Shown: positions 1 to 64,000 of the stretch, in pieces
Numbering within the stretch: position 1 is the first letter of the stretch
Layout: each line of letters starts with the position of its first letter
Assembly (NCBI GenBank): GCA_045631185.1
Contig: JAZQUH010000034.1
Coordinates: 42,916 to 106,915 of the forward strand
Source: Alphaproteobacteria bacterium
GTDB lineage: Bacteria > Pseudomonadota > Alphaproteobacteria > CAAHEQ01 > UBA3637
Length of the DNA: 64,000 nucleotides
Direction of reading: 5' to 3'
Notes under the pieces: model-generated
The model's input: only the letters and a program-made list of their open reading frames with translations
Database searches by the model: none
Told to the model about the DNA's origin: nothing
Translations under genes and position numbers: made by a program

Positions 1-300
1 TTTTTGGTCGTTTTTCGGATTTTTGGCCCACGATTCCAAGACACCTTTTGCAACGGCCCCCATGATACCACGACTGGACAAACCAAAGGTCAACTGGTAG
101 TTCTGCTTTCCGATTTCTTTGCCCAATTCGTATGCCGCCTTGGCATAGGCCGGATTTTTACCGTTTCTGGAACCGCCGGCCACAAAAACCCGCACATTTG
201 GTTTGGTCTTTTTCGCTTGGGGTTTGGTTGTTTTTTTAGTACATTTTTTAACTTTTTTTACAGTTTTTGAATCAGGTGTTTTTTTCACGATATCCCCCAT
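1..300 (-). CDS. Rossmann-fold LOG-family (lysine-decarboxylase-like) protein, 5' part; C-terminus runs off window start
   Basis: Reverse-complement translation from ATG at 300-298 gives MGDIVKK...VRVFVAGGSRNGKNPAYAKAAYELGKEIGKQNYQLTFGLSSRGIMGAVAKGV. The GGSxxG...GxMGAVA pattern matches LOG/YgdH-like proteins. No stop before position 1. The Lys-rich N-terminus leaves the start uncertain (alternative GTG). Confidence 0.45.
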   Translation of the reverse strand, partial: MGDIVKKTPDSKTVKKVKKCTKKTTKPQAKKTKPNVRVFVAGGSRNGKNPAYAKAAYELGKEIGKQNYQLTFGLSSRGIMGAVAKGVLESWAKNPKNDQK

Positions 301-371
301 GTTTAAATTGTTATATTTATATGAAATCAGATTTTTGAAAAAAAATCCAGCCTTTTTTTAAAAAAATTGTC

Positions 372-400
372 TTGACTTTATAAAAAAAATTGTGTAAAAT
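372..400 (+). promoter_or_regulatory. sigma70-like promoter for tRNA-Gln (TTGACT-17-TAAAAT)
   Basis: TTGACT at 372-377, 17-nt spacer, TAAAAT at 395-400, about 20 nt upstream of the tRNA 5' end. Confidence 0.5.
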
Positions 401-419
401 TCCCACATTGACACATTAT

Positions 420-494
420 TGGGGTGTCGCCAAGCGGTAAGGCAACGGTTTTTGATACCGTCATTCGTTGGTTCGAATCCAGCCACCCCAGCCA
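420..494 (+). tRNA. tRNA-Gln (anticodon UUG)
   Basis: Manual cloverleaf: acceptor TGGGGTG/CACCCCA, D-arm GCC/GGC, anticodon stem ACGGT/ACCGT with loop TTTTGAT (anticodon TTG), T-arm GTTGG-TTCGAAT-CCAGC, encoded CCA. Confidence 0.85.
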
Positions 495-504
495 ATAAAA
501 AAAA

Positions 505-528
505 GTCCCGTTTATCGGGGCTTTTTTT
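505..528 (+). terminator. rho-independent terminator hairpin (GTCCCG-TTTAT-CGGGGC + T7)
   Basis: GC-rich stem followed by a T-run directly after tRNA-Gln. Confidence 0.6.
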
Positions 529-633
529 ATTGCTTGTGGGTGAGCGATGAGAACCAATGTTCGGTCGCGAATGAAATAAGCGGACGCCAAAGGCGGTCCG
601 AACAACGTGAGGACGAGGGATTTATCCCGAGAA

Positions 634-652
634 ATCCAGCCACCCCAGCCAA
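634..652 (+). repeat. 19-nt direct repeat of the tRNA-Gln 3' end (AATCCAGCCACCCCAGCCA)
   Basis: Exact copy of tRNA positions 476-494, lying 139 bp downstream of the tRNA. Confidence 0.8.
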
Positions 653-778
653 ACCTTGAAGGGTGCCAAAAAAATGGCAACTTTTTCTTTTTGTTTTTTT
701 GTTTTCAGTATTGATCAATCGGGATAATTTTAAAATTCAAAAAAGATTCCAAGATAGAGAGATGGTTGACAAATCTCT

Positions 779-1033
779 TTGGAAAGAGTATACTCCAAAA
801 ACAAGGCAGAATTTGAATATATGAGAAAGGAATTAAAGATGAATCCAACAGTAGTAGGTAGTATCTATGGAACAGCAATAGGCACAGCCATTTGTTTGAG
901 TGTTGTTTATAGTTGTTGGTTGGCAAAACAACGTAAAAAGGATCCGCCACCTCAAGTCAAATTATCTGATAATGGAGATGAAGAAAAACTGGCTTGTTCC
1001 ACCAAATACATCAAAGCTATTTGTCGGGATTAG
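779..1033 (+). CDS. small hypothetical membrane protein (one TM helix); likely starts at internal ATG 839 (MNPTVV...)
   Basis: ORF with hydrophobic segment VVGSIYGTAIGTAICLSVVYSCWL. AAGGA RBS 8 nt before ATG at 839. Confidence 0.3.
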   Translation: MERVYSKNKAEFEYMRKELKMNPTVVGSIYGTAIGTAICLSVVYSCWLAKQRKKDPPPQVKLSDNGDEEKLACSTKYIKAICRD

Positions 1034-1195
1034 AACGATCGCAGTAAGTCCGTGTATAGCAAGATGACCCCAGCCAAACCGCACATAACGCCAATTATTG
1101 GCGTTTTTTCTTTTATTTCTAAGCATTTGTTCTGGTTCGAACGCAAAATTTTAAAATGGCTCATTTTTTGAGTCGGGTCGAACCATAATGGTGCT

Positions 1196-1654
1196 TTATT
1201 TTTGAATTTCTGACCTAATTTTCATTAAAACTTTCCCTATACGATTCATACCACTTCCTTCACCAAAACCACATTTATAACATACTGGGCATGATTTAAT
1301 CAATATTGCATCACCCGTGGATTTTAACAATTCTGCAGCCTCAGGGTTCTGAATAAATTTAGCATATAAAGCTTTTTCCATAATATCGAATTTGTTGGTA
1401 TCAAAATCTTTTCTGCGATTTATTTTGTATTCCGGTGTTTTGGTAAGCAATCGTGCCTCATCAGGATCTTTTAATTTTAAAATAACATCAAATCTTTTGT
1501 CTGACGCATGAAATTTCATCGCTTGATAGTAATGTTCAACACTTGGAAAAATATAATCTGCATCATCCACTGTCATTTTTATCGGAAAACCAGCCAGTGG
1601 TGATAAAAACCAATATTCCCCTTTTGGAGTACAAAATCTTATTTCTTTTGGCAT
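1196..1654 (-). CDS. NADAR-domain protein (YbiA-like N-glycosidase, DUF1768)
   Basis: 152-aa ORF with SVEHYYQAMKF motif typical of NADAR/YbiA family. Confidence 0.55.
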   Translation of the reverse strand: MPKEIRFCTPKGEYWFLSPLAGFPIKMTVDDADYIFPSVEHYYQAMKFHASDKRFDVILKLKDPDEARLLTKTPEYKINRRKDFDTNKFDIMEKALYAKFIQNPEAAELLKSTGDAILIKSCPVCYKCGFGEGSGMNRIGKVLMKIRSEIQK

Positions 1655-1741
1655 TATAGAAACCTTTCAAAAATACTTTATCAGTAATTATTTCAGATGT
1701 CAATATAGTATGAAATCGGCTCGGAAATCGCACGATTAGTC

Positions 1742-1790
1742 CAGCCAATAAAAAAAGTCCCGTTTATCGGGGCTTTTTTTATTGATGATA
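1742..1790. repeat. second copy of tRNA-Gln 3' end (last ~8 nt) plus its downstream terminator hairpin
   Basis: tccagccaataaaaaaagtcccgtttatcggggctttttttattg matches 482-533 except for a 9-nt gap. Contains the same GTCCCG-TTTAT-CGGGGC hairpin, which works as a bidirectional terminator here. Confidence 0.75.
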
Positions 1791-1808
1791 TAAAGATTGT
1801 AAATGTGT

Positions 1809-2477
1809 TTAATCTCGTGTCTTTTGTATACTTTTTCTGTATTCTTTGGTCAAAGCGTGTTTTGCAATTTTTCGCCCTGCCGTTGGTGGTAAATTATTGA
1901 TGGCATCAATTACTTCATTATATTCTTGACGTACTTCATCTTGTTTTTTTGTTCGCATGTTGCCTGTTTCAAATCCAGCGAAATAATTACTCAGTTCTGC
2001 TTTACCCCCAGTTCGGTTTAGCCAACGTCCTTTCTTTTTTAATATACCATTTGGGGCCCATTCCTCATATTCTCCGGTTTTACGATCATGTCGTATTTTA
2101 AGTTTTCCGTTGGGATGATAGTGTGTTTCTATTCGAGTTCTTTCATTTACCCGTTTATCAAGGAGCATATTTCCATTTTCATCCCATAGAATTTTGCGAA
2201 TTTTATCCCCTAAAATTTCATTTACTTCTTTGTATGTTCCATTTGGATAGAAAATTTGTTCCACAGTGTTGCCATTTTTCCACCGAACATAGTTTCGCCT
2301 CAATGCGCCATCGGGATAAAAATTTTTACTTGTTACTCTTTTATCTGTTTCGGTTAAAACAGCCAAAATTTTTCTTTTTTCCCAAAATTTCCAAAAATGA
2401 CTTCTGGGGTAATAGGTGATTATTTGGGTTTTGCGTTTAATCATTTGTTTTCCTTTTGATGTGATATATTTTACCAT
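1809..2477 (-). CDS. MORN-repeat protein (YwqK-like)
   Basis: Repeated YxNG.LK..G...W..NG motifs (YPNGKLKIRHDRKTGEYEEWAPNG...). Confidence 0.55.
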   Translation of the reverse strand: MVKYITSKGKQMIKRKTQIITYYPRSHFWKFWEKRKILAVLTETDKRVTSKNFYPDGALRRNYVRWKNGNTVEQIFYPNGTYKEVNEILGDKIRKILWDENGNMLLDKRVNERTRIETHYHPNGKLKIRHDRKTGEYEEWAPNGILKKKGRWLNRTGGKAELSNYFAGFETGNMRTKKQDEVRQEYNEVIDAINNLPPTAGRKIAKHALTKEYRKSIQKTRD

Positions 2478-2763
2478 ATTTTGGGTGATAAGTCAAATTG
2501 ATTGCATATGAAGAAAAACTTTATGTTTAAAATTTAATATGCCAAATTCAAGTCATTTAAAAGAGTAGGCCACGCTCTATGTTAAAGTATCCATTCATAG
2601 CGTTCCAAGAAGGAATTCTACACTTCAAAATCAGAGATAGTTTAGTCCGTGTACAGCGTTTTTCAAAAAGCCTGTTTTTTTACCCCTACACAGACTCACA
2701 TTTCAAAAAATTCTTATTCTAGAATATTTCCCAATCGAGACGTCAATTTTTATTCGAGAGAAA

Positions 2764-3198
2764 TTACCATATATTTAACAATTTTGAACCCCAAAAAATA
2801 AGATAAAAAATAAGCGAACAAAAAGAAGTCATGAAAAGAGCTTCTTTTTTATTGCTATATATGTCATAAAAAAGAACATAAAAGAAAATAAAAAAAGATG
2901 GAAGAAGTCCCCAAATTGCTTGTACACCCTTTGTGAACGCGCTCAAAACTGAGACTGGGAATATTGCCGCAACAATCAAAAAGATAAACAAAATAAGTTT
3001 GTTAATCATCCATATTTTTTTGAAACGAATAATTAAAAGAGATGATATAATCGCCGGAATATATAACCAAGGCATTAAATAAAAATAATCTGAAATAGTA
3101 TGCTTTTGTGCTGACATCCCAAGGCCCATCATAGTAAAAAACATAAAAGCAATACCTATCGGAATAAATAAGCATATCAAAATATTTTTAATTATCAT
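2764..3198 (-). CDS. hypothetical integral membrane protein
   Basis: 144-aa ORF, almost entirely hydrophobic helices. Confidence 0.4.
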   Translation of the reverse strand: MIIKNILICLFIPIGIAFMFFTMMGLGMSAQKHTISDYFYLMPWLYIPAIISSLLIIRFKKIWMINKLILFIFLIVAAIFPVSVLSAFTKGVQAIWGLLPSFFIFFYVLFYDIYSNKKEALFMTSFCSLIFYLIFWGSKLLNIW

Positions 3199-3465
3199 TT
3201 TTTTTGTTTACTTTTTACCTCATTATATCTGATATAAATTAATATAACGCGGTAAGTCTAACATTCAGATATTATTTTGTCAATCTAAAAATTTTAGTTT
3301 GTTATATACAAGATGTTTTTAGGTAAATATTGTAAAACAGCTTTATTGAATTTTTTATTTTATTATTTGTTTTTTTTGTTTTTATAATTTAAATGTTTGT
3401 AAAATTTATATTTTACTGGACTTTTAAAATATTTTTCTTTATAATCAATAAAAAAGGAGGTTTGA

Positions 3466-3888
3466 ATGGCCATTTTTAAAATAGAGGAAAATTTAGCAAA
3501 AAAAGATTTGCAGAACTCAACAGAGGAAGAAGCAATGGCTGATTTGATGCGGGCTTTTCCGATGATGGTTTGCGGTGATGTTCAGACGATGAGAATGGTT
3601 GTAAATGAAGCTCGTGGTTTATACGAGCCTCAACGTACAGAGTATCTTCGCTCCAGATTGTTACCTCTTGCATTAAAACTAAAAGAACAGGGGAGTGTTT
3701 TTGGTTACCCTTTAGTAACTGATGTTGCTTCTCATTTATATAACTTTTTATCGCTTCAGCAAGTTAATGAAAAGCGTGAATTGGATATCATTTACGGGGA
3801 TGTTTTAACATTGCAAAACATCCTGTGGAAACGCATCAGTGGTGACGGTGGTGAAGAAGGACGCAGAATTCTGGCTCAACTGGTATAA
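3466..3888 (+). CDS. hypothetical protein, first gene of a two-component operon
   Basis: Strong RBS AAGGAGG 6 nt upstream. Ends 9 nt before the response-regulator gene. Confidence 0.45.
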   Translation: MAIFKIEENLAKKDLQNSTEEEAMADLMRAFPMMVCGDVQTMRMVVNEARGLYEPQRTEYLRSRLLPLALKLKEQGSVFGYPLVTDVASHLYNFLSLQQVNEKRELDIIYGDVLTLQNILWKRISGDGGEEGRRILAQLV

Positions 3889-3896
3889 GGATTATA

Positions 3897-4565
3897 ATGA
3901 GTTTGGGGCATTTGTTGGTTGTGGATGATGATAAGCGTTTGCGTCAGTTATTAAAACAATATCTGACCCAAGCCGATTTTACTGTTTCCGTGGCCGAAGA
4001 TGCCATTCAGGCCGAAGAATTGTTTAATCTGTTTTCCTTTGATGTCGTTATCATGGATGTGATGATGCCACATAAAAACGGTGTTGAATACACGCAACAA
4101 TTACGCCAAAAAGGTTTTCAAACGCCGATTTTGATGTTGACAGCCATGGGGGATGTGGCCAGTCGAATTACAGGATTAGAAGCCGGTGCCGATGATTATC
4201 TGCCCAAACCTTTTGATCCCAAAGAATTGTTGTTAAGAATTAAAAATTTAATGAAACATCAAAAAACACCATCAGATACTGTTTGTTTTGGTGATTTTAC
4301 CTATTTCAAATCAAAAAAATCTTTGATTCATCAAAATAAACCTGTTAACTTAACAGGGGCAGAACAGCAACTGTTGGATATTCTAATTCAATCCGTCAAT
4401 ACTGTTTTAACCCGTGAAGAGTTGGCACAAAAAATGCAAACGGATTCCGTACGTACCGTAGATGTACAAATTACCCGTCTCAGACGAAAAATTGAACAAG
4501 ATCACAAACGCCCTGTTTGGATACAGACTGTTCGGGGTCAGGGTTATAAATTAGTGAGGTTATAA
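3897..4565 (+). CDS. OmpR-family response regulator (receiver + winged helix)
   Basis: LLVVDDD...D54-like DVVIMDVMMP...KPF receiver motifs. C-terminal winged-helix pattern. Confidence 0.85.
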   Translation: MSLGHLLVVDDDKRLRQLLKQYLTQADFTVSVAEDAIQAEELFNLFSFDVVIMDVMMPHKNGVEYTQQLRQKGFQTPILMLTAMGDVASRITGLEAGADDYLPKPFDPKELLLRIKNLMKHQKTPSDTVCFGDFTYFKSKKSLIHQNKPVNLTGAEQQLLDILIQSVNTVLTREELAQKMQTDSVRTVDVQITRLRRKIEQDHKRPVWIQTVRGQGYKLVRL

Positions 4566-5884
4566 TGCGAATTTTTAAATATTTAAAACGTAAATTTTTC
4601 CCGCGTCATTTATTGGGGCGCTTTATTTTGATTATTTTATTGCCTATGGTTATATTACAGGCGATGATCGGGATTTACTTTTTTAACAAGCATTGGGATA
4701 CGATCAGCCGTCGTTTGGCAAACGACGTTATCGGTGAAATTCGTCTGATTGCCCATTGGTCGGAAATGCAAGAAGATCCAAGTGCGAAACTAGATGTATT
4801 TGAAAAAAATTTAGGACTTCAGTTAAACTGGAAAGCGGATGAAAAACTCTCTTACGACAAAACAAATGAACGTTTAAGTTCGGCAAAATTACGAAATAAA
4901 ATTGAAGATTTGCCTTATCCCCAAACAACTTATACAAATGAAAAGGGCGAACAGGAAATTGATATCCAATTATCTAAGGGTGTATTAAATATTGTTGTGC
5001 CACGCAAAAGATTTTTCAGCACAACTGTTCCTTCATTTTTATGGTGGATGTTAGGGTCATCCGTTTTATTGTTCACGATTGCTTTTTTATTTATGAAAAA
5101 TCAAGTACGCGCCATTACCCGTTTGGCTAAGGCTGCCGAATTATTCGGTATGGGACAAGAGGTACGCTTCAAACCTGAGGGAGCCTATGAAGTGCGCTTG
5201 GCCGGTCTTTCTTTTATTGAAATGAAAGAAAGAATTGCCAGATATATGAGTGAGAGGACATCTATGTTGGCCGGTGTTTCGCACGATTTGCGAACCCCTT
5301 TGACACGAATGAAATTGGAATTGTCTATGATGGAACCGGACGAAACAACACAAATGTTGCACCAAGATATCAATGAAATGGAAAGTATGTTGACGGGATA
5401 TTTGGATTTTGCCCGTGGCGCCGGCAAAGAAAAAATGGAAGAAATTGATTTGGATTTATTCTTAACCTCTTTGGTGGAAAAATACAAACGGGTCGGTTTT
5501 GGTGTTTCTTTGCATATAGAACAAACCGCAAAAGTAATGGCCAGACCTCATGAACTGATGCGCGCTTTTTCAAATTTAATATCCAATGCGCAAAACTATG
5601 CCACAAAAACAAATGTTTCTATGGGCATTCGGGATGATATGATTCAAGTCACGGTTGACGATAACGGGCCGGGTATTCCAGCAAAAAAACGTGATGAGGT
5701 TTTTAAACCTTTTTATCGGGTGGAACCATCACGCAACAAAAACACTGGTGGCGTTGGTTTAGGTATGACAATTGCCCGTGATACGATTTTATCTCACGGT
5801 GGTGAAATTAAACTGGAAACCAGCCCAATGAAAGGTTTGCGTGTTTTAATCACTTTACCGATAAAGAATGATATAGCGCAATAA
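4565..5884 (+). CDS. EnvZ-like sensor histidine kinase (2 TM, HisKA, HATPase_c)
   Basis: H-box GVSHDLRTPLTRM. N, G1 (DDNGPGIP) and G2 (GGVGLGMTIA) boxes. Start overlaps the regulator's stop. Confidence 0.85.
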   Translation: MRIFKYLKRKFFPRHLLGRFILIILLPMVILQAMIGIYFFNKHWDTISRRLANDVIGEIRLIAHWSEMQEDPSAKLDVFEKNLGLQLNWKADEKLSYDKTNERLSSAKLRNKIEDLPYPQTTYTNEKGEQEIDIQLSKGVLNIVVPRKRFFSTTVPSFLWWMLGSSVLLFTIAFLFMKNQVRAITRLAKAAELFGMGQEVRFKPEGAYEVRLAGLSFIEMKERIARYMSERTSMLAGVSHDLRTPLTRMKLELSMMEPDETTQMLHQDINEMESMLTGYLDFARGAGKEKMEEIDLDLFLTSLVEKYKRVGFGVSLHIEQTAKVMARPHELMRAFSNLISNAQNYATKTNVSMGIRDDMIQVTVDDNGPGIPAKKRDEVFKPFYRVEPSRNKNTGGVGLGMTIARDTILSHGGEIKLETSPMKGLRVLITLPIKNDIAQ

Positions 5885-5906
5885 AGTAAAAAAAGATATA
5901 AAAATT

Positions 5907-5936
5907 CTTGCATTTTATTGAAAAATGTGTATAATA
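5907..5936 (+). promoter_or_regulatory. sigma70 promoter (TTGCAT-N16/17-TGTGTATAAT, extended -10) for rplY-pth operon
   Basis: cttgcattttattgaaaaatgtgtataat. Confidence 0.45.
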
Positions 5937-6020
5937 AAGAGGTTCGTATCATGGGATGCGAATGGGATTTTTCACCCCTGGAGGAAAAATCCGTTACTTA
6001 AAAACAAAAAAGGATAAAAA

Positions 6021-6647
6021 ATGAAAACAGTATCATTGAACGCAACAAAGCGTGAAAAAGCTGGCAAGGGGGCCTCTCGGGCTATTCGTCTTAAGGGGTT
6101 TATTCCTGCCGTTATTTATGGGGATAAACAAGCTCCTGAAATGATTGCCATTGAAGAAAAATTCATGGTGGCAGAAATGAATAAAAAAGGTCTTTGGACC
6201 CGTCAATATGAAATCAATGTGGATGGTAAAGAAAAACATTTGGTGTTGTGCCAAGATATTCAAAAACATCCCGTTTCAAATCGCCCGATTCATGCGGACT
6301 TTTTAAGAATTTCAAAAACAGCTTTACTGACCTTGGATATTCCTTTGCAATTTGTTGGTGAAGATGTTGCTCCTGGCTTCAAAAAAGGCGGTGTGTTGAA
6401 CATCGTTCATCGTACGGTTGAAGCAAAATGTACAGCTGATAAGATTCCTGAATTCTTTACGGTTGATTTGTCCAAAGCCGAAATCGGTGATGGCTTTAAC
6501 GCTTTTGACATTCAAATGCCTGAAGGTGTTTCTTTGTCATCTAAAGAAGACTTCACAGTGGCCAGCGTTGTGGCACCACAGGAAGAAACGGCTGCTGCTA
6601 ATACAACTGCTTCTGCCGAAGCCGAAAAGACTGAGGAGAAAAAATAA
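6021..6647 (+). CDS. rplY: 50S ribosomal protein L25 / general stress protein Ctc
   Basis: 208 aa with L25/Ctc N-terminal pattern (KREKAGKGASRAIRLKGFIPAVIYG) and acidic C-terminal tail. Confidence 0.85.
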   Translation: MKTVSLNATKREKAGKGASRAIRLKGFIPAVIYGDKQAPEMIAIEEKFMVAEMNKKGLWTRQYEINVDGKEKHLVLCQDIQKHPVSNRPIHADFLRISKTALLTLDIPLQFVGEDVAPGFKKGGVLNIVHRTVEAKCTADKIPEFFTVDLSKAEIGDGFNAFDIQMPEGVSLSSKEDFTVASVVAPQEETAAANTTASAEAEKTEEKK

Positions 6648-7198
6648 TGAAATTGTTGGTGGGATTGGGCAATCCGGGAACGGAGTATGCAAAAACTCGC
6701 CACAATATGGGATTTCAGGCGGTGGACGAACTTGTCCGCCGCTTTTCCTTTGATGCTTTTAAATCTGAACACAAAGGTTTGCTTGCCAAAGGCCAAATTG
6801 CCAACGAACGTTGCTTAATACTAAAGCCTGAAACTTATATGAATTTGTCGGGTGAATCCGTTCAAAGCGTAATGGCTTTTTATAAAATTCAACCTCAGGA
6901 TATTATTGTTTTTCATGATGATTTGGATTTACCTGTCGGTAAAGTGAAAGTAAAAATTGGTGGTGGCAGTGGTGGTCATAACGGTATCAAAAACATAGAC
7001 TCGCATATCGGTGTCAATTACATGCGTGTCCGCATTGGCGTTGATAAAAATAAAATGATTGATACAGCCAATTATGTATTGGGCAAACCGTCCGCTGATG
7101 AGCAAAAGATTTTGGATGTTTTATTTGAACAAATTGCCCAAAATGTTGAATTATTACTAAAAGGCGATATGTCCGCCTTTATGAATAAAATTAAATGA
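6647..7198 (+). CDS. pth: peptidyl-tRNA hydrolase
   Basis: MKLLVGLGNPGTEYAKTRHNMGF signature. Confidence 0.9.
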   Translation: MKLLVGLGNPGTEYAKTRHNMGFQAVDELVRRFSFDAFKSEHKGLLAKGQIANERCLILKPETYMNLSGESVQSVMAFYKIQPQDIIVFHDDLDLPVGKVKVKIGGGSGGHNGIKNIDSHIGVNYMRVRIGVDKNKMIDTANYVLGKPSADEQKILDVLFEQIAQNVELLLKGDMSAFMNKIK

Positions 7199-8274
7199 AT
7201 GAACGTGAAATTTCGGTTTTGTCAGATTTGATGAGGGTTATTGATAAAAAACCCGCCGTTGCCCCTGAAATCATTAATGATTATTTGGCCAAACACAAAT
7301 TTATAAAAGGTCCTGAAAAGGCCGAATTTTTGCAATCTGTATGGTCTATGATACGGGCCAAAGCGCGTTTGATTTGGGCCTATCCGGATGATGATTGGCA
7401 AGGCCGTGTTCAAAAGTTCATAGAAAACGGCATTCCTGATGTATCCCAGGCACCCGATTGGGTTCAATGGGAAACGCCCGAATGGTTTTTGTCGCATATT
7501 CCTGAGGCGAAAAACGAACTGCCAGCCTTAATGGAAAATCCGCCAATTATTTTAAGGGCTATCGGTCATCGTAATGAGATTTTGGAAAGCCTGAAAAAAG
7601 AAGGCTTGGATGTAGCTCCTTGCGATAAATCCCCCTTTGGGATTGTTTTAAAAACATATGCCAATATAAAAAATACAAATGCCTGGAAAAAAGGATGGTT
7701 GGAAATTCAAGACGAAGGAGCCCAATTATTATCATTGGAAATTGGCATAAAACCCAAACAATCTGTTTTTGATTTTTGTGCAGGCGCCGGTGGTAAATCG
7801 TTAATTTTTGCCCAAATGATGCAAAATCAAGGACAAATTCAGGCCTATGATATAACGCCCAAAAAATTATTTGAATTGGTCAAACGGGCCACTCGGGCAC
7901 AAATTAAAATCATTAAAATTATCACAAAATTGGAACGCCCTGATAAAAAGTTTGATCATGTGGTGGTGGATGCTCCTTGTTCGGGTTGTGGTACATGGCG
8001 CAGAACACCGAATATGCGTTGGCATTTAACCGAAAAACAATTAAAACATATCACAAAGACGCAAGCCGAAATTTTAAATCGGGCTGAACAATATTTAAAA
8101 ACAGGTGGTTATTTGTCATATATTACCTGTTCTTTAACCTTTGATGAAAACGAACAACAGGTTGAAAAATTTTTATCTGAACATCCTAATTATAAGGTTA
8201 TCAAACAAAAACGCTATTCGCCATATCTGACAAAAACAGATGGTTTCTTTTTGTGCGTTATGCAACGTAATTAG
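7195..8274 (+). CDS. RsmB/Sun-family RNA cytosine-C5 methyltransferase
   Basis: SAM-binding DFCAGAGGKS and catalytic DAPCSGCGTWRR motifs. Confidence 0.8.
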   Translation: MNEREISVLSDLMRVIDKKPAVAPEIINDYLAKHKFIKGPEKAEFLQSVWSMIRAKARLIWAYPDDDWQGRVQKFIENGIPDVSQAPDWVQWETPEWFLSHIPEAKNELPALMENPPIILRAIGHRNEILESLKKEGLDVAPCDKSPFGIVLKTYANIKNTNAWKKGWLEIQDEGAQLLSLEIGIKPKQSVFDFCAGAGGKSLIFAQMMQNQGQIQAYDITPKKLFELVKRATRAQIKIIKIITKLERPDKKFDHVVVDAPCSGCGTWRRTPNMRWHLTEKQLKHITKTQAEILNRAEQYLKTGGYLSYITCSLTFDENEQQVEKFLSEHPNYKVIKQKRYSPYLTKTDGFFLCVMQRN

Positions 8275-8292
8275 ATTTTTAAATGTCAAAAA

Positions 8293-9216
8293 ATGTCGAA
8301 AATAAAATTGAAGGATTCGAAGTTATTAGATGAAAATAAAAAGCCGATAGCTTTTTATCATGCAACGCCATTTCAGGGAAGAATAACATCTTTCTTTCCG
8401 TTATCGCACTTTGGAACAAAAAGAGCAGCAGAGATTCGCGCTTTGCATTTTACCTATAAGGCTTTGGGTATTCCTGAGCCGGAGGATTTTTTAGATAATT
8501 ATTCGTTTGTAAAGCAAGAAAAAAAATTAGAAAATTTTCAATATCCGAAAATAACAATATATGATGTTTTTTTGGCCGTTAAAAGACCTTTGAAAATTCA
8601 TGATTTTGGTTGTCACTCTTTGGCACAATATTGTTCTTGGTTTTTATATATGTACAAACCAAAATCTCAATTTTTATCTGGTTCGGAAAGATGTGAGGGG
8701 GACGTTGTTGGTCCAAATAAAATAAAATATAAAAAACATTTGACGGATTTCATTTTTGTTGATCCATTTACCCGTTCTGAAAAGGATTTAAAAAATGAAT
8801 TGAGGGCGGAATCTTTATATAATGATTCAAAAGATTTGAAAAATAAACCTGATTTGCTTCCGTCTTTTCTGCATTCAGTTCGATCTCAGGTAAATCCTGA
8901 TAATTTTTCTTTGGCACAAAAGGTTGCATTTCAACGTATGATTCGTTTTCTGGAAGGTGAGGGATATGATGCTTTTTCTTATTTAAACGATTATGAGGAT
9001 AAAGGAAAGAGCAGTTATATTATTTTTCGTCCACAACAGGTTTTTATAGATCAGAAAACAGGAGTAGAGCATATTATACCCGATGTAAATTCAAAATTGT
9101 TGCAAGAAAATGAAAACGCTTTCTTTTTACAAAGAGGAATTCTCTCGCCCAGTCAAAGAATACAAAAAAGCAAACAATTTGGATACAGCACTTATTTAAA
9201 AAGACAGTGCCGATAA
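8293..9216 (+). CDS. hypothetical protein (no recognisable domain)
   Basis: 307-aa ORF following rsmB. Confidence 0.4.
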   Translation: MSKIKLKDSKLLDENKKPIAFYHATPFQGRITSFFPLSHFGTKRAAEIRALHFTYKALGIPEPEDFLDNYSFVKQEKKLENFQYPKITIYDVFLAVKRPLKIHDFGCHSLAQYCSWFLYMYKPKSQFLSGSERCEGDVVGPNKIKYKKHLTDFIFVDPFTRSEKDLKNELRAESLYNDSKDLKNKPDLLPSFLHSVRSQVNPDNFSLAQKVAFQRMIRFLEGEGYDAFSYLNDYEDKGKSSYIIFRPQQVFIDQKTGVEHIIPDVNSKLLQENENAFFLQRGILSPSQRIQKSKQFGYSTYLKRQCR

Positions 9217-9441
9217 TTACTTTATTTTTTGTTGATCTTGTTTTATGGCTGTACTCTTATGGACGCAAATCCGTTCGGGTTTTTGTTGAGTGGGATTTTC
9301 AAATTTCACAAGGTCTTTTTTTTTCTTTAAATTATTTACAGAATAAACAATACAATTTGGATAATTCATTTTAAGTCCTTTTAAGTTTCTTGTATTGTAG
9401 TATTTTTTATTTCAAAAGTCAACTTTTTTCAACTAAATCGC

Positions 9442-9469
9442 TTGATAAAGTGATAAAGTTTGCTAGTGT
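9442..9469 (+). promoter_or_regulatory. sigma70 promoter TTGATA-16-TAGTGT; family-specific promoter shared with the 23825 and 53020 copies
   Basis: cttgataaagtgataaagtttgctagtgtgggga versus cttgacaaaggcgataaagttcgctagtatgggga at the other two loci. Confidence 0.6.
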
Positions 9470-9503
9470 GGGGATAATTAATAAATAATAAAGGGAGATA
9501 AAA

Positions 9504-10070
9504 ATGCAAAATTTAAGAAAAACAAACGAAACAGGCCGTTCTATGCTTGAAATGTTGGGCGTTCTGGCTATCATTGGCGTTTTAAGTGTTGCTGGTGTTG
9601 CGTGGTTTCATCCAGGGCCAGGCTGGAATAATTCGGGGTATCTTTTACTAAAATATGAAGGTTGTGGATGGCCATATGATGGAAAACTTGGGACGGATAA
9701 AAAAACGTGTTGCAGTGTTGAGGGCTATGCTTGGAGGGATGCGTATGTTGGCTATAATGATGTAAAAACTCAAATTTGCGGATGTCCTATGCCTAATGAT
9801 GGTACTACACATGCACCGGTATTGGGAACTGACGGTAAAACGTGTTGCAGAGATGGATTGACTTGGTATGATGCTAATCGTAATTATACTGCTGCAAGTT
9901 TATATTGTGGTGGATGCCCAGAAGATGGAAAAGTAGGAAAAGACTCTAAAACCTGTTGTAAAGATGGAAAATATTGGCATGATTATGAGGTTGGTTATTT
10001 CTATGAAAGTGAAGTTTGCCAAGGAATATACCCCCCCCCGCCCAAATCGGACGGGGGATTTTTAATATAA
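9504..10070 (+). CDS. type-IV-pilin-like (class III signal) cysteine-rich repeat protein, short paralog
   Basis: N-terminus MQNLRKTNETG|RSMLEMLGVLAIIGVLSVAG with Gly(-1), Glu(+5) and a hydrophobic helix. Strong GGGAG RBS. Three ~42-aa Cys-rich repeats (CGCP..DG..G.D.KTCC.DG..W.D). C9 tract at 10031-10039. Confidence 0.7.
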   Translation: MQNLRKTNETGRSMLEMLGVLAIIGVLSVAGVAWFHPGPGWNNSGYLLLKYEGCGWPYDGKLGTDKKTCCSVEGYAWRDAYVGYNDVKTQICGCPMPNDGTTHAPVLGTDGKTCCRDGLTWYDANRNYTAASLYCGGCPEDGKVGKDSKTCCKDGKYWHDYEVGYFYESEVCQGIYPPPPKSDGGFLI

Positions 10071-10646
10071 AAACGGATTATAGGCCCATTGGAGCAAGGC
10101 TTGGCGTTGTTTGGGCCGACAGGTTAACTCATTGGCCGAACAATGCTTTTTTAATTGTATCAGGTGGCGTTTGAAGTTTTTCCATCGTTTAATTTGAATG
10201 GCATCAATTTCGGGAATTCTGCGCCCCATATAATATCGGCAATACCATTGAAACCACCCCCTTGGATCAGGGGGATAAATCCAACCTTTTTGTTGCCATT
10301 GCCTTAAACTCATGCGTGATTTAACACCAAAACAGTTTAAGCTGATTTCGGGATTTTTATTGTTTATTCGGGCATTTTGAAACCAATCATGCGGAAATTC
10401 CCTTTGGCAATCGTTCATATAATGCCCCTCAAACACGCCCAGCTCCAACATTTGCTTTGGTGTGAGGGCAGGGCAAAAATCAGGGGCAAAATTTTCCCCT
10501 TCGTCCTCGCTGTATTCATATTGATAGCCCAATTGCATCTTATCAAAAACAATCATATCAGGGATATAATTGGTTGTTCGTTTTTTTTCAATAGTAAAAA
10601 AGTGAAAATATATTTGCGTTTTTTGTGAAAATATGCTATAAAGCAC
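10062..10646 (-). CDS. conserved hypothetical protein
   Basis: 194-aa ORF convergent with, and overlapping by 9 nt, the pilin-like gene. Confidence 0.4.
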   Translation of the reverse strand: MLYSIFSQKTQIYFHFFTIEKKRTTNYIPDMIVFDKMQLGYQYEYSEDEGENFAPDFCPALTPKQMLELGVFEGHYMNDCQREFPHDWFQNARINNKNPEISLNCFGVKSRMSLRQWQQKGWIYPPDPRGWFQWYCRYYMGRRIPEIDAIQIKRWKNFKRHLIQLKKHCSANELTCRPKQRQALLQWAYNPFLY

Positions 10647-10676
10647 CTTATCAATTTTTAAAACGAAAGGTGAAAA

Positions 10677-11984
10677 ATGTCAAAACTGAAACAATCTTTG
10701 AAAATTACAATTAAAGCTGAAGCTTTTGCCGATAAGATGAATGCCCGCTTGGAAGATTTGCGTAAAAACGCCAAATTGCCGGGGTTCCGTCCGGGTCAGG
10801 CCCCTTTGGCGATGATTCGTCAAAAATATGAAAACTCTGTTAAAGGCGAAGTTTTGGATGATTTAATCAATGAACAGGTGATGGCCACATTAAAGGAAAA
10901 AGAATTACGTCCGGCTATGCGTCCTGCCATTAAAATGGACAAATATGAAGACGGCAAAGATATTGTTTTGACGGTTGATTTTGAAGCTTTGCCCGAAGTC
11001 AAAGTCAAACCCTTTGATAAAATCACTGTTGAAAAAATGGTGGCAACTGCCGGTGATAAAGAAATTCAGGATACTTTGGATAAATTAGCAACTGCCAAAA
11101 AAACATCTGAATTATTGGATGAAGACCGTGCCACAAAAACAGGCGATGTCGTTGTGATTGACTATGTCGGTTCCATTGATGGTGAAGAATTTAAAGGCGG
11201 TAAAGGTAAAGGCGCCTATTTGGAATTGGGTTCCAACACATTTATCCCCGGTTTTGAAGATCAATTGGTTGGTCACAAAGTGGGCGATAAAGTGGATGTC
11301 AATGTGACTTTCCCCGAAAATTATCATGCCAAAGATTTGGCCGGTAAAAAAGCTTTGTTTAAAACAGAAATCAAAGAATTGCGTGCTTGGAAAAAGCCTG
11401 AATTCAATGATGAATTCGCCAAACAATTCGGTTCCGATACAATGGATAAATTAAAGGAAATGATTAAAGCTGAATTGGATAAAGAATATACTCGTGTGGC
11501 CCGTATGCATGCCAAACGTGCTTTGTTTGACGCTTTGGATAAAGAATATGACTTTGAAATTCCTGAATGTATGTCCAAGGCCGAAATGGATGGTATTTGG
11601 GCCCAATATGAACAGGCCAAGAAAACAGGTCAGTTGGATGAAGAAGAAAAGAAAAAATCCGAAGCTGATTTGAAAAAAGATTATCAAAAAATCGCTGATC
11701 GTCGTGTGCGTTTAGGTTTGTTGTTGGCTAAGATTGCCGATGAAAATCAAGTCAAAGTGGAACGTGAAGATTTGACAAACGCCATTATGGCCGAAGCCCG
11801 TCGTTATCCCGGTCAGGAAAAACAAGTCTTTGAATACTACACCAAAAATCCTCAGGCGGTTGAAGCAATTCGTGCCCCGATTTTTGAAGAAAAAGTTGTG
11901 GATTTTGTTTTGGGTAAAGTTCAAACAAAAGAAAAACAAATTTCTGTGGCTGACTTGTATGCCTTTGATCCCGATAAAAAATAA
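10677..11984 (+). CDS. tig: trigger factor
   Basis: 435 aa with N-terminal ribosome-binding, FKBP-type PPIase (FKGGKGKGAYLELGSNTFIPGFEDQLVGHKVGD) and C-terminal domain. Confidence 0.9.
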   Translation: MSKLKQSLKITIKAEAFADKMNARLEDLRKNAKLPGFRPGQAPLAMIRQKYENSVKGEVLDDLINEQVMATLKEKELRPAMRPAIKMDKYEDGKDIVLTVDFEALPEVKVKPFDKITVEKMVATAGDKEIQDTLDKLATAKKTSELLDEDRATKTGDVVVIDYVGSIDGEEFKGGKGKGAYLELGSNTFIPGFEDQLVGHKVGDKVDVNVTFPENYHAKDLAGKKALFKTEIKELRAWKKPEFNDEFAKQFGSDTMDKLKEMIKAELDKEYTRVARMHAKRALFDALDKEYDFEIPECMSKAEMDGIWAQYEQAKKTGQLDEEEKKKSEADLKKDYQKIADRRVRLGLLLAKIADENQVKVEREDLTNAIMAEARRYPGQEKQVFEYYTKNPQAVEAIRAPIFEEKVVDFVLGKVQTKEKQISVADLYAFDPDKK

Positions 11985-12056
11985 AAGGCCTGCCTGGATA
12001 AAATAAACAAAGGGGGCTGAGTATCAAAAGCCCCTTTTTGAGTAAAAGGATAAACA

Positions 12057-12848
12057 ATGGTATCTAAAAAAACTCAGGAAATTGCTTTTAATAAGTTACG
12101 TCAAATGGCAAAAGATAATACTATTTGTTTTACATATTATGAACCTCCTTATTATGGTGTGGGCTGTGGACGAGATCGTTCAGTGGATTGGAATGGACCA
12201 CTTCTATTTTATAAAAAAGGGGAATCACGTGAAGAGATCTTTTTAAGAACCATGTGTTGTTTACTAGATGCTGATTTTCCAAGATTTTTAAAGCAAAAAG
12301 AAAATGAGAGAAAATTGGTTCATCTCCTTTTGGAAGCTGGATTGAATCCTAACATGAAATATAATGAAAAAAGTATTTTTTTACTCTTTGTTAAAAAGGG
12401 TAGAGTGGGTCCAGCACTGGAAATTGCCCAACATCCTGATTTTCGTTTTCCAAAAGGAGAGGAGGGGGCAGTTTTTGATAAACTTTCTTTCAATCTTAGT
12501 TCAAGTAGATGGCATCATCCTTGTTATAATTGGATTAATATAGAGCAGGATAGTCTTCCTGATTGGGCAAAGGATAGAAAAAAGCGTTTGCAAGAAAAAT
12601 TACCTGAGGCTATGAAATATCATAGAATTTGGCAGGAAGAGACAAAAGATTTAGCTTTTCTTCTATTTCAAAAAGGATTATATCCTTCAAATGAGAGATG
12701 CTTTGAAAAATTGGCTCCTGTCGTTTTAGAAAAAGATCCCGATTTTTTCAATAAAAAGAAAAAACAAGTAATATCCCAAATTCAACATGCCAAAACACCA
12801 ATTCAAATTTATAATGCCCTGATGGGAAAAAGAAAGGAGAAAAATTAA
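12057..12848 (+). CDS. ankyrin-like repeat hypothetical protein inserted between tig and clpP
   Basis: [29 protein letters not shown] resembles the ANK consensus. Confidence 0.4.
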
Positions 12849-13441
12849 TGAAAATTCAAGATACATTAGTGCCGACTGTTATTGAAACGACAGGTCGTGG
12901 GGAGCGTGCTTTTGATATTTATTCACGTTTGTTAAAAGAACGTATTGTTTTTTTGACCGGTGAAGTCAATGATGCGGTTTCCAGTTTGATTTGTGCTCAA
13001 TTATTGTTTTTGGAAGCCGAAAATCCCGATAAAGAAATTTCGTTTTATATCAATTCTCCCGGTGGTGTTGTGACCAGCGGTTTGGCTATCTTGGATACCA
13101 TGAATTATATCAAATGTCCCGTATCCACCGTGTGTATGGGCCAGGCCTGTTCAATGGGCTCATTGCTTTTGACCTGCGGTGAAAAAGGGCGCCGTTTTGC
13201 GTTGCCCAATGCCCGTGTGATGATTCATCAACCCAGTGGCGGTTTTCAGGGGCAGGCAACAGATATGGAAATCCATGTCAAAGAAATTTTGGCCATTAAA
13301 AAACGTTTGAATCAAATCTATGTGGAACAAACGGGTAAAACTTTAAAAGAAATTGAAACAGCGATGGAACGTGATAACTTTATGACAGCCGAAGAAGCCG
13401 TCAAGTTTGGTTTAATTGATGCCGTTGTATCCAAAAAATAA
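12848..13441 (+). CDS. clpP: ATP-dependent Clp protease proteolytic subunit
   Basis: Catalytic Ser motif [11 protein letters not shown] and His in MIHQPSGG. Confidence 0.95.
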
Positions 13442-13452
13442 GGGGTTTTTAT

Positions 13453-14709
13453 ATGACAGATGAAAATTTGATATGTTCTTTTTGTGGTAAAAACCAAAAG
13501 GAAGTGAAAAAATTGATTGCCGGGCGTTCGGATAAAGACGAGCAGGGGCAATCACATGCCGTTTATATTTGTGATGAATGCATCGGTTTGTGTCAGGATA
13601 TTTTAAAAGAGGAAGTCAAAAAGAATCCCCAGTTGGAATTGGATGGTTTGGGGGGTGATAAACCATTGAAAAAGCCCCATGAATTAAAGGCGTTCTTGGA
13701 TGAATACGTTATTGGTCAGGATGCCGCTAAGCGTGTTTTATCAGTTGCTGTATATAATCATTATAAACGCTTGAAGAACAAAGAAAAAGTGGAAGATGTT
13801 GAATTGGAAAAATCCAATATCTTGTTGTTGGGTGCCACCGGTTGCGGTAAAACTTTGTTGGCCCGTACATTGGCAAAAACATTGGATGTGCCTTTTGCTA
13901 TTGCTGATGCAACTACTTTGACCGAAGCCGGTTATGTGGGTGAAGATGTTGAAAATGTTGTTTTGAAACTTTTACAGGCCGCTAACTATGATGTTGCTAA
14001 GGCTGAACGTGGTATTATTTATATTGATGAAATTGATAAGATTGCCCGCAAAGCCGATGGTCCGTCTATTACTCGTGATGTATCGGGTGAAGGTGTGCAA
14101 CAGGCGTTGTTGAAGATGATAGAAGGAACTGAGGCCAGTTTGCCCCCGCAAGGTGGTCGTAAGCACCCCAACCAAGAATATATCAAAGTCAATACAGGTC
14201 ATATTTTGTTCATCTGCGGTGGTGCTTTTGACGGCTTGGATAAAGTTATTGCTTCACGTATGGCCGAATATTCGGTGGGATTTGGATCTGATGTTAAAAA
14301 CAAAGACAAATTGGATACCAACGAATTATTAAAGCAATTAGAACCGGATGATTTGTTAAAGTACGGATTGATTCCTGAATTTATCGGACGTTTGCCTGTC
14401 CATGTGGCTTTGCAGGCTTTGGATGAAAAAGCTTTGGTTGAAATTTTGACCAAGCCCAAAAACGCGTTGGTTAAACAATATAAGACTTTGTTTAAAATGG
14501 AAGGCGTTGATTTGAAATTTACAGATGGTGCTTACAGTGCGATTGCCCAAAAGGCCATGAAACGTAAAACAGGTGCCCGTGGACTTCGTTCTATTATGGA
14601 AGATTTGTTGATGGATTTGATGTACGATACACCATCTAAAAAAGATATCAAAGAAATCATCATTGATGAAGATGTGGTCAATGGCAAAGGTGAACCTAAG
14701 CAAAAATAA
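13453..14709 (+). CDS. clpX: ATP-dependent Clp protease ATP-binding subunit ClpX
   Basis: N-terminal C4 zinc finger CSFCGK...CDEC. Walker [12 protein letters not shown]-like loop. Confidence 0.95.
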
Positions 14710-14718
14710 GGATATTAC

Positions 14719-15105
14719 ATGGGTTTAAAAAATTGGTGGAGTAACAGAATAAAAGCGGATGTTAAAGCAGATGTGCGTTTTTTTTGGGAAGAATATCTTC
14801 AAAAAAATTATGCGCATGAGTATATGGATAGATGTATTCAAGCCCATAAAGATAGTAAAAAGCCGTTGAAACAACAATTTTTTCCACGAAAAGGTGAAGA
14901 TTTGCTTGCCAAAAAAGCGGCGTTTATTTCGGCTTATTCCAGACATGAAAAGGCATTCAGAGAAGAATATTTATCTTGGGGAAACAATGATTACAATCCT
15001 TTGGCATGTCAATATTCGGATGCTTTGGTTCAACGGGCTCGTTTAAATGGACATAAAAAATGGCAGATGATGATGCAAATAGCCCAAAAAAGAAAGACCA
15101 GATAG
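14719..15105 (+). CDS. hypothetical protein
   Basis: 128-aa ORF with AAGGA RBS. lon, which often follows clpX, is absent here. Confidence 0.35.
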   Translation: MGLKNWWSNRIKADVKADVRFFWEEYLQKNYAHEYMDRCIQAHKDSKKPLKQQFFPRKGEDLLAKKAAFISAYSRHEKAFREEYLSWGNNDYNPLACQYSDALVQRARLNGHKKWQMMMQIAQKRKTR

Positions 15106-15110
15106 TTTTT

Positions 15111-15139
15111 TCTTGACAACCCATTGAAAAAAGTTTAAA
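15111..15139 (+). promoter_or_regulatory. consensus-like sigma70 promoter (TTGACA-17-TAAAAT) for tRNA-Ala
   Basis: ttgacaacccattgaaaaaagtttaaaat. Confidence 0.5.
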
Positions 15140-15155
15140 ATGAAAAGGCTTTTGT

Positions 15156-15231
15156 GGGGATATAGCTCAGTTGGTAGAGCGACGCGTTCGCAATGCGTAG
15201 GCCAGCGGTTCGATCCCGCTTATCTCCACCA
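15156..15231 (+). tRNA. tRNA-Ala (anticodon CGC)
   Basis: Cloverleaf with acceptor GGGGATA/TATCTCC including the G3:U70 Ala identity pair. Anticodon loop TTCGCAA. T-arm AGCGG-TTCGATC-CCGCT. Encoded CCA. Confidence 0.8.
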
Positions 15232-15236
15232 AAAAA

Positions 15237-15266
15237 TACGACCTTTACAGGTCGTTTTTTTTATTT
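15237..15266 (+). terminator. rho-independent terminator (ACGACCT-TTAC-AGGTCGT + T8)
   Basis: Perfect 7-bp stem followed by a T-run. Confidence 0.65.
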
Positions 15267-15329
15267 ATACTATGGAAAAATGTTGTTTTTTGCTATAGAT
15301 TAAGTATAATCCTTAATGGAGAAAATTGA

Positions 15330-16595
15330 ATGAAAAAAAATTGGAAAACAGCATTGATGGCATCTGTGGCGGGTTTTGCTCTTATCGGTGGTTTTTGGGG
15401 TGATAATCAGGAAAAAGAACAAAAACTTGATGGGGCAACTTTGATGGAAGGAATTGTTAATATTTCCCAAACGGAAAATATAACAAATCGTAATATAATT
15501 GTTGATGCTTTCCTTCAAACATCAAAAACAATCACAGGAAGAAAATTATTAGAACAAATGTATGATTATTACGGTACGAATGACCATACAAGAATAAATG
15601 TGGCTATTGATGATATTGGCTTTCCTACCGGAGCATATGGTGCCAATAAGATAACTTTCAGTAAAGAATATCTTCCGGGCGGACTTTTAAAAATATTGGA
15701 TAGTACTGATATCAGGGTGACGGCAGCACATGAATTGTTACATGCACTTCAAGATCGGGAACGAGGTGTTAGTACTGATATTATAGGCAATACATATGAG
15801 GATGATTTCAAAGAGAATAAATTAATGGAAGCAGAAGCCAAAATACAAAATATTGTTATGGGCAATGAATTAAAAGATGATGCTTCATCTCTTTATCTGC
15901 TTTATAATTATATGACTAATAAATTAAATAATAAATTTTCCCAAGATAAAAGTGAAAGTATGGTAAAAACAGCACTTTTTCAATGTTTATGGCAAAATAA
16001 GACAATTGAAAATGTTGTTGCATCTTGTTTGGGTGAGAACATATCCTTAACAGATTTAAAAAATAATGGTATCAGTCTGGAATTGTGTAATAAAGAAATA
16101 AAAGAATGGCATAGTGTCTATAATAAACAAGCAATAAAAAAGGCTTATTCAAATGAACCTTTGCGTATTGATGATATCACCGGATTTACGCCCGAGAATG
16201 CAACACAAGAGCAACAAAAGGAAATTTATCAATCTTATCTTTCACGTTTGAATAAAAACGGGATAGTTGTTTCTATGGATGATATTCAAAACGGATTTAA
16301 GGTTGAATATCAAGAAAGAAAAGATTTTTCTTTTGAAGGAATTGTTACCATTAAGGATTCTCAGTCAGAGCATTGTTTTAAATCCTGTGATACACCAACC
16401 GAGATTAACACGGATAAAAAAGTGAAGAAAAAAGCTGGGCTTGGTGTTTTGGGTATATTATCACAAGGTTCACAAAAGGGTGCATCCTACAAAGAATCAG
16501 AAAATAAAACATCAGAAGCAAAAGTTGAGCAGGAAAAAAATAAAAAAGTTTCCGATTTGATTTTGTCTTCTATTAAAGGAAAAGAAAGACCTTAA
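15330..16595 (+). CDS. secreted putative zinc metalloprotease / effector-like protein (signal peptide, HExxH)
   Basis: N-terminal signal MKKNWKTALMASVAGFALIGGFWG. Zincin motif TAAHELLHALQD. Lys-rich C-terminal tail. Confidence 0.45.
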   Translation: MKKNWKTALMASVAGFALIGGFWGDNQEKEQKLDGATLMEGIVNISQTENITNRNIIVDAFLQTSKTITGRKLLEQMYDYYGTNDHTRINVAIDDIGFPTGAYGANKITFSKEYLPGGLLKILDSTDIRVTAAHELLHALQDRERGVSTDIIGNTYEDDFKENKLMEAEAKIQNIVMGNELKDDASSLYLLYNYMTNKLNNKFSQDKSESMVKTALFQCLWQNKTIENVVASCLGENISLTDLKNNGISLELCNKEIKEWHSVYNKQAIKKAYSNEPLRIDDITGFTPENATQEQQKEIYQSYLSRLNKNGIVVSMDDIQNGFKVEYQERKDFSFEGIVTIKDSQSEHCFKSCDTPTEINTDKKVKKKAGLGVLGILSQGSQKGASYKESENKTSEAKVEQEKNKKVSDLILSSIKGKERP

Positions 16596-16629
16596 TTTCA
16601 GGGAAATTAATAAAGATAAAGCAAAAGGA

Positions 16630-17178
16630 TTATCTTCGTTTGTTTTTATGCAAATAATTCAAAAGGATTTTGGGATTTTGTACCTGTCGCCCAATGTTTT
16701 TTTGTGGGTATTTTTGTCGAAATTCCGCCACTTTTGCCCGTTTGGCTTTTTGGCGTTCTGCCGTTGGTTTTTCTTGTTTGTCAATTAAATACAATTCTTT
16801 GTTCAATTCTTGACGTTCTTTTTGAGGAATCAGATGCTCTTTTTCCCAGTGTTTCAGGTATTTTTGTTCGTGACTATATGGTAAATCCGTTCCCATATAA
16901 TAAACCTTTTGAGAACTTAATAACCCAAACAAATTATATGATTCACTGGGGCCGTCTTTTAATCCGTTTTTATAATAACATTTTTTCCAAGGTTTGCCTG
17001 TGAATGCGTGAAAAGATTCGTATAATCCGTTCTTTTGATCGTCTTTATAAGTGCATTTTTCAAAGATACGACCATTTTTATGAAAGGATAAAAATGGGCC
17101 ATTCTTTTTTCCGTCTTTATCGATTGTGTAAATTGATTTTGTTTTGCCGTTACTGTGATATTCTATTGTTGCGTACAT
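16630..17178 (-). CDS. MORN-repeat protein (YwqK-like), second paralog
   Basis: Repeated KNGxxxxFHxNG/KNGLYESFH motifs. Confidence 0.5.
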   Translation of the reverse strand: MYATIEYHSNGKTKSIYTIDKDGKKNGPFLSFHKNGRIFEKCTYKDDQKNGLYESFHAFTGKPWKKCYYKNGLKDGPSESYNLFGLLSSQKVYYMGTDLPYSHEQKYLKHWEKEHLIPQKERQELNKELYLIDKQEKPTAERQKAKRAKVAEFRQKYPQKNIGRQVQNPKILLNYLHKNKRR

Positions 17179-17292
17179 TGATAATGCCTTTTAAAATAAA
17201 ACATAATTATACCACGAACAGCCCTTTTTGTCAATCTGTTCGACTGGCTTGTTATAAATCCAAAGAGAATATAAGGTTGTTTTTAAAAGAAA

Positions 17293-17318
17293 AAGCCCTC
17301 ATTTGGTTGAGGGCTTTA
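17293..17318. terminator. bidirectional terminator hairpin (AAGCCCTCA-TTTGGT-TGAGGGCTT)
   Basis: 9-bp perfect stem flanked by A/T runs, between convergent gene ends. Confidence 0.55.
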
Positions 17319-17325
17319 AAAAGAT

Positions 17326-17400
17326 GGTGCCTGGAGACGGAATCGGACCGCCGACACAGAGATTTTCAGTCTCTTGCTCTACCAACTGAGCTATCCAGGC
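17326..17400 (-). tRNA. tRNA-Phe (anticodon GAA)
   Basis: Reverse complement GCCTGGATAGCTCAGTTGGTAGAGC...ACTGAAAATC...GGTTCGATTCC...TCCAGGCACCA. Confidence 0.85.
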
Positions 17401-17524
17401 GAATAATAAACACATTTTAACCAACTTTGAATCAAAAGTCAAGCACTTTTTAATCAAAAAATATTTAATTATAAAAAATCTTTTAAAATGAAGTAGTTAT
17501 TTTTGATTTATTAAGTGATGCTTT

Positions 17525-17962
17525 TTAATAATTCATTCGTGGGGGCAGGTTGCGCAATCTGACCAAATATGGTTTCATGGGCTTATCACGGCTGATTAAA
17601 TGTCCCAAATACCACACGCTTAAAAAAGCCATAGCTTTTTGAGCGGCATCTAATTTTTGTCCCACTGTTTCGGCTGTTTCAAATTGTTGGCGAAATTGTG
17701 AAATGTTTTTGATAAACAGCTGATGGCTGGCAATATGTTCTTCCATTTCGGGATAACGAATGCGTTCCATAATGTCTTCTTCGTGTGAAAAATGGTTTCG
17801 AACATAATCATAACAGGCCTGAAACATTTTTTCCATACCTTCAATATGGCGCTCCTTGATATCATTTGAAGCCTGATTGATGACTTTTAAAAAAGCCTGA
17901 TGTTCGCTATCCAAAGGTGGATAGTTTAAGCTCATTTGTTCCCGCCAAGTTATCACTGCCAT
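17525..17962 (-). CDS. hemerythrin-like (HHE cation-binding) protein
   Basis: MAVITWREQMSLNYPPLDSEHQAFL...HFSHEEDIMERIRYPEMEEHIASHQ His/Glu-rich hemerythrin pattern. AGGGGGG RBS 5 nt upstream of ATG at 17962. The six-frame ORF up to 18142 overlaps ychF and is an artefact. Confidence 0.6.
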   Translation of the reverse strand: MAVITWREQMSLNYPPLDSEHQAFLKVINQASNDIKERHIEGMEKMFQACYDYVRNHFSHEEDIMERIRYPEMEEHIASHQLFIKNISQFRQQFETAETVGQKLDAAQKAMAFLSVWYLGHLISRDKPMKPYLVRLRNLPPRMNY

Positions 17963-17984
17963 TTTTCCCCCTTTTTTGTTTTTT

Positions 17985-19085
17985 TTAGTTGCTGAATAAA
18001 AAGTGCACAACATCCCCGTCTTGCATGGTATAGTTTTTGCCTTCCTGGCGCAATAATCCTTTTTCACGTGCGCCACTTTCACCTCTATGGGCGACATAGT
18101 CATTATAAGAAACAACTTCCGCCCGAATGAAACCTTTTTCAAAATCCGAATGGATAATACCGGCCGCCTGAGGTGCTAAGATGCCTTTACGCATGGTCCA
18201 GGCATGGGCTTCTTTGGGTCCGGAAGTAAAGAATGTTTCTAAACCCAATAATTTATAACCAGCCTTGATAATCCGATCCAAACCGGTTTCGGTTAAGCCA
18301 AGGGTTTCCAAAAATTCAGGTTGTTCTTCGGCGGGCAGTTGGGCAATTTCCTGTTCAATGCCGGCGCAAATCACAACAGATGAGTTGCCTTGTTTTTTTG
18401 CCATTTCGGCAACACGTTCAGAAAATTCATTGCCTGAGGCAGCCGAATTGTCATCCACGTTACACACATATAAAACAGGTTTTGCCGTCAATAAAGCCAA
18501 TTGATTAAATAATTTTAAATCTTCGGCATCGGTGGGTTTTGCCAATCGGGCAGGTTGACCATTACGCAATAATTCCAAAGCCGGCTCAATTACTTTTACC
18601 CAAGCTTTTGATTCTTTATCGCCTGTTTGGGCTTTTTTGGCCACACCATTCAAACGTTTTTCCAGGCTTTCCAAATCCGCCAACATCAATTCGGTTTCAA
18701 CCGTTTCGGCATCACGGATAGGATCTATGGAACCTTCCACATGGACAATATCCGAATTTTCAAAACAACGCAATACGTGAATGATGGCATCCACTTCACG
18801 AATGTTGCCCAAGAACTGATTGCCTAATCCTTCACCTTTGCTGGCACCTTTTACTAAACCGGCAATATCAACAAACTCCAACTGAGTTGGTACAATTTTG
18901 GCAGATTTATCAATTTCGGCCAAAACATTTAAACGTTCATCCGGGACGGCAACACGGCCGATATTCGGTTCAATGGTGCAAAACGGATAGTTGGCCGCCT
19001 GAGCATTGACCGTTGCGGTTAAAGCGTTAAATAAAGTTGATTTCCCGACGTTGGGTAATCCGACAATTCCACAGTTAAATCCCAT
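17985..19085 (-). CDS. ychF: ribosome-binding ATPase YchF
   Basis: MGFNCGIVGLPNVGKSTLFNAL. Obg-family G motifs. C-terminal TGS domain. Confidence 0.9.
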   Translation of the reverse strand: MGFNCGIVGLPNVGKSTLFNALTATVNAQAANYPFCTIEPNIGRVAVPDERLNVLAEIDKSAKIVPTQLEFVDIAGLVKGASKGEGLGNQFLGNIREVDAIIHVLRCFENSDIVHVEGSIDPIRDAETVETELMLADLESLEKRLNGVAKKAQTGDKESKAWVKVIEPALELLRNGQPARLAKPTDAEDLKLFNQLALLTAKPVLYVCNVDDNSAASGNEFSERVAEMAKKQGNSSVVICAGIEQEIAQLPAEEQPEFLETLGLTETGLDRIIKAGYKLLGLETFFTSGPKEAHAWTMRKGILAPQAAGIIHSDFEKGFIRAEVVSYNDYVAHRGESGAREKGLLRQEGKNYTMQDGDVVHFLFSN

Positions 19086-19195
19086 ATTAAATCCTTTGTT
19101 TTTGACATTATCCTATATTTTGTTTTATTTTTCAAGATTTTTTTCTTGTTATTTTGAAAAAATAATGCTAAAACAAAAACAATAAAGGGGGATTT

Positions 19196-20419
19196 ATGCG
19201 TTTAAAGTCTTTTTTATTTTGTTTTTCTATAATTTTTTCGCTGTCTGCTTTTGCGCAGGATAGTTTTGATGTGGAAACTTGTCGGTTGGCTCTTTTAGAG
19301 GCTGAACAACAAAGAAATCCTCAGGTTTATTCTCAGTGTGGTTTTGATGATACAAATTACGCTGTTACCAGATGGGCATCTTGGTTGAAAGAAAATAATG
19401 CTTATCAAGCGATGTATGAATTGTGTATTCGTCATCCAAAACATCGTGAAAGTATCAGATTATGCGAATTGGCTGTTTCGGGGGGGAATGGGCCGGCTTT
19501 ATTAAACCATGGTAATAAAAAATATGACGAAAAAAATTATATACAAGCGATACAAAGTTATACTCAGGCATTAAGAAGTCCTTTATTAACTGATGAAGAA
19601 AAAGGTCAGATTAGTGAAAAAATCGGCACATTGTACTTGGATAAAAATAGTACATATTATAATCCGAAAAAGGGGTTGCCTTTGATTGAAAAGGCTGCTC
19701 ATCAGCGTTCGGCTTTGGCGAATAACATTATCGGTGTTTATTCAATGTTGGGATTAGAAGGTGAAAAGGTGAATATGGAAAAATCGTTCGAACATTTGTG
19801 GCGTTCTGTTTTACTCGGATGTCCAAATGCTGAAGAAAATTTAGGTTTGTTCTATCTGTTACACCAAAATAAAATAGATTTAGAGAATGTAAAAAAAATA
19901 ATTTCTAATAAAATTTTGAAATGTAGTTCAAGTTTTAAGGGGAATAATGAAGGGTCACAGATAAATATCCAAGAGTGTGATTGTGATAAAGTTTTTCAAT
20001 TGAATCTTTTGGCAAATCGTTATTCTTATCGTTTGCTGTCGGCTGAAGAAAATTATGCAGTAATAATAGATAAAGCGAATCAACGTTTTACAGTTACTTT
20101 AGGGACAAAATTACCAGATGGCTCTGTTGTTAAAGAGATACGTAAAACGGCGGTAATATTATTAAAAGGAAATACGAGGCAAATTTTGAATTTGATGCCT
20201 GATGAAAATTGTCTTAATTTCTGTGAAGAAGAAACTCAGAGAAAAGACTCTGATGTGTTAAATATAACCCCGTATCATTTAAGTTTTACGCCATCGGAAT
20301 GTTCCAGTATTTTATACTATGCGGAACGTTTGGTTGACACAAACTTACCCTTTGTTGGCAAACAAGAATGCGGTTATTCGGGTGATTTGGATGCAGCGAC
20401 CCAATTATTATTGCAATAA
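19196..20419 (+). CDS. secreted Sel1/TPR-like repeat protein
   Basis: Signal peptide MRLKSFLFCFSIIFSLSAFAQ. Sel1-like A..G...A...LG..Y repeats (KAAHQRSALANNIIGVYSMLGLEGEKVNMEKSFEHLWRSVLLGCPNAEENLGLFY). Confidence 0.4.
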   Translation: MRLKSFLFCFSIIFSLSAFAQDSFDVETCRLALLEAEQQRNPQVYSQCGFDDTNYAVTRWASWLKENNAYQAMYELCIRHPKHRESIRLCELAVSGGNGPALLNHGNKKYDEKNYIQAIQSYTQALRSPLLTDEEKGQISEKIGTLYLDKNSTYYNPKKGLPLIEKAAHQRSALANNIIGVYSMLGLEGEKVNMEKSFEHLWRSVLLGCPNAEENLGLFYLLHQNKIDLENVKKIISNKILKCSSSFKGNNEGSQINIQECDCDKVFQLNLLANRYSYRLLSAEENYAVIIDKANQRFTVTLGTKLPDGSVVKEIRKTAVILLKGNTRQILNLMPDENCLNFCEEETQRKDSDVLNITPYHLSFTPSECSSILYYAERLVDTNLPFVGKQECGYSGDLDAATQLLLQ

Positions 20420-20514
20420 TTTTTATTAAATTTTGTTTGCAAAACTTGACTTTTGTATCAAAATACACTATGTCTATTGCATAATATAATATAGACAGAA
20501 AAGGAATTTGAAAT

Positions 20515-23154
20515 ATGTTAAAAAGTATATTCCGTTCGGCCAATGAACGTTATTTAAAAAAGTTTAAGAAAATTGTTAAGAAAATCAATGAGATGGAACC
20601 TGATTTTCAAAAACTGACAGATGCTGAATTGACGGCTAAAACGGCCGAATATCGTGAAAGATTAAAACAAGGTGAAACTTTGGAATCTCTTTTGCCTGAG
20701 GCTTTTGCCACCGTTCGTGAAGCTTCCAAGCGTGTTTTAGGAATGCGTCCGTTTGATGTGCAATTGTTGGGCGGTATGGTTTTATTTGATAATAAAATTG
20801 CCGAAATGCGTACCGGTGAAGGTAAAACATTGGTGGCCACGTTGCCTGTTTATTTAAATGCCTTAACGGGAAAGGGTGTTCACGTTGTGACGGTCAATGA
20901 TTATTTGGCCAAACGTGACAGTGAATGGATGGGTAAAATCTATCGCTTTTTGGGATTGACAGTTGGTTGTATTGTTGGTCAAATGCCCGCCGAAGAAAGA
21001 AGAAAGGCCTATAATTATGATATTACCTATGCCACAAATAACGAATTAGGTTTTGATTATTTGCGTGATAATATGGCGTTTTCAAAGGAAATGATGGTGC
21101 AACGTCCTTTTCATTATGCCATTGTGGACGAAGTGGATTCAATCTTGATTGATGAAGCCCGTACGCCTTTGATTATTTCGGGTAGGGCGGAAGATTCATC
21201 GGATTTATACAGGAAAATCAATGCGATAATGTGTCATGTTCGACCAGAACATTATGAAAAAGATGAAAAATTCAAAGTTATTACTTTAACGGATTTAGGC
21301 GTTGAATTTGTTGAAAGTGCTTTGCGTGAAGCGGAAATTTTGGTTGGCGGTTTATATGACGCTTCTAATATTTCTTTAGTGCATTATGTGGAAGAATGTT
21401 TGCGTGCCCATGCGATGTTCCAAAAAGATGTGGATTATATCGTCAAAGATAATCAGGTGATGATTATTGATGAATTTACCGGCCGTATTATGAAAGGTCG
21501 CCGTTATTCCGATGGTTTGCATCAGGCTTTGGAAGCAAAAGAAGGTGTTGAAATTCAACCCGAAAACCAAACATTGGCTTCTATTACTTTCCAAAACTAT
21601 TTCCGTTTATATCCCAAGTTGGCCGGTATGACGGGAACGGCTATGACGGAAGCTGCCGAATTTGATGATATTTATAAATTAGAGGTTATCGAAATCCCAG
21701 GTAACCGACCTTTGGCCCGAAAAGATGAACAGGATATTATTTATCGTACGGCCGAAGAAAAATATGATGCTATTATCCGTGATATTCAATCGGCCCACGA
21801 AAGAAATCAGCCTGTTTTGGTGGGAACGATTAGTATTGAAAAATCGGAGATTTTGGCGGATTTGCTCAAGAAAAAAACAGATTTAAAATTCAATGTTTTG
21901 AATGCCCGTCATCATGAACAGGAAGCCCATATTATTGCCCAAGCCGGTGTCCCCGGCGCTATCACGATTGCCACCAATATGGCGGGTCGTGGTACGGATA
22001 TTCAGTTGGGTGGTAATTTTGAAATGCGTTTTGCCGAAGAAAAGGCCAAAAATCCGCAAGTGGATGATGCTGTTTTGGCCGAACAAATTAAACAGGAAAT
22101 TGCCAAAAATAAAGAAATAGCTTTACAGGCCGGTGGCTTGTATGTGTTGGGTTCTGAACGCCATGAAAGTCGTCGTATTGATAATCAGTTGCGCGGTCGT
22201 TCCGGTCGTCAGGGTGACCCCGGTCAATCACGTTTTTATGTGTCATTACAGGATGATTTGATGCGCATTTTCGGTTCGGAACGTATTGGTGCTATCTTGC
22301 AAAAAATGGGTATGAAACATGGTCAGGAAATTCACAGTGCTTGGATTTCCAAGGCGATTGCCCATGCACAAAAGAAAGTGGAAGAACATCACTTTACATC
22401 CCGTAAAAACGTTTTGAAATATGATGATGTGATGAACGATCAACGTAAGATTATTTATGAACAACGCCGTGAATTGTTGGACAGCAATAATTTACACGAT
22501 GTTTTAAACGATATGCGTCGTGATTGTTTTGAAAGCATTATTTATGCTTTAGCACCGGAAAGAACAGCCCCTGAGGATTGGGATGCTCAAAACTTGAAAA
22601 ATGAAATTTTAAGTTTGGCTAATTTGGAATTGCCCTTTGAATCGTGGAAAGCTGAACCGGGTATTACATCGGCTGATTTAGTGGATCGCACAATGAAAGC
22701 GGCCGAAGAAGAATGGAACAAGAAAATGGCTTCGTTGCCCGAAAAGATGCGCAATGATGTGGAACGCACGTTGTTGATTCAATCGGTGGATATGGCATGG
22801 AAAGAACATTTAAAGAGCTTGGATTTTATGAAAGCCTCTATCGGATTACGTGCCTATGCCCAAAAAAATCCGTTGTATGAATATAAGCATGAAGCCTTTG
22901 TCTTGTTTGAAATCATGTTGGCAAAATTGCGTGAAAATGTCACAAAAGTATTGGGCTTTTCTCAATTTAAAATACAACCCATGCCAACTGAAGGACAGCA
23001 GGATATGATTGAAGAAGAACCCGAATTGCAATCTTTTGCCGAAGAAATACCGGCCAAGGAGTCAAAACCGGTTTTGTCGGGTATTTCCCGTAATGCACCT
23101 TGCCCCTGTGGTTCAGGCCAAAAATACAAACATTGTTGTGGAAAGCTGGTTTAA
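20515..23154 (+). CDS. secA: preprotein translocase ATPase SecA
   Basis: 879 aa with DEAD-like motor motifs. C-terminal zinc-binding [14 protein letters not shown]. Confidence 0.95.
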
Positions 23155-23753
23155 GCTGATTGAAAGCGTAAACTGGCGAATTCCCAATTCAAAAGGTTGT
23201 TGACAATTTGCGTTAAAAATTCTTTGCGATTATTTTGGTAATCCAAATAATAGGCGTGTTCCCACACATCCAAACACAGCAAAGGTTTTACGCCATATTG
23301 GGTCACAGGCGTTTGGGCATTAGGTGTTGAAATAATTTTTAAAACACCGTCTTGTGATACCAACCAAACCCAGCCACTGCCGAATTGATTGATGCCTGTT
23401 TGAACCAATTTATCCAAACATGCCTGCATTGAACCAAAGTCCCGTTCAATGGCTGATTGTAATTCTTTGGATGGTTTTGTTTTTTCTTTGACTGGCGTTA
23501 AAGATTTCCAAAAAAATTGATGATTCCATACTTGGGCGGCGTTATTGAACAGTTTTGTTAAAACCTCATCACTGGCCGCTGTGATAATCAAGTTTTCCAA
23601 ATCCAAATCGGCCATAGGTGTTTTATCAATTAAATCACAGACGGTTTTAACATAACCCGCCTGATGTTTGCCATAGTGGAACTCAACGGTTTTTTGTGAA
23701 ACAAACGGCGCCAAAGCGTCATAATCATAGGGCAGTGGGTGTAATTTTATCAT
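23151..23753 (-). CDS. sodB: Fe/Mn superoxide dismutase
   Basis: [25 protein letters not shown] and [13 protein letters not shown] signatures. Confidence 0.9.
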
Positions 23754-23824
23754 TTTAATCCTCCTTTTTTATTTTAAGATAAGCTTTTTTTATTTTTTAT
23801 CAAGTCTATTTTTTGTTTTTGCGC

Positions 23825-23853
23825 TTGACAAAGGCGATAAAGTTCGCTAGTAT
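23825..23853 (+). promoter_or_regulatory. near-consensus sigma70 promoter TTGACA-17-TAGTAT, identical to the copy at 53020
   Basis: ttgacaaaggcgataaagttcgctagtat. Identity with the 53020 locus runs on for about 780 bp downstream. Confidence 0.65.
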
Positions 23854-23887
23854 GGGGATAAATGAGCAAACAGGGAGACTCTAAAAA

Positions 23888-25297
23888 ATGATTTTAAACC
23901 ACGATAAAGGTATAAATAAAGGAACCTTGTACACACACACACACACATTTAATTTTGAAAAGATAAAATCCGCCGAAGGCGGACGTTCCATGTCCGAGAT
24001 GTTGGGGGTATTGGCCATCATTGGTGTATTAAGTGTATCGGGTATTGCGGGTTATCGCCACGGTATTACCAAACACCGTGCCAATATCACATTAAACGAT
24101 TCACGCATGGCGTATATGGAATCCAAAACACGCCCAAATGTGCCTGACCACGCATGGCATGATGTTTCGCATAACTTTGATTCAGGCAAAACATTCCAAA
24201 TGTTGCGTGATAAAAAGGGCAACAATTATGTCAAAGTCATGGAGGTTGATGAAAGGGTTTGTCGTCAGATTTTAAAAATGTCCGTATCGGGCAGGTTGTC
24301 ATTTTTAACCGAAAACGGGGAAAATAAAACCGATTGTAGCGAAGAAAATAATATCGTGATATCATGGGATGGTTTGGGCAAACCCAGCGATTGTGAAATA
24401 AAAGCCGATTGTGGTGAAAATTTTGCGGGTATTTGTACAAATCAAGGCCATTGTCGCTTATGTGATACGGCAACGGAACGGATGAATTCGGATGGCACGG
24501 CGTGCGAATGTGACCCCGAAAAAGCTGTATCATGCACAGATGGTGGCGAAAGCACATGGTGTTGTGGTGCCGGCCTTATCTGTGATAAAGAAAATCAAGG
24601 CTGTAAAGCGGGCACGGGCGGATGTCAATACAACTTTACGCAACAGGTTTATACCCGTTCGTCCAATTGTTCGTATATTATATCCACGCAAGAACAAACC
24701 CGTTCATCCAATTGCCATTACACGGTTCGTGATTATGTGATTGAAGGTTCTTTGCACGGTGTGGAAATGACGCAAATCCAAGGATGTCCATCGGGTGAAT
24801 ATTGTTTGCTCGGCTATTTTGATAATGAATGTACATCATCCATCAACCGTGGGGATGTGGGGGCATCGGGCGCCGAAGACGTTTATGGCGTTTGTTTAAA
24901 ACGCACCATGAACGGCGGTACATGTGACGTCAGCACGGTATCCACCGCCTTTATGGATGAAGTTCAAGGATGTCCATCGGATGAGTATTGTTTAATCAGC
25001 TATTTTGACGAAGAATGTACATCATCCATCAACCGTGGTGATGTGGGTGCAACGACGCCCGAGCAAGTTTATGGTGTTTGTTTAAAGCGCACCATGAATG
25101 GTGGCACATGTGATGTAGCCGAAATTGCCGAAGGCAGTTTAACCGAAGTGCAAGGTTGCCCCGCGGGTCAATATTGTTATTTAAAATGGCAAGGAAGCGA
25201 TTGTTCCACAGCCATCAATAAAGGCGATATAACTGGGCCGATGTTCGGTGCGTGTTTGGAACGCACATCCAACAATGCCCAATGCCCGATAAAATAA
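23888..25297 (+). CDS. type-IV-pilin-like Cys-rich modular surface protein, long paralog 1, with prepilin-type leader in frame
   Basis: Leader MILNHDKGINKGTLYTHTHTFNFEKIKSAEGG|RSMSEMLGVLAIIGVLSVSGIAG with Glu(+5) and a hydrophobic helix. GGGAG RBS. Conserved N-terminal globular and EGF-like Cys module. Three ~60-aa C-terminal repeats (QGCPSGEYCLLGYFDNECTSSINRGDVG...VCLKRTMNGGTCDV). Confidence 0.7.
   Translation: MILNHDKGINKGTLYTHTHTFNFEKIKSAEGGRSMSEMLGVLAIIGVLSVSGIAGYRHGITKHRANITLNDSRMAYMESKTRPNVPDHAWHDVSHNFDSGKTFQMLRDKKGNNYVKVMEVDERVCRQILKMSVSGRLSFLTENGENKTDCSEENNIVISWDGLGKPSDCEIKADCGENFAGICTNQGHCRLCDTATERMNSDGTACECDPEKAVSCTDGGESTWCCGAGLICDKENQGCKAGTGGCQYNFTQQVYTRSSNCSYIISTQEQTRSSNCHYTVRDYVIEGSLHGVEMTQIQGCPSGEYCLLGYFDNECTSSINRGDVGASGAEDVYGVCLKRTMNGGTCDVSTVSTAFMDEVQGCPSDEYCLISYFDEECTSSINRGDVGATTPEQVYGVCLKRTMNGGTCDVAEIAEGSLTEVQGCPAGQYCYLKWQGSDCSTAINKGDITGPMFGACLERTSNNAQCPIK
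23931..23947 (+). repeat. (CA)8 dinucleotide tract (17 nt) inside the leader-encoding 5' region of the pilin-like gene
   Basis: acacacacacacacaca. The paralog at 53126-53138 has a 13-nt tract. The 4-nt difference changes the reading frame relative to the upstream ATG. Confidence 0.9.
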
Positions 25298-25364
25298 TTT
25301 AAATTTTAATGCCTGAACAACAAGAACAATATAAATAAATAACTTAAATAGAAAGGAGTATAAA

Positions 25365-25826
25365 ATGAAACAATCAACAAAAACATTATCCATTATCTTT
25401 GCCATCACATTGGGGGTTAGCACATCAACCATGGCCTATACATCCTGTGTGGGTGGAACGGAAATCACGGCCAATGCCCACACGGATGCGGATGCCCCCG
25501 ATACATGCACCGCGGATCATTGCCCCAGCCCCGCCAAAAGCTTTTGTATCAGCAATGTGAAATTGAATTGGTGGAGTGCCTTTAATTGGTGTCAAAGCAA
25601 TGGTGGCACTTTGGCTGCATTTAATTCTGCTTGTCCCAATACACCGGTGCGTAGCAATAATACGGCGGGGGCTTGTCCCGCTTTACAAGGTGTTGGTGAG
25701 AGTAAATACTATTGGACATCCATGGGATCGGGAACAAGCGCCGCCCTCCTCGTGAATCTTTCCTCCGGTGCTGTCTACTTCGACGTCCGCAATTACGCCA
25801 GCGCCATCTACGCCCTGTGTGAGTAA
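25365..25826 (+). CDS. small secreted C-type-lectin-like (CTLD-like) protein, partner of pilin-like paralog 1
   Basis: Signal peptide. KLNWWSAFNWCQSNGGTLAAFNS resembles the CTLD W.eA..yC...Gg.Las motif. C-terminal ...AIYALCE resembles the CTLD ...fiCE end. AAAGGAG RBS. Paralog at 54591. Confidence 0.45.
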   Translation: MKQSTKTLSIIFAITLGVSTSTMAYTSCVGGTEITANAHTDADAPDTCTADHCPSPAKSFCISNVKLNWWSAFNWCQSNGGTLAAFNSACPNTPVRSNNTAGACPALQGVGESKYYWTSMGSGTSAALLVNLSSGAVYFDVRNYASAIYALCE

Positions 25827-25830
25827 TTTT

Positions 25831-26526
25831 TCACCCGATCATTTGTTGGATTTGGGTAAGGATTTGTTTGAAAAATTCACGACAGGCGGGGCTGATATAT
25901 TGATGCCACAGGCTTAAACCCGCCCAACCCTTTAAGGCAAAACACCACAAATAACCGATGACAAAAAGATTTGCCCCCGGTATGAATAATGTGGTGAATA
26001 ACCATCCGGCTTTTTTAAAATCTGTCTGTTCGCTGTGAATTTGGGTGAAGTTGGCCGAAATGTGAAATCCGACCCAAAAACCGTAAGTGATGATATACCA
26101 CGGTTCAAATTGACCGTTTTGCATGCCAAAAAACACCCCCACCAACATCCAAATAAAAGGGAAGGTTGGTAAAAAATACGGTGCTATGGTAATCAACCAA
26201 TTGCCTTTGCCCAAATACGAAAAAGATCCGCCTTTGTCTTGCTCTATCTTCATGCCCACGGGTTTATGTCCCGTCAATACCGCCGCCAACATATGGGTGG
26301 ATTCATGGGCAAAGATGGTGAATGATGCCCCGGCTAATCCCGGAATTAAATTCCACAAAGCAACCGTGCCGATTATGGGCAATAAAAAATAAATACCCAA
26401 ATGCATGTTAAATGTTTCGCTTATCAAACGAATCAGTGCCTGTAACAGCGGAAAAGTAAAAAAAGCACAAGTCAAAGCCACCGGATATTTTATAATCTTT
26501 AAAAACGAATTGATAAAACCTTGCAT
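25831..26526 (-). CDS. putative membrane-embedded zinc metalloprotease (HExxH in polytopic membrane protein)
   Basis: FAHESTHMLAAVLTGH motif within a 231-aa multi-TM protein. Confidence 0.35.
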   Translation of the reverse strand: MQGFINSFLKIIKYPVALTCAFFTFPLLQALIRLISETFNMHLGIYFLLPIIGTVALWNLIPGLAGASFTIFAHESTHMLAAVLTGHKPVGMKIEQDKGGSFSYLGKGNWLITIAPYFLPTFPFIWMLVGVFFGMQNGQFEPWYIITYGFWVGFHISANFTQIHSEQTDFKKAGWLFTTLFIPGANLFVIGYLWCFALKGWAGLSLWHQYISPACREFFKQILTQIQQMIG

Positions 26527-26581
26527 TTAATTCTCCTTTTATGTTAGAATAATCCAGTTTTTAAAAAAAAGAAAGGATTTT

Positions 26582-27691
26582 TTGATGTTGTTGGGTATTG
26601 TTTTGGTTTTATTGTTGTTTGTTTTAATCTTATGTGTATTTGTTTTGGTGAAATTGGCCCATATCAATAATCGCCCATCTCAGACGAATTTAGTGGATTT
26701 GGCTCAATTGATGCACTCGGATGCCAAAGATTTAAGAACTGAGCTGGGGCAAAACCTGATGAACTTTAACGAAACGATTCGTAAAGTTTTGGAAGAACGT
26801 TTGGAAAATATGCGTTCCACTGTGGATGAAAAATTACAGGGGACTTTAAATAAACGTATCAGTGAATCGTTTTCTATGGTATCGGAACGATTGGAACAGG
26901 TGCATAAAGGCTTGGGTGAAATGCAAAATCTGGCCACGGATGTGGGGGGCTTAAAACGTGTTTTGACCAATGTTAAATCCCGTGGGACTTGGGGTGAAGT
27001 TCAATTGGGGGCTTTGTTGGAACAAATTCTAACCCCTGATCAATTCGTAAAAAACGTGCATATCAAAGATACCTCGGAAGTGGTGGAATTTGCCGTAAAA
27101 CTGCCCGATGGGGATGTTTTAATTCCCATTGATTCCAAATTCCCAATAGAAGATTATGAACGATTGATGTCGGCATCCGAAAGCGGGCATCCCGAAGCCG
27201 TAGAGCAGGCCGCCAATGAATTGGAAAAAAGTATTAAAGTTCAGGCAAAACGTATTTCGGAAAAATATATTTTGCCCCCGAAAACCACCGATTTTGCCAT
27301 TATGTTCTTACCAACGGAAGGTTTATATGCCGAGGTGATGAAACGTCCCGGATTATCGGCTTATGTGCAAAATAAAAACCGTATCTGTATTGCTGGGCCC
27401 AGCACTTTGGGTGCGTTTTTAAACAGCTTGCAAATGGGATTCAGAACTTTGGCCATTCAAAAACGTTCGGGTGAAGTGTGGCAGGTTTTAAATGAAGTGA
27501 AAACTGAATTTGAAAAATACGCCCTTTGGGTGGAAAAAGTGAAAAAACATTTGGAACAAACATCTAAAACTTTGGATGAGGCGGAAACACGCACCCGTGC
27601 AGTGAATCGCCGTTTGCGTGGTGTGGAAAATTATTTGGAAACTTCCAGTGATTCAAAACTGGCCGAAACACCACATCAGATGATTGAATAA
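26582..27691 (+). CDS. rmuC: DNA recombination protein RmuC
   Basis: N-terminal TM and coiled coil. Conserved C-terminal RmuC domain. Confidence 0.7.
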   Translation: MMLLGIVLVLLLFVLILCVFVLVKLAHINNRPSQTNLVDLAQLMHSDAKDLRTELGQNLMNFNETIRKVLEERLENMRSTVDEKLQGTLNKRISESFSMVSERLEQVHKGLGEMQNLATDVGGLKRVLTNVKSRGTWGEVQLGALLEQILTPDQFVKNVHIKDTSEVVEFAVKLPDGDVLIPIDSKFPIEDYERLMSASESGHPEAVEQAANELEKSIKVQAKRISEKYILPPKTTDFAIMFLPTEGLYAEVMKRPGLSAYVQNKNRICIAGPSTLGAFLNSLQMGFRTLAIQKRSGEVWQVLNEVKTEFEKYALWVEKVKKHLEQTSKTLDEAETRTRAVNRRLRGVENYLETSSDSKLAETPHQMIE

Positions 27692-27704
27692 AAATTCTTA
27701 TCAA

Positions 27705-28898
27705 TTATTTCAAACCATTAAAGGTGTGACATGTAGGACATAATCCATGCCAAGAGGGTGATTTATAATCACAGGCGTGACACACCCAAGCGGTTTCATC
27801 TTCATCTGTTTCTACGGCTTTATCTTCCCATTCACGGGCTTTATCTTCATGATTCCACGCATCTCTTTCCACACGGGCTTGCATCAAAGCCACTTGTTTT
27901 GTCAAAGCATAGCTTTGTAAAAATTCATCCAGATATTTTTTTGCCTGAATCGGTTCTTGGGTGTTCAGATAAATATCCGCCATCGCCAACAAAGACAAGC
28001 GTTCATAAGGATTTTCCGAAACCATATTTTTAATGGCTGATTGGCGTTTTTTTGCATCCAAAGAAACCAATAATTCTTTATAAGCTTCATAAACGGGCCA
28101 ACATGGTGTCTTTTCCCAAACTTTTTTAAAGACTTTTCCTGCTTTTTGCGGATTTTGTTTAGCAAAAGCGATGGCGATAGCTGGATTCATTGGATCCAAT
28201 TTATAGGCATCTTTTACATCATCGCACAAAAACAAACAACACGCACGCCGCCGATCGTAATCTTCGGGGGTTAAAATAGATTTCATTTTCTTTAAATAAG
28301 AAAGAGCTTCTTCCCAATTGTTTTCTTGACAGGCCAGTTGAAAGTTTGCCTGTAAAGCCCAAGGTGTTTTTTTCTTTTTATCGGGCAGTCCGTCCAACAA
28401 TATGCGCATTTGTTGTAAATCGCCCTGAGTGTCGGCTTCTCTGAATAAACCGCGAATACCGCCCAATGTTGTTTGTGGGAATTGCATCAGTTGGTGATAG
28501 GAATTTTCATCTGGCAATAACAAGCAACGAATCATCCAATAAATATAACTGTCTTGACCGAATAACTTTTCATTTTTCTTTAATAAATCAGGAAATAATT
28601 CTACCTCTTGATTTGTAATAGCTTGTAAAACAGTTAAAAGTAAGTCATGCTTTTTTTGTTCTTTTATTTTTTGATGGCGTTTTTTTAAAATTCCCAATAA
28701 ATGCATTGGTAAAAATAACAGTTTCCATAACCATAAAATTGCAAAGATTAAACCGGCAAAGCTGAAAACAGATCCATATAAGCGATAATCGTTAAAATGA
28801 ACGGACATCATTGTATCGGAATTTGTGATTTGAAATCCCAAAAAAAACAAAACAACGGATAAAAGGAAGAGTTTAATCATTTTGAACCTCCTGTTCAT
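27705..28898 (-). CDS. HemY-like TPR membrane protein with C-terminal zinc ribbon
   Basis: N-terminal TM pair, TPR-like middle region, C-terminal CHACDYKSPSWHGLCPTCH. This architecture is typical of alphaproteobacterial HemY_N proteins. Confidence 0.5.
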   Translation of the reverse strand: MNRRFKMIKLFLLSVVLFFLGFQITNSDTMMSVHFNDYRLYGSVFSFAGLIFAILWLWKLLFLPMHLLGILKKRHQKIKEQKKHDLLLTVLQAITNQEVELFPDLLKKNEKLFGQDSYIYWMIRCLLLPDENSYHQLMQFPQTTLGGIRGLFREADTQGDLQQMRILLDGLPDKKKKTPWALQANFQLACQENNWEEALSYLKKMKSILTPEDYDRRRACCLFLCDDVKDAYKLDPMNPAIAIAFAKQNPQKAGKVFKKVWEKTPCWPVYEAYKELLVSLDAKKRQSAIKNMVSENPYERLSLLAMADIYLNTQEPIQAKKYLDEFLQSYALTKQVALMQARVERDAWNHEDKAREWEDKAVETDEDETAWVCHACDYKSPSWHGLCPTCHTFNGLK

Positions 28899-29736
28899 TA
28901 TTTAATTTTTGTTTTATTTTGACAATTGTTTCGCCGATACTCATTGTCTTGGTTAGGTCTTTTTGCCAATTTTCGGGCAACTTTGAAATTAAATCCATGG
29001 CTTCTTGAGGTTGATGTTCAATGATTGCCTGTTGAATTTTATTCAAAAGATCCTTTGGTGTGTTTCCCTTTGGATTTGTATTTTGAATATCAAAGAAAAA
29101 GTAGGGGATAACTTTTATGTATTTAATGGCTGATATTTCACCCATTGTTTGCGAAATCAATAATTGTTTTTTTTCTTGACGATAAGTGTGTAACCATTCT
29201 TGCCATGCTGACATTTTAGGCGTGTTGCAATAGCCTTTTAAATTTTGAGCCAATTCTTTAAATTCATTATTGTTATTCAATCCTTTGACAAATTCCCGAC
29301 AATCTTTTTGTGCGATAAAATCAGCCCATGTATAATCAAGTTTTGGTTCTTGTATTTCGTCTTCGGCAGTTTCGGCTAAAGTTGTTTGTGTCAAATTTTC
29401 AGGTTCAATAATTATGTCCGATTCCGTTGCAACAATTTGTTCAGCAGATTCAGATTTTTGAGGAATTGTTAACGTTTCTTCTTGTTTAATAACCTCTGCG
29501 ATAGCTTCTGATTCCTGTGAAACGGCAATCTCATCTTGAATTTCTGATATAACATCTGAATCAGGTAAAATTTCAGGCTGAAGTCCTTCTGATATTTCCT
29601 GTGTTTCGACAGGTTCAATTAGTGCCTCTGTTGCTTCTAATTGTACTTCTTGCGATAAAGCGTAATTACTAAATCCTAAAACACCAAAACATATCGCCAA
29701 ACAAAACAGTTTGCTGATATTTATTTTTTTTGTCAT
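28873..29736 (-). CDS. acidic membrane-anchored protein upstream of hemY-like gene (HemX/Mic60-like candidate)
   Basis: Signal/TM anchor, long acidic Glu/Gln-rich linker, conserved C-terminal domain. Synteny with the hemY-like gene. Confidence 0.35.
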   Translation of the reverse strand: MTKKINISKLFCLAICFGVLGFSNYALSQEVQLEATEALIEPVETQEISEGLQPEILPDSDVISEIQDEIAVSQESEAIAEVIKQEETLTIPQKSESAEQIVATESDIIIEPENLTQTTLAETAEDEIQEPKLDYTWADFIAQKDCREFVKGLNNNNEFKELAQNLKGYCNTPKMSAWQEWLHTYRQEKKQLLISQTMGEISAIKYIKVIPYFFFDIQNTNPKGNTPKDLLNKIQQAIIEHQPQEAMDLISKLPENWQKDLTKTMSIGETIVKIKQKLNNEQEVQND

Positions 29737-29758
29737 TTCCCCCCCTTTTTTTGTTTTT

Positions 29759-31270
29759 CTATTCTTCTGTCATATAGGCGGAATAGAATTTTTGAATTAC
29801 TTTTTCGTTGATTTCAATATCAAAATCTTTAGCATAGGATTCTTGTGTGGCAGAAAGTAAATCTTGGGTGTAAATGCCCAAAGCTTCACTTTTTTCGCTA
29901 TCCGATATGGCTTCTGTGTTCGGAATAATCTTATTTACCGTTATAACCCATGTGCCATTATTGACAGGATAGGACTTTGTATTTTGAATACCAACAGATT
30001 GATTGTAAATTTCGGATAATAATTCCATTGGGATCGTTTTGGATTTTGTTTGTTCCACAACTTCACGTATAGGGTTATATTTTCCCCAATTACCTTTTTC
30101 AATAAGTGTATTGGTTGTTTGTTGAACAATTTGTGGTAATTTTGATTTTTGCTCTTCGGCTTTCCATAAATCCATGACCTGAGCTTTAACCTTTTCAAAA
30201 GGTTTTAAGGCAACCGGAATGATTTTTTCCACTTCGGCAACCAAAAATCCGTTTTCATAATCCGAAATGCTGGTCGATTCATTGGTTGAAAGAGTGAAAA
30301 TTTCTTGCAATAAAGGATTTTTATCTAAACTTTTATCGGCCAACTTGCCATTTTGATTAAGTCCGGAAAAATCGGTTGTAATTTGTTTTGGTTTTGGCAA
30401 AGATAAACTTTCGACAGCATCTTTTAATGGTGTGCCGGCACCCAAAGCATCTTCTAAATTTTGAACAGCCTGATACATTCTGTCATAGGCAGTATTCTTA
30501 TCACCTTCAAAATGAGCCGGCGTTATAAACAACAATTGAATTTGACGATATTCAGGTGTTGTAAATTCCTCTTGATAGGCTTCATAATAATCTTTTAAAG
30601 TTGTTTCATCAGGGGTACCGACAGGAATATCTTTTTCACTTAATAACAAAGCAGAAACTTCACGTTTTTCTTTTTGGATATTCGCAATATTTTCAATAAT
30701 CGTTTTATTTTGTGTGGCCACCTTTGATAACGCAATGGATAAATGTCTGTTAGACAATTCTTTTTTCAATTGCTCGGATAATTCGGCTTGATTCATTCTC
30801 AATTGGCCCAAATAAGCATAAAAAAGATTTGCGTCAAAATTACCCTGTGCATCTTGGAATGCAGGGTGGCGTTCCACATATTTACGAACAGCTTCATCCG
30901 AGGCGGTTAGGCCGATTTTATCGGATATTTTTTGCGCAACCTGTTCGGCCACCAATTGTTGAACAGTTTTATCCAATAAACCAACTTCAATGGCTTTTTT
31001 AACGGTCATATTTTGACCGGTTAAGGCTGAAATTTTTGTGCGTTCCCTATCCAACATTTGGTTGAGATAAGTTGTTGTAATAACATTAGAATCAACCGTT
31101 ATCGCTTTATTGTTGGCTGAAAATCCATCGGATAAACCGCCTAAACCCCAAAAAGCCATCATACTTAAAGCCAAAACAGCACAAATAATCTTTGCAACCC
31201 AACTGTTTCCAAGTTTATTAAAAAAAGAAATCATCTTTTGTCCTTTCGTTTTTTTGCTTATCTTAAACAA
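29759..31270 (-). CDS. PpiD/SurA-like periplasmic chaperone (peptidyl-prolyl isomerase family), membrane anchored
   Basis: N-terminal TM (WVAKIICAVLALSMMAFWGLGG), SurA-N-like domain, 503 aa. Confidence 0.5.
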   Translation of the reverse strand: MFKISKKTKGQKMISFFNKLGNSWVAKIICAVLALSMMAFWGLGGLSDGFSANNKAITVDSNVITTTYLNQMLDRERTKISALTGQNMTVKKAIEVGLLDKTVQQLVAEQVAQKISDKIGLTASDEAVRKYVERHPAFQDAQGNFDANLFYAYLGQLRMNQAELSEQLKKELSNRHLSIALSKVATQNKTIIENIANIQKEKREVSALLLSEKDIPVGTPDETTLKDYYEAYQEEFTTPEYRQIQLLFITPAHFEGDKNTAYDRMYQAVQNLEDALGAGTPLKDAVESLSLPKPKQITTDFSGLNQNGKLADKSLDKNPLLQEIFTLSTNESTSISDYENGFLVAEVEKIIPVALKPFEKVKAQVMDLWKAEEQKSKLPQIVQQTTNTLIEKGNWGKYNPIREVVEQTKSKTIPMELLSEIYNQSVGIQNTKSYPVNNGTWVITVNKIIPNTEAISDSEKSEALGIYTQDLLSATQESYAKDFDIEINEKVIQKFYSAYMTEE

Positions 31271-31314
31271 AAATCATTTAAAAAGCAAGAACTTTTTATT
31301 TTACTTGATTTTTT

Positions 31315-33558
31315 ATGAAACATGTGCTAAATCTGAGTAAAAAAATTGGGGGAAAAATGACCTGTTTATCATCAAATGAAATTGTGGTTTTGGAAAACGG
31401 TTTATTAAAGGGTGATCCTTTTTCTGTTTTGGGTATGCATAGGGGCAGTTCTGGTAAAGGAATTGTTATTCGGACGGTTCAGCCACAGGCGAAGGATGTT
31501 TTTGTTTTAGATGTAAATGGTAAAAATTTGGGGCAAATGCAACGTGTGGGGCAAGGGGTTTTCCAGTTGGATTTTGAAAATAGGGATGATTTTTTTGATT
31601 ATTACCTTGAAATTAAATTGTATGATGATACCTCTTATAAAACGGAAGATCCTTATCGTTTTTTGCCGGTTTTATCAGATTTAGATTTGTATTTATATGC
31701 CGAAGGAAAGCATTGGCAGATTTATGATAAATTAGGGGCACATCTGATAACACATCAAGGTGTTCAAGGGGTTTGCTTTGCCGTATGGGCACCAAATGCC
31801 AGTCGTGTCAGTGTTGTCGGTAATTTTAATAATTGGGATGGTCGGCGGCATTTAATGCGTCCCCATGGCAATAGTGGTATTTGGGAAATTTTTATTCCCG
31901 GTATCTGTGAATGGGATATTTATAAGTATGAATTATTGGATAAAGATGGTCGTTTATTGCCCTTAAAAGCTGATCCTTTTGCTTTTGTATCCGAGATGCG
32001 GCCAAAAACAGGTTCTTTGGTCTATGATAATTCCACTTATCAATGGCATGATGATGTTTGGATGAAAAAGCGTAAAAACGATTCGCAATCCCGTGATAAA
32101 CCGATGAGTATTTACGAGGTTCATTTGGGTTCATGGAAACGTAAAGAAAATAATCGCTTTATGACATACTTGGAAATGGCCAAAGAATTGCCACGCTATG
32201 TTAAAGAAATGGGTTATACACATGTTGAATTTTTACCTGTTTCGGAATTTCCATTTGACGGCAGTTGGGGATATCAGGTTATTGGTATGTATGCGCCCAG
32301 TTCACGCTATGGAACACCGGGGGATTTTAAATATTTGATTGATTGTTTGCATCAGGCGGGAATCGGTGTGATTATCGATTGGGTGCCGGGGCATTTCCCA
32401 AAAGATGCTTTCGGTTTAATCAATTTTGACGGAACGGCACTTTATGAACATGAAGATCCCCGTAAAGGTGAACATAAAGATTGGGGAACAAAAATTTATA
32501 ATTATGGCCGTAATGAGGTTGCTAACTTTTTATTAGCAAACGCTTTGTTCTGGTTGCGTGTTTATCATGTGGATGGGTTGCGGGTTGATGCTGTGGCCAG
32601 TATGCTTTATTTGGATTATTCCAGAAAACCGGGAGAATGGGTTCCTAATCAATACGGTGGTCATGAAAATTTGGAATCCATTGCTTTTTTACGTCGTTTA
32701 AATGAATTGGTATATGGGGAAAACTCGGGTGCCATTACAATTGCCGAAGAATCAACCGCTTGGCCAATGGTATCCAGACCTGTTTATATGGGGGGGCTTG
32801 GATTTGGTTATAAATGGAATATGGGTTGGATGCATGATACATTAAATTATATGTCCCAAAATCCATTATATCGTAAATTTCATCAAAACGAATTGACTTT
32901 TAGCTTTTTATACGCCTTTACGGAAAATTTTGTATTACCTTTATCCCATGATGAAGTTGTTCATGGTAAAGGGACGATTTTGGGGCGTATGCCCGGTGAT
33001 GAATGGCAAAGGTTTGCTAATTTAAGGGCATATTACGGTTATATGTATATGCATCCGGGGAAAAAGTTATTGTTTATGGGCCAAGAGTGGGGATCAACCA
33101 AAGAATGGAATTATGCCGGACAATTACAATGGGATTTATTGCAATATCCGGTTCACAGTGGTGTTCAAAAATTGGTTAAAGATTTAAATCGTTTTTATAC
33201 CATTCATCCGGAACTTTATCAAATGGATGAAGAAGAGGGTGGTTTTGAATGGATAAATGGATCGGATACGGAAAATTCGTGTTTGACTTTTATGCGTAAA
33301 GATAAAAAAGGAAATACCTTAATTGTGGCGATGAATTTAACACCGATACCCCGATATGATTATAAAATCGGTGTGAATCAGTCGGGTGTTTATCATGAGG
33401 TTTTAAATACTGATTCTGAGATATACGGGGGTAGTGGTGTGCATAATTTGGATGAAATTCATACTTTAGAACCGGGATGGGATTTTAAACCCTATCAAAT
33501 AAAGGTTGTTTTACCACCGCTTTCAATGGTGTGTTTTCAAATAAAGGCAGAAAAATGA
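31315..33558 (+). CDS. glgB: 1,4-alpha-glucan branching enzyme
   Basis: 747 aa with GH13 motifs (GFRVDAV-like VDGLRVDAVASMLY, GENSGAITIAEEST, SHDEVVHGK). Exact start uncertain (alternative ATG at 31357). Confidence 0.9.
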   Translation: MKHVLNLSKKIGGKMTCLSSNEIVVLENGLLKGDPFSVLGMHRGSSGKGIVIRTVQPQAKDVFVLDVNGKNLGQMQRVGQGVFQLDFENRDDFFDYYLEIKLYDDTSYKTEDPYRFLPVLSDLDLYLYAEGKHWQIYDKLGAHLITHQGVQGVCFAVWAPNASRVSVVGNFNNWDGRRHLMRPHGNSGIWEIFIPGICEWDIYKYELLDKDGRLLPLKADPFAFVSEMRPKTGSLVYDNSTYQWHDDVWMKKRKNDSQSRDKPMSIYEVHLGSWKRKENNRFMTYLEMAKELPRYVKEMGYTHVEFLPVSEFPFDGSWGYQVIGMYAPSSRYGTPGDFKYLIDCLHQAGIGVIIDWVPGHFPKDAFGLINFDGTALYEHEDPRKGEHKDWGTKIYNYGRNEVANFLLANALFWLRVYHVDGLRVDAVASMLYLDYSRKPGEWVPNQYGGHENLESIAFLRRLNELVYGENSGAITIAEESTAWPMVSRPVYMGGLGFGYKWNMGWMHDTLNYMSQNPLYRKFHQNELTFSFLYAFTENFVLPLSHDEVVHGKGTILGRMPGDEWQRFANLRAYYGYMYMHPGKKLLFMGQEWGSTKEWNYAGQLQWDLLQYPVHSGVQKLVKDLNRFYTIHPELYQMDEEEGGFEWINGSDTENSCLTFMRKDKKGNTLIVAMNLTPIPRYDYKIGVNQSGVYHEVLNTDSEIYGGSGVHNLDEIHTLEPGWDFKPYQIKVVLPPLSMVCFQIKAEK

Positions 33559-34352
33559 AAATTGATTTGCAGGATAGGGTTGTACGTTTTGTGGTTCAGG
33601 ATTATGTGAATCAGATTTGTAATTATCAATCGGATGAAGAATTAGATTTTGACGTTCACAAATTGATACATACCTTTATGGTTGTCGAAATGGCTCAAGA
33701 TCTGGTTAAATTAGCGAAACCAAAGTTGACTCCCAAAATACAAAAACAGATATTAAATGCGGCTGTTTTGCATGATTTAGGCAGATGTCATGAGTTTAAA
33801 AAGGGTGTTCACTTGAAAAAGATAGATCATGGGAAAATAGGCGCAAGATTGATTGAAAAACATTTTCCGAATATGAAAGCGGAAATACAATCAACTTTGT
33901 ATCATAATAAATGCGCTTCGGATAAAGATCCAAAATCATGTCAACCCGTTTTAGATTATGTGCGCGATGCAGATATGTTGGCGAATATTAAATATGAAAT
34001 AGAACATTTTGATACCTTTTTGACACATATTTTTCATCAAAAGACATCAGCGTTTTTAACTCCGATTATAGATGATGAAATTATTCAAGCTGTTTTACAA
34101 AAACGACCAGCCTGTTGGGCAAAATTGAAAGCAGATAGTTTATTGAATGGTTTTTTGTTTCAAATGTGTTGGTTTTTTAATTTAAGAACTTCTGCTGCCA
34201 ATCTTTTTATCCATAAGACAAAATTATTTGTTAATTATAAGCATATGATATATCAAAGACTTATTCCAATGATTACATCTAATAAAAAGATACAAAATAA
34301 ACTAATGAATCAGATTGATGAAATTTTTCCAGATGCTATTTTGTCGAAGTGA
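33555..34352 (+). CDS. HD-domain phosphohydrolase-like protein
   Basis: H...HD motif (IHTFMVVEMAQ...AAVLHDLGR). Start taken at MKIDLQ. The six-frame ORF starts 24 nt upstream, inside glgB. Confidence 0.5.
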   Translation: MKIDLQDRVVRFVVQDYVNQICNYQSDEELDFDVHKLIHTFMVVEMAQDLVKLAKPKLTPKIQKQILNAAVLHDLGRCHEFKKGVHLKKIDHGKIGARLIEKHFPNMKAEIQSTLYHNKCASDKDPKSCQPVLDYVRDADMLANIKYEIEHFDTFLTHIFHQKTSAFLTPIIDDEIIQAVLQKRPACWAKLKADSLLNGFLFQMCWFFNLRTSAANLFIHKTKLFVNYKHMIYQRLIPMITSNKKIQNKLMNQIDEIFPDAILSK

Positions 34353-34363
34353 TAAAAGAACAA

Positions 34364-35119
34364 TCACTCAAAGGTATAGCCATCAAAGCTTAGTTTTGTA
34401 ATCAATAATTGTCGACAAAGTCCGGATTTTTGACCGCCATAAAGTTGCTCAGAAACCTGACCAAGTGTGACGGCAGATTCAAAACGTTGGTACTCTAAAT
34501 TTCCTGTTCCGTTCCAATAAACCAAATAACCTTCAATATATGCAATATCGCCAACTTTTAAAATATCAATGCCTCGTTGTATTTTTTTATTGGCAGCAAT
34601 AGAGTGGTTGTTATTTATATCTAAGTCTGCTGTTTTGAATATTTCCGGGGAACAAGATTTTATGTGATATTTTGAGAGCAAACATCTGTATTCATGATCA
34701 AAAGTAAAACAATGGGGATTCTTCCCGCTTAAACCAGTTGCGGTGGATATATCCTGAGGGACGATGGCGTCATATAAAGAAGCTCCTTCACGAGATCGAT
34801 ACCAAGTTCCTAATGTGGAATAACGATCTATATAAACAATTCGGGTTGTTGTCTTAAAACGTTTAATGGGTTGAATTTCAATATCATATCCATTAATGTT
34901 TAAAGACATGACTTTTTGTTCAGGGATATCGGTGATTAAATCATGTTCGGCAATTTGTAAAACTTGATTATCTGGTTTCCCATAAAGTTTTTGATAAATA
35001 GGCCTTTTTAAAAAATGATTACTTAAACAAAAAATAATAATACCACCACAAATAGCTTTAAACATAAAGCTTGGAGAGATTAAACATAAGGTCCAAATTT
35101 GTCTTAAATATTTTAGCAT
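34364..35119 (-). CDS. hypothetical membrane-anchored protein
   Basis: 251-aa ORF with N-terminal TM, between the glg genes. Confidence 0.35.
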   Translation of the reverse strand: MLKYLRQIWTLCLISPSFMFKAICGGIIIFCLSNHFLKRPIYQKLYGKPDNQVLQIAEHDLITDIPEQKVMSLNINGYDIEIQPIKRFKTTTRIVYIDRYSTLGTWYRSREGASLYDAIVPQDISTATGLSGKNPHCFTFDHEYRCLLSKYHIKSCSPEIFKTADLDINNNHSIAANKKIQRGIDILKVGDIAYIEGYLVYWNGTGNLEYQRFESAVTLGQVSEQLYGGQKSGLCRQLLITKLSFDGYTFE

Positions 35120-35209
35120 AAAATCATATTAGCAAAAAAAAGTGTAAAAAATCAATATTTTCTTTGCATTTTATTTTAATTTTAATTATATTTTTTAAAG
35201 GGAGAAGAA

Positions 35210-37255
35210 ATGAACTTAGAAATTTTACCTGGCTTGCCGTATCCGTTGGGGGCAAATTATGATGGAAATGGTGTGAATTTTGCACTGTTTTCAAAAAATG
35301 CCACTCGGGTTCAGTTATGTTTATTTGATGCAGATGGTAAAAATGAAAAAAGGGTTGATTTACCCCGTTATACTGATGAAGTTTGGCATGGTTATATAAA
35401 AGGGTTGCGCTGGGGGCAGAGATACGCCTATCGTGTTTATGGTCCTTACGAACCCGAAAAGGGTTTGCGTTTTAATCCGAATAAGTTATTGCTGGATCCT
35501 TATGCGAAAAAACTGACTGCACCGATTTTAGCCCATAACAGTCAGTTGGGCTATAATTTAAGATCGCCAAAGGCGGATTTGTCTTTTTCCACAAAAGATA
35601 GTGCGGATTACCTTCCTAAATGCGTGGTAGTTGATGATAGCTATTTTCAATGGGTGGGTTGCCAAAAGCCAAAACATACTTGGGATGAAGAGGTTATTTA
35701 TGAAGCTCATTTAAAGGGCTTTACAGCCTTAAATCCAGATGTTGATGAAGCTTTTCGTGGAACTTTTAAAGGATTGAGTCATCCAAAAGTGATTGATTAT
35801 TTGAAATCATTGCAAATTTCTGCGGTTGAATTGTTGCCGATTGCGTCTTTTATGACGCCGGGGCATTTGGCACAAAAGGGTTTGACAAATTATTGGGGAT
35901 ATGATCCTGTTTTATTTATGTGTCCTTATGCACCTTATATGTGTAATGGCAGTACGACCGAGTTAAAAAATGCCGTTCGTCTTTTGCATGAAGCTGGGAT
36001 TGAAGTTATTTTGGATGTTGTTTTTAATCACACGGCTGAAGGTAATCAGTTAGGTCCGACGTTATGTTATCGTGGGATTGATAATACGGTTTACTATCGT
36101 GTAAATCCGCAAAATCCACGTTATTATGAAGATACTACCGGTTGTGGGGCCAGCTTTAATTTGGGCCATCCAAGGGTTTTGCAGTTGGTGATGGATTCGC
36201 TTCGTTATTGGGCGGAAAATATGCAAATTGATGGATTTCGTTTTGATTTGGCAACCACTTTGGCCCGTGATGACGATAATACTTTTACTCGCAACAGTGA
36301 CTTTTTGGGCGTTGTTCAACAGGATCCTGTATTACAGCGTTTAAAATTGATTGCTGAACCGTGGGATTTGGGTAATGGTGGTTATCAGGTTGGTAAGTTC
36401 AGACCCGGTTGGGCCGAATGGAATGATAAGTTTCGTGATACCGTTCGTCGTTTTTGGCGTGGGGAAGAAAATATGGCGGGCGATTTTGCCCAAAGAATGA
36501 CAGGATCGGCCGACTTATATCAACAAAACGGTCGCAAACCTTGGGAATCAATCAATTTCATCACGGCACACGATGGTTTTTCTTTGGCGGATTTGGTCAG
36601 TTATAACAATAAGCATAACGAAAAAAATCAAGAAGATAATCGTGATGGTTCAAATGCGAATTTTTCATGGAACAGCGGTCAAGAAGGACAAACAGATAAT
36701 CCTGATATTTTGTTAAATCGTGATAGGCGTGCACGTTCCATGATGGCGTCTTTATTATTATCCTTTGGGACACCTATGATTTGTGCTGGAGATGAAATTA
36801 TGCAATCGCATCAAGGCAATAACAACTTATATGCTCAGGATAATAAAACCTCTTGGATTGATTGGTCGGATGTTTCTGAATCGGGCCAAAAGATGTTGGC
36901 TTTCGTGCGTCAGCTGATGGCATTTCGTCGTAATCATCCGATAATGTCGTACTATGACTTTTTCAAGATGGAAAAACTAATATGGTACAAACCGGATGGT
37001 AAATTGATGACGGATAGGGATTGGGCCTATTATGTACGCAGTTTATCGTATTGCATTCACCAAAAACAGGGGGATTTGTTCTTTGTTTTTAACGCTTATC
37101 AGTCGGATATTGAATGGCAATTGCCCAAAAATAAAAAGGGATTTCATTGGGAGTTGGCATTGAACAGCACATTAGAACCGATTGAAATGGACGATAAAAA
37201 GGCCAAAATTCCGGCTTGGAGTGTAGTTGTTTTTGAAGAAATTAAAGAAAAATAA
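35210..37255 (+). CDS. glgX: glycogen debranching enzyme GlgX
   Basis: 681 aa with GH13 motifs (DVVFNHTAEGN, GFRFDLATTL, EPWD, ITAHDGF). AAGGGAG RBS. Confidence 0.9.
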   Translation: MNLEILPGLPYPLGANYDGNGVNFALFSKNATRVQLCLFDADGKNEKRVDLPRYTDEVWHGYIKGLRWGQRYAYRVYGPYEPEKGLRFNPNKLLLDPYAKKLTAPILAHNSQLGYNLRSPKADLSFSTKDSADYLPKCVVVDDSYFQWVGCQKPKHTWDEEVIYEAHLKGFTALNPDVDEAFRGTFKGLSHPKVIDYLKSLQISAVELLPIASFMTPGHLAQKGLTNYWGYDPVLFMCPYAPYMCNGSTTELKNAVRLLHEAGIEVILDVVFNHTAEGNQLGPTLCYRGIDNTVYYRVNPQNPRYYEDTTGCGASFNLGHPRVLQLVMDSLRYWAENMQIDGFRFDLATTLARDDDNTFTRNSDFLGVVQQDPVLQRLKLIAEPWDLGNGGYQVGKFRPGWAEWNDKFRDTVRRFWRGEENMAGDFAQRMTGSADLYQQNGRKPWESINFITAHDGFSLADLVSYNNKHNEKNQEDNRDGSNANFSWNSGQEGQTDNPDILLNRDRRARSMMASLLLSFGTPMICAGDEIMQSHQGNNNLYAQDNKTSWIDWSDVSESGQKMLAFVRQLMAFRRNHPIMSYYDFFKMEKLIWYKPDGKLMTDRDWAYYVRSLSYCIHQKQGDLFFVFNAYQSDIEWQLPKNKKGFHWELALNSTLEPIEMDDKKAKIPAWSVVVFEEIKEK

Positions 37256-37274
37256 AAAAAATATAAAAAAATGA

Positions 37275-37303
37275 TTGACATTCTAAAATACATATCGTAT
37301 AAT
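37275..37303 (+). promoter_or_regulatory. perfect-consensus sigma70 promoter TTGACA-17-TATAAT for tRNA-Lys
   Basis: ttgacattctaaaatacatatcgtataat. Confidence 0.6.
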
Positions 37304-37313
37304 ACTCCCTATT

Positions 37314-37389
37314 GAGTGCGTAGCTCAGCTGGTAGAGCACCTGACTTTTAATCAGGTGGCCGAGGGTTCGAATCCCTCCGCGCTCACCA
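37314..37389 (+). tRNA. tRNA-Lys (anticodon UUU)
   Basis: Acceptor GAGTGCG/CGCGCTC. Anticodon stem CCTGA/TCAGG with loop CTTTTAA. T-arm GAGGG-TTCGAAT-CCCTC. CCA encoded. Confidence 0.85.
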
Positions 37390-37395
37390 TTTTTT

Positions 37396-37424
37396 TAAGC
37401 CGTCCGAAAGGGCGGTTTTTTGCT
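37396..37424 (+). terminator. rho-independent terminator after tRNA-Lys
   Basis: aagccgtccgaaagggcggtttttt: GC stem followed by a T-run. Confidence 0.5.
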
Positions 37425-37451
37425 ATAAGGTTTTAGATTTAATTTTTTTAA

Positions 37452-37735
37452 TTGCCTTTTAAAAGATTTTGTTTTATAATATATTTGCTTGGGTGAAATG
37501 CCCCTCAAGCTAGGATTTAGTACTCCGATTAGTTACAAGGGCAGAAGATAATAATTCTGTCGGCATCCGCCATGGATATGCCGAAGATGCGTATAGTTCA
37601 TGGGTGGATGCCTGCCGAATAAGGTATCCACCCCAATAAGGCAGGACTATTTTCCTTGTGACTGATAGGTACTAACATCCACCCACCTGAATAAGGTGGG
37701 CGAATTGTTAAATTGGATATAAAAAGGGGTGGATT
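37452..37735 (+). ncRNA. candidate structured leader/small RNA with own promoter (TTGCCT-17-TATAAT) upstream of YpsA-like gene
   Basis: Promoter at 37452-37480. At least three strong hairpins (TCGGCAT..ATGCCGA, GGGTGGAT..ATCCACCC, CCCACC..GGTGGG). Thrice-repeated AATAAGG motif. A 16-codon mini-ORF (MDMPKMRIVHGWMPAE) also lies in this region. No matching known riboswitch recognised. Confidence 0.3.
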
Positions 37736-38179
37736 ATGGGCAAAAAATGCGCTTTTTTCGGACATAGAGATTTGTTTGGAAAATCTGAACAAATTGCCGA
37801 CGTTTTACATCACATTATCATTGATTTGATTCATCATGGGGTGGATGTTTTTTATGTTGGAAATCATGGGGAATTTGACATTTTATCTTCAAAAATCGCC
37901 TGTGATTTAAAAACAATTTATCCCCAAATTCAAGTTGTTGTGGTTCTTTGTTATCCGAATGAATTGCAATACCTAAAATGTCAATTTACGGATTTTATTA
38001 TGCCTGTTGAAATTGAAAAAGCCCCAAAACGTGCCAGTATTATCAAACGCAATCAATGGGTGGTGGATAACACAGATTGTGTCGTTTGTTATATTTGCGA
38101 TAAAATCGGTGGTGCTTATCGGGCCGTTCAATACGCCCAAAAACACAAAAAGAAAATCATCAATTTAAATCTTTGTTAA
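37736..38179 (+). CDS. YpsA/DUF1273-like SLOG-family protein
   Basis: FFGHRDLFGK...GVDVFYVGNHGEFD...YPQIQVVVVLCYPNE matches the YpsA (UPF0398) pattern. GGGG RBS. Confidence 0.45.
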   Translation: MGKKCAFFGHRDLFGKSEQIADVLHHIIIDLIHHGVDVFYVGNHGEFDILSSKIACDLKTIYPQIQVVVVLCYPNELQYLKCQFTDFIMPVEIEKAPKRASIIKRNQWVVDNTDCVVCYICDKIGGAYRAVQYAQKHKKKIINLNLC

Positions 38180-38184
38180 AAAAG

Positions 38185-38964
38185 TTATTTTCCCAGTCCA
38201 GCAATATTGGTCAAAATAGCAGAACGAACAGCTTTTTTTGAAAATTCCTTTGCGATTTTTCCGCCTGTTTTTCCAATAATTCCCCTGCCTAAAACCTTTT
38301 GCGCTCCTTTTTCGGCAACAGTTCCAACCATTTCACCGGCCGTGTTTGCAACAGTTGTTGAAAGGTTTTGTCCTTCTTTTGCGGTATCAATGCACATTTG
38401 TAAACCTTTTTTTGAAGCATTTTCTAGTGTGCTATTCATATTTTTTTGTCCTTCTTTAGAAGTTTTAGGGAGAATAGGTGGAGGCAAAAGATCATCAGAA
38501 TTATTCTCTTGATTAGAAAATTCTTGTTCTGATTTTTCAATATTTTGTGAATTTTCCTCTTTTTGTTCTGAATTTGCTTCGCCGTGGATTTCCATTTCTT
38601 GGGCCACTTCGTCAATACGATTTTCTAATTTTCCGGCAGTTATGCTCAATTGTTCGGATCCGAGTCCTGCTTTTACCAAATCCTCTGCAAGTGTTGGATT
38701 TTTATCAATTTTTTCTTGAAACTCTTTGACTGTTTTTAAATCTGTATCTCTTTTTTCTTTATTTATTTTTTTCGAATTTTGAGATTCTAATGCATCATAA
38801 ACTTCCAAAATTTCACGAGTTTCTTGGGAAGCTTGATTCGCTGTTTTACCTGTAATTTCTTCAATCCCTTTTTGGGCAACTTCTTTTTGCGCTTCTTCTT
38901 TACTGATATCTTTTTTGGCCATTACTTGGTCTATTTGTTCTTCTTTTGTTGTGTTTTTTTTCAT
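38185..38964 (-). CDS. hypothetical acidic coiled-coil protein
   Basis: 259-aa ORF with strong AAGGAG RBS. Low-complexity E/K/Q-rich sequence. Confidence 0.45.
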   Translation of the reverse strand: MKKNTTKEEQIDQVMAKKDISKEEAQKEVAQKGIEEITGKTANQASQETREILEVYDALESQNSKKINKEKRDTDLKTVKEFQEKIDKNPTLAEDLVKAGLGSEQLSITAGKLENRIDEVAQEMEIHGEANSEQKEENSQNIEKSEQEFSNQENNSDDLLPPPILPKTSKEGQKNMNSTLENASKKGLQMCIDTAKEGQNLSTTVANTAGEMVGTVAEKGAQKVLGRGIIGKTGGKIAKEFSKKAVRSAILTNIAGLGK

Positions 38965-39034
38965 TTAAAACTCCTTATCAATAACCTTTAATGATAAAAT
39001 AAAAGCATATAAAAAATGAAAAGTCAATTTTTTT

Positions 39035-41659
39035 TTAATGGGCATCTAACCAATTATCAGCCACGCCAATTTCGGCCACCAAAGGTATGGATAGTTTGAT
39101 GACTTTTTCCATATTTTCTTTAATGATTTGTTTGGCGGATTCTATATCTTTTTCGGCAACTTCAAAGATAAGTTCATCATGCACTTGCAAAAGCGGTGTG
39201 ATATCTAATTTAGACTCTTTCAAAACCTTGAAAACACGAATCATGGCCATTTTGATGATATCGGCTGCACCGCCTTGAATGGGGGCATTGATAGCGGAAC
39301 GGTTGGCAAATTGACGCATGGCAGGGATATTAAATCCGTCAATATAAATTCGTCGGCCTATGGGCGTTTTGACAAAGCCGTTTTGTTTGGCAAATTGGAT
39401 TGTTTTATCCATATATGTTTTAATTTCGGGATATTGTGTAAAATAGGCATCAATATATTGTTTGGCCTGAGATCTTGATATACCTAAATTACGGGCTAAA
39501 CCAAAACTGGAAATACCGTAAATAATACCAAAGTTCACGGCTTTTGCCTGACGGCGTTGATCGGGCGTGACTTGGTTTAATGGGATGGATAAAATCTGGC
39601 TGGCTGTTTGGGCGTGAATGTCGTCGCCCTTGATAAAGGCATCTTTTAATTTTTGGACATTGGCAAAATCCGCCATCAAACGTAATTCAATTTGTGAATA
39701 GTCAGCGGAAATCAAAGAGTATCCCGGTTTTGATACAAAAACCCGACGGATGTTTTTTCCTTCTTGGGTGCGAACAGGGATATTTTGCAAGTTTGGATTT
39801 GATGAAGATAAACGTCCTGTATTCGTACTGGTCAAAGAATAGCTTGTGTGAATGCGTTTATCCTTTTTGTTGCGTTCAATCAAATCGTCAATATAGGTGG
39901 ATTTTAATTTATTTAAACTACGGTATTCCAAAATCAAACGGATCAGTTCATCATCTGTTTCTTCCAATAATGTTTCCAGCACTTTAACATCTGTTATCCA
40001 ATGACCCGACGGTCCTTTTTTGCCACCGGCCAACCCCCGCTGTTCAAATAAAATTACCCCCAATTGAGCCGGTGAGTTGATGTTAAAATCTTCGCCGGTT
40101 ATAGCATGGATTTGTTTGGATAAATCGTTTAATTTTTCCGTAAAAGACTGATTTAATATCTGTAATTGTTTTTCGTCGGTTAAAATACCCGCTTTTTCCA
40201 TTTGAAACAACCATGGAATCAATGGCAAATCAACATCCCGATAAATTCCCCAAAGATTTTGATTTTCTAATTTTTCTTTGATAATTTCAAACAACGGATG
40301 GAAAAAGACAGCAAAATGATTTTCATCAATATCGGTTAAATTGAGATGATGTTTAATCATATCGGTGATTTTATTGAACTTTGTTCCCGAACAATCGTAT
40401 TGCATTAAAAGGATATCTTGGAAATTTTGGCCAAAGTGAACATCCGTTTTATCCAATAAATGCATGCCTTTTTTGATGTCGTAGCCCAAAAAAGTAATAT
40501 CCATATCAAATAAATTGTTTAAATTTTGAATTGTTTTTGCATCCACAGAGCAGGGGGCAAATGAAAACAAATCCAATGATTCTTGTTTTTTTAAGTTTAG
40601 ATGAAAAATTTCGTTTATATCAGGTGCGAAAAAGATATCCGTTATAGATTCTCTGTCATCCGTTTTGATGTTAAAGGCCAACTTTTTTTCTTGTTTGGCT
40701 TTTGTTATCAGATTTTCAAAATCAATCAGTTCTTTTAATTCTTTAACAAAAATGTTAGCAACATCTGGCATTTGCCGTTTTTTTTCAATATCAAAAGAAT
40801 CAATGTTTAATTTTTTAATTAGACTTGGGAAATTGTTTTCCTTTAAAAATTTCAACGCTTTTTCACAATCAAGTGTTTTTTGTGTGAATTTTGATAAATC
40901 GGCATCCACAGGGGCATAAGCGTCCAAAGAGACCAATTGTTTGGAAATAAAAACTTTTTCCTTGTCTTGTTTTAGTTTTTCACGCTGTTTTTCGGATTTA
41001 ATTTGCTCTAAATGTTTATACAGATTCTCAATGGTGCCGAATTGTTGGATCAAACTGGCGGCTGTTTTGGGGCCAATCCCTGATGCACCGGGGATATTAT
41101 CCGTTGAATCACCCATTAAAGATTGTACCTCAACCACTTTGTTGGGTGAAACCCCGAATTTGTGAATAACATCTTGGGTAGTTAAATCCTTTTTTTTCAT
41201 CGGGTCATGCAAAACAACATCTTTTTGCATCAGTTGCATTAAATCTTTATCAGCCGAAATAATGCGTACCTTTTTGCCTTGTGCTGTGGCAATTCGGGCA
41301 TAGGTTGCAATTAAATCATCGGCTTCATAGCCTTCCATTTCAATTCTGTCAATATTCAATGCATCACATGCCTGACGAATCAGCGGAAATTGTGGAATCA
41401 GTTCTGGCGGTGTTTCCAATCGGTTGGCCTTGTATTCAGGATAAATATCATTTCTGAAATTTTTGCGTTTTGCATCAAAGACAACCAAAACCTGATTACA
41501 GGCATTTTCCTGTAACAAATTTATCATCATGGATGTAAAACCATAAACGGCATTGGTGGGTGTGCCGTCTGGTCTGTGCATAGGGGGCAGGGCATAAAAT
41601 GCCCGAAAAATATATCCGGAACCATCAATTAAACAAAGACTTTGACCGGATATGGGCAT
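39035..41659 (-). CDS. polA: DNA polymerase I
   Basis: 874 aa. 5'-3' exonuclease N-terminus. Pol A motifs (DYSQIELR, RRQAKAVNFGIIYG, QVHDE). Confidence 0.95.
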   Translation of the reverse strand: MPISGQSLCLIDGSGYIFRAFYALPPMHRPDGTPTNAVYGFTSMMINLLQENACNQVLVVFDAKRKNFRNDIYPEYKANRLETPPELIPQFPLIRQACDALNIDRIEMEGYEADDLIATYARIATAQGKKVRIISADKDLMQLMQKDVVLHDPMKKKDLTTQDVIHKFGVSPNKVVEVQSLMGDSTDNIPGASGIGPKTAASLIQQFGTIENLYKHLEQIKSEKQREKLKQDKEKVFISKQLVSLDAYAPVDADLSKFTQKTLDCEKALKFLKENNFPSLIKKLNIDSFDIEKKRQMPDVANIFVKELKELIDFENLITKAKQEKKLAFNIKTDDRESITDIFFAPDINEIFHLNLKKQESLDLFSFAPCSVDAKTIQNLNNLFDMDITFLGYDIKKGMHLLDKTDVHFGQNFQDILLMQYDCSGTKFNKITDMIKHHLNLTDIDENHFAVFFHPLFEIIKEKLENQNLWGIYRDVDLPLIPWLFQMEKAGILTDEKQLQILNQSFTEKLNDLSKQIHAITGEDFNINSPAQLGVILFEQRGLAGGKKGPSGHWITDVKVLETLLEETDDELIRLILEYRSLNKLKSTYIDDLIERNKKDKRIHTSYSLTSTNTGRLSSSNPNLQNIPVRTQEGKNIRRVFVSKPGYSLISADYSQIELRLMADFANVQKLKDAFIKGDDIHAQTASQILSIPLNQVTPDQRRQAKAVNFGIIYGISSFGLARNLGISRSQAKQYIDAYFTQYPEIKTYMDKTIQFAKQNGFVKTPIGRRIYIDGFNIPAMRQFANRSAINAPIQGGAADIIKMAMIRVFKVLKESKLDITPLLQVHDELIFEVAEKDIESAKQIIKENMEKVIKLSIPLVAEIGVADNWLDAH

Positions 41660-41660
41660 T

Positions 41661-42038
41661 TTATTTTTTCTCTTTGCTTGGTTCTGGGGCCATGTTTAAA
41701 TAGGCTTCCTGACAATGTTGCATGCAATAGGGTTTTCCAGTGACGGTTTGTTTTCCGCAAAAACAAAAATCTTCATCTTTTGGATCGCCAATGGGCCAAC
41801 GACATGTGTTCAACTTTAAATCCATCAATTGGACTTTTTCAACAATTTTTTGGGGAGCCTTTTGAGCTTTCTTTGTATCCTTTTTAATCGGAGAAGGGCG
41901 TTCTTTTAAATTTAAACGATGTACTTTGCCGATAATGGAATTTTTTGACATCCCTAAATTCTTTGCAATTTCAGCGGTTGGTTTACCTGCTTGCCACAAT
42001 TTTTTTAATTTTTTAATTTTATCTTCTGTCCAAACCAT
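41661..42038 (-). CDS. gcrA: cell-cycle regulator GcrA (short form)
   Basis: MVWTEDKIKKLKKLWQAGKPTAEIAKNLGMSKNSIIGKVHRLNL is the characteristic GcrA N-terminus, an alphaproteobacterial marker. Confidence 0.8.
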   Translation of the reverse strand: MVWTEDKIKKLKKLWQAGKPTAEIAKNLGMSKNSIIGKVHRLNLKERPSPIKKDTKKAQKAPQKIVEKVQLMDLKLNTCRWPIGDPKDEDFCFCGKQTVTGKPYCMQHCQEAYLNMAPEPSKEKK

Positions 42039-42087
42039 AAAGAACTCCTTTTTTATATATTTAGTATAACTAAAAAAAACGTTTTTG

Positions 42088-42876
42088 TCAATCCGAATAA
42101 CGTTTTGTATCTAATAAAGATTTGAAACCAGAACTTTCAAAAACAGATGGGATAATTGAAATATAATTTTCAACCAGATTTTGTTCTTCGGATTTTGATG
42201 GAATCACGCCACGCTTATATTGGCGATAGATAAGAGCGATTTTATCGGCCTTTTTTGTAAAATCACGAACAGATTGAAAACCTTGTTTTTTTATTTGTTC
42301 TTCCATTTGAGGTGAGTTAAACAATATAAGTTGAGTTAAGTATACGGGGTTTTCACTTTTTAACTGTTTTTTTTGTTCTTCATTTAAATGATCGAAAACG
42401 ATTTTAAGGCTATTTTTTAATTCTATTAAAGAATCAACCGAAGGCGCTTGTATATCATCTGTATGACTTTGAAGCAGATTTATCAGGATTTGATTGGTAT
42501 TTCTTTCTTTTTCACTTATTTCTTCATCTGGCCACATTTCAGGGGCTAAAAAATTGTAAAATTGAGCCGGTAAAAATTCCAATAATTCAGGATCGTTTTG
42601 GAACCTTTTGGCAATTCGGGTGGGGCGTTTGCCTTTCCATACCAAAACATCAGGATGAGTTTTTATCTTTTTGGGAATTGATTTTTTTTCGGATAGCATG
42701 GGAAAAATATATTGACGTTTTTCAAATGGAATCTGTAATAAAAAATCTAACATTTCGTCTTGTCGTCCTACCAGTTCTAAACGTTTTTGTTTTGAAATAT
42801 CCATAATCGCGGTATTTTGTGCATAAAGATTAAAACTTAAGCTTGATAGGAAAATTATAAACAGTAAATTTTTCAT
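42088..42876 (-). CDS. hypothetical secreted protein (signal peptide)
   Basis: MKNLLFIIFLSSLSFNLYAQ signal. 4-nt overlap with the upstream gene, so operonic. Confidence 0.4.
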   Translation of the reverse strand: MKNLLFIIFLSSLSFNLYAQNTAIMDISKQKRLELVGRQDEMLDFLLQIPFEKRQYIFPMLSEKKSIPKKIKTHPDVLVWKGKRPTRIAKRFQNDPELLEFLPAQFYNFLAPEMWPDEEISEKERNTNQILINLLQSHTDDIQAPSVDSLIELKNSLKIVFDHLNEEQKKQLKSENPVYLTQLILFNSPQMEEQIKKQGFQSVRDFTKKADKIALIYRQYKRGVIPSKSEEQNLVENYISIIPSVFESSGFKSLLDTKRYSD

Positions 42877-44135
42877 TTATTCTCCCTTGTTTTTTGTTGG
42901 TGTATTTTGAAAATTTCTTTTTGTTTTGGATAAACAAATATATCTGAAATAATTATTCCTAAAATTGAAAGGAAAATTAGTGTAAACCAAAAATTAAATG
43001 GTAAGCTTATATTCAAAAATAATGATATTAGAAGCGTTAAAATTAGTAGAATTAAAACACCAATTATAAGTTCTCCCATTCGATGAAGCCAATTAATTAA
43101 AGGCTGTTTATGAATACGATTGAAACGTTTCATTTGTTTAATTAGTGGTTCGAAATAGATTTCACAAGTACCCAGTAATAAATAGAAAAATAGAATGAAA
43201 AATGATATTAAAAAAAGAATTACAGGAGAAAATTTATTTGAAATTTCCTCTGTAGAGATGTTTTGACTTTTATCAATTGTATTTGCTGTTAATTTGATTT
43301 TTGAAAAAGCAGGGATTATATAATCATTTTCAAAATATAAATTGTTTTCTTTATCAAAAATAACAGTGAAATTTTCAGGGATTTCTACTTGATTTTCACC
43401 AAACAAAAAACTTGGTTTTGTTATTTTTGTTTCACCAGTTAAAATAACCCCGGATAATTTATCTATTTCATAGGGCCAATCAGTGTGTATTAAAGGTAAA
43501 CTGAAGCGATTGGTAGAAGTTGATCGTTTTAATAAATATTCTAAAGTTATTTTGTGAGCTCCTTTTTTTACTGAAGTAATATTTAAAGAGGGAATTTCAC
43601 CTTTTTGTAATAAGTTTTTGATGTTTTTTCCATCTAATGTTGCTCGAAGTAAAAAGAAATTCTCAGTATCTATATCCCAAGGACGAGAAAGAGAAGAATT
43701 TTCAGTGATTAAAAATTGTAAATTTTCACGAATGTAAATATTCTGATTGTCCATTATTTGTATGATAAAGTTCCAATCGCTGGTATGTGAAATATATTTG
43801 AGCTCTTTGTTTTTACCAAAAAAACTTTTTGTAAACACTCCTGTTTGATTTTGTGATATATTATCTATTGATGGTTCGCTGTTTAAAAGAGGTGCTTCTG
43901 GTTTTTTAGGAATTTCCATAGATCCGTATAAACGTATTTTTGCATGGTCTAACCAAGTTTTAGGTTGAGGTTTGTCAGAAATTCCTTGAATGTAAATCAA
44001 GGAGCCACCTGAATAAGTATGTGGTTCATTATTTCTTACTAAATTAGGGTTTGTTTCATTAAAAGTATTGTTGTTGACTTCTTGTGCTAAAAGCGGAAAG
44101 ATCAAAAAGCATAAAAGGAAAATCAGTTTTTTCAT
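42873..44135 (-). CDS. hypothetical protein with signal peptide and C-terminal multi-TM anchor
   Basis: MKKLIFLLCFLIFPLLAQ signal, ~300-aa soluble domain, three C-terminal hydrophobic helices. Confidence 0.4.
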   Translation of the reverse strand: MKKLIFLLCFLIFPLLAQEVNNNTFNETNPNLVRNNEPHTYSGGSLIYIQGISDKPQPKTWLDHAKIRLYGSMEIPKKPEAPLLNSEPSIDNISQNQTGVFTKSFFGKNKELKYISHTSDWNFIIQIMDNQNIYIRENLQFLITENSSLSRPWDIDTENFFLLRATLDGKNIKNLLQKGEIPSLNITSVKKGAHKITLEYLLKRSTSTNRFSLPLIHTDWPYEIDKLSGVILTGETKITKPSFLFGENQVEIPENFTVIFDKENNLYFENDYIIPAFSKIKLTANTIDKSQNISTEEISNKFSPVILFLISFFILFFYLLLGTCEIYFEPLIKQMKRFNRIHKQPLINWLHRMGELIIGVLILLILTLLISLFLNISLPFNFWFTLIFLSILGIIISDIFVYPKQKEIFKIHQQKTRENK

Positions 44136-44776
44136 CTTTTCTCCTTTTCATCGGATAAGCAAACATCATACAGCGGACATTCTTGACATTTGGGTTTTCT
44201 TGCCGTACAAATGTAACGTCCCAATAAAACGGTTCCAAGGGCAAAAGTTGATTTGTATTTTTCGGGAACCAGCTTTTCCAGTTTTGTTTGAACTTCCTGC
44301 GGATTTTTTCCTGTACATATTTTTAATCTGTGTGCTAAACGAAAAACATGGGTATCAACACCGATATAAGGTTTGTTATAAGCCACGTTTAAAAAGACAC
44401 TGGCCGTTTTTTTGCCGATACCCGGCAAAGTTATCAGTGTTTCAAAATCGGTTGGAATCTCGCCGTTATAATTGTTGACAATTTCATTGGCTAAATTGAC
44501 AATGGCTTTCGTTTTATTGTTAAAATAATTGATGCTTTTTACCAAAGGTGTAATGCCGTTAATACCTAATTCCAATGCTTTTTCGGGGGTGTTGGCAACT
44601 TTAAAAAGGGCTGGCGTTGTTTTATTGACGTTTTTATCGGTTGATTGGGCGGACAAAATAATCGCCATCATCAATTCCCAAGGATTTGACCAATCTAATT
44701 CGCATTTAGGATTGGGATATTGCTGATGTAATGCCTCAAAAAAAATCAGGCGTTCTTGTTCGTTCATCAGGCGCAT
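44132..44776 (-). CDS. nth: endonuclease III
   Basis: HhH-GPD motif. C-terminal 4Fe-4S ligands CTARKPKCQECPLYDVC. Confidence 0.9.
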   Translation of the reverse strand: MRLMNEQERLIFFEALHQQYPNPKCELDWSNPWELMMAIILSAQSTDKNVNKTTPALFKVANTPEKALELGINGITPLVKSINYFNNKTKAIVNLANEIVNNYNGEIPTDFETLITLPGIGKKTASVFLNVAYNKPYIGVDTHVFRLAHRLKICTGKNPQEVQTKLEKLVPEKYKSTFALGTVLLGRYICTARKPKCQECPLYDVCLSDEKEKR

Positions 44777-44797
44777 TTTCTCCCCCTTTTTTTGTTT

Positions 44798-45034
44798 TTA
44801 TTCGTCCAAAGGTTCAGTGGATACAGGTTCCCCCTGTTTATCCAAGAGCAACTTTTCAACTTTCATTTGTGCATTTTTTAATTTTTCTTCACAAATCTTT
44901 TTTAATTGGTTGCCTTCTTCGTATACTTTGACGGCATCCTCCAATTTAATTTGACCAGATTCTAATTGAGAAACAATATTTTCCAGCTTTTCCAATGCCT
45001 GTTCAAAAGAAAGTTCATTTATTTTTTCTGACAT
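44798..45034 (-). CDS. xseB: exodeoxyribonuclease VII small subunit
   Basis: LSFEQALEKLENIVSQLESGQIKLEDAVKVYEEG. Confidence 0.85.
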   Translation of the reverse strand: MSEKINELSFEQALEKLENIVSQLESGQIKLEDAVKVYEEGNQLKKICEEKLKNAQMKVEKLLLDKQGEPVSTEPLDE

Positions 45035-45429
45035 TTTTTCTTTCCTTTACAACATTTTTTAGCTTTCGGTTCTTCTTGGCAACAACAATGGTGATGTTCT
45101 TCGCTATCTTCATGATGGCAACAGCAATGATGATGTGAATGCTGACAGGCTGTTGGGTGCGGCAATGTTTTTAATTGTAATTCACGTTCAGCCAACAAAG
45201 TCATTAAATCCCACATCATTTCACGGGTTTCTGCCAACATTTGAACAGCCGTGACTTCAGTGGCTGTTTCTTCTAATTCGGTCAGTAATTTTTCTATTTT
45301 TTCCTGTAATTTAAAGGCTTTTGGGGCTAAAATTTGCATTTCTTCCCACAAAAGTTTTGGTTCTTGCGCTGTTTTTACTATCAGCTTTAAAGAATGCATA
45401 TGTTTTGCTAAATCTGTTTCTTTTGTCAT
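45019..45429 (-). CDS. helical protein with Hpn-like His/Cys-rich metal-binding C-terminal tail
   Basis: C-terminus HPTACQHSHHHCCCHHEDSEEHHHCCCQEEPKAKKCCKGKKKCQKK. Overlaps xseB start by 16 nt, so operonic. Confidence 0.5.
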   Translation of the reverse strand: MTKETDLAKHMHSLKLIVKTAQEPKLLWEEMQILAPKAFKLQEKIEKLLTELEETATEVTAVQMLAETREMMWDLMTLLAERELQLKTLPHPTACQHSHHHCCCHHEDSEEHHHCCCQEEPKAKKCCKGKKKCQKK

Positions 45430-45465
45430 TTTTGTTCTCCGTTTTTTTATCAGTATAATCTAATT

Positions 45466-46158
45466 TTATTTATTTTTCAATAAATAATTTCGTCCGTCCG
45501 GCAAAGATCCGTTCAGGGCGTTTTTTTGTAAAAAGAATCCGGTTAAAAAAAGTCCGTCTTTTAAGTCGGTTGTTTTAATGACTTCAGTGTTTTCTTGCCA
45601 TAAAAATCGGGGCAGTGGTAATAATTTATCACGATAGGGTAAGCCTTTTTCATAACTGACGGCTCGTCCGGTTTTGGGTGATACAAAAGCCAAGTTATTT
45701 TTATCGCCACCTCCGGCACAATCCGAAAAATCCAATCCAAAGCCCAATTCCTGTAACAAATTTAATTCAAAAATAATATAATGTTTTACATAATCTTTGT
45801 TGTTTAAGTTATTGATTAAAATAAAAACTTCATCATATAAATTAGAATAAGATTGGCGTTCCGGTAAAGTTTTATTTAATAATTCACAAATACATCTGAT
45901 GCAGCAAAGCCGTGGCCAATCATCCATGTAAAAACCAGAGATTGATTTTAAATTTTCCAAATAAAAGGTTCCCAATTGTTCGCTTAGGCGGGCTTGCCAT
46001 CTGCCGTTGACAATGTCTGCGGGTTGTGGGGCGGATTTGCCTTTATAAACGCCTAAATAACGCCCGTTTTCTTTTGTTAGTAAAGAAACGATAAAAGATT
46101 TTTCTCCCAGCTTTTTAGCCCCCAAAACAATAGCGTTATTGTACTTTTGTTCAGGCAT
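45466..46158 (-). CDS. recO: DNA repair protein RecO
   Basis: N-terminal OB-fold pattern (AIVLGAKKLGEKSFIVSLLTKENGRYLGVYKG). 230 aa, immediately downstream of era. Confidence 0.75.
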   Translation of the reverse strand: MPEQKYNNAIVLGAKKLGEKSFIVSLLTKENGRYLGVYKGKSAPQPADIVNGRWQARLSEQLGTFYLENLKSISGFYMDDWPRLCCIRCICELLNKTLPERQSYSNLYDEVFILINNLNNKDYVKHYIIFELNLLQELGFGLDFSDCAGGGDKNNLAFVSPKTGRAVSYEKGLPYRDKLLPLPRFLWQENTEVIKTTDLKDGLFLTGFFLQKNALNGSLPDGRNYLLKNK

Positions 46159-47032
46159 TAAAATTTAATCCCCATTGTTGGTATTGATTGACGTCATCCA
46201 CCCAATCTTGGCGTACTTTTACAAATAAGAACAGGTTGACTTTTTTGCCCAATTGGCGTGTCATTTCCATACGGGCTGCTTCGCCGATTTTTTTAATCAT
46301 TTTACCGCCGGCACCCAAAATGATGGATTTATGGGCGGTACGGGAAACAATGATGTTTTGTTCGATACGGATGGATTGTTTTTGTTCTTTAAAGGAAACA
46401 GGTTCTACTGTTAGTTGATAGGGCAGTTCTTCTCTTAAATATAAAAACAGCTTTTCCCGTGTAATTTCGGCACAAAAAAGTTTATCGGGTAAATCAGTCA
46501 GTTCTTCATCGGAAAACATCCAAGGTCCATTGGGTGCATTTTCCAATAAATAATCTTTTAATTCTTTAACGCCTTCGCCTGTTTGGGCGGATACACAAAA
46601 AACAGTTTTGATATTTTTAATATCGTTCAAAGTGGTCAGTCTTTTTATCAGTTCATCTTTTTGAAGCAAATCAATTTTATTAAAGACCAAAATGACGGAT
46701 CCTTTTATTTTTTGTAAGATGGAAATATCCGTTTCTGTCAATCCTTTTTTGGCATCCATAACCATCATTTGCAAATCAGAATCGGCTGATTCTGTCCAAG
46801 CACAATCAAGCATAGCTCTGTCCAATCGGCGTTGCGGTTTGAAAATGCCCGGCGTATCCACCAACACCAATTGAGTTTCGTTTTCGGTTAAAATACCACG
46901 TACACGGGATCTTGTTGTTTGAACTTTGGGTGAAACAATGCTTATCTTTTCCCCAATCAACCGATTGATAAGGGTTGATTTGCCGACATTTGTTTTTCCG
47001 ATAATGGCCACAAAAGCGAATTTAGTTGTCAT
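46151..47032 (-). CDS. era: GTPase Era
   Basis: G1 GKTNVGKST, G2/G3 and C-terminal KH domain. Confidence 0.9.
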   Translation of the reverse strand: MTTKFAFVAIIGKTNVGKSTLINRLIGEKISIVSPKVQTTRSRVRGILTENETQLVLVDTPGIFKPQRRLDRAMLDCAWTESADSDLQMMVMDAKKGLTETDISILQKIKGSVILVFNKIDLLQKDELIKRLTTLNDIKNIKTVFCVSAQTGEGVKELKDYLLENAPNGPWMFSDEELTDLPDKLFCAEITREKLFLYLREELPYQLTVEPVSFKEQKQSIRIEQNIIVSRTAHKSIILGAGGKMIKKIGEAARMEMTRQLGKKVNLFLFVKVRQDWVDDVNQYQQWGLNFNA

Positions 47033-47657
47033 GTTCTATTTCCTGTAAAGTTAAATAGGCGGCTTCCTGTTCGGCTTTTTTGATAGAGCTTCCTTTGGCC
47101 ATTTTTATATATGGGCCGGCCTGTAATTTTACAAGAAACTCAGGGGCGTGGGCCTGGCCGTGCTGTTCCACCAAAGTGTATGTCGGCAAAACACCGAAAT
47201 TTTTTTGACAATACTCTTGAAGATGCGATTTTGAATCCTGTGGTGCATGTTCGTATGAAAGCATCAAAGGTTCCCAAATCGGAACAATGAAGTCTTTGGC
47301 AGCCTGTAAGCCTTGATCCAAATAAAGAGCGCCAATAACAGATTCGCAGACATCTGATAAAATGGATTTATTATGGCGAATACAATGGGCTGATTTTTCG
47401 CTAAAACTTTCTAAATTCCAGGTTTTTGTTACTTTGGCCAGTGTTTTACCGCAGGTTAGTGCAACGAAACGTTTTGCCAACAAACCTTCGGCTTCATTTG
47501 GATAGGCGTTATAAAGCATTTCGGCTACAACTATTCCCAAAACACGGTCACCCAAAAATTCCAATCTTTCATAGCCTGATTTTTGTCCGTTTAAAGCCAA
47601 TTTTGTGGCTTGGTAATATAAATCTTTATTTTTAAAAAGAGAAATAATTTTATCCAT
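47022..47657 (-). CDS. rnc: ribonuclease III
   Basis: ERLEFLGDRVLG catalytic signature and C-terminal dsRBD. Confidence 0.9.
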   Translation of the reverse strand: MDKIISLFKNKDLYYQATKLALNGQKSGYERLEFLGDRVLGIVVAEMLYNAYPNEAEGLLAKRFVALTCGKTLAKVTKTWNLESFSEKSAHCIRHNKSILSDVCESVIGALYLDQGLQAAKDFIVPIWEPLMLSYEHAPQDSKSHLQEYCQKNFGVLPTYTLVEQHGQAHAPEFLVKLQAGPYIKMAKGSSIKKAEQEAAYLTLQEIEHDN

Positions 47658-47666
47658 TTATATACC

Positions 47667-48524
47667 CTATTTGATATCTGTAAAGAAACGTTCTAAACGC
47701 AAAAATTCTTTCCAACGCCAAAATTGAAAGAACCAGCCTGTTCCGTCATTTGAATAAAATATGATTCGGGCCTTTCCTTCCAGATTTTTTGCATCTACAA
47801 AGCCAAAATCTCGGCTATCTAATGAATTATCTCGATTGTCCCCCATCATAAAAAATGAATCCGGGGGAATTTCAATTTTTGGGGTGTCATCATATCTGTT
47901 TTCATCCGTTAATTCATAAATGTCATGAACAACACCATTGGGTAATGTTTCAGTATAACGCATATACAATTGTTCGCCTTGTTCTGTTTTCCATAATTCC
48001 TGACCTTTGAATTCACGTGGAACCATTTGATCGTTAATATATAAACGTCCGCCACGCATTTGTATTGTGTCCCCAGGGATTCCGATAACACGCTTAACAT
48101 AGTCTATGTTATTTTCAGGAGGTTTTTTAAAAACAACTACATCACCGCGTTTGGGTTCGTTGTAAAAAATCCTGCCAATAGGAACTATAGGCAAAGAAAA
48201 CGGAAAAGAGTGACGAGAGTATCCATAATCAAACTTGGTAACAAATAGATAATCACCAACTAACAAATTTGGGACCATTGAACTGGAAGGAATATGATAA
48301 GGTTCAAAAATCAACGAACGAATAGCCAAAGCAATAATAACAGTCCAAAAAATACCTTTCCAGCCAGTGCTATTTTCTTTATCTTCTCCTTTTAATCGTT
48401 TGTTTAAAGCATCTATCTTTTCTTGGCGAATGCGTTCTTCTTCTGGCGATAATGCATTTGGGGATGTATTGATGTTGAATTCATTCATTTTAAAATTCCT
48501 TTCTTTTTTTAAATAATTTATCAT
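47667..48524 (-). CDS. lepB: signal peptidase I
   Basis: SSSMVPNL (box B Ser) and GDNRDNSLDSR (box E). Confidence 0.9.
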   Translation of the reverse strand: MINYLKKERNFKMNEFNINTSPNALSPEEERIRQEKIDALNKRLKGEDKENSTGWKGIFWTVIIALAIRSLIFEPYHIPSSSMVPNLLVGDYLFVTKFDYGYSRHSFPFSLPIVPIGRIFYNEPKRGDVVVFKKPPENNIDYVKRVIGIPGDTIQMRGGRLYINDQMVPREFKGQELWKTEQGEQLYMRYTETLPNGVVHDIYELTDENRYDDTPKIEIPPDSFFMMGDNRDNSLDSRDFGFVDAKNLEGKARIIFYSNDGTGWFFQFWRWKEFLRLERFFTDIK

Positions 48525-48634
48525 AAAATAAAAAAGATGTCCAGCAAAATAAAATGATTTTTATGTAATAATGTTTGACATTTTTTGTGAAAATATGTAT
48601 TCTATACCATTATAATAAACAGAAAGGATATAAA

Positions 48635-50113
48635 ATGGCAATGGAAGAAAATTTGGGACATGAACAACGTCAGGTTCGTTTGAACAAACTGCGTGCTTTG
48701 GAAAGTAAAGGGATAAATCCGTATCCACATACTTTTAAACCAACGGCAACCAATGCTTCTTTGACAAAAAAATATGTTGATTTAGCGCCAGATACTCAAA
48801 CGGAAGATGTCGTTCAGGTAGCGGGTCGTGTGCGTGCCATTCGTAACTCCGGTATGTTTATGGATATTTACGATGTAACCGGAAAGGTTCAAATTTATAC
48901 TTCCAAAGAACATTCAGATTCGGCTGTTTTGGAAATGTTGGATATGATTGATATTGGGGATATGATTGGTATTCAAGGAACAGTTCGCAGAACAAAACGT
49001 GGTGAGTTGTCCGTCAATACCCAACAAATTACAATGTTGGCCAAGGCTTTGTTGCCGCTTCCCGAAAAATTCCATGGTTTGACGGATACGGATACAAAGT
49101 ATCGCCATCGTGAATTGGATATGATTATGAATCCTGAAACAATTCAGACCTTGATTAAACGCAGTCAGATTATTGAATCCATTCGTCAATTACTGCGTGA
49201 AAAAGGTTTGTTTGAGGTTGAAACACCTGTTTTGCAAACAATTAAAGGCGGTGCAACGGCCAAGCCGTTTATCACACATCACAACAGCTTGGATATGGAA
49301 TTATTCTTGCGTGTGGCACCGGAATTATTCTTAAAGCGTTTGATTGTTGGTGGTATGCCTGGTGTGTTTGAATTTGCCCGAAATTTCCGTAACGAAGGTA
49401 TGGATACAACGCATAATCCTGAATTTACGGGATTGGAATTATATATTCCTTATATGGATTATAATGATATGGCCGACTTGTTTGAAGAAATCGTCCGTAA
49501 AGCCTGTTTGGATGTCAATGGTTCTTTGCAATTAGAATATGACGGTAAACAGTTTGATTTATCTCAACCCTTTGCTCGTGTCACCATGAATGATATGATT
49601 AAAAAATATGCTGGCGTTGATTTTATGGCTATTGAAACAGATGAGCAAGCCAGAATGGAAGCCGAAAAATTGGGTGTTCATGTGGATGAAACGGATGATT
49701 GGGGGCATTGTATGGCGGCTGTTTTTGAAGAAAAATGTGAAGAGCATTTAATTCAACCGACCATTGTAATGGACCACCCAAAATCATTGAATCCTTTGTG
49801 TAAAACACATCGAACAGAACCGCGTTTGGTGGAACAGTTTGAACCATATATCAATGGAAAAGAGATGGGAAATGCCTATTCTGAATTGACAAATCCGTTG
49901 GATCAAAGGGAACGTTTTGAAGAACAGGTTGCCGCCCGTGAAGCCGGTGATGAAGAAGCTGATATGATGGATGATGATTTTGTTGAAGCTTTGGAACACG
50001 GTTTACCCCCAACGGGTGGTATGGGTATCGGTATTGACCGTTTAGTGATGTTCTTGACGGGAAATACATCCATCCGTGATGTGTTGGCTTTCCCGACAAT
50101 GCGGAAAAAATAA
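48635..50113 (+). CDS. lysS: lysine--tRNA ligase (class II)
   Basis: Class II motifs. Start taken at MAMEEN with AAAGGA RBS. The six-frame ORF extends 60 nt further upstream. Confidence 0.9.
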   Translation: MAMEENLGHEQRQVRLNKLRALESKGINPYPHTFKPTATNASLTKKYVDLAPDTQTEDVVQVAGRVRAIRNSGMFMDIYDVTGKVQIYTSKEHSDSAVLEMLDMIDIGDMIGIQGTVRRTKRGELSVNTQQITMLAKALLPLPEKFHGLTDTDTKYRHRELDMIMNPETIQTLIKRSQIIESIRQLLREKGLFEVETPVLQTIKGGATAKPFITHHNSLDMELFLRVAPELFLKRLIVGGMPGVFEFARNFRNEGMDTTHNPEFTGLELYIPYMDYNDMADLFEEIVRKACLDVNGSLQLEYDGKQFDLSQPFARVTMNDMIKKYAGVDFMAIETDEQARMEAEKLGVHVDETDDWGHCMAAVFEEKCEEHLIQPTIVMDHPKSLNPLCKTHRTEPRLVEQFEPYINGKEMGNAYSELTNPLDQRERFEEQVAAREAGDEEADMMDDDFVEALEHGLPPTGGMGIGIDRLVMFLTGNTSIRDVLAFPTMRKK

Positions 50114-50179
50114 TTTATCATCTGATAAGATTTTGAAAAAAAGATATTCATTACTATTTAAATAAAGGAGGGAAATATT

Positions 50180-50437
50180 ATGAAAGAACTTTTTAAAAAT
50201 CTGATGAATTTGGATAAGCCAATTTTGACCCAAAAATTGGCCCCCAGTTTAACGCCGTTTGCCCGATTGATTTATATTATCGGATTGGTGATTTTGACTT
50301 TGGCCACATTGGGTGCTTTATATTTGTTGTTGAAATTGGAAATATCTGAATTTTTGCTCGCTTTAATTGGTATTTTTGCCGAATTTGCTTTGCTTCGGAT
50401 GTTTTGCGAATATCTGGTGGCCAGTGGGCGTAAATAA
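50180..50437 (+). CDS. small hypothetical membrane protein
   Basis: 85-aa ORF, two hydrophobic helices, strong AAGGAGGG RBS. Confidence 0.4.
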   Translation: MKELFKNLMNLDKPILTQKLAPSLTPFARLIYIIGLVILTLATLGALYLLLKLEISEFLLALIGIFAEFALLRMFCEYLVASGRK

Positions 50438-50442
50438 AAAAC

Positions 50443-50520
<78 letters not shown>

Positions 50521-50527
50521 CCTCTTT

Positions 50528-50971
50528 ATGGAGTATCATTTGGATTTTCAAGCAACGGCTGTTTCATATAAAAATCAGGCTGTTTTAATTACGGGGCCGT
50601 CTGGCGTAGGAAAAACAGCTCTTGCTCTACGTTTGATTGAAAATGGCGCTGTATTGATTGGTGATGATATTGTTGAAATTTTTATAAAAAACAAACAATT
50701 ATATTGCAAAGCTAAAGAAAAACTTAAAGGTATTCTTGAGGTGAGAGGGTTGGGGCTGGTTGCCGGTTTAAAGGTAAAAAGCGTCAGCAAAATTGCCTGT
50801 CAAATTCGTCTACATCCCCAAAAAACAGAGCGTCTTCCTGAATTTCGGACAACCGATTTAATGGGTAAAAAAATACCTGTTTTTGATTTTTATGCTTGCG
50901 AAACAAATTTTATTCAAGTATTATATGCATTGAAAGTATTAAATAAGGAATTAACCCTGTTAAAGGAGTAG
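50528..50971 (+). CDS. hprK: HPr kinase/phosphorylase, short alphaproteobacterial form (C-terminal domain only)
   Basis: P-loop GPSGVGKT. LEVRGLGLV capping motif. Start moved to MEYH to avoid overlap with tRNA-Arg. Confidence 0.8.
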   Translation: MEYHLDFQATAVSYKNQAVLITGPSGVGKTALALRLIENGAVLIGDDIVEIFIKNKQLYCKAKEKLKGILEVRGLGLVAGLKVKSVSKIACQIRLHPQKTERLPEFRTTDLMGKKIPVFDFYACETNFIQVLYALKVLNKELTLLKE

Positions 50972-50974
50972 GTT

Positions 50975-51397
50975 ATGCTTGGTATTGTATTGGTGGGGCA
51001 CAATCAGTTGGCTGAGGCAATGAAATCGGTGGCTGAGCATGTTGTGGGGCCTTTGCCCGATGTTGCCTGTGTTTCGGTCAATCCGATGGATGATATTGAA
51101 GAAAAACGTCAGGAAATTGCCCAAAAAATAAATCAGGTAGATAAGGGTAAAGGCGTTGTTTTATTGACGGATATGTTTGGCGGTACACCTTCAAATTTAG
51201 CTATTTCTTTAATGCAGGAAGGACAAGTGGAAGTGATTTCAGGTATGAATATACCGATGATTGTAAAGTTGGTTCGTATGCGCAAGAAAAAACTAATGGA
51301 TGCCGTGCAACAATCATCTGAATCGGGGCAACATTATATAATGGTTGCTTCACAATTTTTAGGAAAGAAAAATGACAACAAATCAAAAAACAGTTAA
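50975..51397 (+). CDS. PTS EIIA component, mannose/fructose family
   Basis: MLGIVLVGHNQLAEAMKSVAEHVVG with the conserved His-containing N-terminus of EIIA-Man. Confidence 0.8.
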   Translation: MLGIVLVGHNQLAEAMKSVAEHVVGPLPDVACVSVNPMDDIEEKRQEIAQKINQVDKGKGVVLLTDMFGGTPSNLAISLMQEGQVEVISGMNIPMIVKLVRMRKKKLMDAVQQSSESGQHYIMVASQFLGKKNDNKSKNS

Positions 51398-51650
51398 AAT
51401 TCAAAATGTGCGTGGCTTACATGCCCGTGCAACGGCTGAGTTTGTAAAATTGGCCGATACTTTTTCGGGCGAAGTGTATGTGACCAATGAACAAGGTTTG
51501 CGTGTCAACGGAAAATCAATTATGGGCTTGCTGATGTTGGGGGCATCTATGGGAACAACTTTAACCATTGAAGCCGAAGGTGAATTTTCGGATGAAATTT
51601 TGGAAAAATTGATAGATTTAGTCAATAATAAATTTGGGGAAGACGCATGA
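51372..51650 (+). CDS. ptsH: HPr-like phosphocarrier protein (NPr)
   Basis: VRGLHARA active-site His15 region. GKSIMGLLMLGA Ser46 region. Confidence 0.85.
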   Translation: MTTNQKTVKIQNVRGLHARATAEFVKLADTFSGEVYVTNEQGLRVNGKSIMGLLMLGASMGTTLTIEAEGEFSDEILEKLIDLVNNKFGEDA

Positions 51651-52141
51651 CGGATAAATGGCAAAAAATATTGGTAGGTTTTCTTTTGATATGCCTGTTG
51701 GGGGTGTGGTTGGTATGGGCGCATAACAGCTCTATCAAGCAACAAAAAAAACAAGATTTTATATTATATGCTTATTTTTCAAAGACAGATGGTTTGAATG
51801 TAGGGTCGCCTGTGCGTTTATCAGGTTTGCCGATCGGTCGTGTTTTTGCCATGGATTTTGGTGAAGATTATTTGGTTCGTGCCACATTGGCCTTTGATAA
51901 GCAATTTGATTTATCAATTGATACATCGGTATCCATTGAAACAGATGGCATTTTCGGTTCAAAGCATATTGAATTGATCCCCGGTGCGGATGAAGAATTA
52001 TTTGTAAGCGGTGATACAATTGCGTATACTCAGGATGCTTTGTTATTGGATGAGCTGTTGGAAAAATTGAATGGTTTTATGGCGAACAAAAAAAATAAAA
52101 ATGAAGAAAAAGGAGAATTAAATGAAGAAGAATCCAATTGA
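51647..52141 (+). CDS. MlaD/MCE-domain protein
   Basis: N-terminal TM followed by MCE fold (NVGSPVRLSGLPIGRV). Confidence 0.6.
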   Translation: MTDKWQKILVGFLLICLLGVWLVWAHNSSIKQQKKQDFILYAYFSKTDGLNVGSPVRLSGLPIGRVFAMDFGEDYLVRATLAFDKQFDLSIDTSVSIETDGIFGSKHIELIPGADEELFVSGDTIAYTQDALLLDELLEKLNGFMANKKNKNEEKGELNEEESN

Positions 52142-52565
52142 AACAATTTTAGGTTTTTGTGTTTTGGTATTTGCTGTCGTCTTTATGTTTTATGCGGCGG
52201 GCAGGGTGGATAAACGCCAAGTGCAAGGCTATCATGTATTGGCCAATTTTTCAAAAATTGGAGGGTTGCAGGTTGGATCTGACGTGATGATTTCCGGTAT
52301 AAAGGTTGGCACAGTTATGAAAACCCAATTAAATCAGGATGATTATACGGCCGATGTTTTGTTAAGCATTGATTCCAGTATTTCGTTGCCTATTGATACG
52401 GTGGCGGCCATTGCGGATGCCGGTTTGATGGGGGATAAATATGTGCGTTTGGAACCGGGCAAAAGCCGTGCTTTATTAAAAGACGGTGATAAAATGTTGA
52501 ATACCAAAAACTATAAATCTTTGGAAGACAATGTTTCTGAATTTATCTTTTTATCCACAAAGTAG
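52122..52565 (+). CDS. MlaD/MCE-domain protein, second tandem paralog
   Basis: N-terminal TM followed by MCE fold (QVGSDVMISGIKVGTV). Confidence 0.6.
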   Translation: MKKNPIETILGFCVLVFAVVFMFYAAGRVDKRQVQGYHVLANFSKIGGLQVGSDVMISGIKVGTVMKTQLNQDDYTADVLLSIDSSISLPIDTVAAIADAGLMGDKYVRLEPGKSRALLKDGDKMLNTKNYKSLEDNVSEFIFLSTK

Positions 52566-52571
52566 GGCGAT

Positions 52572-53003
52572 ATGAAAAAACTGTTTTTTCTTTTGATTTT
52601 ATGGATATTTCCTGTGTTTGGGGCAACGATTCCGACCGATGCTGTTATTTTACAGGGGATGGATAAAGTAACGGGTCGGGTAAAAGAGCTTTCATTACCC
52701 GTTGGTTCCAGCATTGATTTTGGCGAATTGACAATTACGGTGGATAAATGTTTGACAAAGACACCCGAAGAAACGCCCGAAAATGCCGCTTTTTTAAGAA
52801 TTGTTCAAGCCGATAAAGAACTTTTTTCGGGTTGGATGTTTTCTTCTAATCCGGCCATATCGGCTATGGAAGATCCTGTTTATGATGTTTGGGTGGTTTC
52901 ATGTGTGGTTGAAACGCCAGAAATATTCGAAACAGAGGTATTACCATCACCGGAACCGGATAACGAAGAAGTTGAAATAACTGATATGGAAATTGAAGAT
53001 TAA
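52572..53003 (+). CDS. periplasmic hypothetical protein (DUF2155-like) of the mla neighbourhood
   Basis: Signal peptide MKKLFFLLILWIFPVFGA. Acidic C-terminal tail. Confidence 0.35.
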   Translation: MKKLFFLLILWIFPVFGATIPTDAVILQGMDKVTGRVKELSLPVGSSIDFGELTITVDKCLTKTPEETPENAAFLRIVQADKELFSGWMFSSNPAISAMEDPVYDVWVVSCVVETPEIFETEVLPSPEPDNEEVEITDMEIED

Positions 53004-53019
53004 AAAATCCAACAATCCC

Positions 53020-53048
53020 TTGACAAAGGCGATAAAGTTCGCTAGTAT
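53020..53048 (+). promoter_or_regulatory. near-consensus sigma70 promoter TTGACA-17-TAGTAT (copy of 23825-23853)
   Basis: Identical 29-nt promoter. Identity with the 23824 locus starts exactly at cTTGACA. Confidence 0.65.
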
Positions 53049-53125
53049 GGGGATAAATGAGCAAACAGGGAGACTCTAAAAAATGATTTTAAACCACGAT
53101 AAAGGTATAAATAAAGGAACCTTGT

Positions 53126-53138
53126 ACACACACACACA
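53126..53138 (+). repeat. (CA)6 dinucleotide tract (13 nt), two units shorter than at 23931
   Basis: gtACACACACACACAttt. Puts the upstream RBS-served ATG (53083) out of frame with the pilin-like ORF. That frame stops at 53155-53157 after 24 codons. Confidence 0.9.
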
Positions 53139-53180
53139 TTTAATTTTGAAAAGATAAAATCCGCCGAAGGCGGACGTTCC

Positions 53181-54575
53181 ATGTCCGAGATGTTGGGCGT
53201 ATTGGCCATCATTGGTGTATTAAGTGTATCGGGTGTTGCGGGTTATCGCCATGGTATTACCAAACACCGTGCCAATGTTACATTAAACGATTCACGCATG
53301 GCGTATATGGAATCCAAAACACGCCCAAATGTGCCTGACCACGCATGGCACGATATTTCGCATAACTTTGATTCGGGTAAATCATTCCAAATGTTGCGTG
53401 ATAAAAAGGGCAACGATTACGTTAAAGTCATGGAGGTTGATGAAAGGGTTTGTCGTCAGATTTTAAAAATGTCCGTATCGGGCAGGTTGTCATTTTTAAC
53501 CGAAAACGGTGAAAATAAAACCGATTGTAGTGAAGAAAATAATATCGTGATATCATGGGATGGCTTGGGCAAACCCAGCGATTGTGAAATAAAAGCCGAT
53601 TGTGGTGAAAATTTTGCGGGTATTTGTACAAATCAAGGTCATTGTCGCTTATGTGATACGGCAACGGAACGGATGAATTCGGATGGCACAGCGTGTGAAT
53701 GTGACCCCGAAAAAGCGGTATCATGCACGGATGGTGGCGAAAGCACATGGTGTTGTGGTGCCGGTCTTATCTGTGATACAGAAAACAAAGGCTGTAAAGC
53801 GGGCGATGGAAAATGTACCTATTATTTTAACGAATCGGATGAAACATCAGAATACACCACCGATTGCAGTTATACCCTATCCGATGAAAGCAATGTTGAA
53901 TATTACTATTCAAATTGTTATTATACCATTGGATCAACACCGTCGATGACCAGTCAGGTTATCGGTAATACCACGCAATCATTATCACATCCGAATATAG
54001 GTTCTTCGACCCCCCGTGGCGGATGCCCCCCGAATCAATATTGTACATTGTTGTGGACGGGAACCCCCATTGAAACCCAGGGAAACAACTATATTTTTGC
54101 ATCCAAACCCACATCGGCATCGGCGGGAATGACGGGTATTTTATATGGCAAATGTCAAACATTATCGGGTAATGATTCAACGCCATTGACGGAAAACAAA
54201 AACGGATCGGGTCAAATGGTGGGCAATGGCGCCCGTGGCGGATGTCCGGAAAATCAATATTGTTTATTGATGTGGAAACAACAATCATGGACGGGAACCG
54301 GCGAACCCAAACTTACCGCATCGGATACGGGTGAAATGTATGGTAAATGCCAAATGTTATCCGGCAATGATGCCACCCCAAAAATTGCCGAAGGATCAAC
54401 ATTTACACGGTATAGGGTGGGGCAAGGATGCCCGATTGGGCAATATTGCCGTTTATTGTGGAAAAATGAAAGTTGTACAAATCTGACGGCTTCGGATATG
54501 GGTGGGTTATCGGGTGTTTGTTTATCCATGTCCGGCCCAACGCCGGGTACGATTGATTGCCCTTATAAACAATAA
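53181..54575 (+). CDS. type-IV-pilin-like Cys-rich modular surface protein, long paralog 2, with leader region out of frame (phase-OFF or 5'-truncated)
   Basis: First 205 aa about 95% identical to paralog 1. C-terminal module replaced by three different repeats (GGCPxNQYC.L.W...YGKCQ.LSGND). The in-frame sequence upstream of ATG 53181 reads ..EGGRSM but reaches a stop at 53112-53114 with no start codon. Confidence 0.65.
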   Translation: MSEMLGVLAIIGVLSVSGVAGYRHGITKHRANVTLNDSRMAYMESKTRPNVPDHAWHDISHNFDSGKSFQMLRDKKGNDYVKVMEVDERVCRQILKMSVSGRLSFLTENGENKTDCSEENNIVISWDGLGKPSDCEIKADCGENFAGICTNQGHCRLCDTATERMNSDGTACECDPEKAVSCTDGGESTWCCGAGLICDTENKGCKAGDGKCTYYFNESDETSEYTTDCSYTLSDESNVEYYYSNCYYTIGSTPSMTSQVIGNTTQSLSHPNIGSSTPRGGCPPNQYCTLLWTGTPIETQGNNYIFASKPTSASAGMTGILYGKCQTLSGNDSTPLTENKNGSGQMVGNGARGGCPENQYCLLMWKQQSWTGTGEPKLTASDTGEMYGKCQMLSGNDATPKIAEGSTFTRYRVGQGCPIGQYCRLLWKNESCTNLTASDMGGLSGVCLSMSGPTPGTIDCPYKQ

Positions 54576-54590
54576 AAGAAAGGAAAAAAC

Positions 54591-54986
54591 ATGAAAAAAA
54601 ATTTAATGATTTTATCTGTGCTTGTTTTGGTTATGTCCACGCCGGCGTTGTCGGCGACTTGTGCCAACGGTGCGGGAACGCAGGTGATAGGTGTGGATGG
54701 CGAAACATATTGTCGTTCCAATGTGAATATGAATTGGTGGAGTGCGTATGCATGGTGTGATGCCGCCAATATGACATTGGTTTCATTGGACAGATGTAAT
54801 GGTAAAAATGGCAATATTACGGGGGAAGTTGCCTGTCCCAATTTTAAAGGGACGGGGGGCTCTGTGACTTGCTGGACATCTTCTGTGCCAAACAGCTCTT
54901 TCGCCTTCAACGTGAATCTTTCTTCCGGTGCTGTTTTCAACAGCCACACCCGTAACTACTACAGCCTCTACGCCCTCTGTGAGTAG
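54591..54986 (+). CDS. small secreted C-type-lectin-like protein, partner of pilin-like paralog 2
   Basis: Signal peptide. NMNWWSAYAWCDAANMTLVSL CTLD-like motif. C-terminus ...SLYALCE. 15-nt gap after the upstream gene with AAAGGAAA RBS. Confidence 0.45.
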   Translation: MKKNLMILSVLVLVMSTPALSATCANGAGTQVIGVDGETYCRSNVNMNWWSAYAWCDAANMTLVSLDRCNGKNGNITGEVACPNFKGTGGSVTCWTSSVPNSSFAFNVNLSSGAVFNSHTRNYYSLYALCE

Positions 54987-55005
54987 AGTTCTCGGCTTTT
55001 TAAAT

Positions 55006-55023
55006 ACTGCCCCGATTTATCGG
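55006..55023. terminator. bidirectional terminator hairpin (CCCCGA-TTTA-TCGGGG)
   Basis: Between convergent lectin-like and comF genes. Same TTTATCGGGGC core as the terminators at 505 and 1762. Confidence 0.5.
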
Positions 55024-55031
55024 GGCCGAAT

Positions 55032-55781
55032 TTATTTCCTGATAACACGGGCCAAAGACAAAATATAAACGGATTTTGCACCGGCTTTTTTCAATGTTTT
55101 GGTGCATTCATTGATGGTGGCACCTGTTGTCATTACATCATCAATCAACAGGATATTCTTATCCCTGACAGATAACGGATTCGTTATTTTAAATGCATTT
55201 TTAACGTTTTTCTTTCTTTGTTTTGGGTTCATATGTCCCTGTGATTTTGTATAACGGCAGCGCTTTAAACATTGTGGCAGATATTCTTTATTATTCATTT
55301 TGGCCAATTCTTTTGCCAACAAAGCGGATTGATTATATTTTCTTTTTAAAAGCCGATAAAAATGCAAAGGGACAGGCACAATGCAATCGCAATTTGAAAT
55401 TAAATCTTTTCCCCGTTGATTCATCCATTTGGCCAATAATGGTGTTATTTCAATGAAATCAGTATGTTTAAAGGGTAAAATCAGGGCTTTGCTGGTTTCA
55501 TCATATTTTAAAACGGAAAGTGCTTTATCATAATCGGGCATCTTTTCCAAACAATGAATGCATAATTTTGCCTGTTCATAGGGCAGAGGTGCACCACATT
55601 TTTGACAAACTGTATTTGAAATAAAAGTCAACTTAGAAAAACACACACCGCAAACAGTATTGTTTTCCAAGACTTTATTACGACAAATCGGACATTGGGG
55701 CGGTAACAAAAAATCAATAAAACTTTTTATCCATGACATTTGGCTTGCCTTTATAAAAAAACTTACCATATATAATAGCAT
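55032..55781 (-). CDS. comF: ComF-family protein (competence, phosphoribosyltransferase domain + N-terminal zinc fingers)
   Basis: CPICRNKV...CGVCF and CQKCGAPL...CIHC zinc-finger pairs. PRT motif ILLIDDVMTTGATI. An alternative start at 55739 (MSWIKSF) is more likely than 55781. Confidence 0.7.
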   Translation of the reverse strand: MLLYMVSFFIKASQMSWIKSFIDFLLPPQCPICRNKVLENNTVCGVCFSKLTFISNTVCQKCGAPLPYEQAKLCIHCLEKMPDYDKALSVLKYDETSKALILPFKHTDFIEITPLLAKWMNQRGKDLISNCDCIVPVPLHFYRLLKRKYNQSALLAKELAKMNNKEYLPQCLKRCRYTKSQGHMNPKQRKKNVKNAFKITNPLSVRDKNILLIDDVMTTGATINECTKTLKKAGAKSVYILSLARVIRK

Positions 55782-55795
55782 AAAAGGAGGGAAAA

Positions 55796-56254
55796 ATGCA
55801 AAAAAAATCTGTTTGGACTCAAGTCGGAAGATTTTTGTTTTTATTGATTTTGGTCAATTTGGTGGGCTATATTGCCTCGTCTTATATGACGGCTGATACT
55901 TTAAATTGGTATCACGCTTTGCCAAATTCCCCCTTAACACCGCCGGATTGGGCCTTTGGGATTGTGTGGTCTATTTTGTTTTTCATGATGGCTCTTTCAT
56001 ATTTTTTGGTTTGGGGCAGGGCATCCCCCCGTTGGTTTGTTATACAATTGCTTGGTAACATGTTATGGAGCTTTTGCTTTTTTTATTTGCGTTCCCCGTT
56101 ATTGGGCTTTATATGTGTTTTGTTTTTGATTTTTGCATTGATCATGAACATCCGTTCGTTTTCAAAAGTCAGTAAAATATCAGGATTGTTATTGGTGCCG
56201 ACTTTGTTGTGGTGCATGTTCGCATTATATTTAAACGGATATTTGATTTTTTAA
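55796..56254 (+). CDS. tspO: TspO/MBR family tryptophan-rich sensory protein
   Basis: Five-TM, W-rich (NWYHALPNSPLTPPDWAFGIVWSILFFMMALSYFLVW). GGAGG RBS. Confidence 0.7.
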   Translation: MQKKSVWTQVGRFLFLLILVNLVGYIASSYMTADTLNWYHALPNSPLTPPDWAFGIVWSILFFMMALSYFLVWGRASPRWFVIQLLGNMLWSFCFFYLRSPLLGFICVLFLIFALIMNIRSFSKVSKISGLLLVPTLLWCMFALYLNGYLIF

Positions 56255-56317
56255 AAAATTGACAAAAAATGTTTTTTGTGATATTCTTGTTTAAAACAAA
56301 ATTAAAAGGAATAAAAC

Positions 56318-56503
56318 ATGAATTGTGAAATTACCAGTAAAACAACAGGTGACAGAGTAAATGTTGCCGCCGGTATTATGGCTGTTGTGGGCAGTTTGGC
56401 TATTTTAGGTTTTTTTGTGGCCCGTGTATGTCAAGAAATTGGTAAAGAAAAGGTTCCTGCGTCTCAGGTTCAGGTTTTAAAAGCCAAGTCAAACAGTCGA
56501 TAA
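56318..56503 (+). CDS. small hypothetical membrane protein
   Basis: 61 aa, single TM, AAAGGA RBS. Confidence 0.3.
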   Translation: MNCEITSKTTGDRVNVAAGIMAVVGSLAILGFFVARVCQEIGKEKVPASQVQVLKAKSNSR

Positions 56504-56556
56504 AAAAGCTTGTTTTTTGATTAAAATTATGCTAGGATGATGTGGTCTTATTTCAT

Positions 56557-56631
56557 GACCCTATCATCTAATGGTTAGGATACAGCCCTCTCAAGGCTGG
56601 TATACGGGTTCAAATCCCGTTAGGGTCGCCA
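56557..56631 (+). tRNA. tRNA-Glu (anticodon CUC)
   Basis: Acceptor GACCCTA/TAGGGTC. Anticodon stem CAGCC/GGCTG with loop CTCTCAA. T-arm CGGGT-TCAAATC-CCG. CCA encoded. Confidence 0.7.
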
Positions 56632-56636
56632 ATTTA

Positions 56637-56666
56637 AAAGTCCCCGATTTTTCGGGGCTTTTTATC
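56637..56666. terminator. terminator hairpin (TCCCCGA-TTTT-TCGGGGC + T-run)
   Basis: After tRNA-Glu and convergent with the pyk end. Confidence 0.55.
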
Positions 56667-58074
56667 AAACATCAACAATATACAGGATATTCGTATTGCC
56701 TTGGTTGCCAAAAGGATAACCGGCTGTGATAATCATCTGTTCGCCACGTTTGGCCAAAAGGTGCTGTCTGGCATTTTCTATAGCCAACGGCGCCACTTCA
56801 CCAATGTGTTTCACCGTTTTAATCCAAACAGGTGTGACCCCCCAAATCAATCCCATTTGATTGGCTGTTTTTTCGGATGTTGTCATACCTAAAATTGGGA
56901 CAATGGCACGTTCACGGGCTACCCGCAAAATTGTGCGACCTGAAACAGAATAAGTGGCAATACATCCCGGATGTGCCAAGGATTGAATCATTCGGCGCAT
57001 AGATGAGGTAATGGCGCACGCAATTGTTCCATCCAATGGTAAACGTAAAGCAGATAAGCGCATTTGATAATCGGGATCAGCTTGCGTTTTTAAAATCACG
57101 TCATGCATGGTTTGAACGGCCTGAACAGGATACTTTCCTGCGGCAGTTTCGGCCGATAACATTACGGCATCGGCGCCTTCATAAACAGCTGTGGCTATAT
57201 CAGAAACTTCCGCACGGGTAGGGACAGGGGCTTCAATCATACTTTCCAACATTTGTGTCGCCACGACAACGGGTTTTCCCGCCAAACGACAGGCAGCCAT
57301 AATTTTACGTTGTAATCCGGGGACAGAGGCAATCGGGCATTCCACACCCAAATCACCACGGGCCACCATAACGGCATCCGCCTCAGCCACGATTTCTGAG
57401 ATGTTTTGAACGGCGGCCGGTTTTTCTATTTTTGCCAAAATCGGTGTTTTATCACCAATCAAACGGCGGGCAGCGGTAATATCCTTTGCTGTTTGAACAA
57501 AGGACAGGCATATCCAATCAACACCGGCATTTAGGGCAAATTTTAAATCCTTTTTGTCTTTTGTCGTTAAAGATGCAATAGGTAAAATCACATCGGGGAC
57601 ATTGACGCCTTTATGATCAGAAAGTTCTCCGCCAACCAAAACTTTTGTTGTGATTTGTTTCGGTGTAACCTTTTGAACATGTAAAACAATTTTACCATCA
57701 TTTAATAATAGGTTCATTTTCTTTTTTAAAACTTTGAAAATTTCAGGATGAGGCAATTGGATTCGTTTATCATTTCCTGGTTTTTTATCATTATCCAAAG
57801 TAAATGTCTGGCCATTTTTTAAGGTGATACATCCTTTTTCAAAATTTCCGATACGTAATTTTGGACCTTGCATATCAGCCAAAATAGTGTAGTGTGTCTT
57901 ATTTTTTATGGCTAAATTACGAATGATTTGTATGCGTTCCAAGTGTTCGGAATAACTGCCATGACTGAAATTTAAACGAAAAACAGAAGCACCCGCTTTG
58001 GCCAATTTTTCAATCATTTTTGCCGAAGATGTGGCAGGTCCAAGGGTAGCGATAATTTTTGTTAAAGCGATCAT
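56665..58074 (-). CDS. pyk: pyruvate kinase
   Basis: 469 aa. TKIIATLGP N-terminus. MVARGDLG active-site region. Confidence 0.9.
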   Translation of the reverse strand: MIALTKIIATLGPATSSAKMIEKLAKAGASVFRLNFSHGSYSEHLERIQIIRNLAIKNKTHYTILADMQGPKLRIGNFEKGCITLKNGQTFTLDNDKKPGNDKRIQLPHPEIFKVLKKKMNLLLNDGKIVLHVQKVTPKQITTKVLVGGELSDHKGVNVPDVILPIASLTTKDKKDLKFALNAGVDWICLSFVQTAKDITAARRLIGDKTPILAKIEKPAAVQNISEIVAEADAVMVARGDLGVECPIASVPGLQRKIMAACRLAGKPVVVATQMLESMIEAPVPTRAEVSDIATAVYEGADAVMLSAETAAGKYPVQAVQTMHDVILKTQADPDYQMRLSALRLPLDGTIACAITSSMRRMIQSLAHPGCIATYSVSGRTILRVARERAIVPILGMTTSEKTANQMGLIWGVTPVWIKTVKHIGEVAPLAIENARQHLLAKRGEQMIITAGYPFGNQGNTNILYIVDV

Positions 58075-58943
58075 TGTTTTCCTTTCAGTGTAAAGGTTAT
58101 TGTATTAGATGTATTTTCATTTGGTCCCAGTGTTTGAATTCCTGTGCCGATAATGCCTTGGGCTGCTAAATTAAAAGCATCAGGCGTGTGGGAAACTGGT
58201 TCTAAACAGAAAAAATCTTTTCCACGTGGGATGAACAATGTCAAGTGCCCCATAGAATCATCAGCCTGAATTGTTACGGAATAATCTTCTTGAATAACTT
58301 GGGATATACCATCCCAATTATCCATACTGATGTTTGTTGTTGTACGTGGTAAGGTTTTTGGTTCGGAAAAATCCAATTCTTTGGGTAACGGATATGGTTG
58401 TCCCATGATTGGATCATCGCCACGATACCATATATTTTGAGTGTTATATTGAATCATTGTTTTTTTATTATTTTTAAAAAACGGATGCAAGCCCATCCCA
58501 TATGGCATTGGCAATGGTGTATCATTTTTTAATTTTAATGTGATAATCAGTTTGTCTTGTTCCAATTTATAAATAATTCCAGCGGTATAGTTATAAGGGA
58601 ATCCGTCTTCTTTTTTGTGGGTCAATTGTAATTCAACGGATGTATTATCTTGATGAATAACCTGTAATTTTTGATTCCAAACATCACCGTGTATAGGGTA
58701 TTGAGAGATATTTGAATTAACGGGAACAGAACGGCTAATGCCAAAAAAAGGAAATTTTCCATTTGAAATAAAACTGGTATAGGGCATCATTACGAACATC
58801 GCAGACTGATTGGCGTTTCTTTCTGATTCGTTTGAAGGGCGTAAAACATCCTGTTCCATATACTTGAAAAAAGAAAGAGAACCACCGCAATCGGGTAAAA
58901 TTCCCAAAGATAATTTATCGTTTCTTAAGATTATTTGACTCAT
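58071..58943 (-). CDS. aldose 1-epimerase family protein
   Basis: 290 aa with mutarotase-like pattern. 4-nt overlaps with both neighbours. Confidence 0.55.
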   Translation of the reverse strand: MSQIILRNDKLSLGILPDCGGSLSFFKYMEQDVLRPSNESERNANQSAMFVMMPYTSFISNGKFPFFGISRSVPVNSNISQYPIHGDVWNQKLQVIHQDNTSVELQLTHKKEDGFPYNYTAGIIYKLEQDKLIITLKLKNDTPLPMPYGMGLHPFFKNNKKTMIQYNTQNIWYRGDDPIMGQPYPLPKELDFSEPKTLPRTTTNISMDNWDGISQVIQEDYSVTIQADDSMGHLTLFIPRGKDFFCLEPVSHTPDAFNLAAQGIIGTGIQTLGPNENTSNTITFTLKGKQ

Positions 58944-59977
58944 TTTCTTCCTTTTTTGTTTGATTTTTTTAAAGAACGCATGATAATGTTATCCAAAGAT
59001 TTATCTTCGGATGTATAAGCGGAAATTCCGAAAATAACGTTAATTTTATTTTGATTTTCTTGATTAAAGGTATCAATTTTTTGTTCAATGCGTTTTTGCA
59101 AGTGGATGACCTGAGTTTCAGGTGTTTCGGGTAAAAGCATGCAAAATTCGTTTTCGTCAATACGTCCCAAATAATCCACATCACGAATGGCGTGACGGCA
59201 TAAAGTAATAACTTGTTCCAATATAAAATCGCCGGTTTGTCTGTCCAATTCAGAATCGTTTTTTAATAATAATTTTAGCGTCAAAACGGCAAAAGGATGT
59301 TTATAGCGGATACTGCGCTTTAACTCCCGTGTTCCGATTTCTAACAGAGATTTTTTATTTAAAACGCCTGTTTGGGGATCGGTTGAGGCCAAAAATTGTA
59401 ATTGCGCTTCTAAGTCTTTTCTCTTTGTGATATCAAAACCGACAGAACGAAGTTCGACAGGTTTGTTATTTTTGTCAAAAACGATTTTGTTTGTCCATGT
59501 AATCCAAACTTTTTGTCCGGATTTTGTTTTAAGTTCCGTTTCATGTTCTGTATATAACTTGGGATTTTTGAAAATCTTTTTGACAATATTATTTTCCAAA
59601 GGTTCTTTGTCGGAAATTTCATCTTTTAAAGTGCCGTAGATGTTTTTTCCAAGCAATTCTTTTGTGGAATAGCCCACTAATTTCAAAAAGTCATCATCTG
59701 TTTTTGTAATAATACCGTTTTTATCCAAATAAAGGGTATAGCTTTTTCCCGATGGTTCTAACCAAGGCCCCAAAGGATTCTTTCCTTTTTTATGAAATTG
59801 GTCTAATTCCTTTGTTTTTTGGATATTCTCATTCATTAATGATTGAATTTTAGTATTCAATTTTTTTGAATAAGCAAGATATCCCAAAAACAGAATAATT
59901 GCCACAAACATCCATGATAAAAATAATATAGATAAGGTCATCATCGTTTCCATTTTTTTCTCCCTATTTAAAAACAC
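58940..59977 (-). CDS. membrane-anchored PAS–GGDEF-domain protein with degenerate active-site motif (DENEF instead of GGDEF)
   Basis: N-terminal TM, PAS-like segment, GGDEF-domain architecture. Motif reads LGRIDENEFCMLLPET where RxGG(D/E)EF is expected. Confidence 0.6.
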   Translation of the reverse strand: MFLNREKKMETMMTLSILFLSWMFVAIILFLGYLAYSKKLNTKIQSLMNENIQKTKELDQFHKKGKNPLGPWLEPSGKSYTLYLDKNGIITKTDDDFLKLVGYSTKELLGKNIYGTLKDEISDKEPLENNIVKKIFKNPKLYTEHETELKTKSGQKVWITWTNKIVFDKNNKPVELRSVGFDITKRKDLEAQLQFLASTDPQTGVLNKKSLLEIGTRELKRSIRYKHPFAVLTLKLLLKNDSELDRQTGDFILEQVITLCRHAIRDVDYLGRIDENEFCMLLPETPETQVIHLQKRIEQKIDTFNQENQNKINVIFGISAYTSEDKSLDNIIMRSLKKSNKKGRK

Positions 59978-60054
59978 TAGCTTTTTTTAAAAAACTATGC
60001 AAGTAAAAAATGCTTTTTCTTGACTTTTTTTGAAAAATAGGGCATATTTATGAC

Positions 60055-61491
60055 ATGGAAAAACAGTCTGATATTTTGCAAGTTGTCAATACGCCTTATA
60101 AAGAAGGTTTTGAAACAAATGTGGATTCTGAATATTCACCCAAAGGGTTGAATGAAGATGTTATTCGTTTTATTTCAAAAAAGAAAAACGAACCCGAATG
60201 GCTTTTGGATTTTCGTTTAAAGGCTTATCGGCATTTTCTGACGATGTCGGAGCCACATTGGATAAAGGCAGAATACCCACCGATTGATTATCAGGATTTG
60301 TATTATTACTCCGCGCCACATAAAGAAGCCCCGAAATCATTGGATGAAGTGGATCCGGAAATTTTAAAGACCTATGAAAAATTGGGAATTCCCTTAAAGG
60401 AACAGGAACAATTGGCTGGTGTTGCTGTTGATGCAATTTTTGACAGTACATCCATTACAACAACTTATTCGGCTGAGTTGAAAAAACGGGGTATTTTATT
60501 TTGTTCATTTGGGGAAGCTGTTCGTGAATATCCTGAATTGGTAAAGGAATACTTGGGAACGGTTGTGCCATATACAGACAACTTTTTTGCTTGTTTAAAC
60601 AGTGCTGTTTTTTCCGACGGTTCTTTTGTTTATATTCCAAAAGGTGTTCAATGCCCGATGGAATTGTCCAGTTATTTCAGAATCAATGCCAAAAATGCCG
60701 GTCAGTTTGAAAGAACTTTGATTATTGCTGATGAAGAATCTTCTCTCAGCTATTTGGAAGGTTGTACGGCTCCTCAACGTGATGAAAATCAATTGCATGC
60801 TGCTATCGTGGAAATTGTGGTTAAAGATAAGGCAAATGTAAAATATTCCACAGTTCAAAACTGGTATCCTGGTGATAAAGAAGGCAAGGGTGGTATTTAT
60901 AATTTTGTGACAAAACGCGGTTTGGTTTTGGATGATGCTAAACTTTCATGGACTCAGGTTGAAACGGGTTCGGCTATTACCTGGAAATATCCCAGCTGTA
61001 TTTTAAAGGGTGATAACGCCGTTGGTGAGTTTTATTCGGTGGCTTTGACAAATAATCGCCAACAGGCCGATACAGGCACAAAAATGATTCATTTGGGTAA
61101 AAACACAACATCAACAATTATATCAAAAGGCATTTCTGCAGGTTTATCATCTAATACCTATCGTGGTTTGGTTAAAATGGCGTCAACGGCCGATAATGGC
61201 AAAAATGTCAGTAAATGTGATAGTTTGTTGATTGGCGATAAATGTGGTGCTCATACAATTCCGGTTATGGTATGCGCTAATGAAACGGCCGTAATTGAAC
61301 ATGAAGCCACAACCAGTAAAATCAGCGAAGAACAGCTTTTTTATACCATGCAACGTGGTCTTTCATCCGAAGAAGCCGTTGGTTTGATAGTCAATGGTTT
61401 TTGTCGGGAAGTGATGCAACGTTTACCGTTGGAATTTGCCATAGAAGCACAAAAGCTGATAGGTATTCAGTTAGAAGGAAGTATCGGATAA
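60055..61491 (+). CDS. sufB: Fe-S cluster assembly protein SufB
   Basis: 478 aa with characteristic SufB conservation. Confidence 0.9.
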
Positions 61492-61494
61492 TAA

Positions 61495-62246
61495 TGGAGA
61501 AAAAAATGACATTGTTGGAAATTAAAAATTTACACGCATCTGTTGGTGATAAGGAAATTTTAAAAGGTCTGAATCTGACAATAGAAGAAGGTCAAGTCCA
61601 CGCTATTATGGGGCCTAACGGTTGTGGTAAAAGTACTTTGTCGGCTGTTATTGCGGGAAATCCTGCTTATACCGTAACGGAAGGTGAAATTTTATTTAAA
61701 GGTCAGGATTTGTTGAAAATGACACCAGATGAAAGAGCAAACACCGGTGTGTTTTTAGCCTTTCAGCATCCTGTGGAATTGCCAGGGGTTGGTTTGGCTC
61801 AGTTTTTAAAAACGGCCTTAAATGCCAAGCGTAAATTTTTGGGGCAAGATCCCATGGATGCTGTTCAGTTTATGAAGTATATGAATTTGCGTGCCACCGC
61901 TTTGGGAATTAAAAATGATATGTTGAAAAGACCTGTTAATGTCGGTTTTTCAGGTGGTGAAAAAAAACGTTTGGAAACCTTTCAAATGGCTATGTTGGAA
62001 CCTGATTTTTGTATTTTGGATGAAATGGATTCCGGTTTGGACGTGGATGCTTTAAAAGTCGTGGGACAGGCTGTTTCTGTAATGCGTGAAGGTAAACGCA
62101 GTTTTATGATTATTACCCACCATGATGATTTATTGCAATATGTGCAACCTGATAAGGTGTCTGTAATGCGTGATGGTCAGGTCATTACAACGGGCAGTGC
62201 GGATTTGGTTCGTGAAATTGAGGAAAAAGGCTATGACAAATTCTAA
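61495..62246 (+). CDS. sufC: Fe-S cluster assembly ATPase SufC
   Basis: Walker A GPNGCGKST. ABC signature FSGGEKKR. Walker B ILDEMDSGLD. The six-frame ORF from 61401 is an in-frame upstream artefact overlapping sufB. Confidence 0.9.
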
Positions 62247-62850
62247 TCCTTTTTTGATTCGTTGCCAAACAAATACAACTGTTCAAAATCCTGAACCTTT
62301 TAAATGGATTTTTGACGTTCAAAAAGATGGCGTTTTGACGGTTGATTTTTTGCAAACGGATGCAAATTTGGATGTTTTGGTTTTGTTAAACGGAGAAGGG
62401 GCAAAATCTGAAATAAATTGTGCATACTTATCAAATAAAAACAATAGGTTAAATATAGATATTAAAGTTTTGCATAATGTAAAAAATACAACATCAAATC
62501 AACAAATAAAGGGTTTGGTGACGGATAATGCCTTTGTTCAATTCAATGGAACAATTAAAATTCCACAAGACAGCCAAAAATGTGACGGTCGTCAAAATCA
62601 TCGAGCGGTTTTATTATCACCAAAAGCAATCGTTTCGGCGGTACCTCAGTTGGAAATTTGGGCTGATGATGTTCAATGCGCTCATGGTTCGGCGGTCGGG
62701 CCTTTAGATAAAGAACAGCTGTTTTATTTACAAGCAAGAGGTTTGAATGAATCCGATGCTCGCCGTTTATTATTGCGTTCTTTCTTGTCGGATGTAATGC
62801 CCCCAGATTTTGAAGAAATAATTGAAAAATGGATGGATGAAAATGTTTAA
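62233..62850 (+). CDS. sufD: Fe-S cluster assembly protein SufD (short form)
   Basis: C-terminal SufB/D beta-helix conservation. Start at MTNSNP inside the annotated longer ORF. Confidence 0.7.
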   Translation: MTNSNPFLIRCQTNTTVQNPEPFKWIFDVQKDGVLTVDFLQTDANLDVLVLLNGEGAKSEINCAYLSNKNNRLNIDIKVLHNVKNTTSNQQIKGLVTDNAFVQFNGTIKIPQDSQKCDGRQNHRAVLLSPKAIVSAVPQLEIWADDVQCAHGSAVGPLDKEQLFYLQARGLNESDARRLLLRSFLSDVMPPDFEEIIEKWMDENV

Positions 62851-64000
62851 AAAAGATTTTCCTATTTTTGATAATTCTTTAATTTATTTGGATTCAGCCG
62901 CATCTGCCCAAAAGCCCAAAATGGTTGTTGAGGCTTTATCTGATTTTTATTTAAAGGATTATTCAAATGTGCATCGTGGAAGCTGTGAATTGGCCAATCG
63001 GGCAACAAGAATGTATGAATCATCCCGAAAAAAGATTGCTGAATTTATTGGGGCAGATGAAAAGGCAATTGTTTTTACAAAAGGGGCAACCGAGTCAATC
63101 AACATTGTCGCGTCAGGTTATGAACAACTTTTAAAGCCTGATGATGAAGTGTTGGTATCTGTTGCCGAACACCACGCCAATTTTGTTCCGTGGCAACAAC
63201 TGTGTTTAAAAACAGGGGCAAAGTTTTGTATTTTTAATGTAAAAGAAGATGGTTCTTGGGATTTAGATGATTTCAAAGCCAAGTTAAATAAGAATACCAA
63301 AATTGTGGCCGTATCGGCTATGTCTAATGTGTTGGGCGTTGCTAATCCCGTAAAGGAAGTTGTCAAATTATCCCATCAGGTTGGTGCAAAGGTTTTGGTT
63401 GATGGCGCACAAAGTATCTGTCATATCCAAACGGATGTAAAAGATATGAATTGTGATTATTTTGTATTTTCCGGTCATAAAATTTACGGTCCGACCGGAA
63501 TTGGTGTGTTATATGGTACTATGGAAGCGTTGGAAGTTTTGCCACCGTATCAATTTGGCGGGGATATGATAAAAGAGGTTTATCCGGATAAAACAACCTT
63601 TGCCGATTTGCCGGCCAGATTAGAGGCGGGTACACCACCGATTGCCGAAGCAATAGGCTTAAAATCTGCCATAGAGTTTGTTCAACAAATCACAATGGAT
63701 GAAATTCAAAAACAGGAAAAACAAGTCTTTAATTATTTGATTAAACGTTTAAAGGAAATTAAAGATATTCAGTTTTTAGGAAATCCTGATTTAAAAAGCG
63801 GTTTGATATCCTTTAATATAAAAGGTATTCATCCCAATGATATCAGTATGATTTTGGGCAAACAAAATGTTTGCGTTCGTGTTGGCCATCACTGCGCAAT
63901 GCCGATACATCAATTCTTTGGTAACAGTGCCAGTATTCGTGCATCCCTTGGTTTATATAATGATAAACAGGATGTGGATGCATTTATTTCAGCCCTTCAA
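62843..64000 (+). CDS. sufS: cysteine desulfurase SufS (class V aminotransferase), 3' end outside window
   Basis: IYLDSAASAQKP N-terminus. PLP-Lys region SGHKIYGPTGIGVLYG. Conserved Cys in RVGHHCA. Confidence 0.9.
   Translation, partial: MFKKDFPIFDNSLIYLDSAASAQKPKMVVEALSDFYLKDYSNVHRGSCELANRATRMYESSRKKIAEFIGADEKAIVFTKGATESINIVASGYEQLLKPDDEVLVSVAEHHANFVPWQQLCLKTGAKFCIFNVKEDGSWDLDDFKAKLNKNTKIVAVSAMSNVLGVANPVKEVVKLSHQVGAKVLVDGAQSICHIQTDVKDMNCDYFVFSGHKIYGPTGIGVLYGTMEALEVLPPYQFGGDMIKEVYPDKTTFADLPARLEAGTPPIAEAIGLKSAIEFVQQITMDEIQKQEKQVFNYLIKRLKEIKDIQFLGNPDLKSGLISFNIKGIHPNDISMILGKQNVCVRVGHHCAMPIHQFFGNSASIRASLGLYNDKQDVDAFISALQ

Follow-up and report, generated by a model that had tools for sequence, protein, structure and literature searches.

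Contingency loci, in which a repeat turns a gene ON or OFF and paralogues are reshaped by conversion, are textbook features of a few mucosal pathogens, among them Neisseria, Haemophilus, and Helicobacter. In Neisseria, the signal-peptide region of the two paralogous pilus-associated adhesin genes pilC1 and pilC2 contains a poly-G tract. Alternative C-termini on a constant N-terminus alter binding specificity or antigenicity in PilV of the R64 shufflon and in Neisseria pilE/pilS, where R64 relies on site-specific inversion by Rci at sfx repeats and pilE/pilS on unidirectional conversion from silent promoterless cassettes. The opa genes of Neisseria contain a CTCTT repeat inside the leader coding sequence (PMC3745409). 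In Helicobacter pylori, the adhesin paralogues babA, babB, and babC lie at separate loci and have near-identical 5' ends, a CT repeat of 5–14 units about 56 bp past the start codon in the signal-sequence region sets the gene IN or OUT of frame, and intragenomic gene conversion yields chimeras and transfers the repeat between paralogues (PMC4552749).

The window (the whole stretch of DNA that was analysed, 64 kb) appears to extend the same contingency logic to an unannotated pilin-like family in uncultured Alphaproteobacteria that are probably host- or sewage-associated. The best explanation, to which we assign a probability of about 0.65, is that two paralogous pilin/lectin operons have had their heads homogenised by gene conversion and are each phase-switched by an (AC)n tract.

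Two predicted operons with a common front end

Each of the two predicted operons would comprise two genes, the first for a type-IV-pilin-like modular protein and the second for a small secreted C-type-lectin-like protein. The features are as follows.

23824..24613, plus strand: copy 1 of the homogenised 5' module (promoter, 5' UTR, (AC)8 leader, pilin-like module, Cys-rich linker)
23825..23853, plus strand: sigma-70-type promoter of copy 1, TTGACA-17-TAGTAT (promoter scan, 10/12 matches)
23872-23877, plus strand: Shine-Dalgarno site AGGGAG of copy 1
23888..25297, plus strand: copy 1 ORF, 469 aa (32-aa leader, class III signal motif, pilin-like part, Cys-rich module, tail A)
23931..23946, plus strand: (AC)8 tract in the leader coding region of copy 1, 43 nt after the ATG at 23888, in frame (ON)
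24614-25297, plus strand: tail A (two short repeats, then three repeats of about 62 aa)
25365..25826, plus strand: lecA, 153-aa secreted C-type-lectin-like partner of tail A, with hypervariable NNC codons in the last 30 or so (about 25735-25826)
53019..53804, plus strand: copy 2 of the homogenised 5' module, 96.8% identical to copy 1
53020..53048, plus strand: copy 2 promoter, with the same sequence as in copy 1 (TTGACA-17-TAGTAT, 10/12 matches)
53126..53137, plus strand: (AC)6 tract of copy 2; the ATG at 53083 is out of frame and meets TAA at 53155-53157 after 24 codons (OFF)
53181..54575, plus strand: copy 2 ORF read from an internal ATG, 464 aa, with the G-R-S cleavage-motif codons just upstream (53172-53180)
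53805-54575, plus strand: tail B
54591..54986, plus strand: lecB, 131-aa secreted C-type-lectin-like partner of tail B, with hypervariable NNC codons in the last 30 or so (about 54895-54986)
55009-55026: GC-rich hairpin 3' of lecB

Global alignment, the repeat finder, and blastn agree on a single high-identity block common to the two loci (790 bp in copy 1, 786 bp in copy 2), which are in direct orientation and 29 kb apart. The original prediction had the identity begin at the -35 element and continue with only scattered SNPs, and both points hold: the left edge falls at cTTGACA with unrelated DNA upstream, and the 786 aligned bases contain 25 SNPs, 17 of them at third codon positions, together with a sole indel of 4 bp that lies in the AC repeat, (AC)8 versus (AC)6. 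The first 183 bp, non-coding DNA included, are free of SNPs. In a unit from another strain (L007), homology to copy 2 likewise begins exactly at 53019. Pairwise alignment also bears out an abrupt end of the block rather than a gradual decay, with identity in 60-bp windows dropping from 87–100% to 40–68%; this right edge, at ...GGCTGTAAAGCGGGC, lies about 8 bp beyond where it had first been placed. Both the promoter and the Shine-Dalgarno site are identical at the two loci, and a homologous promoter is also present 5' of a third pilin-like gene (9436-9477) and in L007.

The encoded protein is read as having four parts, namely a class III leader of the form G/RSMxE (the slash marks the cleavage point), a pilin helix with a beta-sheet, a Cys-rich linker, and a C-terminal Cys-rich tail. 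The class III signal of copy 1 is EGG/RSMSEMLGVLAIIGVLS, a motif that can also be written as EGG/RSMSEMLGVLAIIGVLSVSGIAGY. As in type IV pilins, the leader ends in Gly(-1), Glu is at +5, and about 20 hydrophobic residues (alpha1-N) follow; across 55 relatives, conservation is 90% or more at G32, R33, E37, and the hydrophobic residues. The fold is also that of a pilin, with a long N-terminal helix packed against an antiparallel beta-sheet. The two large proteins gave no Pfam or NCBIfam match at E <= 1, curated pilin HMMs (N_methyl/PilS_N and the prepilin models) included, and distant matches with the same N-terminal helix carry PF08805/PF05307 or PF07963. We therefore use the label pilin-like. 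The same profile scans lend no support to calling the Cys module EGF-like, as had been proposed. Neither type IV pilus machinery nor a prepilin peptidase was detected among the 20 larger ORFs of the window that were scanned; incorporation of these proteins into a pilus is a prediction.

The family to which the tail module belongs is rare (82 clusters in a set of 1.84 billion representatives) and is without a Pfam or NCBIfam model. A scan of genome contigs returned one distant locus only (L001). In the JGI metagenomes, an exact 25-mer search gave no match and a profile search gave only the contig of P0013. The copy 2 ORF is 100% identical to a protein of the NCBI assembly (P0212), and the tail-B orthologues P0007, P0008, and P0012 are 87–94% identical to the copy 2 protein.

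The (AC)n tract in the leader

Apart from the two (AC)n tracts, the 64 kb contain no dinucleotide repeat of five or more units. The original prediction was silent on the fact that the sole indel between the copies is a frame-shifting dinucleotide repeat. Sequence reading found no start codon between the tract and the G-R-S codons. In our proposed mechanism, slipped-strand mispairing in the leader tract would set the expression of each operon independently: n = 5, 8, or 11 would be in frame, and any other n would end translation ahead of the signal-peptide cleavage motif. Here, tail A would be ON via (AC)8 and tail B OFF via (AC)6, and the state would flip if copy 2 lost one unit or if copy 1 changed by one unit. 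The predicted outcome is a stochastic display of adhesin A, adhesin B, both, or neither, by which the cell probably chooses the adhesin that it displays.

Variation among relatives is in keeping with a phase-variable repeat, as the frame-setting tract lies in the 5' coding region, differs in unit number, and has both ON and OFF alleles. Direct counts in DNA gave tracts of 5, 6, 8, and 11 units, and about 9 and at least 11 units are deduced from leader peptides. L007 is (AC)5 and OFF, L013-15 are (AC)11 and OFF, and L002 has an interrupted tract and is ON. Within 90% clusters, ON forms occur in P0207 (...YTHTHTFNF...), P0204 (...YTHTHTHLIS...), and P0229 (...YTHTHTHTHTHV...), and in these same clusters P0198, P0205, and P0005 are called only from a start 3' of the tract, consistent with OFF. 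Another lineage has instead an upstream G8 versus G9 tract, the sole G/C run of at least seven in 16 kb. The paired assemblies L003/L004, L007/L008, and L013/L014 showed no differences in tract length; the members of each pair are 100% identical and probably derive from the same samples. Slippage in tracts of 5–8 dinucleotide units may be only modest.

The strongest competitor, although an unlikely one, holds that the (AC)n tract sits in an untranslated or dispensable leader, that translation starts at the internal ATG (MSEMLG...), and that both genes are constitutive and tract length is neutral. Gene callers do use this internal ATG in P0007, P0011, P0198, P0205, and P0212, and an SD-like AAGGCGGA precedes it by 6 nt, inside a 6-bp hairpin. 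This local hairpin (23969-23983 and 53160-53174, z -1.1) is the only one in the 5' region, the folding of which gave z of about 0, and we ascribe no function to it. Such a start does not account for the codons just upstream, since G-R-S is nearly invariant in the family and G-R-S-M is kept across relatives with synonymous codon changes, which shows that the region is translated. A product beginning MSEM... would also be without the Gly-1 cleavage site and have Glu at +3 rather than +5, the upstream ATG is served by the strong Shine-Dalgarno site AGGGAG, and long in-frame (ON) leaders occur in five lineages. Some tract-independent translation of a leaderless product from the internal ATG could still take place beside the phase switching that we favour. 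For annotation, the lesson is that OFF alleles are called from the internal ATG, and the leader and the switch are thereby hidden. The OFF copy 2 was also considered as a pseudogene and rejected, as its 464-codon ORF is intact and dN/dS values of 0.09–0.35 argue against decay.

Mosaic heads and tails

Between copy 1 and copy 2, the head has dS 0.155, dN 0.014, and dN/dS 0.09, versus a saturated dS of more than 1.6 in the tail. Between-strain "orthologues" show the reverse, with head dS (0.38–0.41) exceeding tail dS (0.11–0.15); for the window protein W1 and P0002, the values are 1.73 for the head and 0.375 for the tail. The two window heads (W1 and W2) are 97% identical. In another lineage, the head of the tail-B protein P0007 is 100% identical in amino acid sequence to the heads of the tail-A proteins P0198 and P0208, these three heads being 88–90% identical to the window heads; this grouping of heads by strain draws on metagenome proteins, and the identical heads may stem from more than one genome. 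Across strains, the two tail types are found with no fewer than three types of head and two of 5' leader, which is the inter-strain shuffling that the original prediction had proposed to look for, and the head/tail junctions vary among the chimeras (about 24613, 24500, and 53600). The picture of a constant head and a variable tail stands inside this genome and fails across strains, where tails (88–97% amino acid identity) are better conserved than heads (37–93%).

The abrupt discontinuity in dS, with heads grouping by genome and tails by paralogue type, supports homogenisation of the head between the loci by bab-like intragenomic gene conversion and mosaic recombination rather than plain duplication. 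In this respect the original prediction, which invoked gene conversion of the 5' module, is upheld. The shared 790-bp front end, which spans promoter through linker, would be kept alike by such conversion, presumably since the two proteins have to fit one and the same pilus or assembly machinery. The head dS of 0.155 implies that most of the head has not been homogenised for a long time and that conversion here is evolutionary and not evidently programmed.

A programmed recombinational cassette system of the pilE/pilS or shufflon type, in which one expressed head receives alternative 3' cassettes, had been the first interpretation of this layout, and we now regard it as quite improbable. The constant head, the differing tails, the sharp junction, and the chimeric head/tail combinations across strains are what such a system would produce, but the two loci have identical promoters, and each is a complete expression unit with a Shine-Dalgarno site and a full ORF; this is not the layout of one expression locus fed by promoterless donors. 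Searches by tblastn and blastn found no further head copies, promoterless cassettes, or promoterless head/tail fragments in the 64 kb, the repeat finder detected no inverted repeats at either locus, and no recombinase domain was present among the window ORFs scanned. The direct orientation of genes 29 kb apart and the differing chimera junctions also speak against it, and the head dS speaks against frequent exchange.

We consider it very improbable that the heads reflect a plain ancient duplication in which the head is merely more constrained, with no conversion and no switching. The dN/dS of the head does indicate purifying selection, but constraint on the protein cannot cut synonymous divergence tenfold and leaves the SNP-free 183 bases with their non-coding DNA unexplained; the grouping of heads by strain rather than by paralogue and a sole indel that is a frame-shifting repeat, polymorphic in relatives, are equally at odds with it. 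Finally, an assembly artefact, in which the 790-bp repeat was mis-joined in a metagenome contig and left head-tail combinations or flanks chimeric, is hardly credible: the repeat does exceed short-read length and the source looks to be a 153-kb assembly contig, but 25 SNPs and the repeat difference separate the copies and so indicate two real sequences, many assemblies of independent origin show the same head joined to tail A or to tail B, and at most the flank-to-tail linkage could have been swapped.

Lectin partners and comparison with described systems

The three Cys-rich repeats of each tail were recovered as first described (a 186-bp unit is present 2.2 times in tail A, and the repeat finder assigned families D2 and D6). 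The two tails, which had been called unrelated, proved to be collinear homologues that align over their full length with 26% amino acid identity (E 2e-15). The type of lectin partner follows the type of tail across relatives, and the SIG53 MAG encodes a pilin-like protein with a lectin-like region fused to it. Tails A and B would form old cognate pairs with lecA and lecB, and the tails are old homologues. The lectin would dock on the tail, with a putative function in adhesion, and the role in adhesin specificity originally envisaged is plausible for a pilin-like module joined to a Cys-rich tail with a cognate C-type-lectin-like partner.

LecA has a weak match to Pfam Lectin_C (E 0.0018), and its AlphaFold2 model (pLDDT 85.6) matched C-type-lectin-like domains (CTLDs) in Foldseek. 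In the C-terminal stretch of lecA and lecB, NNC codons are interspersed with an invariant scaffold. The 13 hypervariable positions average 5.8 residues per column versus 1.4 elsewhere, and only 1 of 145 residues falls outside the set reachable from AAC (P = 2e-7). Codon indels and conserved sequence beyond the stop codon were also observed, and two near-identical contigs differ by 1 SNP in about 9.3 kb of flanks versus 12 differences inside lec. The CTLD fold and a variable C-terminal region that fits A-to-N mutagenesis of an AAC-rich template are features of the variable proteins of diversity-generating retroelements (DGRs), and remote DGR targets are known (PMC5758913). No reverse transcriptase or template repeat was found in the window or the fetched loci, and viral contigs searched for the lec variable-region scaffold and for lec relatives gave no match. 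LecA and lecB are candidate DGR targets; on this reading, an AAC-rich template repeat matching ...GCCTTCAACGTGAATCTTTCYTCCGGTGCTGT...TACGCCCTSTGTGAG would be located elsewhere in the genome, with a reverse transcriptase and Avd.

A wider and more tentative reading, possible but in our judgement doubtful, is that the tip adhesin of a type IV pilus in this uncultured AT-rich alphaproteobacterium varies at three layers. Alternative modular pilins with tail A or tail B would each be turned ON or OFF by the leader (AC)n tract, conversion would match the pilin module and switch between the loci and re-assort leader, head, and tail across strains, and a remote DGR would hypermutate in trans the lectin co-transcribed with the tail, which would serve as an adaptor presenting the diversified lectin on the pilus. 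The locus may illustrate concretely how a pilus might exchange binding modules while the part that fits the filament is unchanged. Should the lectin partners prove to be DGR targets, type-IV-pilin-like proteins would be linked to retroelement-driven diversification, for which a single related case was found, in Bacteroides type V pili (bioRxiv 10.1101/2024.11.15.621889).

Compared with DGR targets of C-type lectin fold, such as Mtd of Bordetella phage and TvpA of Treponema (PMC5758913), lec is alike in its C-terminal NNC variation derived from AAC, but a template repeat and reverse transcriptase were not seen in the window or fetched loci, and the likeness concerns the partner gene rather than the duplicated module. 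The modular type IV pilins PilB and PilC of Streptococcus sanguinis and CofB of ETEC differ in that the tail described here is rare and without a Pfam signature and the lectin is a separate co-transcribed protein, fused only in the SIG53 MAG. We know of no phase-variation or paralogue-conversion layer described for those pilins. The R64 shufflon and pilE/pilS reach the same outcome at the protein level, but their sfx/Rci elements or silent cassettes were not found in the window.

The nearest analogues are bab of Helicobacter pylori and opa/pilC of Neisseria. The likeness to opa/pilC lies in several complete expression loci, each switched by a leader repeat, with recombination between loci; the repeat unit and the protein families are different, and the roughly 11 opa loci differ in having hypervariable loops rather than two alternative C-terminal modules. 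The Bab proteins are epsilonproteobacterial outer-membrane beta-barrel adhesins without sequence relationship to the type-IV-pilin-like proteins described here, in which the differing part is the C-terminal half and the downstream lectin gene and both copies of this genome carry the repeat. What the window has in common with bab is an (AC)5-11+ repeat 43 nt after the ATG, a homogenised 5' module, and chimeras of head and tail.

A duplicated 5' module and its encoded proteins

Pairwise alignment joined 23824-24613 and 53019-53804 into one block with 96.8% identity (25 SNPs over 786 aligned bases), which was also recovered by a repeat finder and by blastn. This confirmed the near-identical duplicated 5' module of the original prediction, including its left edge at cTTGACA in both copies. 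The claimed sharp stop was also borne out, as identity in 60-bp windows across the right edge drops from 87-100% to 40-68%, but the reported coordinate was about 8 bp short of the true edge at ...GGCTGTAAAGCGGGC, where identity is lost within a few bases. The first 183 bp of the block are free of SNPs, 17 of the 25 SNPs fall at third codon positions, and the sole indel is 4 bp within an AC repeat. A 38-nt promoter pattern was found at only two sites, those of copies 1 and 2.

Features of the two copies (window positions)
23825-23853 and 53020-53048: promoter TTGACA-17-TAGTAT of copies 1 and 2, from a promoter scan
23888-25297: copy 1 ORF, 469 aa
53181-54575: copy 2 ORF, 464 aa, listed from the internal ATG only
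23931-23946: (AC)8 tract, copy 1
53126-53137: (AC)6 tract, copy 2
23968-23984 and 53159-53175: GC hairpin ATCCGCCGAAGGCGGAC, encoding S-A-E-G-G-R just before the cleavage site

Neither large protein had a match in Pfam or NCBIfam, which leaves the proposed "EGF-like" Cys module without a database counterpart. The N-terminus, EGG/RSMSEMLGVLAIIGVLSVSGIAGY (slash, cleavage site), combines Gly in position -1 and Glu in position +5 with a hydrophobic helix, the layout of a class III (prepilin) signal. Among 55 relatives its G, R, E and hydrophobic positions show conservation of at least 90%. On the basis of this conserved layout, both proteins look like "modular pilins", in which C-terminal modules are grafted onto a pilin module, as in S. 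sanguinis PilB/PilC and others (PMC8179133). The tail module is rare: a phmmer search of 1.84 billion representatives with tail A, the C-terminal Cys-rich part of copy 1, returned 82 proteins. Most of the full-length proteins among these matches carry a G-R-S/T-x-x-E pilin-like N-terminus. P0212, a protein from an NCBI contig, is identical to copy 2.

A third pilin-like gene lies elsewhere in the window.

9504-10070: third pilin-like gene, 188 aa, N-terminus MQNLRKTNETG/RSMLEMLGVLAIIGVLS

It had no Pfam matches and carries three Cys-rich repeats of a different kind (CGCP..DG..GKTCC), and the promoter of the two large genes matches its own (9436-9477) with 86-87% identity. Its last codons contain a C9 run (10031-10039), the sole G/C homopolymer of at least 8 in the 64 kb, and length changes there would be predicted to alter or extend the C-terminus.

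A putative frame switch in the leader

ATG 23888 is preceded by the Shine-Dalgarno site AGGGAG, and the (AC)n tract begins 43 nt past this ATG, ahead of the G-R-S cleavage motif; no start codon separates tract and motif. At (AC)8 the ATG opens the 469-aa ORF (ON), and at (AC)6 the equivalent ATG, 53083, gives 24 codons before a TAA stop (OFF). These tracts are the only dinucleotide repeats of at least five units in the window. Among relative loci with the same 5' module, L007/8 with (AC)5 and L013-15 with (AC)11 are OFF, and L002, with an interrupted tract, is ON. In-frame long-leader forms were found in the relatives P0207 (...LYTHTHTFNF...), P0204 (...LYTHTHTHLIS...) and P0229 (...LYTHTHTHTHTHV...), and P0198, P0205 and P0005, which start only downstream of the tract, belong to the same 90% protein clusters. 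Lineages differ by synonymous changes in the G-R-S codons, indicating that these are translated, and the ORF of the OFF copy is intact and under purifying selection. This architecture is that of a contingency locus, with the tract as its putative switch. Tract switching within a population was not seen, and duplicate assemblies of the same samples proved identical.

The internal ATG is preceded by an SD-like sequence inside a 6-bp hairpin, so that the OFF state may be leaky. The GC hairpin ATCCGCCGAAGGCGGAC overlaps this SD-like sequence, has a terminator-like score on the minus strand, and is kept in L007; the MEKG-type 5' module lacks it. Statistically the hairpin is ordinary (z -1.1). The pilin-like genes of the P0002/P0012 lineage lack (AC)n and have a run of G8 or G9 that precedes the start codon by about 110 nt, the sole G/C run of at least 7 in these 16-kb loci, which may act as a promoter-level phase switch.

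L003 4461-4468, L004 4458-4465 and L005 73-81: G8/G9 run

Tails and their lectin partners

The two tails, A and B, are old homologues that can be aligned collinearly (26% identity, E 2e-15), each with two short and three long Cys-rich repeats. Each is followed by a gene for a small secreted protein.

25365-25826: lecA, 67 nt after copy 1
25735-25826: hypervariable lecA 3' end, last ~30 codons
54591-54986: lecB, 15 nt after copy 2
54895-54986: hypervariable lecB 3' end, last ~30 codons
L001 5965-7128: SIG53 fused protein, pilin-like with a C-type-lectin-like C-terminus, 387 aa

The predicted lecA structure (pLDDT 85.6) resembles C-type-lectin-like domains, including the Bd2740 C-terminal domain, Lcl, CD94 and CLEC5A. 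The lec type matches the tail type in every relative compared, and in the SIG53 MAG (Alphaproteobacteria bacterium, L001) a lectin-like region is fused C-terminally to a related pilin-like protein. We infer that each tail presents its own cognate lectin. Adjoining the fused gene, L001 3694-5700 encodes a 668-aa Cys-rich protein with repeats around a CP..KP motif. In the spacer between copy 1 and lecA, 25299-25331 matches 46137-46168 on the opposite strand (33 bp, 94% identity), possibly by chance in AT-rich DNA.

In the lec 3' ends an invariant scaffold, ..A.F.VNLSSGAV....R......YALCE, alternates with hypervariable codons, nearly all NNC, and such stretches are also seen in L006, L007 and L011/L012. 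In a set of 12 lecA orthologues with identities of 75% or more, the number of different residues averages 5.8 at 13 positions and 1.4 at the others, and only 1 of 145 residues at the hypervariable positions is unreachable from AAC (P = 2e-7). L011 and L012, contigs of one strain, differ at 1 position in ~9.3 kb of flank and at 12 in two lec patches; the lec genes also show codon indels and conserved DNA beyond the stop codon. These features fit targets of a diversity-generating retroelement (DGR) with an AAC-rich template, possibly remote, as some DGR targets are (PMC5758913). Neither a reverse transcriptase nor a template repeat turned up in the window, in the fetched loci or in searches of viral contigs.

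Recombination histories and known parallels

By Nei-Gojobori estimates, the heads of the window copies, their module-encoded N-terminal parts, differ by dS 0.155 and dN 0.014, and the tails are saturated (dS >1.6, dN 0.88). Type A tails (copy 1 and the metagenome relatives P0001-4) share 88-96% amino acid identity and type B tails (copy 2 and the metagenome relatives P0007, P0008 and P0012) 87-94%. Heads are far more diverged than same-type tails (copy 1 to P0002, 59%; to P0003/4, 37%). Head dS exceeds tail dS in the "orthologous" pairs copy 1-P0001 (0.38 versus 0.15), copy 2-P0007 (0.41 versus 0.11) and copy 1-P0002 (1.73 versus 0.375), indicating separate histories for head and tail. Heads instead group by strain: those of copies 1 and 2 are 97% identical, and in another lineage the head of P0007 (tail B) is 100% identical to those of P0198 and P0208 (tail A), at 88-90% identity to the window heads. 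The predicted constant head and variable tail hold only within this genome; across strains, the head is variable and the tail conserved. Inter-strain shuffling of modules was evident, with chimera breakpoints that are not uniform (about 24613, 24500 and 53600) and two re-assorting 5' leader types, one with (AC)n and one short (MEKG/RSM). The constant module is most likely explained by recombination rather than constraint, through gene conversion (concerted evolution) and inter-strain mosaic recombination.

The operon-sized unit shares its left edge with L007, from another strain, where homology begins exactly at 53019 and ends at 55005, between unrelated flanks. In L009, likewise from another strain, the tail-B operon comes directly after a tRNA-Gln gene with homology to window 420-494. 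The chromosomal site of the unit differs among strains. A palindromic element, GTCCGTGTACAG...TACACGGAC, also precedes the L009 operon (L009 ~300-500, versus window 418-507 and 2645-2710) and occurs in the window at 2645-2710. A separate terminator-like repeat directly follows tRNA genes at its first and last copies, and not at 1740-1779.

488-527, 1740-1779 and 56625-56664: terminator-like repeat ...AAAAGTCCCGTTTATCGGGGCTTTTTT

Cassette-type variation, the mechanism originally proposed, is not supported. Both loci have a promoter, and promoters and Shine-Dalgarno sites are identical. Searches of the 64 kb by tblastn and blastn with both operons as queries detected no additional pieces of head, tail or lec and no promoterless 3' cassettes, and no inverted repeats were found at the two loci. 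Among the 20 larger window ORFs, housekeeping for the most part, there were no recombinase or pilus-machinery genes. The window has 37% G+C, and its genes, read from ORF translations, include PTS-Ntr-like genes, secA, sodB and tspO, a set that points to an alphaproteobacterium.

The locus is best read as two predicted phase-variable, gene-converted operons, which would encode alternative pairs of pilin-like adhesin and lectin. Their protein family is uncharacterised, and the arrangement is more structured than first described. Comparison can also be made with Neisseria pilC1/pilC2 and with the R64 shufflon. The closest documented parallels are H. pylori bab and Neisseria opa. In bab, 5-14 CT repeats ~56 bp past the start set IN and OUT frames, and chimeras move the repeats (PMC4552749), resembling the window operons in a short repeat soon after the start that sets the frame and in chimera formation. 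In opa, the likeness lies in the repeat within the leader-coding sequence, which there holds CTCTT repeats (PMC3745409).

Follow-up and report, generated by a model that had tools for sequence, protein, structure and literature searches.

Two long genes for pilin-like proteins on one alphaproteobacterial contig start from the same sequence, and one of them alone can be read from its first ATG. The question raised by this locus is what the CA-dinucleotide tract at which they differ does there, and whether it is a slipped-strand ON/OFF switch, as the first-pass annotation had proposed. The features concerned are collected in Table 1, in which the window is the whole 64-kb stretch of DNA that was analysed.

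Table 1. Coordinates of the cassette elements and pilin-like genes in the window (a slash marks the putative leader cleavage site)
Feature	Positions	Strand	Description
Short pilin-like paralog	9442..10070	+	Third, short paralog, including homologous promoter and RBS
Promoter, copy A	23825..23853	+	Putative; TTGACA, 17-nt spacer, TAGTAT, then GGGGATAA; 10/12 match
Shine-Dalgarno and first ATG, copy A	23873..23890	+	GGGAG; ATG at 23888
CA tract, copy A	23931..23947	+	17 nt, in frame (ON); encodes ..YTHTHT.. of the leader
Hairpin, copy A	23969..23983	+	TCCGCC-GAA-GGCGGA, just 5' of the internal Met
Pilin-like gene A	23888..25297	+	469 aa: 32-aa leader, G/RSMSEMLGVLAIIGVLSV helix, pilin-like head, Cys-rich C-terminal repeats
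Partner gene of A	25365..25826	+	Small secreted partner, 3' of A
Promoter, copy B	53020..53048	+	Putative; same sequence as in copy A
Upstream ORF, copy B	53083..53157	+	24 codons; ATG as in A, stop TAA 53155-53157 (OFF)
CA tract, copy B	53126..53138	+	13 nt, out of frame (OFF)
Hairpin, copy B	53160..53174	+	Same as in copy A
Pilin-like gene B	53181..54575	+	464 aa, open only from the internal Met
Partner gene of B	54591..54986	+	Small secreted partner, 3' of B

Alignment of the two loci, copies A and B, begins precisely with the -35 box (CTTGACA, 23824 and 53019). From this box to the base before an internal Met codon (23990 in A, 53181 in B), 161 nt are identical, the sole difference being a 4-nt indel in the tract. 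This segment comprises the promoter, which is conserved across all related loci, the GGGAG Shine-Dalgarno sequence and the first ATG (23888/53083); GGAG and ATG do not vary among 29 aligned copies of the cassette (13 fused to a pilin frame and 16 unfused, see below). GGGAG lies 9-10 nt from ATG 23888, compared with ~6 nt in neighbouring genes, a point that weighs against use of this start. In both copies the tract starts 43 nt past the first ATG and is a perfect CA repeat, ACACACACACACACACA in A and ACACACACACACA in B. ATG 23888 is in the frame of the long ORF of copy A, which reads MILNHDKGINKGTLYTHTHTFNFEKIKSAEGG/RSMSEMLGVLAIIGVLSV... over 469 codons, the leader ending in ...EGG/RSMSEM with Gly at -1 and Glu at +5. 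The same ATG of copy B runs into its stop after 24 codons, and the long ORF has no ATG, GTG or TTG 5' of 53181. Addition of two CA units (4 nt) to the copy B tract in a simulation yields a 498-aa ORF. The tract positions and lengths, the shared start region, the two reading frames and the 4 nt that alone separate ON from OFF, all put forward in the first-pass annotation, are borne out by the sequence.

These tracts are not chance occurrences, since those of copies A and B are the only dinucleotide tracts of at least five units in the 64-kb window, and since all 38 such tracts found in 226 kb of related loci fall in the CA-tract module. Over the adjoining 600 nt of coding sequence, A and B differ at 23 sites (3.8%), of which 16 are synonymous and 7 non-synonymous; given this divergence, the probability of finding no difference in 161 nt is ~0.002. 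The lack of leader substitutions between the two copies is better accounted for by constraint on the nucleotides themselves, or by gene conversion, than by plain coding constraint.

The N-terminus G/RSM-x-EMLGVLAIIGVLSV is common to A, B and the short paralog, an ORF of 188 aa (9504-10070). In A, the prepilin-type site is made of a charged leader (...KSAEGG/RSMSEMLGVLAIIGVLSVSGIAGY) with Gly(-1) and Glu(+5), and of ~20 hydrophobic residues. Arginine is an unusual residue for position +1 of a prepilin site. The short paralog possesses an 11-aa leader, MQNLRKTNETG/RSMLEM, free of any CA tract, and ordinary short leaders of this type (...G/RSM.EMLGVLAI), with the same Gly(-1)/Glu(+5) motif, are also found in ~20 paralogs of a related MAG. 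A Gly(-1)/Glu(+5) leader is therefore the family norm, from which it follows that the fused genes would get theirs only via the upstream ATG. Database searches return 70 relatives (E <= 0.001), with leaders that are mostly short and Gly-ended. The close ones are nearly all metagenomic, with a few from NCBI records, and 11 distant ones bear JGI names (PulG pseudopilin, PilE); the most distant matches cover the N-terminal helix only and carry Bundlin and PilS_N Pfam domains. A Pfam search of A, B and the small partner genes gives nothing above the cut-off, and neither NCBIfam/TIGR02532 (IV_pilin_GFxxxE) nor Pfam N_methyl matches A or B at E<=1; against TIGR02532 (cut-off 16.3 bits), the short paralog scores 10.6 bits and the relatives 14-15 bits. 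A PDB sequence search returns noise only, and Foldseek against the PDB no significant match. The pair formed by a pilin-like gene and a small partner recurs at two related loci (L003/L004); the window holds no DGR template repeat for the partner genes. No prepilin peptidase (A24) or pilus assembly gene occurs among the 10 window ORFs scanned, and the remainder of the window carries housekeeping-like genes. A and B are hence termed pilin-like (type IVb-like) and not certified pilins, since the curated models are not reached and Arg(+1) is atypical.

If the tract is a switch, its length should differ between close relatives. A census of fused-type loci from different metagenomes yields five tract lengths, 11, 13, 15, 17 and 19 nt, all being assembly consensus values, and every difference between them amounts to whole CA units (multiples of 2 nt). 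In the P0016-type locus, the leader of which reads MRLNHDKGQNTATLYTHTHTQVIPEK..EGG/RSMTEM with the tract at the conserved position, the 19-nt allele of L001 is in frame and the 15-nt allele of L052 out of frame, with identical flanks; likewise, the 17-nt alleles of L005 and L006 are out of frame and the 13-nt allele of L007, flanked identically to that of L005, is in frame. Among window-type leaders, the 17-nt tracts of A and L053 are in frame, and those of L051 (15 nt) and B (13 nt) are out. A third leader variant, with one extra base 3' of the tract, is out of frame at 11 nt (L003, L004, L049 and L050) and in frame at 19 nt (L008). Every OFF allele is converted into an ORF of 431-498 aa by one or two more units in simulation, and carries no other lesion. 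The same alleles recur across independent samples, as seen for the 11-nt tract in four contigs and for the 17-nt tract in L005 and L006. Some 6-7 of 18 fused alleles are in frame; an ON share of about one third is also what neutral frame drift, or irrelevance of the frame, would give. At the protein level, the N-termini within clusters of at least 90% identity read YTHTHTQ in some members and YTHTQ in others, and further members are called from the internal Met, which is what tract slippage predicts. Furthermore, homologs with as little as 31% protein identity keep the tract at the same leader position (..ACC TTG TAC ACA CAC..). In P0010 it is conserved in position but interrupted; a single interrupted tract was observed (L002), the tract being otherwise uninterrupted over this whole range.

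Identical flanks, varied tract lengths and intact OFF alleles together support a hypermutable contingency tract. The slipped-strand reading of the first-pass annotation is thereby strengthened, the census displaying whole-unit length variation, in and out of frame, between identical flanks. That the CA tract is an ON/OFF switch in the leader-coding region of the pilin-like genes is accordingly what we regard as likely, with appreciable room for doubt. What the comparison provides is the pattern of a contingency locus, short of proof of within-clone switching.

The switch would operate as follows. The (CA)n tract would be a hypermutable simple-sequence repeat (SSR) in the 5' coding part of a cassette formed by a sigma-70 promoter, a GGAG RBS, an ATG and ~14 codons, and in the window genes the frame of this cassette is fused to the Gly(-1)/Arg-Ser-Met-x-Glu(+5) processing site of a type-IVb-like pilin domain, the two being connected by a short linker and the small hairpin. 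CA units would be gained or lost by slipped-strand mispairing at replication. With 11, 17 or 23 nt, translation from the first ATG would read through, and the pre-protein would carry a leader of 30-34 aa (copy A, ON). Any other length would halt ribosomes 23-45 nt short of the internal Met (copy B, OFF), leaving intact the hairpin with its SD-like GAAGGYGG, which would probably keep internal initiation low. Each paralog would switch independently, and the population would then expose changing sets of variable Cys-rich surface proteins. From these comparisons we infer that the first ATG is used, that the leader is cleaved, that switching is frequent within a clone and that the hairpin plays the part just given; a leaderless product from the internal Met is conceivable as well.

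The hairpin is the one structured element of the fused leader supported by sequence comparison. Its 3' arm holds, in copy A, the SD-like GAAGGCGG, 7 nt upstream of the internal Met, together with the Gly(-1) codon. Across 12 distinct sequences, 97% of the cells of the stem are paired, two of the six pairs have both partners replaced from one leader lineage to another (UA/GC and GC/AU), and the SD-like GAAGGYGG lies inside the conserved structure. Folded as a whole RNA, the fused leader is not globally structured (z = -0.32), and Rfam at the gathering threshold finds six tRNAs only in the whole window, with no RNA family at the leader. The hairpin also scores as a terminator on the minus strand. 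This role was rejected, as there is no gene on the minus strand at copy B that a terminator could insulate, and as covariation of the stem follows the coding orientation in both contexts.

The setting of the tract beyond the window emerges from a scan for the promoter pattern in one genome per species. One MAG ("Alphaproteobacteria bacterium SIG60", SUVA01) accounts for some 25 copies, and another MAG for one (L015, tract of 21 nt); six further matches are chance ones. A JGI metagenome scan with TGGGGATAAN{58,72}TTGTACACACA gave eight matches, all due to chance and lacking the module. Each real copy comprises promoter, GGAG, ATG, ~14 leader codons and CA tract. In SIG60, an assembly of only ~3.5x coverage, the 17-nt tract predominates (19 copies), with two copies each at 11 and 19 nt and one at 15 nt; L013 ends before the tract. 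Fusion to the pilin frame, of the kind found in the window, is limited to three SIG60 copies (L018, L023 and L026). In the ~20 unfused copies, the ATG opens a 25-codon upstream ORF (uORF), MCLNHGKGINKETLYTHTHTFNFEY, with its TAA just 5' of a first hairpin, GTTGTGC-N4-GCACAAC. A second hairpin follows, CCCACTGTAT-N5-ATACAGTGGG with a T-rich tail, terminator-like by score, then in some cases MITE-like hairpin inserts, and finally a strong RBS and the pilin gene, which has its own leader, MSVKNKTNKNYKRSQKG/RSMVEM. The unfused leader folds far better than shuffled sequence (z = -4.8); stems are invariant or compensated (a compensatory pair), and loops are variable. The CA tract is thus part of a portable promoter-uORF cassette, a setting that lay beyond the view of the first-pass annotation, and the window genes represent its fused form. 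Since in most paralogs of the related MAG the cassette forms a 25-codon uORF apart from the pilin gene, it is no pilin leader by nature.

The frame of the uORF also depends on the tract. With 11 or 17 nt, the uORF of unfused copies stops at hairpin 1, and with 15 or 21 nt right after the tract. In the 13/19-nt frame it stays open across both hairpins and ends short of the pilin ATG, by 19-20 nt in long leaders and by 35-47 nt in short ones. The chance of such an open frame in the long leaders is P ~0.006-0.03, a value obtained on paralogs that are not independent, and its maintenance is suggestive only. No antiterminator was identified in the unfused leaders. Tentatively, the commonest form of the cassette might be a slipped-strand frame switch of the uORF and not of the structural gene, acting by translation-coupled antitermination or coupling on at least 25 paralogs in one small genome. 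Under such a scheme, two of the three frames would end before or at the conserved hairpin pair, of which one member is an intrinsic terminator, and the third would be translated through the hairpins, with its stop ~20 nt before the pilin RBS; the fused genes of the window would be a simplified derivative of the unfused arrangement.

The unfused copies also lend themselves to a regulatory reading of the window genes themselves, in which the tract lies outside the pilin coding sequence. The upstream ATG would then open a uORF in every paralog, A and B would start or reinitiate at the internal Met, and tract length would set the position of the uORF stop relative to the hairpin, by masking of the SD or, in unfused genes, by termination. 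Much of the SIG60 arrangement is in keeping with it: the ~20 copies with a 25-codon uORF ending just before hairpin 1, the conserved stems with variable loops and a compensatory pair, the terminator-like hairpin 2, and the 13/19-nt frame that crosses both hairpins to stop 19-20 or 35-47 nt before the pilin ATG. So are the SD-like GAAGGYGG placed 7 nt before the internal Met, within a conserved hairpin, and the ON fraction of ~1/3. However, a start at this Met, which is residue +3, would deprive A and B of the Gly(-1) leader present in every unfused paralog. The fused genes moreover keep GGN-CGT-TCN (G-R-S) in frame directly 5' of the internal Met, including through a synonymous TCC/TCA change, and the in-frame leader is free of stops in three diverged leader variants. 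With these features against it, we hold the regulatory reading to be unlikely, and the leader-coding switch is retained as the preferred interpretation.

An adaptive switch may also be denied altogether, copy B and the other OFF alleles being taken as frameshift pseudogenes or assembly errors, and the tract as persisting through recombinational copying of the cassette. The lengths do come from consensus assemblies, at ~3.5x coverage for SIG60, where the 17-nt length shared by 19 copies (and by 20 of the 25 cassettes scored across the genome scan, a count that includes L013, unscored, and L015 of the second MAG) leaves room for homogenisation, and the cassette is more conserved than the adjoining coding sequence. 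Against this view, tract lengths differ by multiples of 2 nt without exception, identical alleles turn up in samples independent of each other (11 nt in four contigs, 17 nt in L005 and L006), and OFF alleles bear no second lesion. Nor does this view agree with the 16 synonymous against 7 non-synonymous changes between B and A, or with a tract kept uninterrupted, one case (L002) apart, down to 31% identity. The pseudogene or artefact reading thus fits the comparisons poorly, and we judge it improbable. Lastly, an effect of the tract on the promoter is discarded, as it lies ~75-95 nt 3' of the -10 box and not between the hexamers, and transcriptional slippage or programmed frameshifting on (CA)n has neither homopolymer nor slippery heptamer in its favour.

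An uncultured, small-genome, low-GC alphaproteobacterial lineage, represented by metagenomes only, thus seems to express many related surface proteins, pilin-like, Cys-rich and mosaic, under the control of a single conserved CA-tract cassette. This would imply strong fluctuating selection on the cell surface, whether by host, phage or predator. Tract length would also be a convenient marker with which to follow population dynamics in metagenomic reads already at hand. If the unfused cassette does work by uORF read-through of a terminator, it would constitute a new wiring of a mutational switch to expression.

SSR contingency loci are textbook matter for a few host-adapted pathogens, namely Neisseria, Haemophilus, Helicobacter, Campylobacter and Mycoplasma, and no case of SSR phase variation in Alphaproteobacteria was found in the literature searched. 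Neisseria opa genes carry CTCTT repeats in the region coding for the leader peptide, and pilC a poly-G tract in that of the signal peptide; the paralogs, each with its own SSR, switch independently, and a conserved 5' region precedes exposed parts that are variable and mosaic. The window genes resemble them as a paralog family in which each member has its own leader-coding SSR, a conserved 5' region and variable exposed parts, and differ in the repeat, a pentamer or a homopolymer in Neisseria, and in the class of protein. To our knowledge, no uORF or terminator version of the opa or pilC switch has been described.

In Helicobacter pylori, oipA/hopH harbors dinucleotide (CT) repeats in the region coding for the signal peptide (PMC10564699). 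The Hop genes (oipA/hopH, sabA, babB and others) share with the window genes a dinucleotide SSR in the 5' leader-coding part of a gene for a surface protein or adhesin, ON/OFF frame shifts by gain or loss of units, many repeat-number alleles among strains, and membership of a multigene family (PMC10564699). They differ in that the repeat is CT instead of CA, the leader a Sec signal peptide instead of a prepilin-like one (Gly-1/Glu+5), and the product a beta-barrel outer membrane protein instead of a pilin-like Cys-rich protein. Furthermore, the window tract belongs to a shared, often unfused promoter-uORF cassette, and its host is an uncultured alphaproteobacterium. In Haemophilus influenzae, an SSR in the 5'-UTR is reported to act through an RNA element (PMC12721329). 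The SSR of the unfused cassettes, also upstream of the regulated ORF, may similarly exert its effect via RNA structure in the 5' leader. The H. influenzae system is reported to rely on RNase III processing of its UTR element (PMC12721329), whereas a translated uORF and a terminator-like hairpin are suspected in the unfused cassettes.

Compared with the type IVb pilins CofA, TcpA, BfpA and PilS, the window proteins possess Arg(+1), score below the TIGR02532 and Pfam thresholds, and display a large Cys-rich C-terminal extension with GCPxGQYC repeats, and there are no assembly genes among the neighbouring ORFs scanned. In mechanism, the proposed switch matches those already known from the H. pylori Hop and the Neisseria opa/pilC genes; it is set apart from them by its CA repeat, its prepilin-like leader, the family of its proteins and the lineage of its host, as well as by the promoter-uORF cassette that the paralogs share.

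The two long pilin-like genes whose leaders carry a (CA)n tract, A and B, are mosaics. Over the first ~620 nt of coding sequence, A (23990-25297) and B (53181-54575) share 96% identity, and beyond this point the Cys-rich C-terminal half of A differs in type from that of B. Other combinations of N-terminal and C-terminal types occur among metagenomic relatives, as exemplified by proteins P0012 and P0003. Together with the mosaicism of A and B, these pairings suggest segmental recombination within the pilin-like family.

Gene order indicates that fixed slots in the chromosome gain or lose family members. The order ClpP-ClpX-128aa ... hemerythrin/YchF is common to window positions 12848-19085 and to the related contig L005. 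In L005, the slot is filled by a pilin-like gene with a CA tract (P0099), whereas in the window the same slot is taken up by a tRNA (15156-15228) together with an unrelated gene for a 421-aa protein (15330-16595). Furthermore, the cassette of promoter, uORF, (CA)n tract and hairpins is not confined to this family, since at two related loci it heads a gene for a 96-aa non-pilin protein starting with MALAFITTKQTAEFRKRHG....

Additional elements are found in the 5' leaders themselves. At six loci of the related MAG SIG60, the leader carries a stack of MITE-like palindromic inserts (GTCATTCC...GGGGAATGAC, TCTCGGACTTGATCCGAGA, CTTCGTGCTTGACACGAAG), and one such insert is also present in L018, the leader of which is fused. 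The read-through frame stays open in all of them. On the minus strand (window 23968-23984), the leader hairpin of A, together with TTTATCTTTT, scores as an intrinsic terminator, which is probably incidental. The short pilin-like paralog contains the sole G/C homopolymer of at least nine nucleotides in the whole window (37% GC); this run of nine C could be a second tract prone to slippage.

Features of the pilin-like loci and of their relatives
Feature	Position	Setting
Nine-C run	window 10031-10039	short pilin-like paralog (9504-10070), within its 3' end; codes PPPP
Small secreted protein genes	window 25365-25826, 54591-54986	one after each long pilin-like gene (A, B)
MITE-like palindromic inserts	L010, L012, L014, L019, L021, L030 (SIG60)	downstream of hairpin 2, ahead of the pilin RBS
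Promoter-uORF-(CA)n-hairpin cassette	L015 3807 (-); L031 5939 (+)	before a non-pilin gene

The small secreted proteins encoded downstream of A and B have a weak, sub-threshold match to C-type lectins. A template repeat for a diversity-generating retroelement was looked for within the window and not found. AAC and TAC abound in the final ~25 codons of these genes, a hypervariable patch, and directly 3' of the orthologous small gene in the related contig L053 (1553-2731) lies a gene for a reverse transcriptase (PF00078). The patch and the adjoining reverse-transcriptase gene suggest that the small secreted protein genes are the target of a diversity-generating retroelement.

Follow-up and report, generated by a model that had tools for sequence, protein, structure and literature searches.

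The window analysed here, a stretch of 64,000 nucleotides of alphaproteobacterial DNA with a G+C content of 37%, contains two long genes for Cys-rich, pilin-like proteins, each followed by a small gene for a secreted protein, and the locus raises the question of what these small proteins do. An initial annotation, made from the letters alone, had read the two pairs as a two-part adhesin, in which a lectin-like protein linked to a pilin-anchored partner would bind host glycans.

Layout of the two gene pairs

The two small genes, designated W1 and W2, are open reading frames exactly as initially annotated (Table 1), and the motifs quoted at that time, NWWSA(F/Y)xWC, GGTL/NMTL, NLSSGAV and YALCE, are all found in the translations. 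The two proteins align over 100 aa with 44% identity (E 3e-19). The gap between the long gene and the small gene is 67 nt for W1 (25297 to 25365) and 15 nt for W2 (54575 to 54591), and a GGAG/AGGA Shine-Dalgarno-like sequence precedes both, which agrees with the earlier description of small genes 15-67 nt downstream of pilin-like genes with their own RBS. No promoter-like or terminator-like site was found between the long gene and W1 or W2, and strong promoter-like sites (TTGACA-17-TAGTAT, 10/12) are present only upstream of both long genes. The promoter-like block is partly repeated at ~9434-9476, and a third pilin-like gene with the same block occupies 9504-10070. On the other side of W1, a Peptidase_M50B-like gene begins 4 nt past the stop codon.

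Table 1. Coordinates of the features of the two gene pairs in the window.
Feature	Position	Strand	Remarks
Promoter-like site TTGACA-17-TAGTAT, upstream of pilin-like gene 1	23825..23853	+	block also in L005 and L008
Pilin-like Cys-rich gene 1, partner of W1	23888..25297	+	469 aa as ORF
(AC)n tract, leader of pilin-like gene 1	23931..23947	+	17 nt
W1, small secreted CTLD-fold protein	25365..25826	+	153 aa; ORF, homologs, AlphaFold2 and Foldseek
W1 signal peptide	25365-25436	+	Sec-type by inspection, ...STMA↓YTSC
W1 VR-like region, last 29 codons	25737..25823	+	NNC bias; TR comparison
Second copy of the promoter-like block TTGACA-17-TAGTAT, upstream of pilin-like gene 2	53020-53048		
(AC)n tract, leader of pilin-like gene 2	53126-53138		13 nt; upstream ATG out of frame
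Pilin-like Cys-rich gene 2, partner of W2	53181..54575	+	464 aa
W2, small secreted CTLD-fold protein, paralog of W1	54591..54986	+	131 aa; ORF, member of the family alignment
W2 signal peptide	54591-54656	+	Sec-type by inspection, ...ALSA↓TC
W2 VR-like region, last 29 codons	54897..54983	+	NNC bias; TR comparison
W2 3' flank	54984..55026	+	IMH-like TAGAGTTCTCGGCTTTTTAAAT, homologous to the 3' end of the TR, then GC hairpin GCCCCGAtttaTCGGGGC

Predicted fold and family of the small proteins

The AlphaFold2 model of the W1 product has a pLDDT of 85 and a pTM of 0.77, and the pLDDT exceeds 90 across most of the mature domain. All 50 of the top 50 matches of this model in a Foldseek search of the PDB are C-type-lectin-like domains (CTLDs), including the tip domain of Bd2740, snake-venom lectins, the C-terminal domain of Legionella Lcl, LOX-1 and CD69; the match probability reaches 1.0, but the best E value is only 4e-3 and the TM scores are 0.4-0.5. 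In the profile searches, Pfam Lectin_C (PF00059) matches W1 with an E value of 0.0018 and 19.4 bits, below the gathering score of 22.6, and gives no match to W2, and the profile of the family described below matches a metazoan multi-CTLD protein (P0095) with an E value of 1e-18 summed over seven domains. The modelling, together with these profile matches, supports a C-type-lectin-like fold for W1 and W2, as the initial annotation had proposed, and did not return the unrelated confident match that it had named as grounds for giving up that assignment.

A word-index search recovered 28 metagenomic homologs of the small proteins, and an exhaustive profile search delimits a family of 638 clusters at 50% identity. 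Most members are proteins of 120-160 aa with a signal peptide and six conserved Cys residues, in which the motif MNWWSAFxWC recurs and the C-terminus reads ...LSSGAV-x4-R-x5-ALCE. In a Pfam scan of 40 members, no protein reaches a family, a Lectin_C match of any kind is obtained for one of the 40, and NCBIfam gives no family for the small proteins.

The CTLD fold, the weak Lectin_C match and the conserved pairing with a pilin-like gene could all be accommodated by a static, two-part lectin adhesin that binds host glycans and whose C-terminus is conserved for structure or sugar binding. The EPN/QPD and WND motifs of the Ca2+ and carbohydrate site, however, are absent from both W1 and W2 on direct reading of the translations, and this absence, like the Lectin_C results given above, argues against such a lectin; nothing in the analysis points to glycan or host binding. 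The codons and the variability of the C-terminal segment bear on the same point.

Codon signature and hypervariability of the C-terminal segment

The last 29 codons of both genes show a marked preference for C at the third position (20/29, 69%, p 5e-11, in W1; 18/29, 62%, p 6e-9, in W2) over a background of 14.6% C-ending codons, as obtained from ten housekeeping genes of the window. Across the 81 nucleotides of this segment that were aligned, the differences between W1 and W2 number 12, 10 and 3 at the first, second and third codon positions, respectively, which is the reverse of neutral drift. When 30 close homologs (about 80-90% identical) are aligned, column entropy averages 0.19 bits across the scaffold and 1.32 bits across the last 30 columns; the hypervariable columns comprise 12 at the C-terminus and one just before MNWW. 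Residues of the types encoded by NNC codons account for 344 of the 348 residues in these 13 columns. An extreme case is provided by P0300, P0301, P0303 and P0322, in which the first ~125 residues are identical and the C-terminal segments are unrelated. The variable spot just before MNWW lies outside the segment considered here.

The near-identical C-terminal motifs emphasized in the initial annotation are present, but they are not a mere conserved structural motif: as judged from the sequences, the C-terminus of W1 and W2 is the scaffold of the variable region (VR) of a diversity-generating retroelement (DGR) target in a CLec-type fold, which would make the proteins hypervariable ligand binders rather than a fixed lectin. 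A static adhesin as the complete explanation is already contradicted, since, within the family, variability is highest and not lowest in the C-terminal segment, the codons of this segment carry the NNC signature of adenine mutagenesis, and a matching template exists in relatives. We consider that explanation quite improbable.

DGR cassettes in relatives

In relatives that are about 90% identical (L007, L009, L012 and L020), the same gene pair adjoins Avd, a template repeat (TR) and a reverse transcriptase (RT). The pilin-like gene of L007 and positions 24654-25302 of the window have 94% nucleotide identity, and this gene is accompanied by the W1 ortholog, a convergent gene for an RT of 438 aa, the TR and a bAvd gene, in this order. 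The RT matches RVT_1 (E 8e-20) and carries the motifs IGNLTSQ and YVDD, and Avd matches Pfam bAvd above the gathering score (E 6e-14). Relatives of this RT number in the thousands, and several of them are labelled as originating from Alphaproteobacteria MAGs. The TR of L007 contains ...AGC TCT AAC GCC TTC AAC GTG AAT CTT TCT TCC GGT GCT GTC and continues with (AAC)4 CGT (AAC)4 TAC GCC CTG TGT GAG TAG TCTTCCCGCTTTTGAAATT. A DGR locus of this type is complete on L009 and L012 too; L012 is an 87-kb contig in which a neighbouring segment is 91% identical to positions 824-1778 of the window, and its Avd matches NCBIfam DivGenRetAVD with an E value of 2e-16, below the cutoff of that model. The DGR island of L012 is flanked by a resolvase gene and tRNA-Lys. 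In L020, the pilin-like gene, Avd, the TR, the RT and the small CTLD gene all lie on one strand.

A comparison of TR and VR on the same contig reveals mismatches at 13 of 29 TR adenines versus 1 of 77 non-adenines in L012 (Fisher p 5e-8), and at 9 of 29 versus 3 of 77 in L009 (Fisher p 3.6e-4). The W2 ortholog of L013 differs from the L012 TR at 9 of 29 adenines and 1 of 77 non-adenines (Fisher p 2.5e-5). Ordinary diversifying selection or recombination between paralogs could in principle generate hypervariability with no retroelement, given that there are several paralogs per genome, that the cassettes move between contexts and that length polymorphism of the VR is not a classical DGR outcome. 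Such processes do not account for mismatches that are confined to template adenines, third codon positions that are fixed as C, variable columns whose residues are limited to the NNC set, or RT, Avd and TR standing adjacent in four independent contigs, and we regard this explanation as very improbable indeed. In some same-contig pairs (L007 and L012), VR and TR are unequal in length, an outcome not accounted for by the classical mechanism. Between strains, the number of codons in the VR varies and the length of the TR is fixed.

A stand-alone Avd-TR-RT cassette with no VR within 10 kb is present in L010, which shows that remote targeting occurs in this clade. A search of JGI metagenomes with the TR-core pattern (AAC)4CGT(AAC)4 returned the related DGR of L020, a DGR-like locus (L025) and otherwise low-complexity noise, and the same pattern is not found in viral contigs. 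An origin from phage was also considered and is unlikely, given that viral contigs yield no match and that the contexts consist of chromosomal housekeeping genes.

State of the two copies in the window

Neither a TR nor an RT is found in the window. A low-stringency blastn search and an adenine-tolerant sliding scan of both strands for a TR yielded only the reciprocal match of W1 and W2, and a six-frame scan for Y[AVIMLC]DD gave two matches, neither of which is in an RT context; Avd always stands beside TR and RT in the relatives. A TR serving these genes would be expected to take the form GGTGCTGTT-(AAC)n-CGT-(AAC)n-TACGCCCTCTGTGAGTAG-AGTTCTCGG. The collections searched (GTDB, JGI metagenomes and viral contigs) yielded no cognate TR for W2, and an exact-pattern scan for the adenine-free VR core identified one GTDB genome (SIG60, with a fused gene and no TR) and none of the JGI metagenomes.

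W2 keeps the hallmarks of a target and behaves like a competent one. Relative to the non-cognate TR of L012, W2 has mismatches at 9 of 26 adenines and at 2 of 61 non-adenines (p 2e-4). The TR of L007 aligns to positions 54893-55005 of the window with 82% identity over 113 nt, that is, to 19 nt beyond the W2 stop codon, and a hairpin with a 7-bp stem and a 4-nt loop follows at 55009-55026 (z-score -3.4). Compared with its ortholog in L013/L014, W2 is 93.5% identical in the scaffold and 74.4% in the VR. The 3' flank of W2 is, however, unlike the canonical flank and hairpin that are common to the W1-type and W2-type genes of L012, L007 and L013. Because W2 keeps these hallmarks, a DGR located at another site in the genome may act on it in trans, or it may have been orphaned recently.

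W1 gives the impression of a frozen copy, one that is not being rewritten any more, because its VR is nearly identical to that of L001 (95.4%) despite a diverged scaffold (only 87.7%), and because 10 of its differences from the L012 TR lie at non-adenine positions (10/61, with 14/26 at adenines; the TR is non-cognate here as well). The genomic contexts of W1 and of the L001 gene differ, and the 3' side of W1 shows no IMH-like flank homology and no strong hairpin.

These features could also mean that a past DGR wrote both genes and was then lost, so that W1 and W2 are now fixed, paralogous adhesin subunits. The 64 kb without RT or TR, the seemingly frozen VR of W1 and the diverged flank of W2 would be expected in this case, and in L007, L009 and L012 the DGR cassette stands directly downstream of the W1 ortholog, where the window has the Peptidase_M50B-like gene instead. 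On the other hand, the window covers only 64 kb, out of a contig of 153 kb and an entire genome, a stand-alone DGR with remote targets exists in the clade (L010), and the few non-adenine differences of W2 (2/61), its TR homology past the stop codon and its hairpin would not be expected of a fossil. We judge the loss of the retroelement to be a serious possibility that falls somewhat short of an even chance.

The pilin-like partner

The product of pilin-like gene 1 starts with a class III-like signal (G↓RSMSE). A long alpha-1 helix comes next, then EGF-like Cys modules, and the C-terminal part carries three beta-rich repeats. The N-terminal half of gene 2 is ~88% identical in nucleotide sequence to the gene 1 orthologs, and its C-terminal repeats differ. 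Gene 1 and the third copy at 9504 both carry the class III signal G↓RSMSE-MLGVLAIIGVLSVSGIAGY, and the N-terminus is conserved throughout the family as G↓RSMxEMLGVLAIIGVLSVxGIAGY, with Gly at position -1, Glu at +5 and a hydrophobic helix. In the AlphaFold2 model of the gene 1 product (pLDDT 72), a 47-residue helix (residues 35-81) leads into a beta head with strands at 102-160 (helix and strand pLDDT ~75-85), after which the EGF-like Cys modules and the three beta-rich repeats are placed.

Type IV pilin N-termini account for 8 of the 10 matches of the family profile in the PDB, among them Geobacter PilA-N (E 0.008), FimA, PilA and TcpA, and the alignment covers the pilin cleavage region. The curated prepilin models (Pfam N_methyl and NCBIfam TIGR02532) give no match at E <= 10, and position +1 is Arg and not Phe or Met. 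No Pfam or NCBIfam family is assigned to these proteins, a Foldseek search with the full-length multi-domain model returned no meaningful match, and the ten flanking ORFs scanned include no pilus-related gene. The sequence matches that speak for a pilin fold in the long proteins are weak.

The leaders of both long genes contain an (AC)n tract; the corresponding tract is 11 nt long in L013/L014 and 17 nt in L006. The length of the tract (17, 13 or 11 nt) puts an upstream ATG in the pilin leader in or out of frame.

Link between the pilin-like and lectin-fold genes

The cassette of one long and one small gene recurs in L001, L006, L007, L009, L012 and L013 in varied genomic contexts, with the synteny of the pair conserved in at least four of them, and a pairing of this regularity is far beyond chance. 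Additionally, the two parts are found in single polypeptides. In SIG60 (L005), one ORF of 411 aa combines the pilin N-terminus, the Cys-rich region and a CTLD with VR, and this fused gene shares the VR nucleotide core; the fusion P0097 contains two CTLDs, and P0344, P0350, P0363, P0366, P0369, P0370 and P0372 are fusions that end in a CTLD. Because of the conserved synteny and these fusions, the small proteins are tied in function to the pilin-like proteins, and this part of the adhesin proposal is upheld. Within the window, the pairs diverge together, in that the C-terminal halves of the pilin-like proteins differ and the CTLD partners are only 44% identical, which is compatible with cognate docking.

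Proposed mechanism and significance

From the codon signature, the TR/VR pairs and the gene pairing, we conclude that W1 and W2 are very probably the variable proteins, that is, the targets, of a DGR, most likely displayed in association with the pilin-like partner. In this model, the product of each small gene would be a Sec-exported, disulfide-rich, compact domain of the C-type-lectin fold, whose last ~29 codons form the VR. An Avd-TR-RT cassette such as that of the relatives would transcribe a TR encoding ...SS-N-AF-N-VNLSSGAV-NNNN-R-NNNN-YALCE, the RT would misread the template adenines, and the cDNA would then overwrite the VR, so that about 10 positions on one face of the lectin fold, each encoded by AAC in the template, could come to be occupied by any one of 15 residues. 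The long and the small gene would be co-transcribed as a pair, and the small CTLD protein would most likely dock onto, or be presented by, the upstream Cys-rich protein with its type IV pilin-like N-terminus. The outcome would be a surface fibre with a hypervariable ligand-binding tip. Present DGR activity at this locus, physical contact between pilin-like protein and CTLD, surface display and the existence of a ligand are what the model predicts.

A more elaborate version can be envisaged, in which a type IV pilin-anchored fibre carries a DGR-diversified compact CTLD tip, either split or fused, three mechanisms of variation are stacked on one another, and one DGR may serve several cassettes in trans. 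The three mechanisms would be adenine mutagenesis of ~10 codons, slippage of the VR codon number on the (AAC)n template and on/off switching through the (AC)n leader. This version is speculative, and we consider it rather unlikely in its entirety.

DGRs as such, VRs in a CLec fold and targets that are remote or multiple are all well documented. A compact family of canonical-like CTLD targets without a significant Pfam match is new, as is the occurrence of two dispersed cassettes with no retroelement within 64 kb, and the literature searched yielded no description of a pilin-CTLD DGR family. Its association with type IV pilin-like proteins in uncultured low-GC Alphaproteobacteria, in both a split and a fused form, is likewise new. 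Two anonymous hypothetical proteins thereby become recognisable DGR targets, and the 638 clusters define a sizeable target family. Its scaffold is unusually small, resembles canonical CTLDs and is tied to type IV pilin-like proteins, whereas the pilus targets reported in the papers searched are of type V, in Bacteroides. For annotation, the locus illustrates that a DGR target can lie tens of kilobases away from the nearest retroelement, or lack one altogether, and that the codon signature alone, namely NNC-rich 3' ends in an AT-rich genome, still flags such targets. These uncultured Alphaproteobacteria seem to devote resources to programmable surface recognition, and the compact CTLD domain could serve as a scaffold for engineered binder libraries.

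Comparison with known systems

CLec-fold variable proteins of DGRs are exemplified by Mtd of Bordetella phage BPP-1 and TvpA of Treponema denticola, in whose DGRs the VR is located in the C-terminal CLec strands, the TR is rich in AAC, mutagenesis is adenine-specific and Avd, TR and RT form a cassette. Homology of TR and VR past the stop codon, a downstream hairpin and, in some cases, remote or multiple targets are also features of known DGRs. The system described here resembles that of Mtd and TvpA in its C-terminal CLec VR, AAC-rich TR, adenine-specific mutagenesis, Avd-TR-RT arrangement, post-stop homology, hairpin and partly remote or multiple targets. In contrast to Mtd and TvpA, the scaffold of the W1/W2 family is compact (~110 residues), contains six conserved Cys residues and best matches animal-type CTLDs; Mtd and TvpA are absent from the top 50 Foldseek PDB matches of W1. 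Additionally, W1 and W2 are free-standing secreted proteins of 130-150 aa, their VR length varies between strains, and the family matches no Pfam family reported for DGR targets.

The animal CTLD (PF00059) shares with the family the motif WxxAxxxC...GGxLAs, the final ...ALCE strand and the Cys pattern, whereas the small proteins remain below the gathering score and have no long-loop site for Ca2+ and carbohydrate (EPN/QPD, WND). The C-terminal domain of Bdellovibrio bacteriovorus Bd2740 (PDB 8oks), a small CTLD at the tip of a surface fibre, is the best structural and PDB profile match, with marginal values in both cases (Foldseek E 4e-3, profile E 0.07); unlike the small proteins, Bd2740 forms a trimeric fibre, and it has not been reported among DGR targets.

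A link between DGR targets and pili has been noted in other systems. DUF1566, the commonest DGR-target family, includes the C-terminal domain of Legionella Lcl and has been linked to putative pilin structures (PMC6642488), and a survey lists the G-type pilin domain among the rare VR-bearing domains (PMC11661182). The Lcl C-terminal domain (PDB 8q4e), which likewise has a CLec-type fold, is fourth in the Foldseek ranking of W1, but the structural match is weak (TM ~0.3), and none of the 40 family members scanned matches Pfam DUF1566. A parallel arrangement is that of the type V pilus-associated DGR targets described in Bacteroides (bioRxiv 10.1101/2024.11.15.621889), in which a DGR-diversified ligand-binding protein is also tied to a pilus-type fibre. 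The phylum and the pilus class differ, since the partner here is type IV pilin-like, and the variable domain of the present family is either a separate polypeptide or fused to the pilin-like protein.

Variable region and CTLD scaffold

A comparison of the variable regions (VRs) of the CTLD genes with the template repeats (TRs) reveals a difference in length (see table). The VRs of close strains contain 4-6 codons after a conserved CGT, whereas every TR seen reads (AAC)4-CGT-(AAC)4, and at L007 and L012, two related loci with a DGR cassette, the VR exceeds the TR of the same contig by one codon. This mismatch suggests that the reverse transcriptase (RT) slips along the AAC run, that a second TR exists, or that the assembly was collapsed. 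The VR of W1, the small secreted CTLD protein gene beside sodB/M50B, shares 95.4% nucleotide identity with that of related locus L001, which lies in a different genomic context beside valS, and the scaffolds are 87.7% identical; the VR of this pair is more conserved than the remaining gene and is either frozen or recently converted.

Conservation at the nucleotide level also extends over approximately 100 nt 3' of the VR, even where the target genes and genomes differ strongly, as with the fused pilin-CTLD gene of SIG60 (L005). This stretch comprises an IMH-like sequence, a 10-bp hairpin (AAGTCTGCCcttgtGGCAGACTT) and a second GC-rich palindrome.

Within the scaffold, at W1 residues 65-66, a second variable spot (SN-VK/NG/LG/LP/NS...) directly precedes the MNWW motif. 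It does not belong to the VR, has no equivalent in the TR and might be adjacent to the VR surface in three dimensions. The last conserved CTLD cysteine, where the C1-C4 disulfide is expected, is substituted in some strains, in which the C-terminus reads YALFE or YALIE (homologs P0011 and P0312). The substitution arises from a change at a non-adenine position, and the CTLD copies that carry it may be inactivated.

Pilin-like genes

The leaders of the pilin-like genes contain an (AC)n tract, located 3' of an upstream RBS and ATG (ATGATTTTAAACC...) and 5' of the G|RSMSE cleavage motif. In copy 1 (upstream of W1), which has an in-frame leader, the tract measures 17 nt. In copy 2 (upstream of W2, the second CTLD gene), it measures 13 nt, with an out-of-frame leader and an ORF that begins only at MSEML; in related loci L013 and L014, it is 11 nt. 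The corresponding "LYTHTHT" leader is also translated in the distant homologs P0337 and P0343, and the tract may mediate slipped-strand phase variation.

The spacer between copy 1 and W1 contains a mini-ORF (ATG CCT GAA CAA CAA GAA CAA TAT AAA TAA), the first ~20 nt of which, together with the upstream AAATTTTA, match the 5' end of a gene that starts at 46158 (-). The mini-ORF may be left over from a recombination event.

A third, shorter pilin-like gene has the N-terminus MQNLRKTNETG|RSMLEMLGVLAIIGVLSVAG... and GCPxxDGKxGxDxKTCC repeats. The promoter-like block 5' of this gene is that of both long copies, and no CTLD partner is present downstream.

Coordinates of the features described in the text
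Feature	Location	Strand	Remark
VR/TR pairs	L007 1159-1258 vs 2626-2732; L012 10370-10477 vs 11846-11951		with alignment A3 (30 close CTLD homologs)
VR, W1/L001 pair	window 25737-25823; L001 6310-6396		
Conserved stretch 3' of VR	L005 3530-3600; L007 1241-1340; L013 3829-3918		
Second variable spot	window ~25557-25562		A3 columns 70-71
Cysteine substitution	L007 1228-1236		P0011
(AC)n tract	window 23931-23947 (copy 1), 53126-53138 (copy 2); L006 6-22; L013 1972-1982		
Mini-ORF	window 25309-25335		9 codons; compared with 46137-46168 (-)
Third pilin-like gene	window 9504-10070	+	188 aa; promoter block ~9434-9476
Complete DGR locus and flanking genes	L012 6972-12777; L009 4167-4772		
Duplicated TR 3' end	L010 9951-9985		

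DGR loci in related genomes

At L012 and L009, the complete DGR locus (pilin-like gene, CTLD, RT, TR and Avd) lies between tRNA-Lys(ctt) and a gene for a serine recombinase (Resolvase), which hints at a small mobile island; this island is absent from the window. The stand-alone Avd-TR-RT locus L010 carries a second copy of the TR 3' end (GTGTGAGTAGTTCTCCCGCTTTTGAAAT) ~70 nt downstream of the first, immediately 5' of the RT start.
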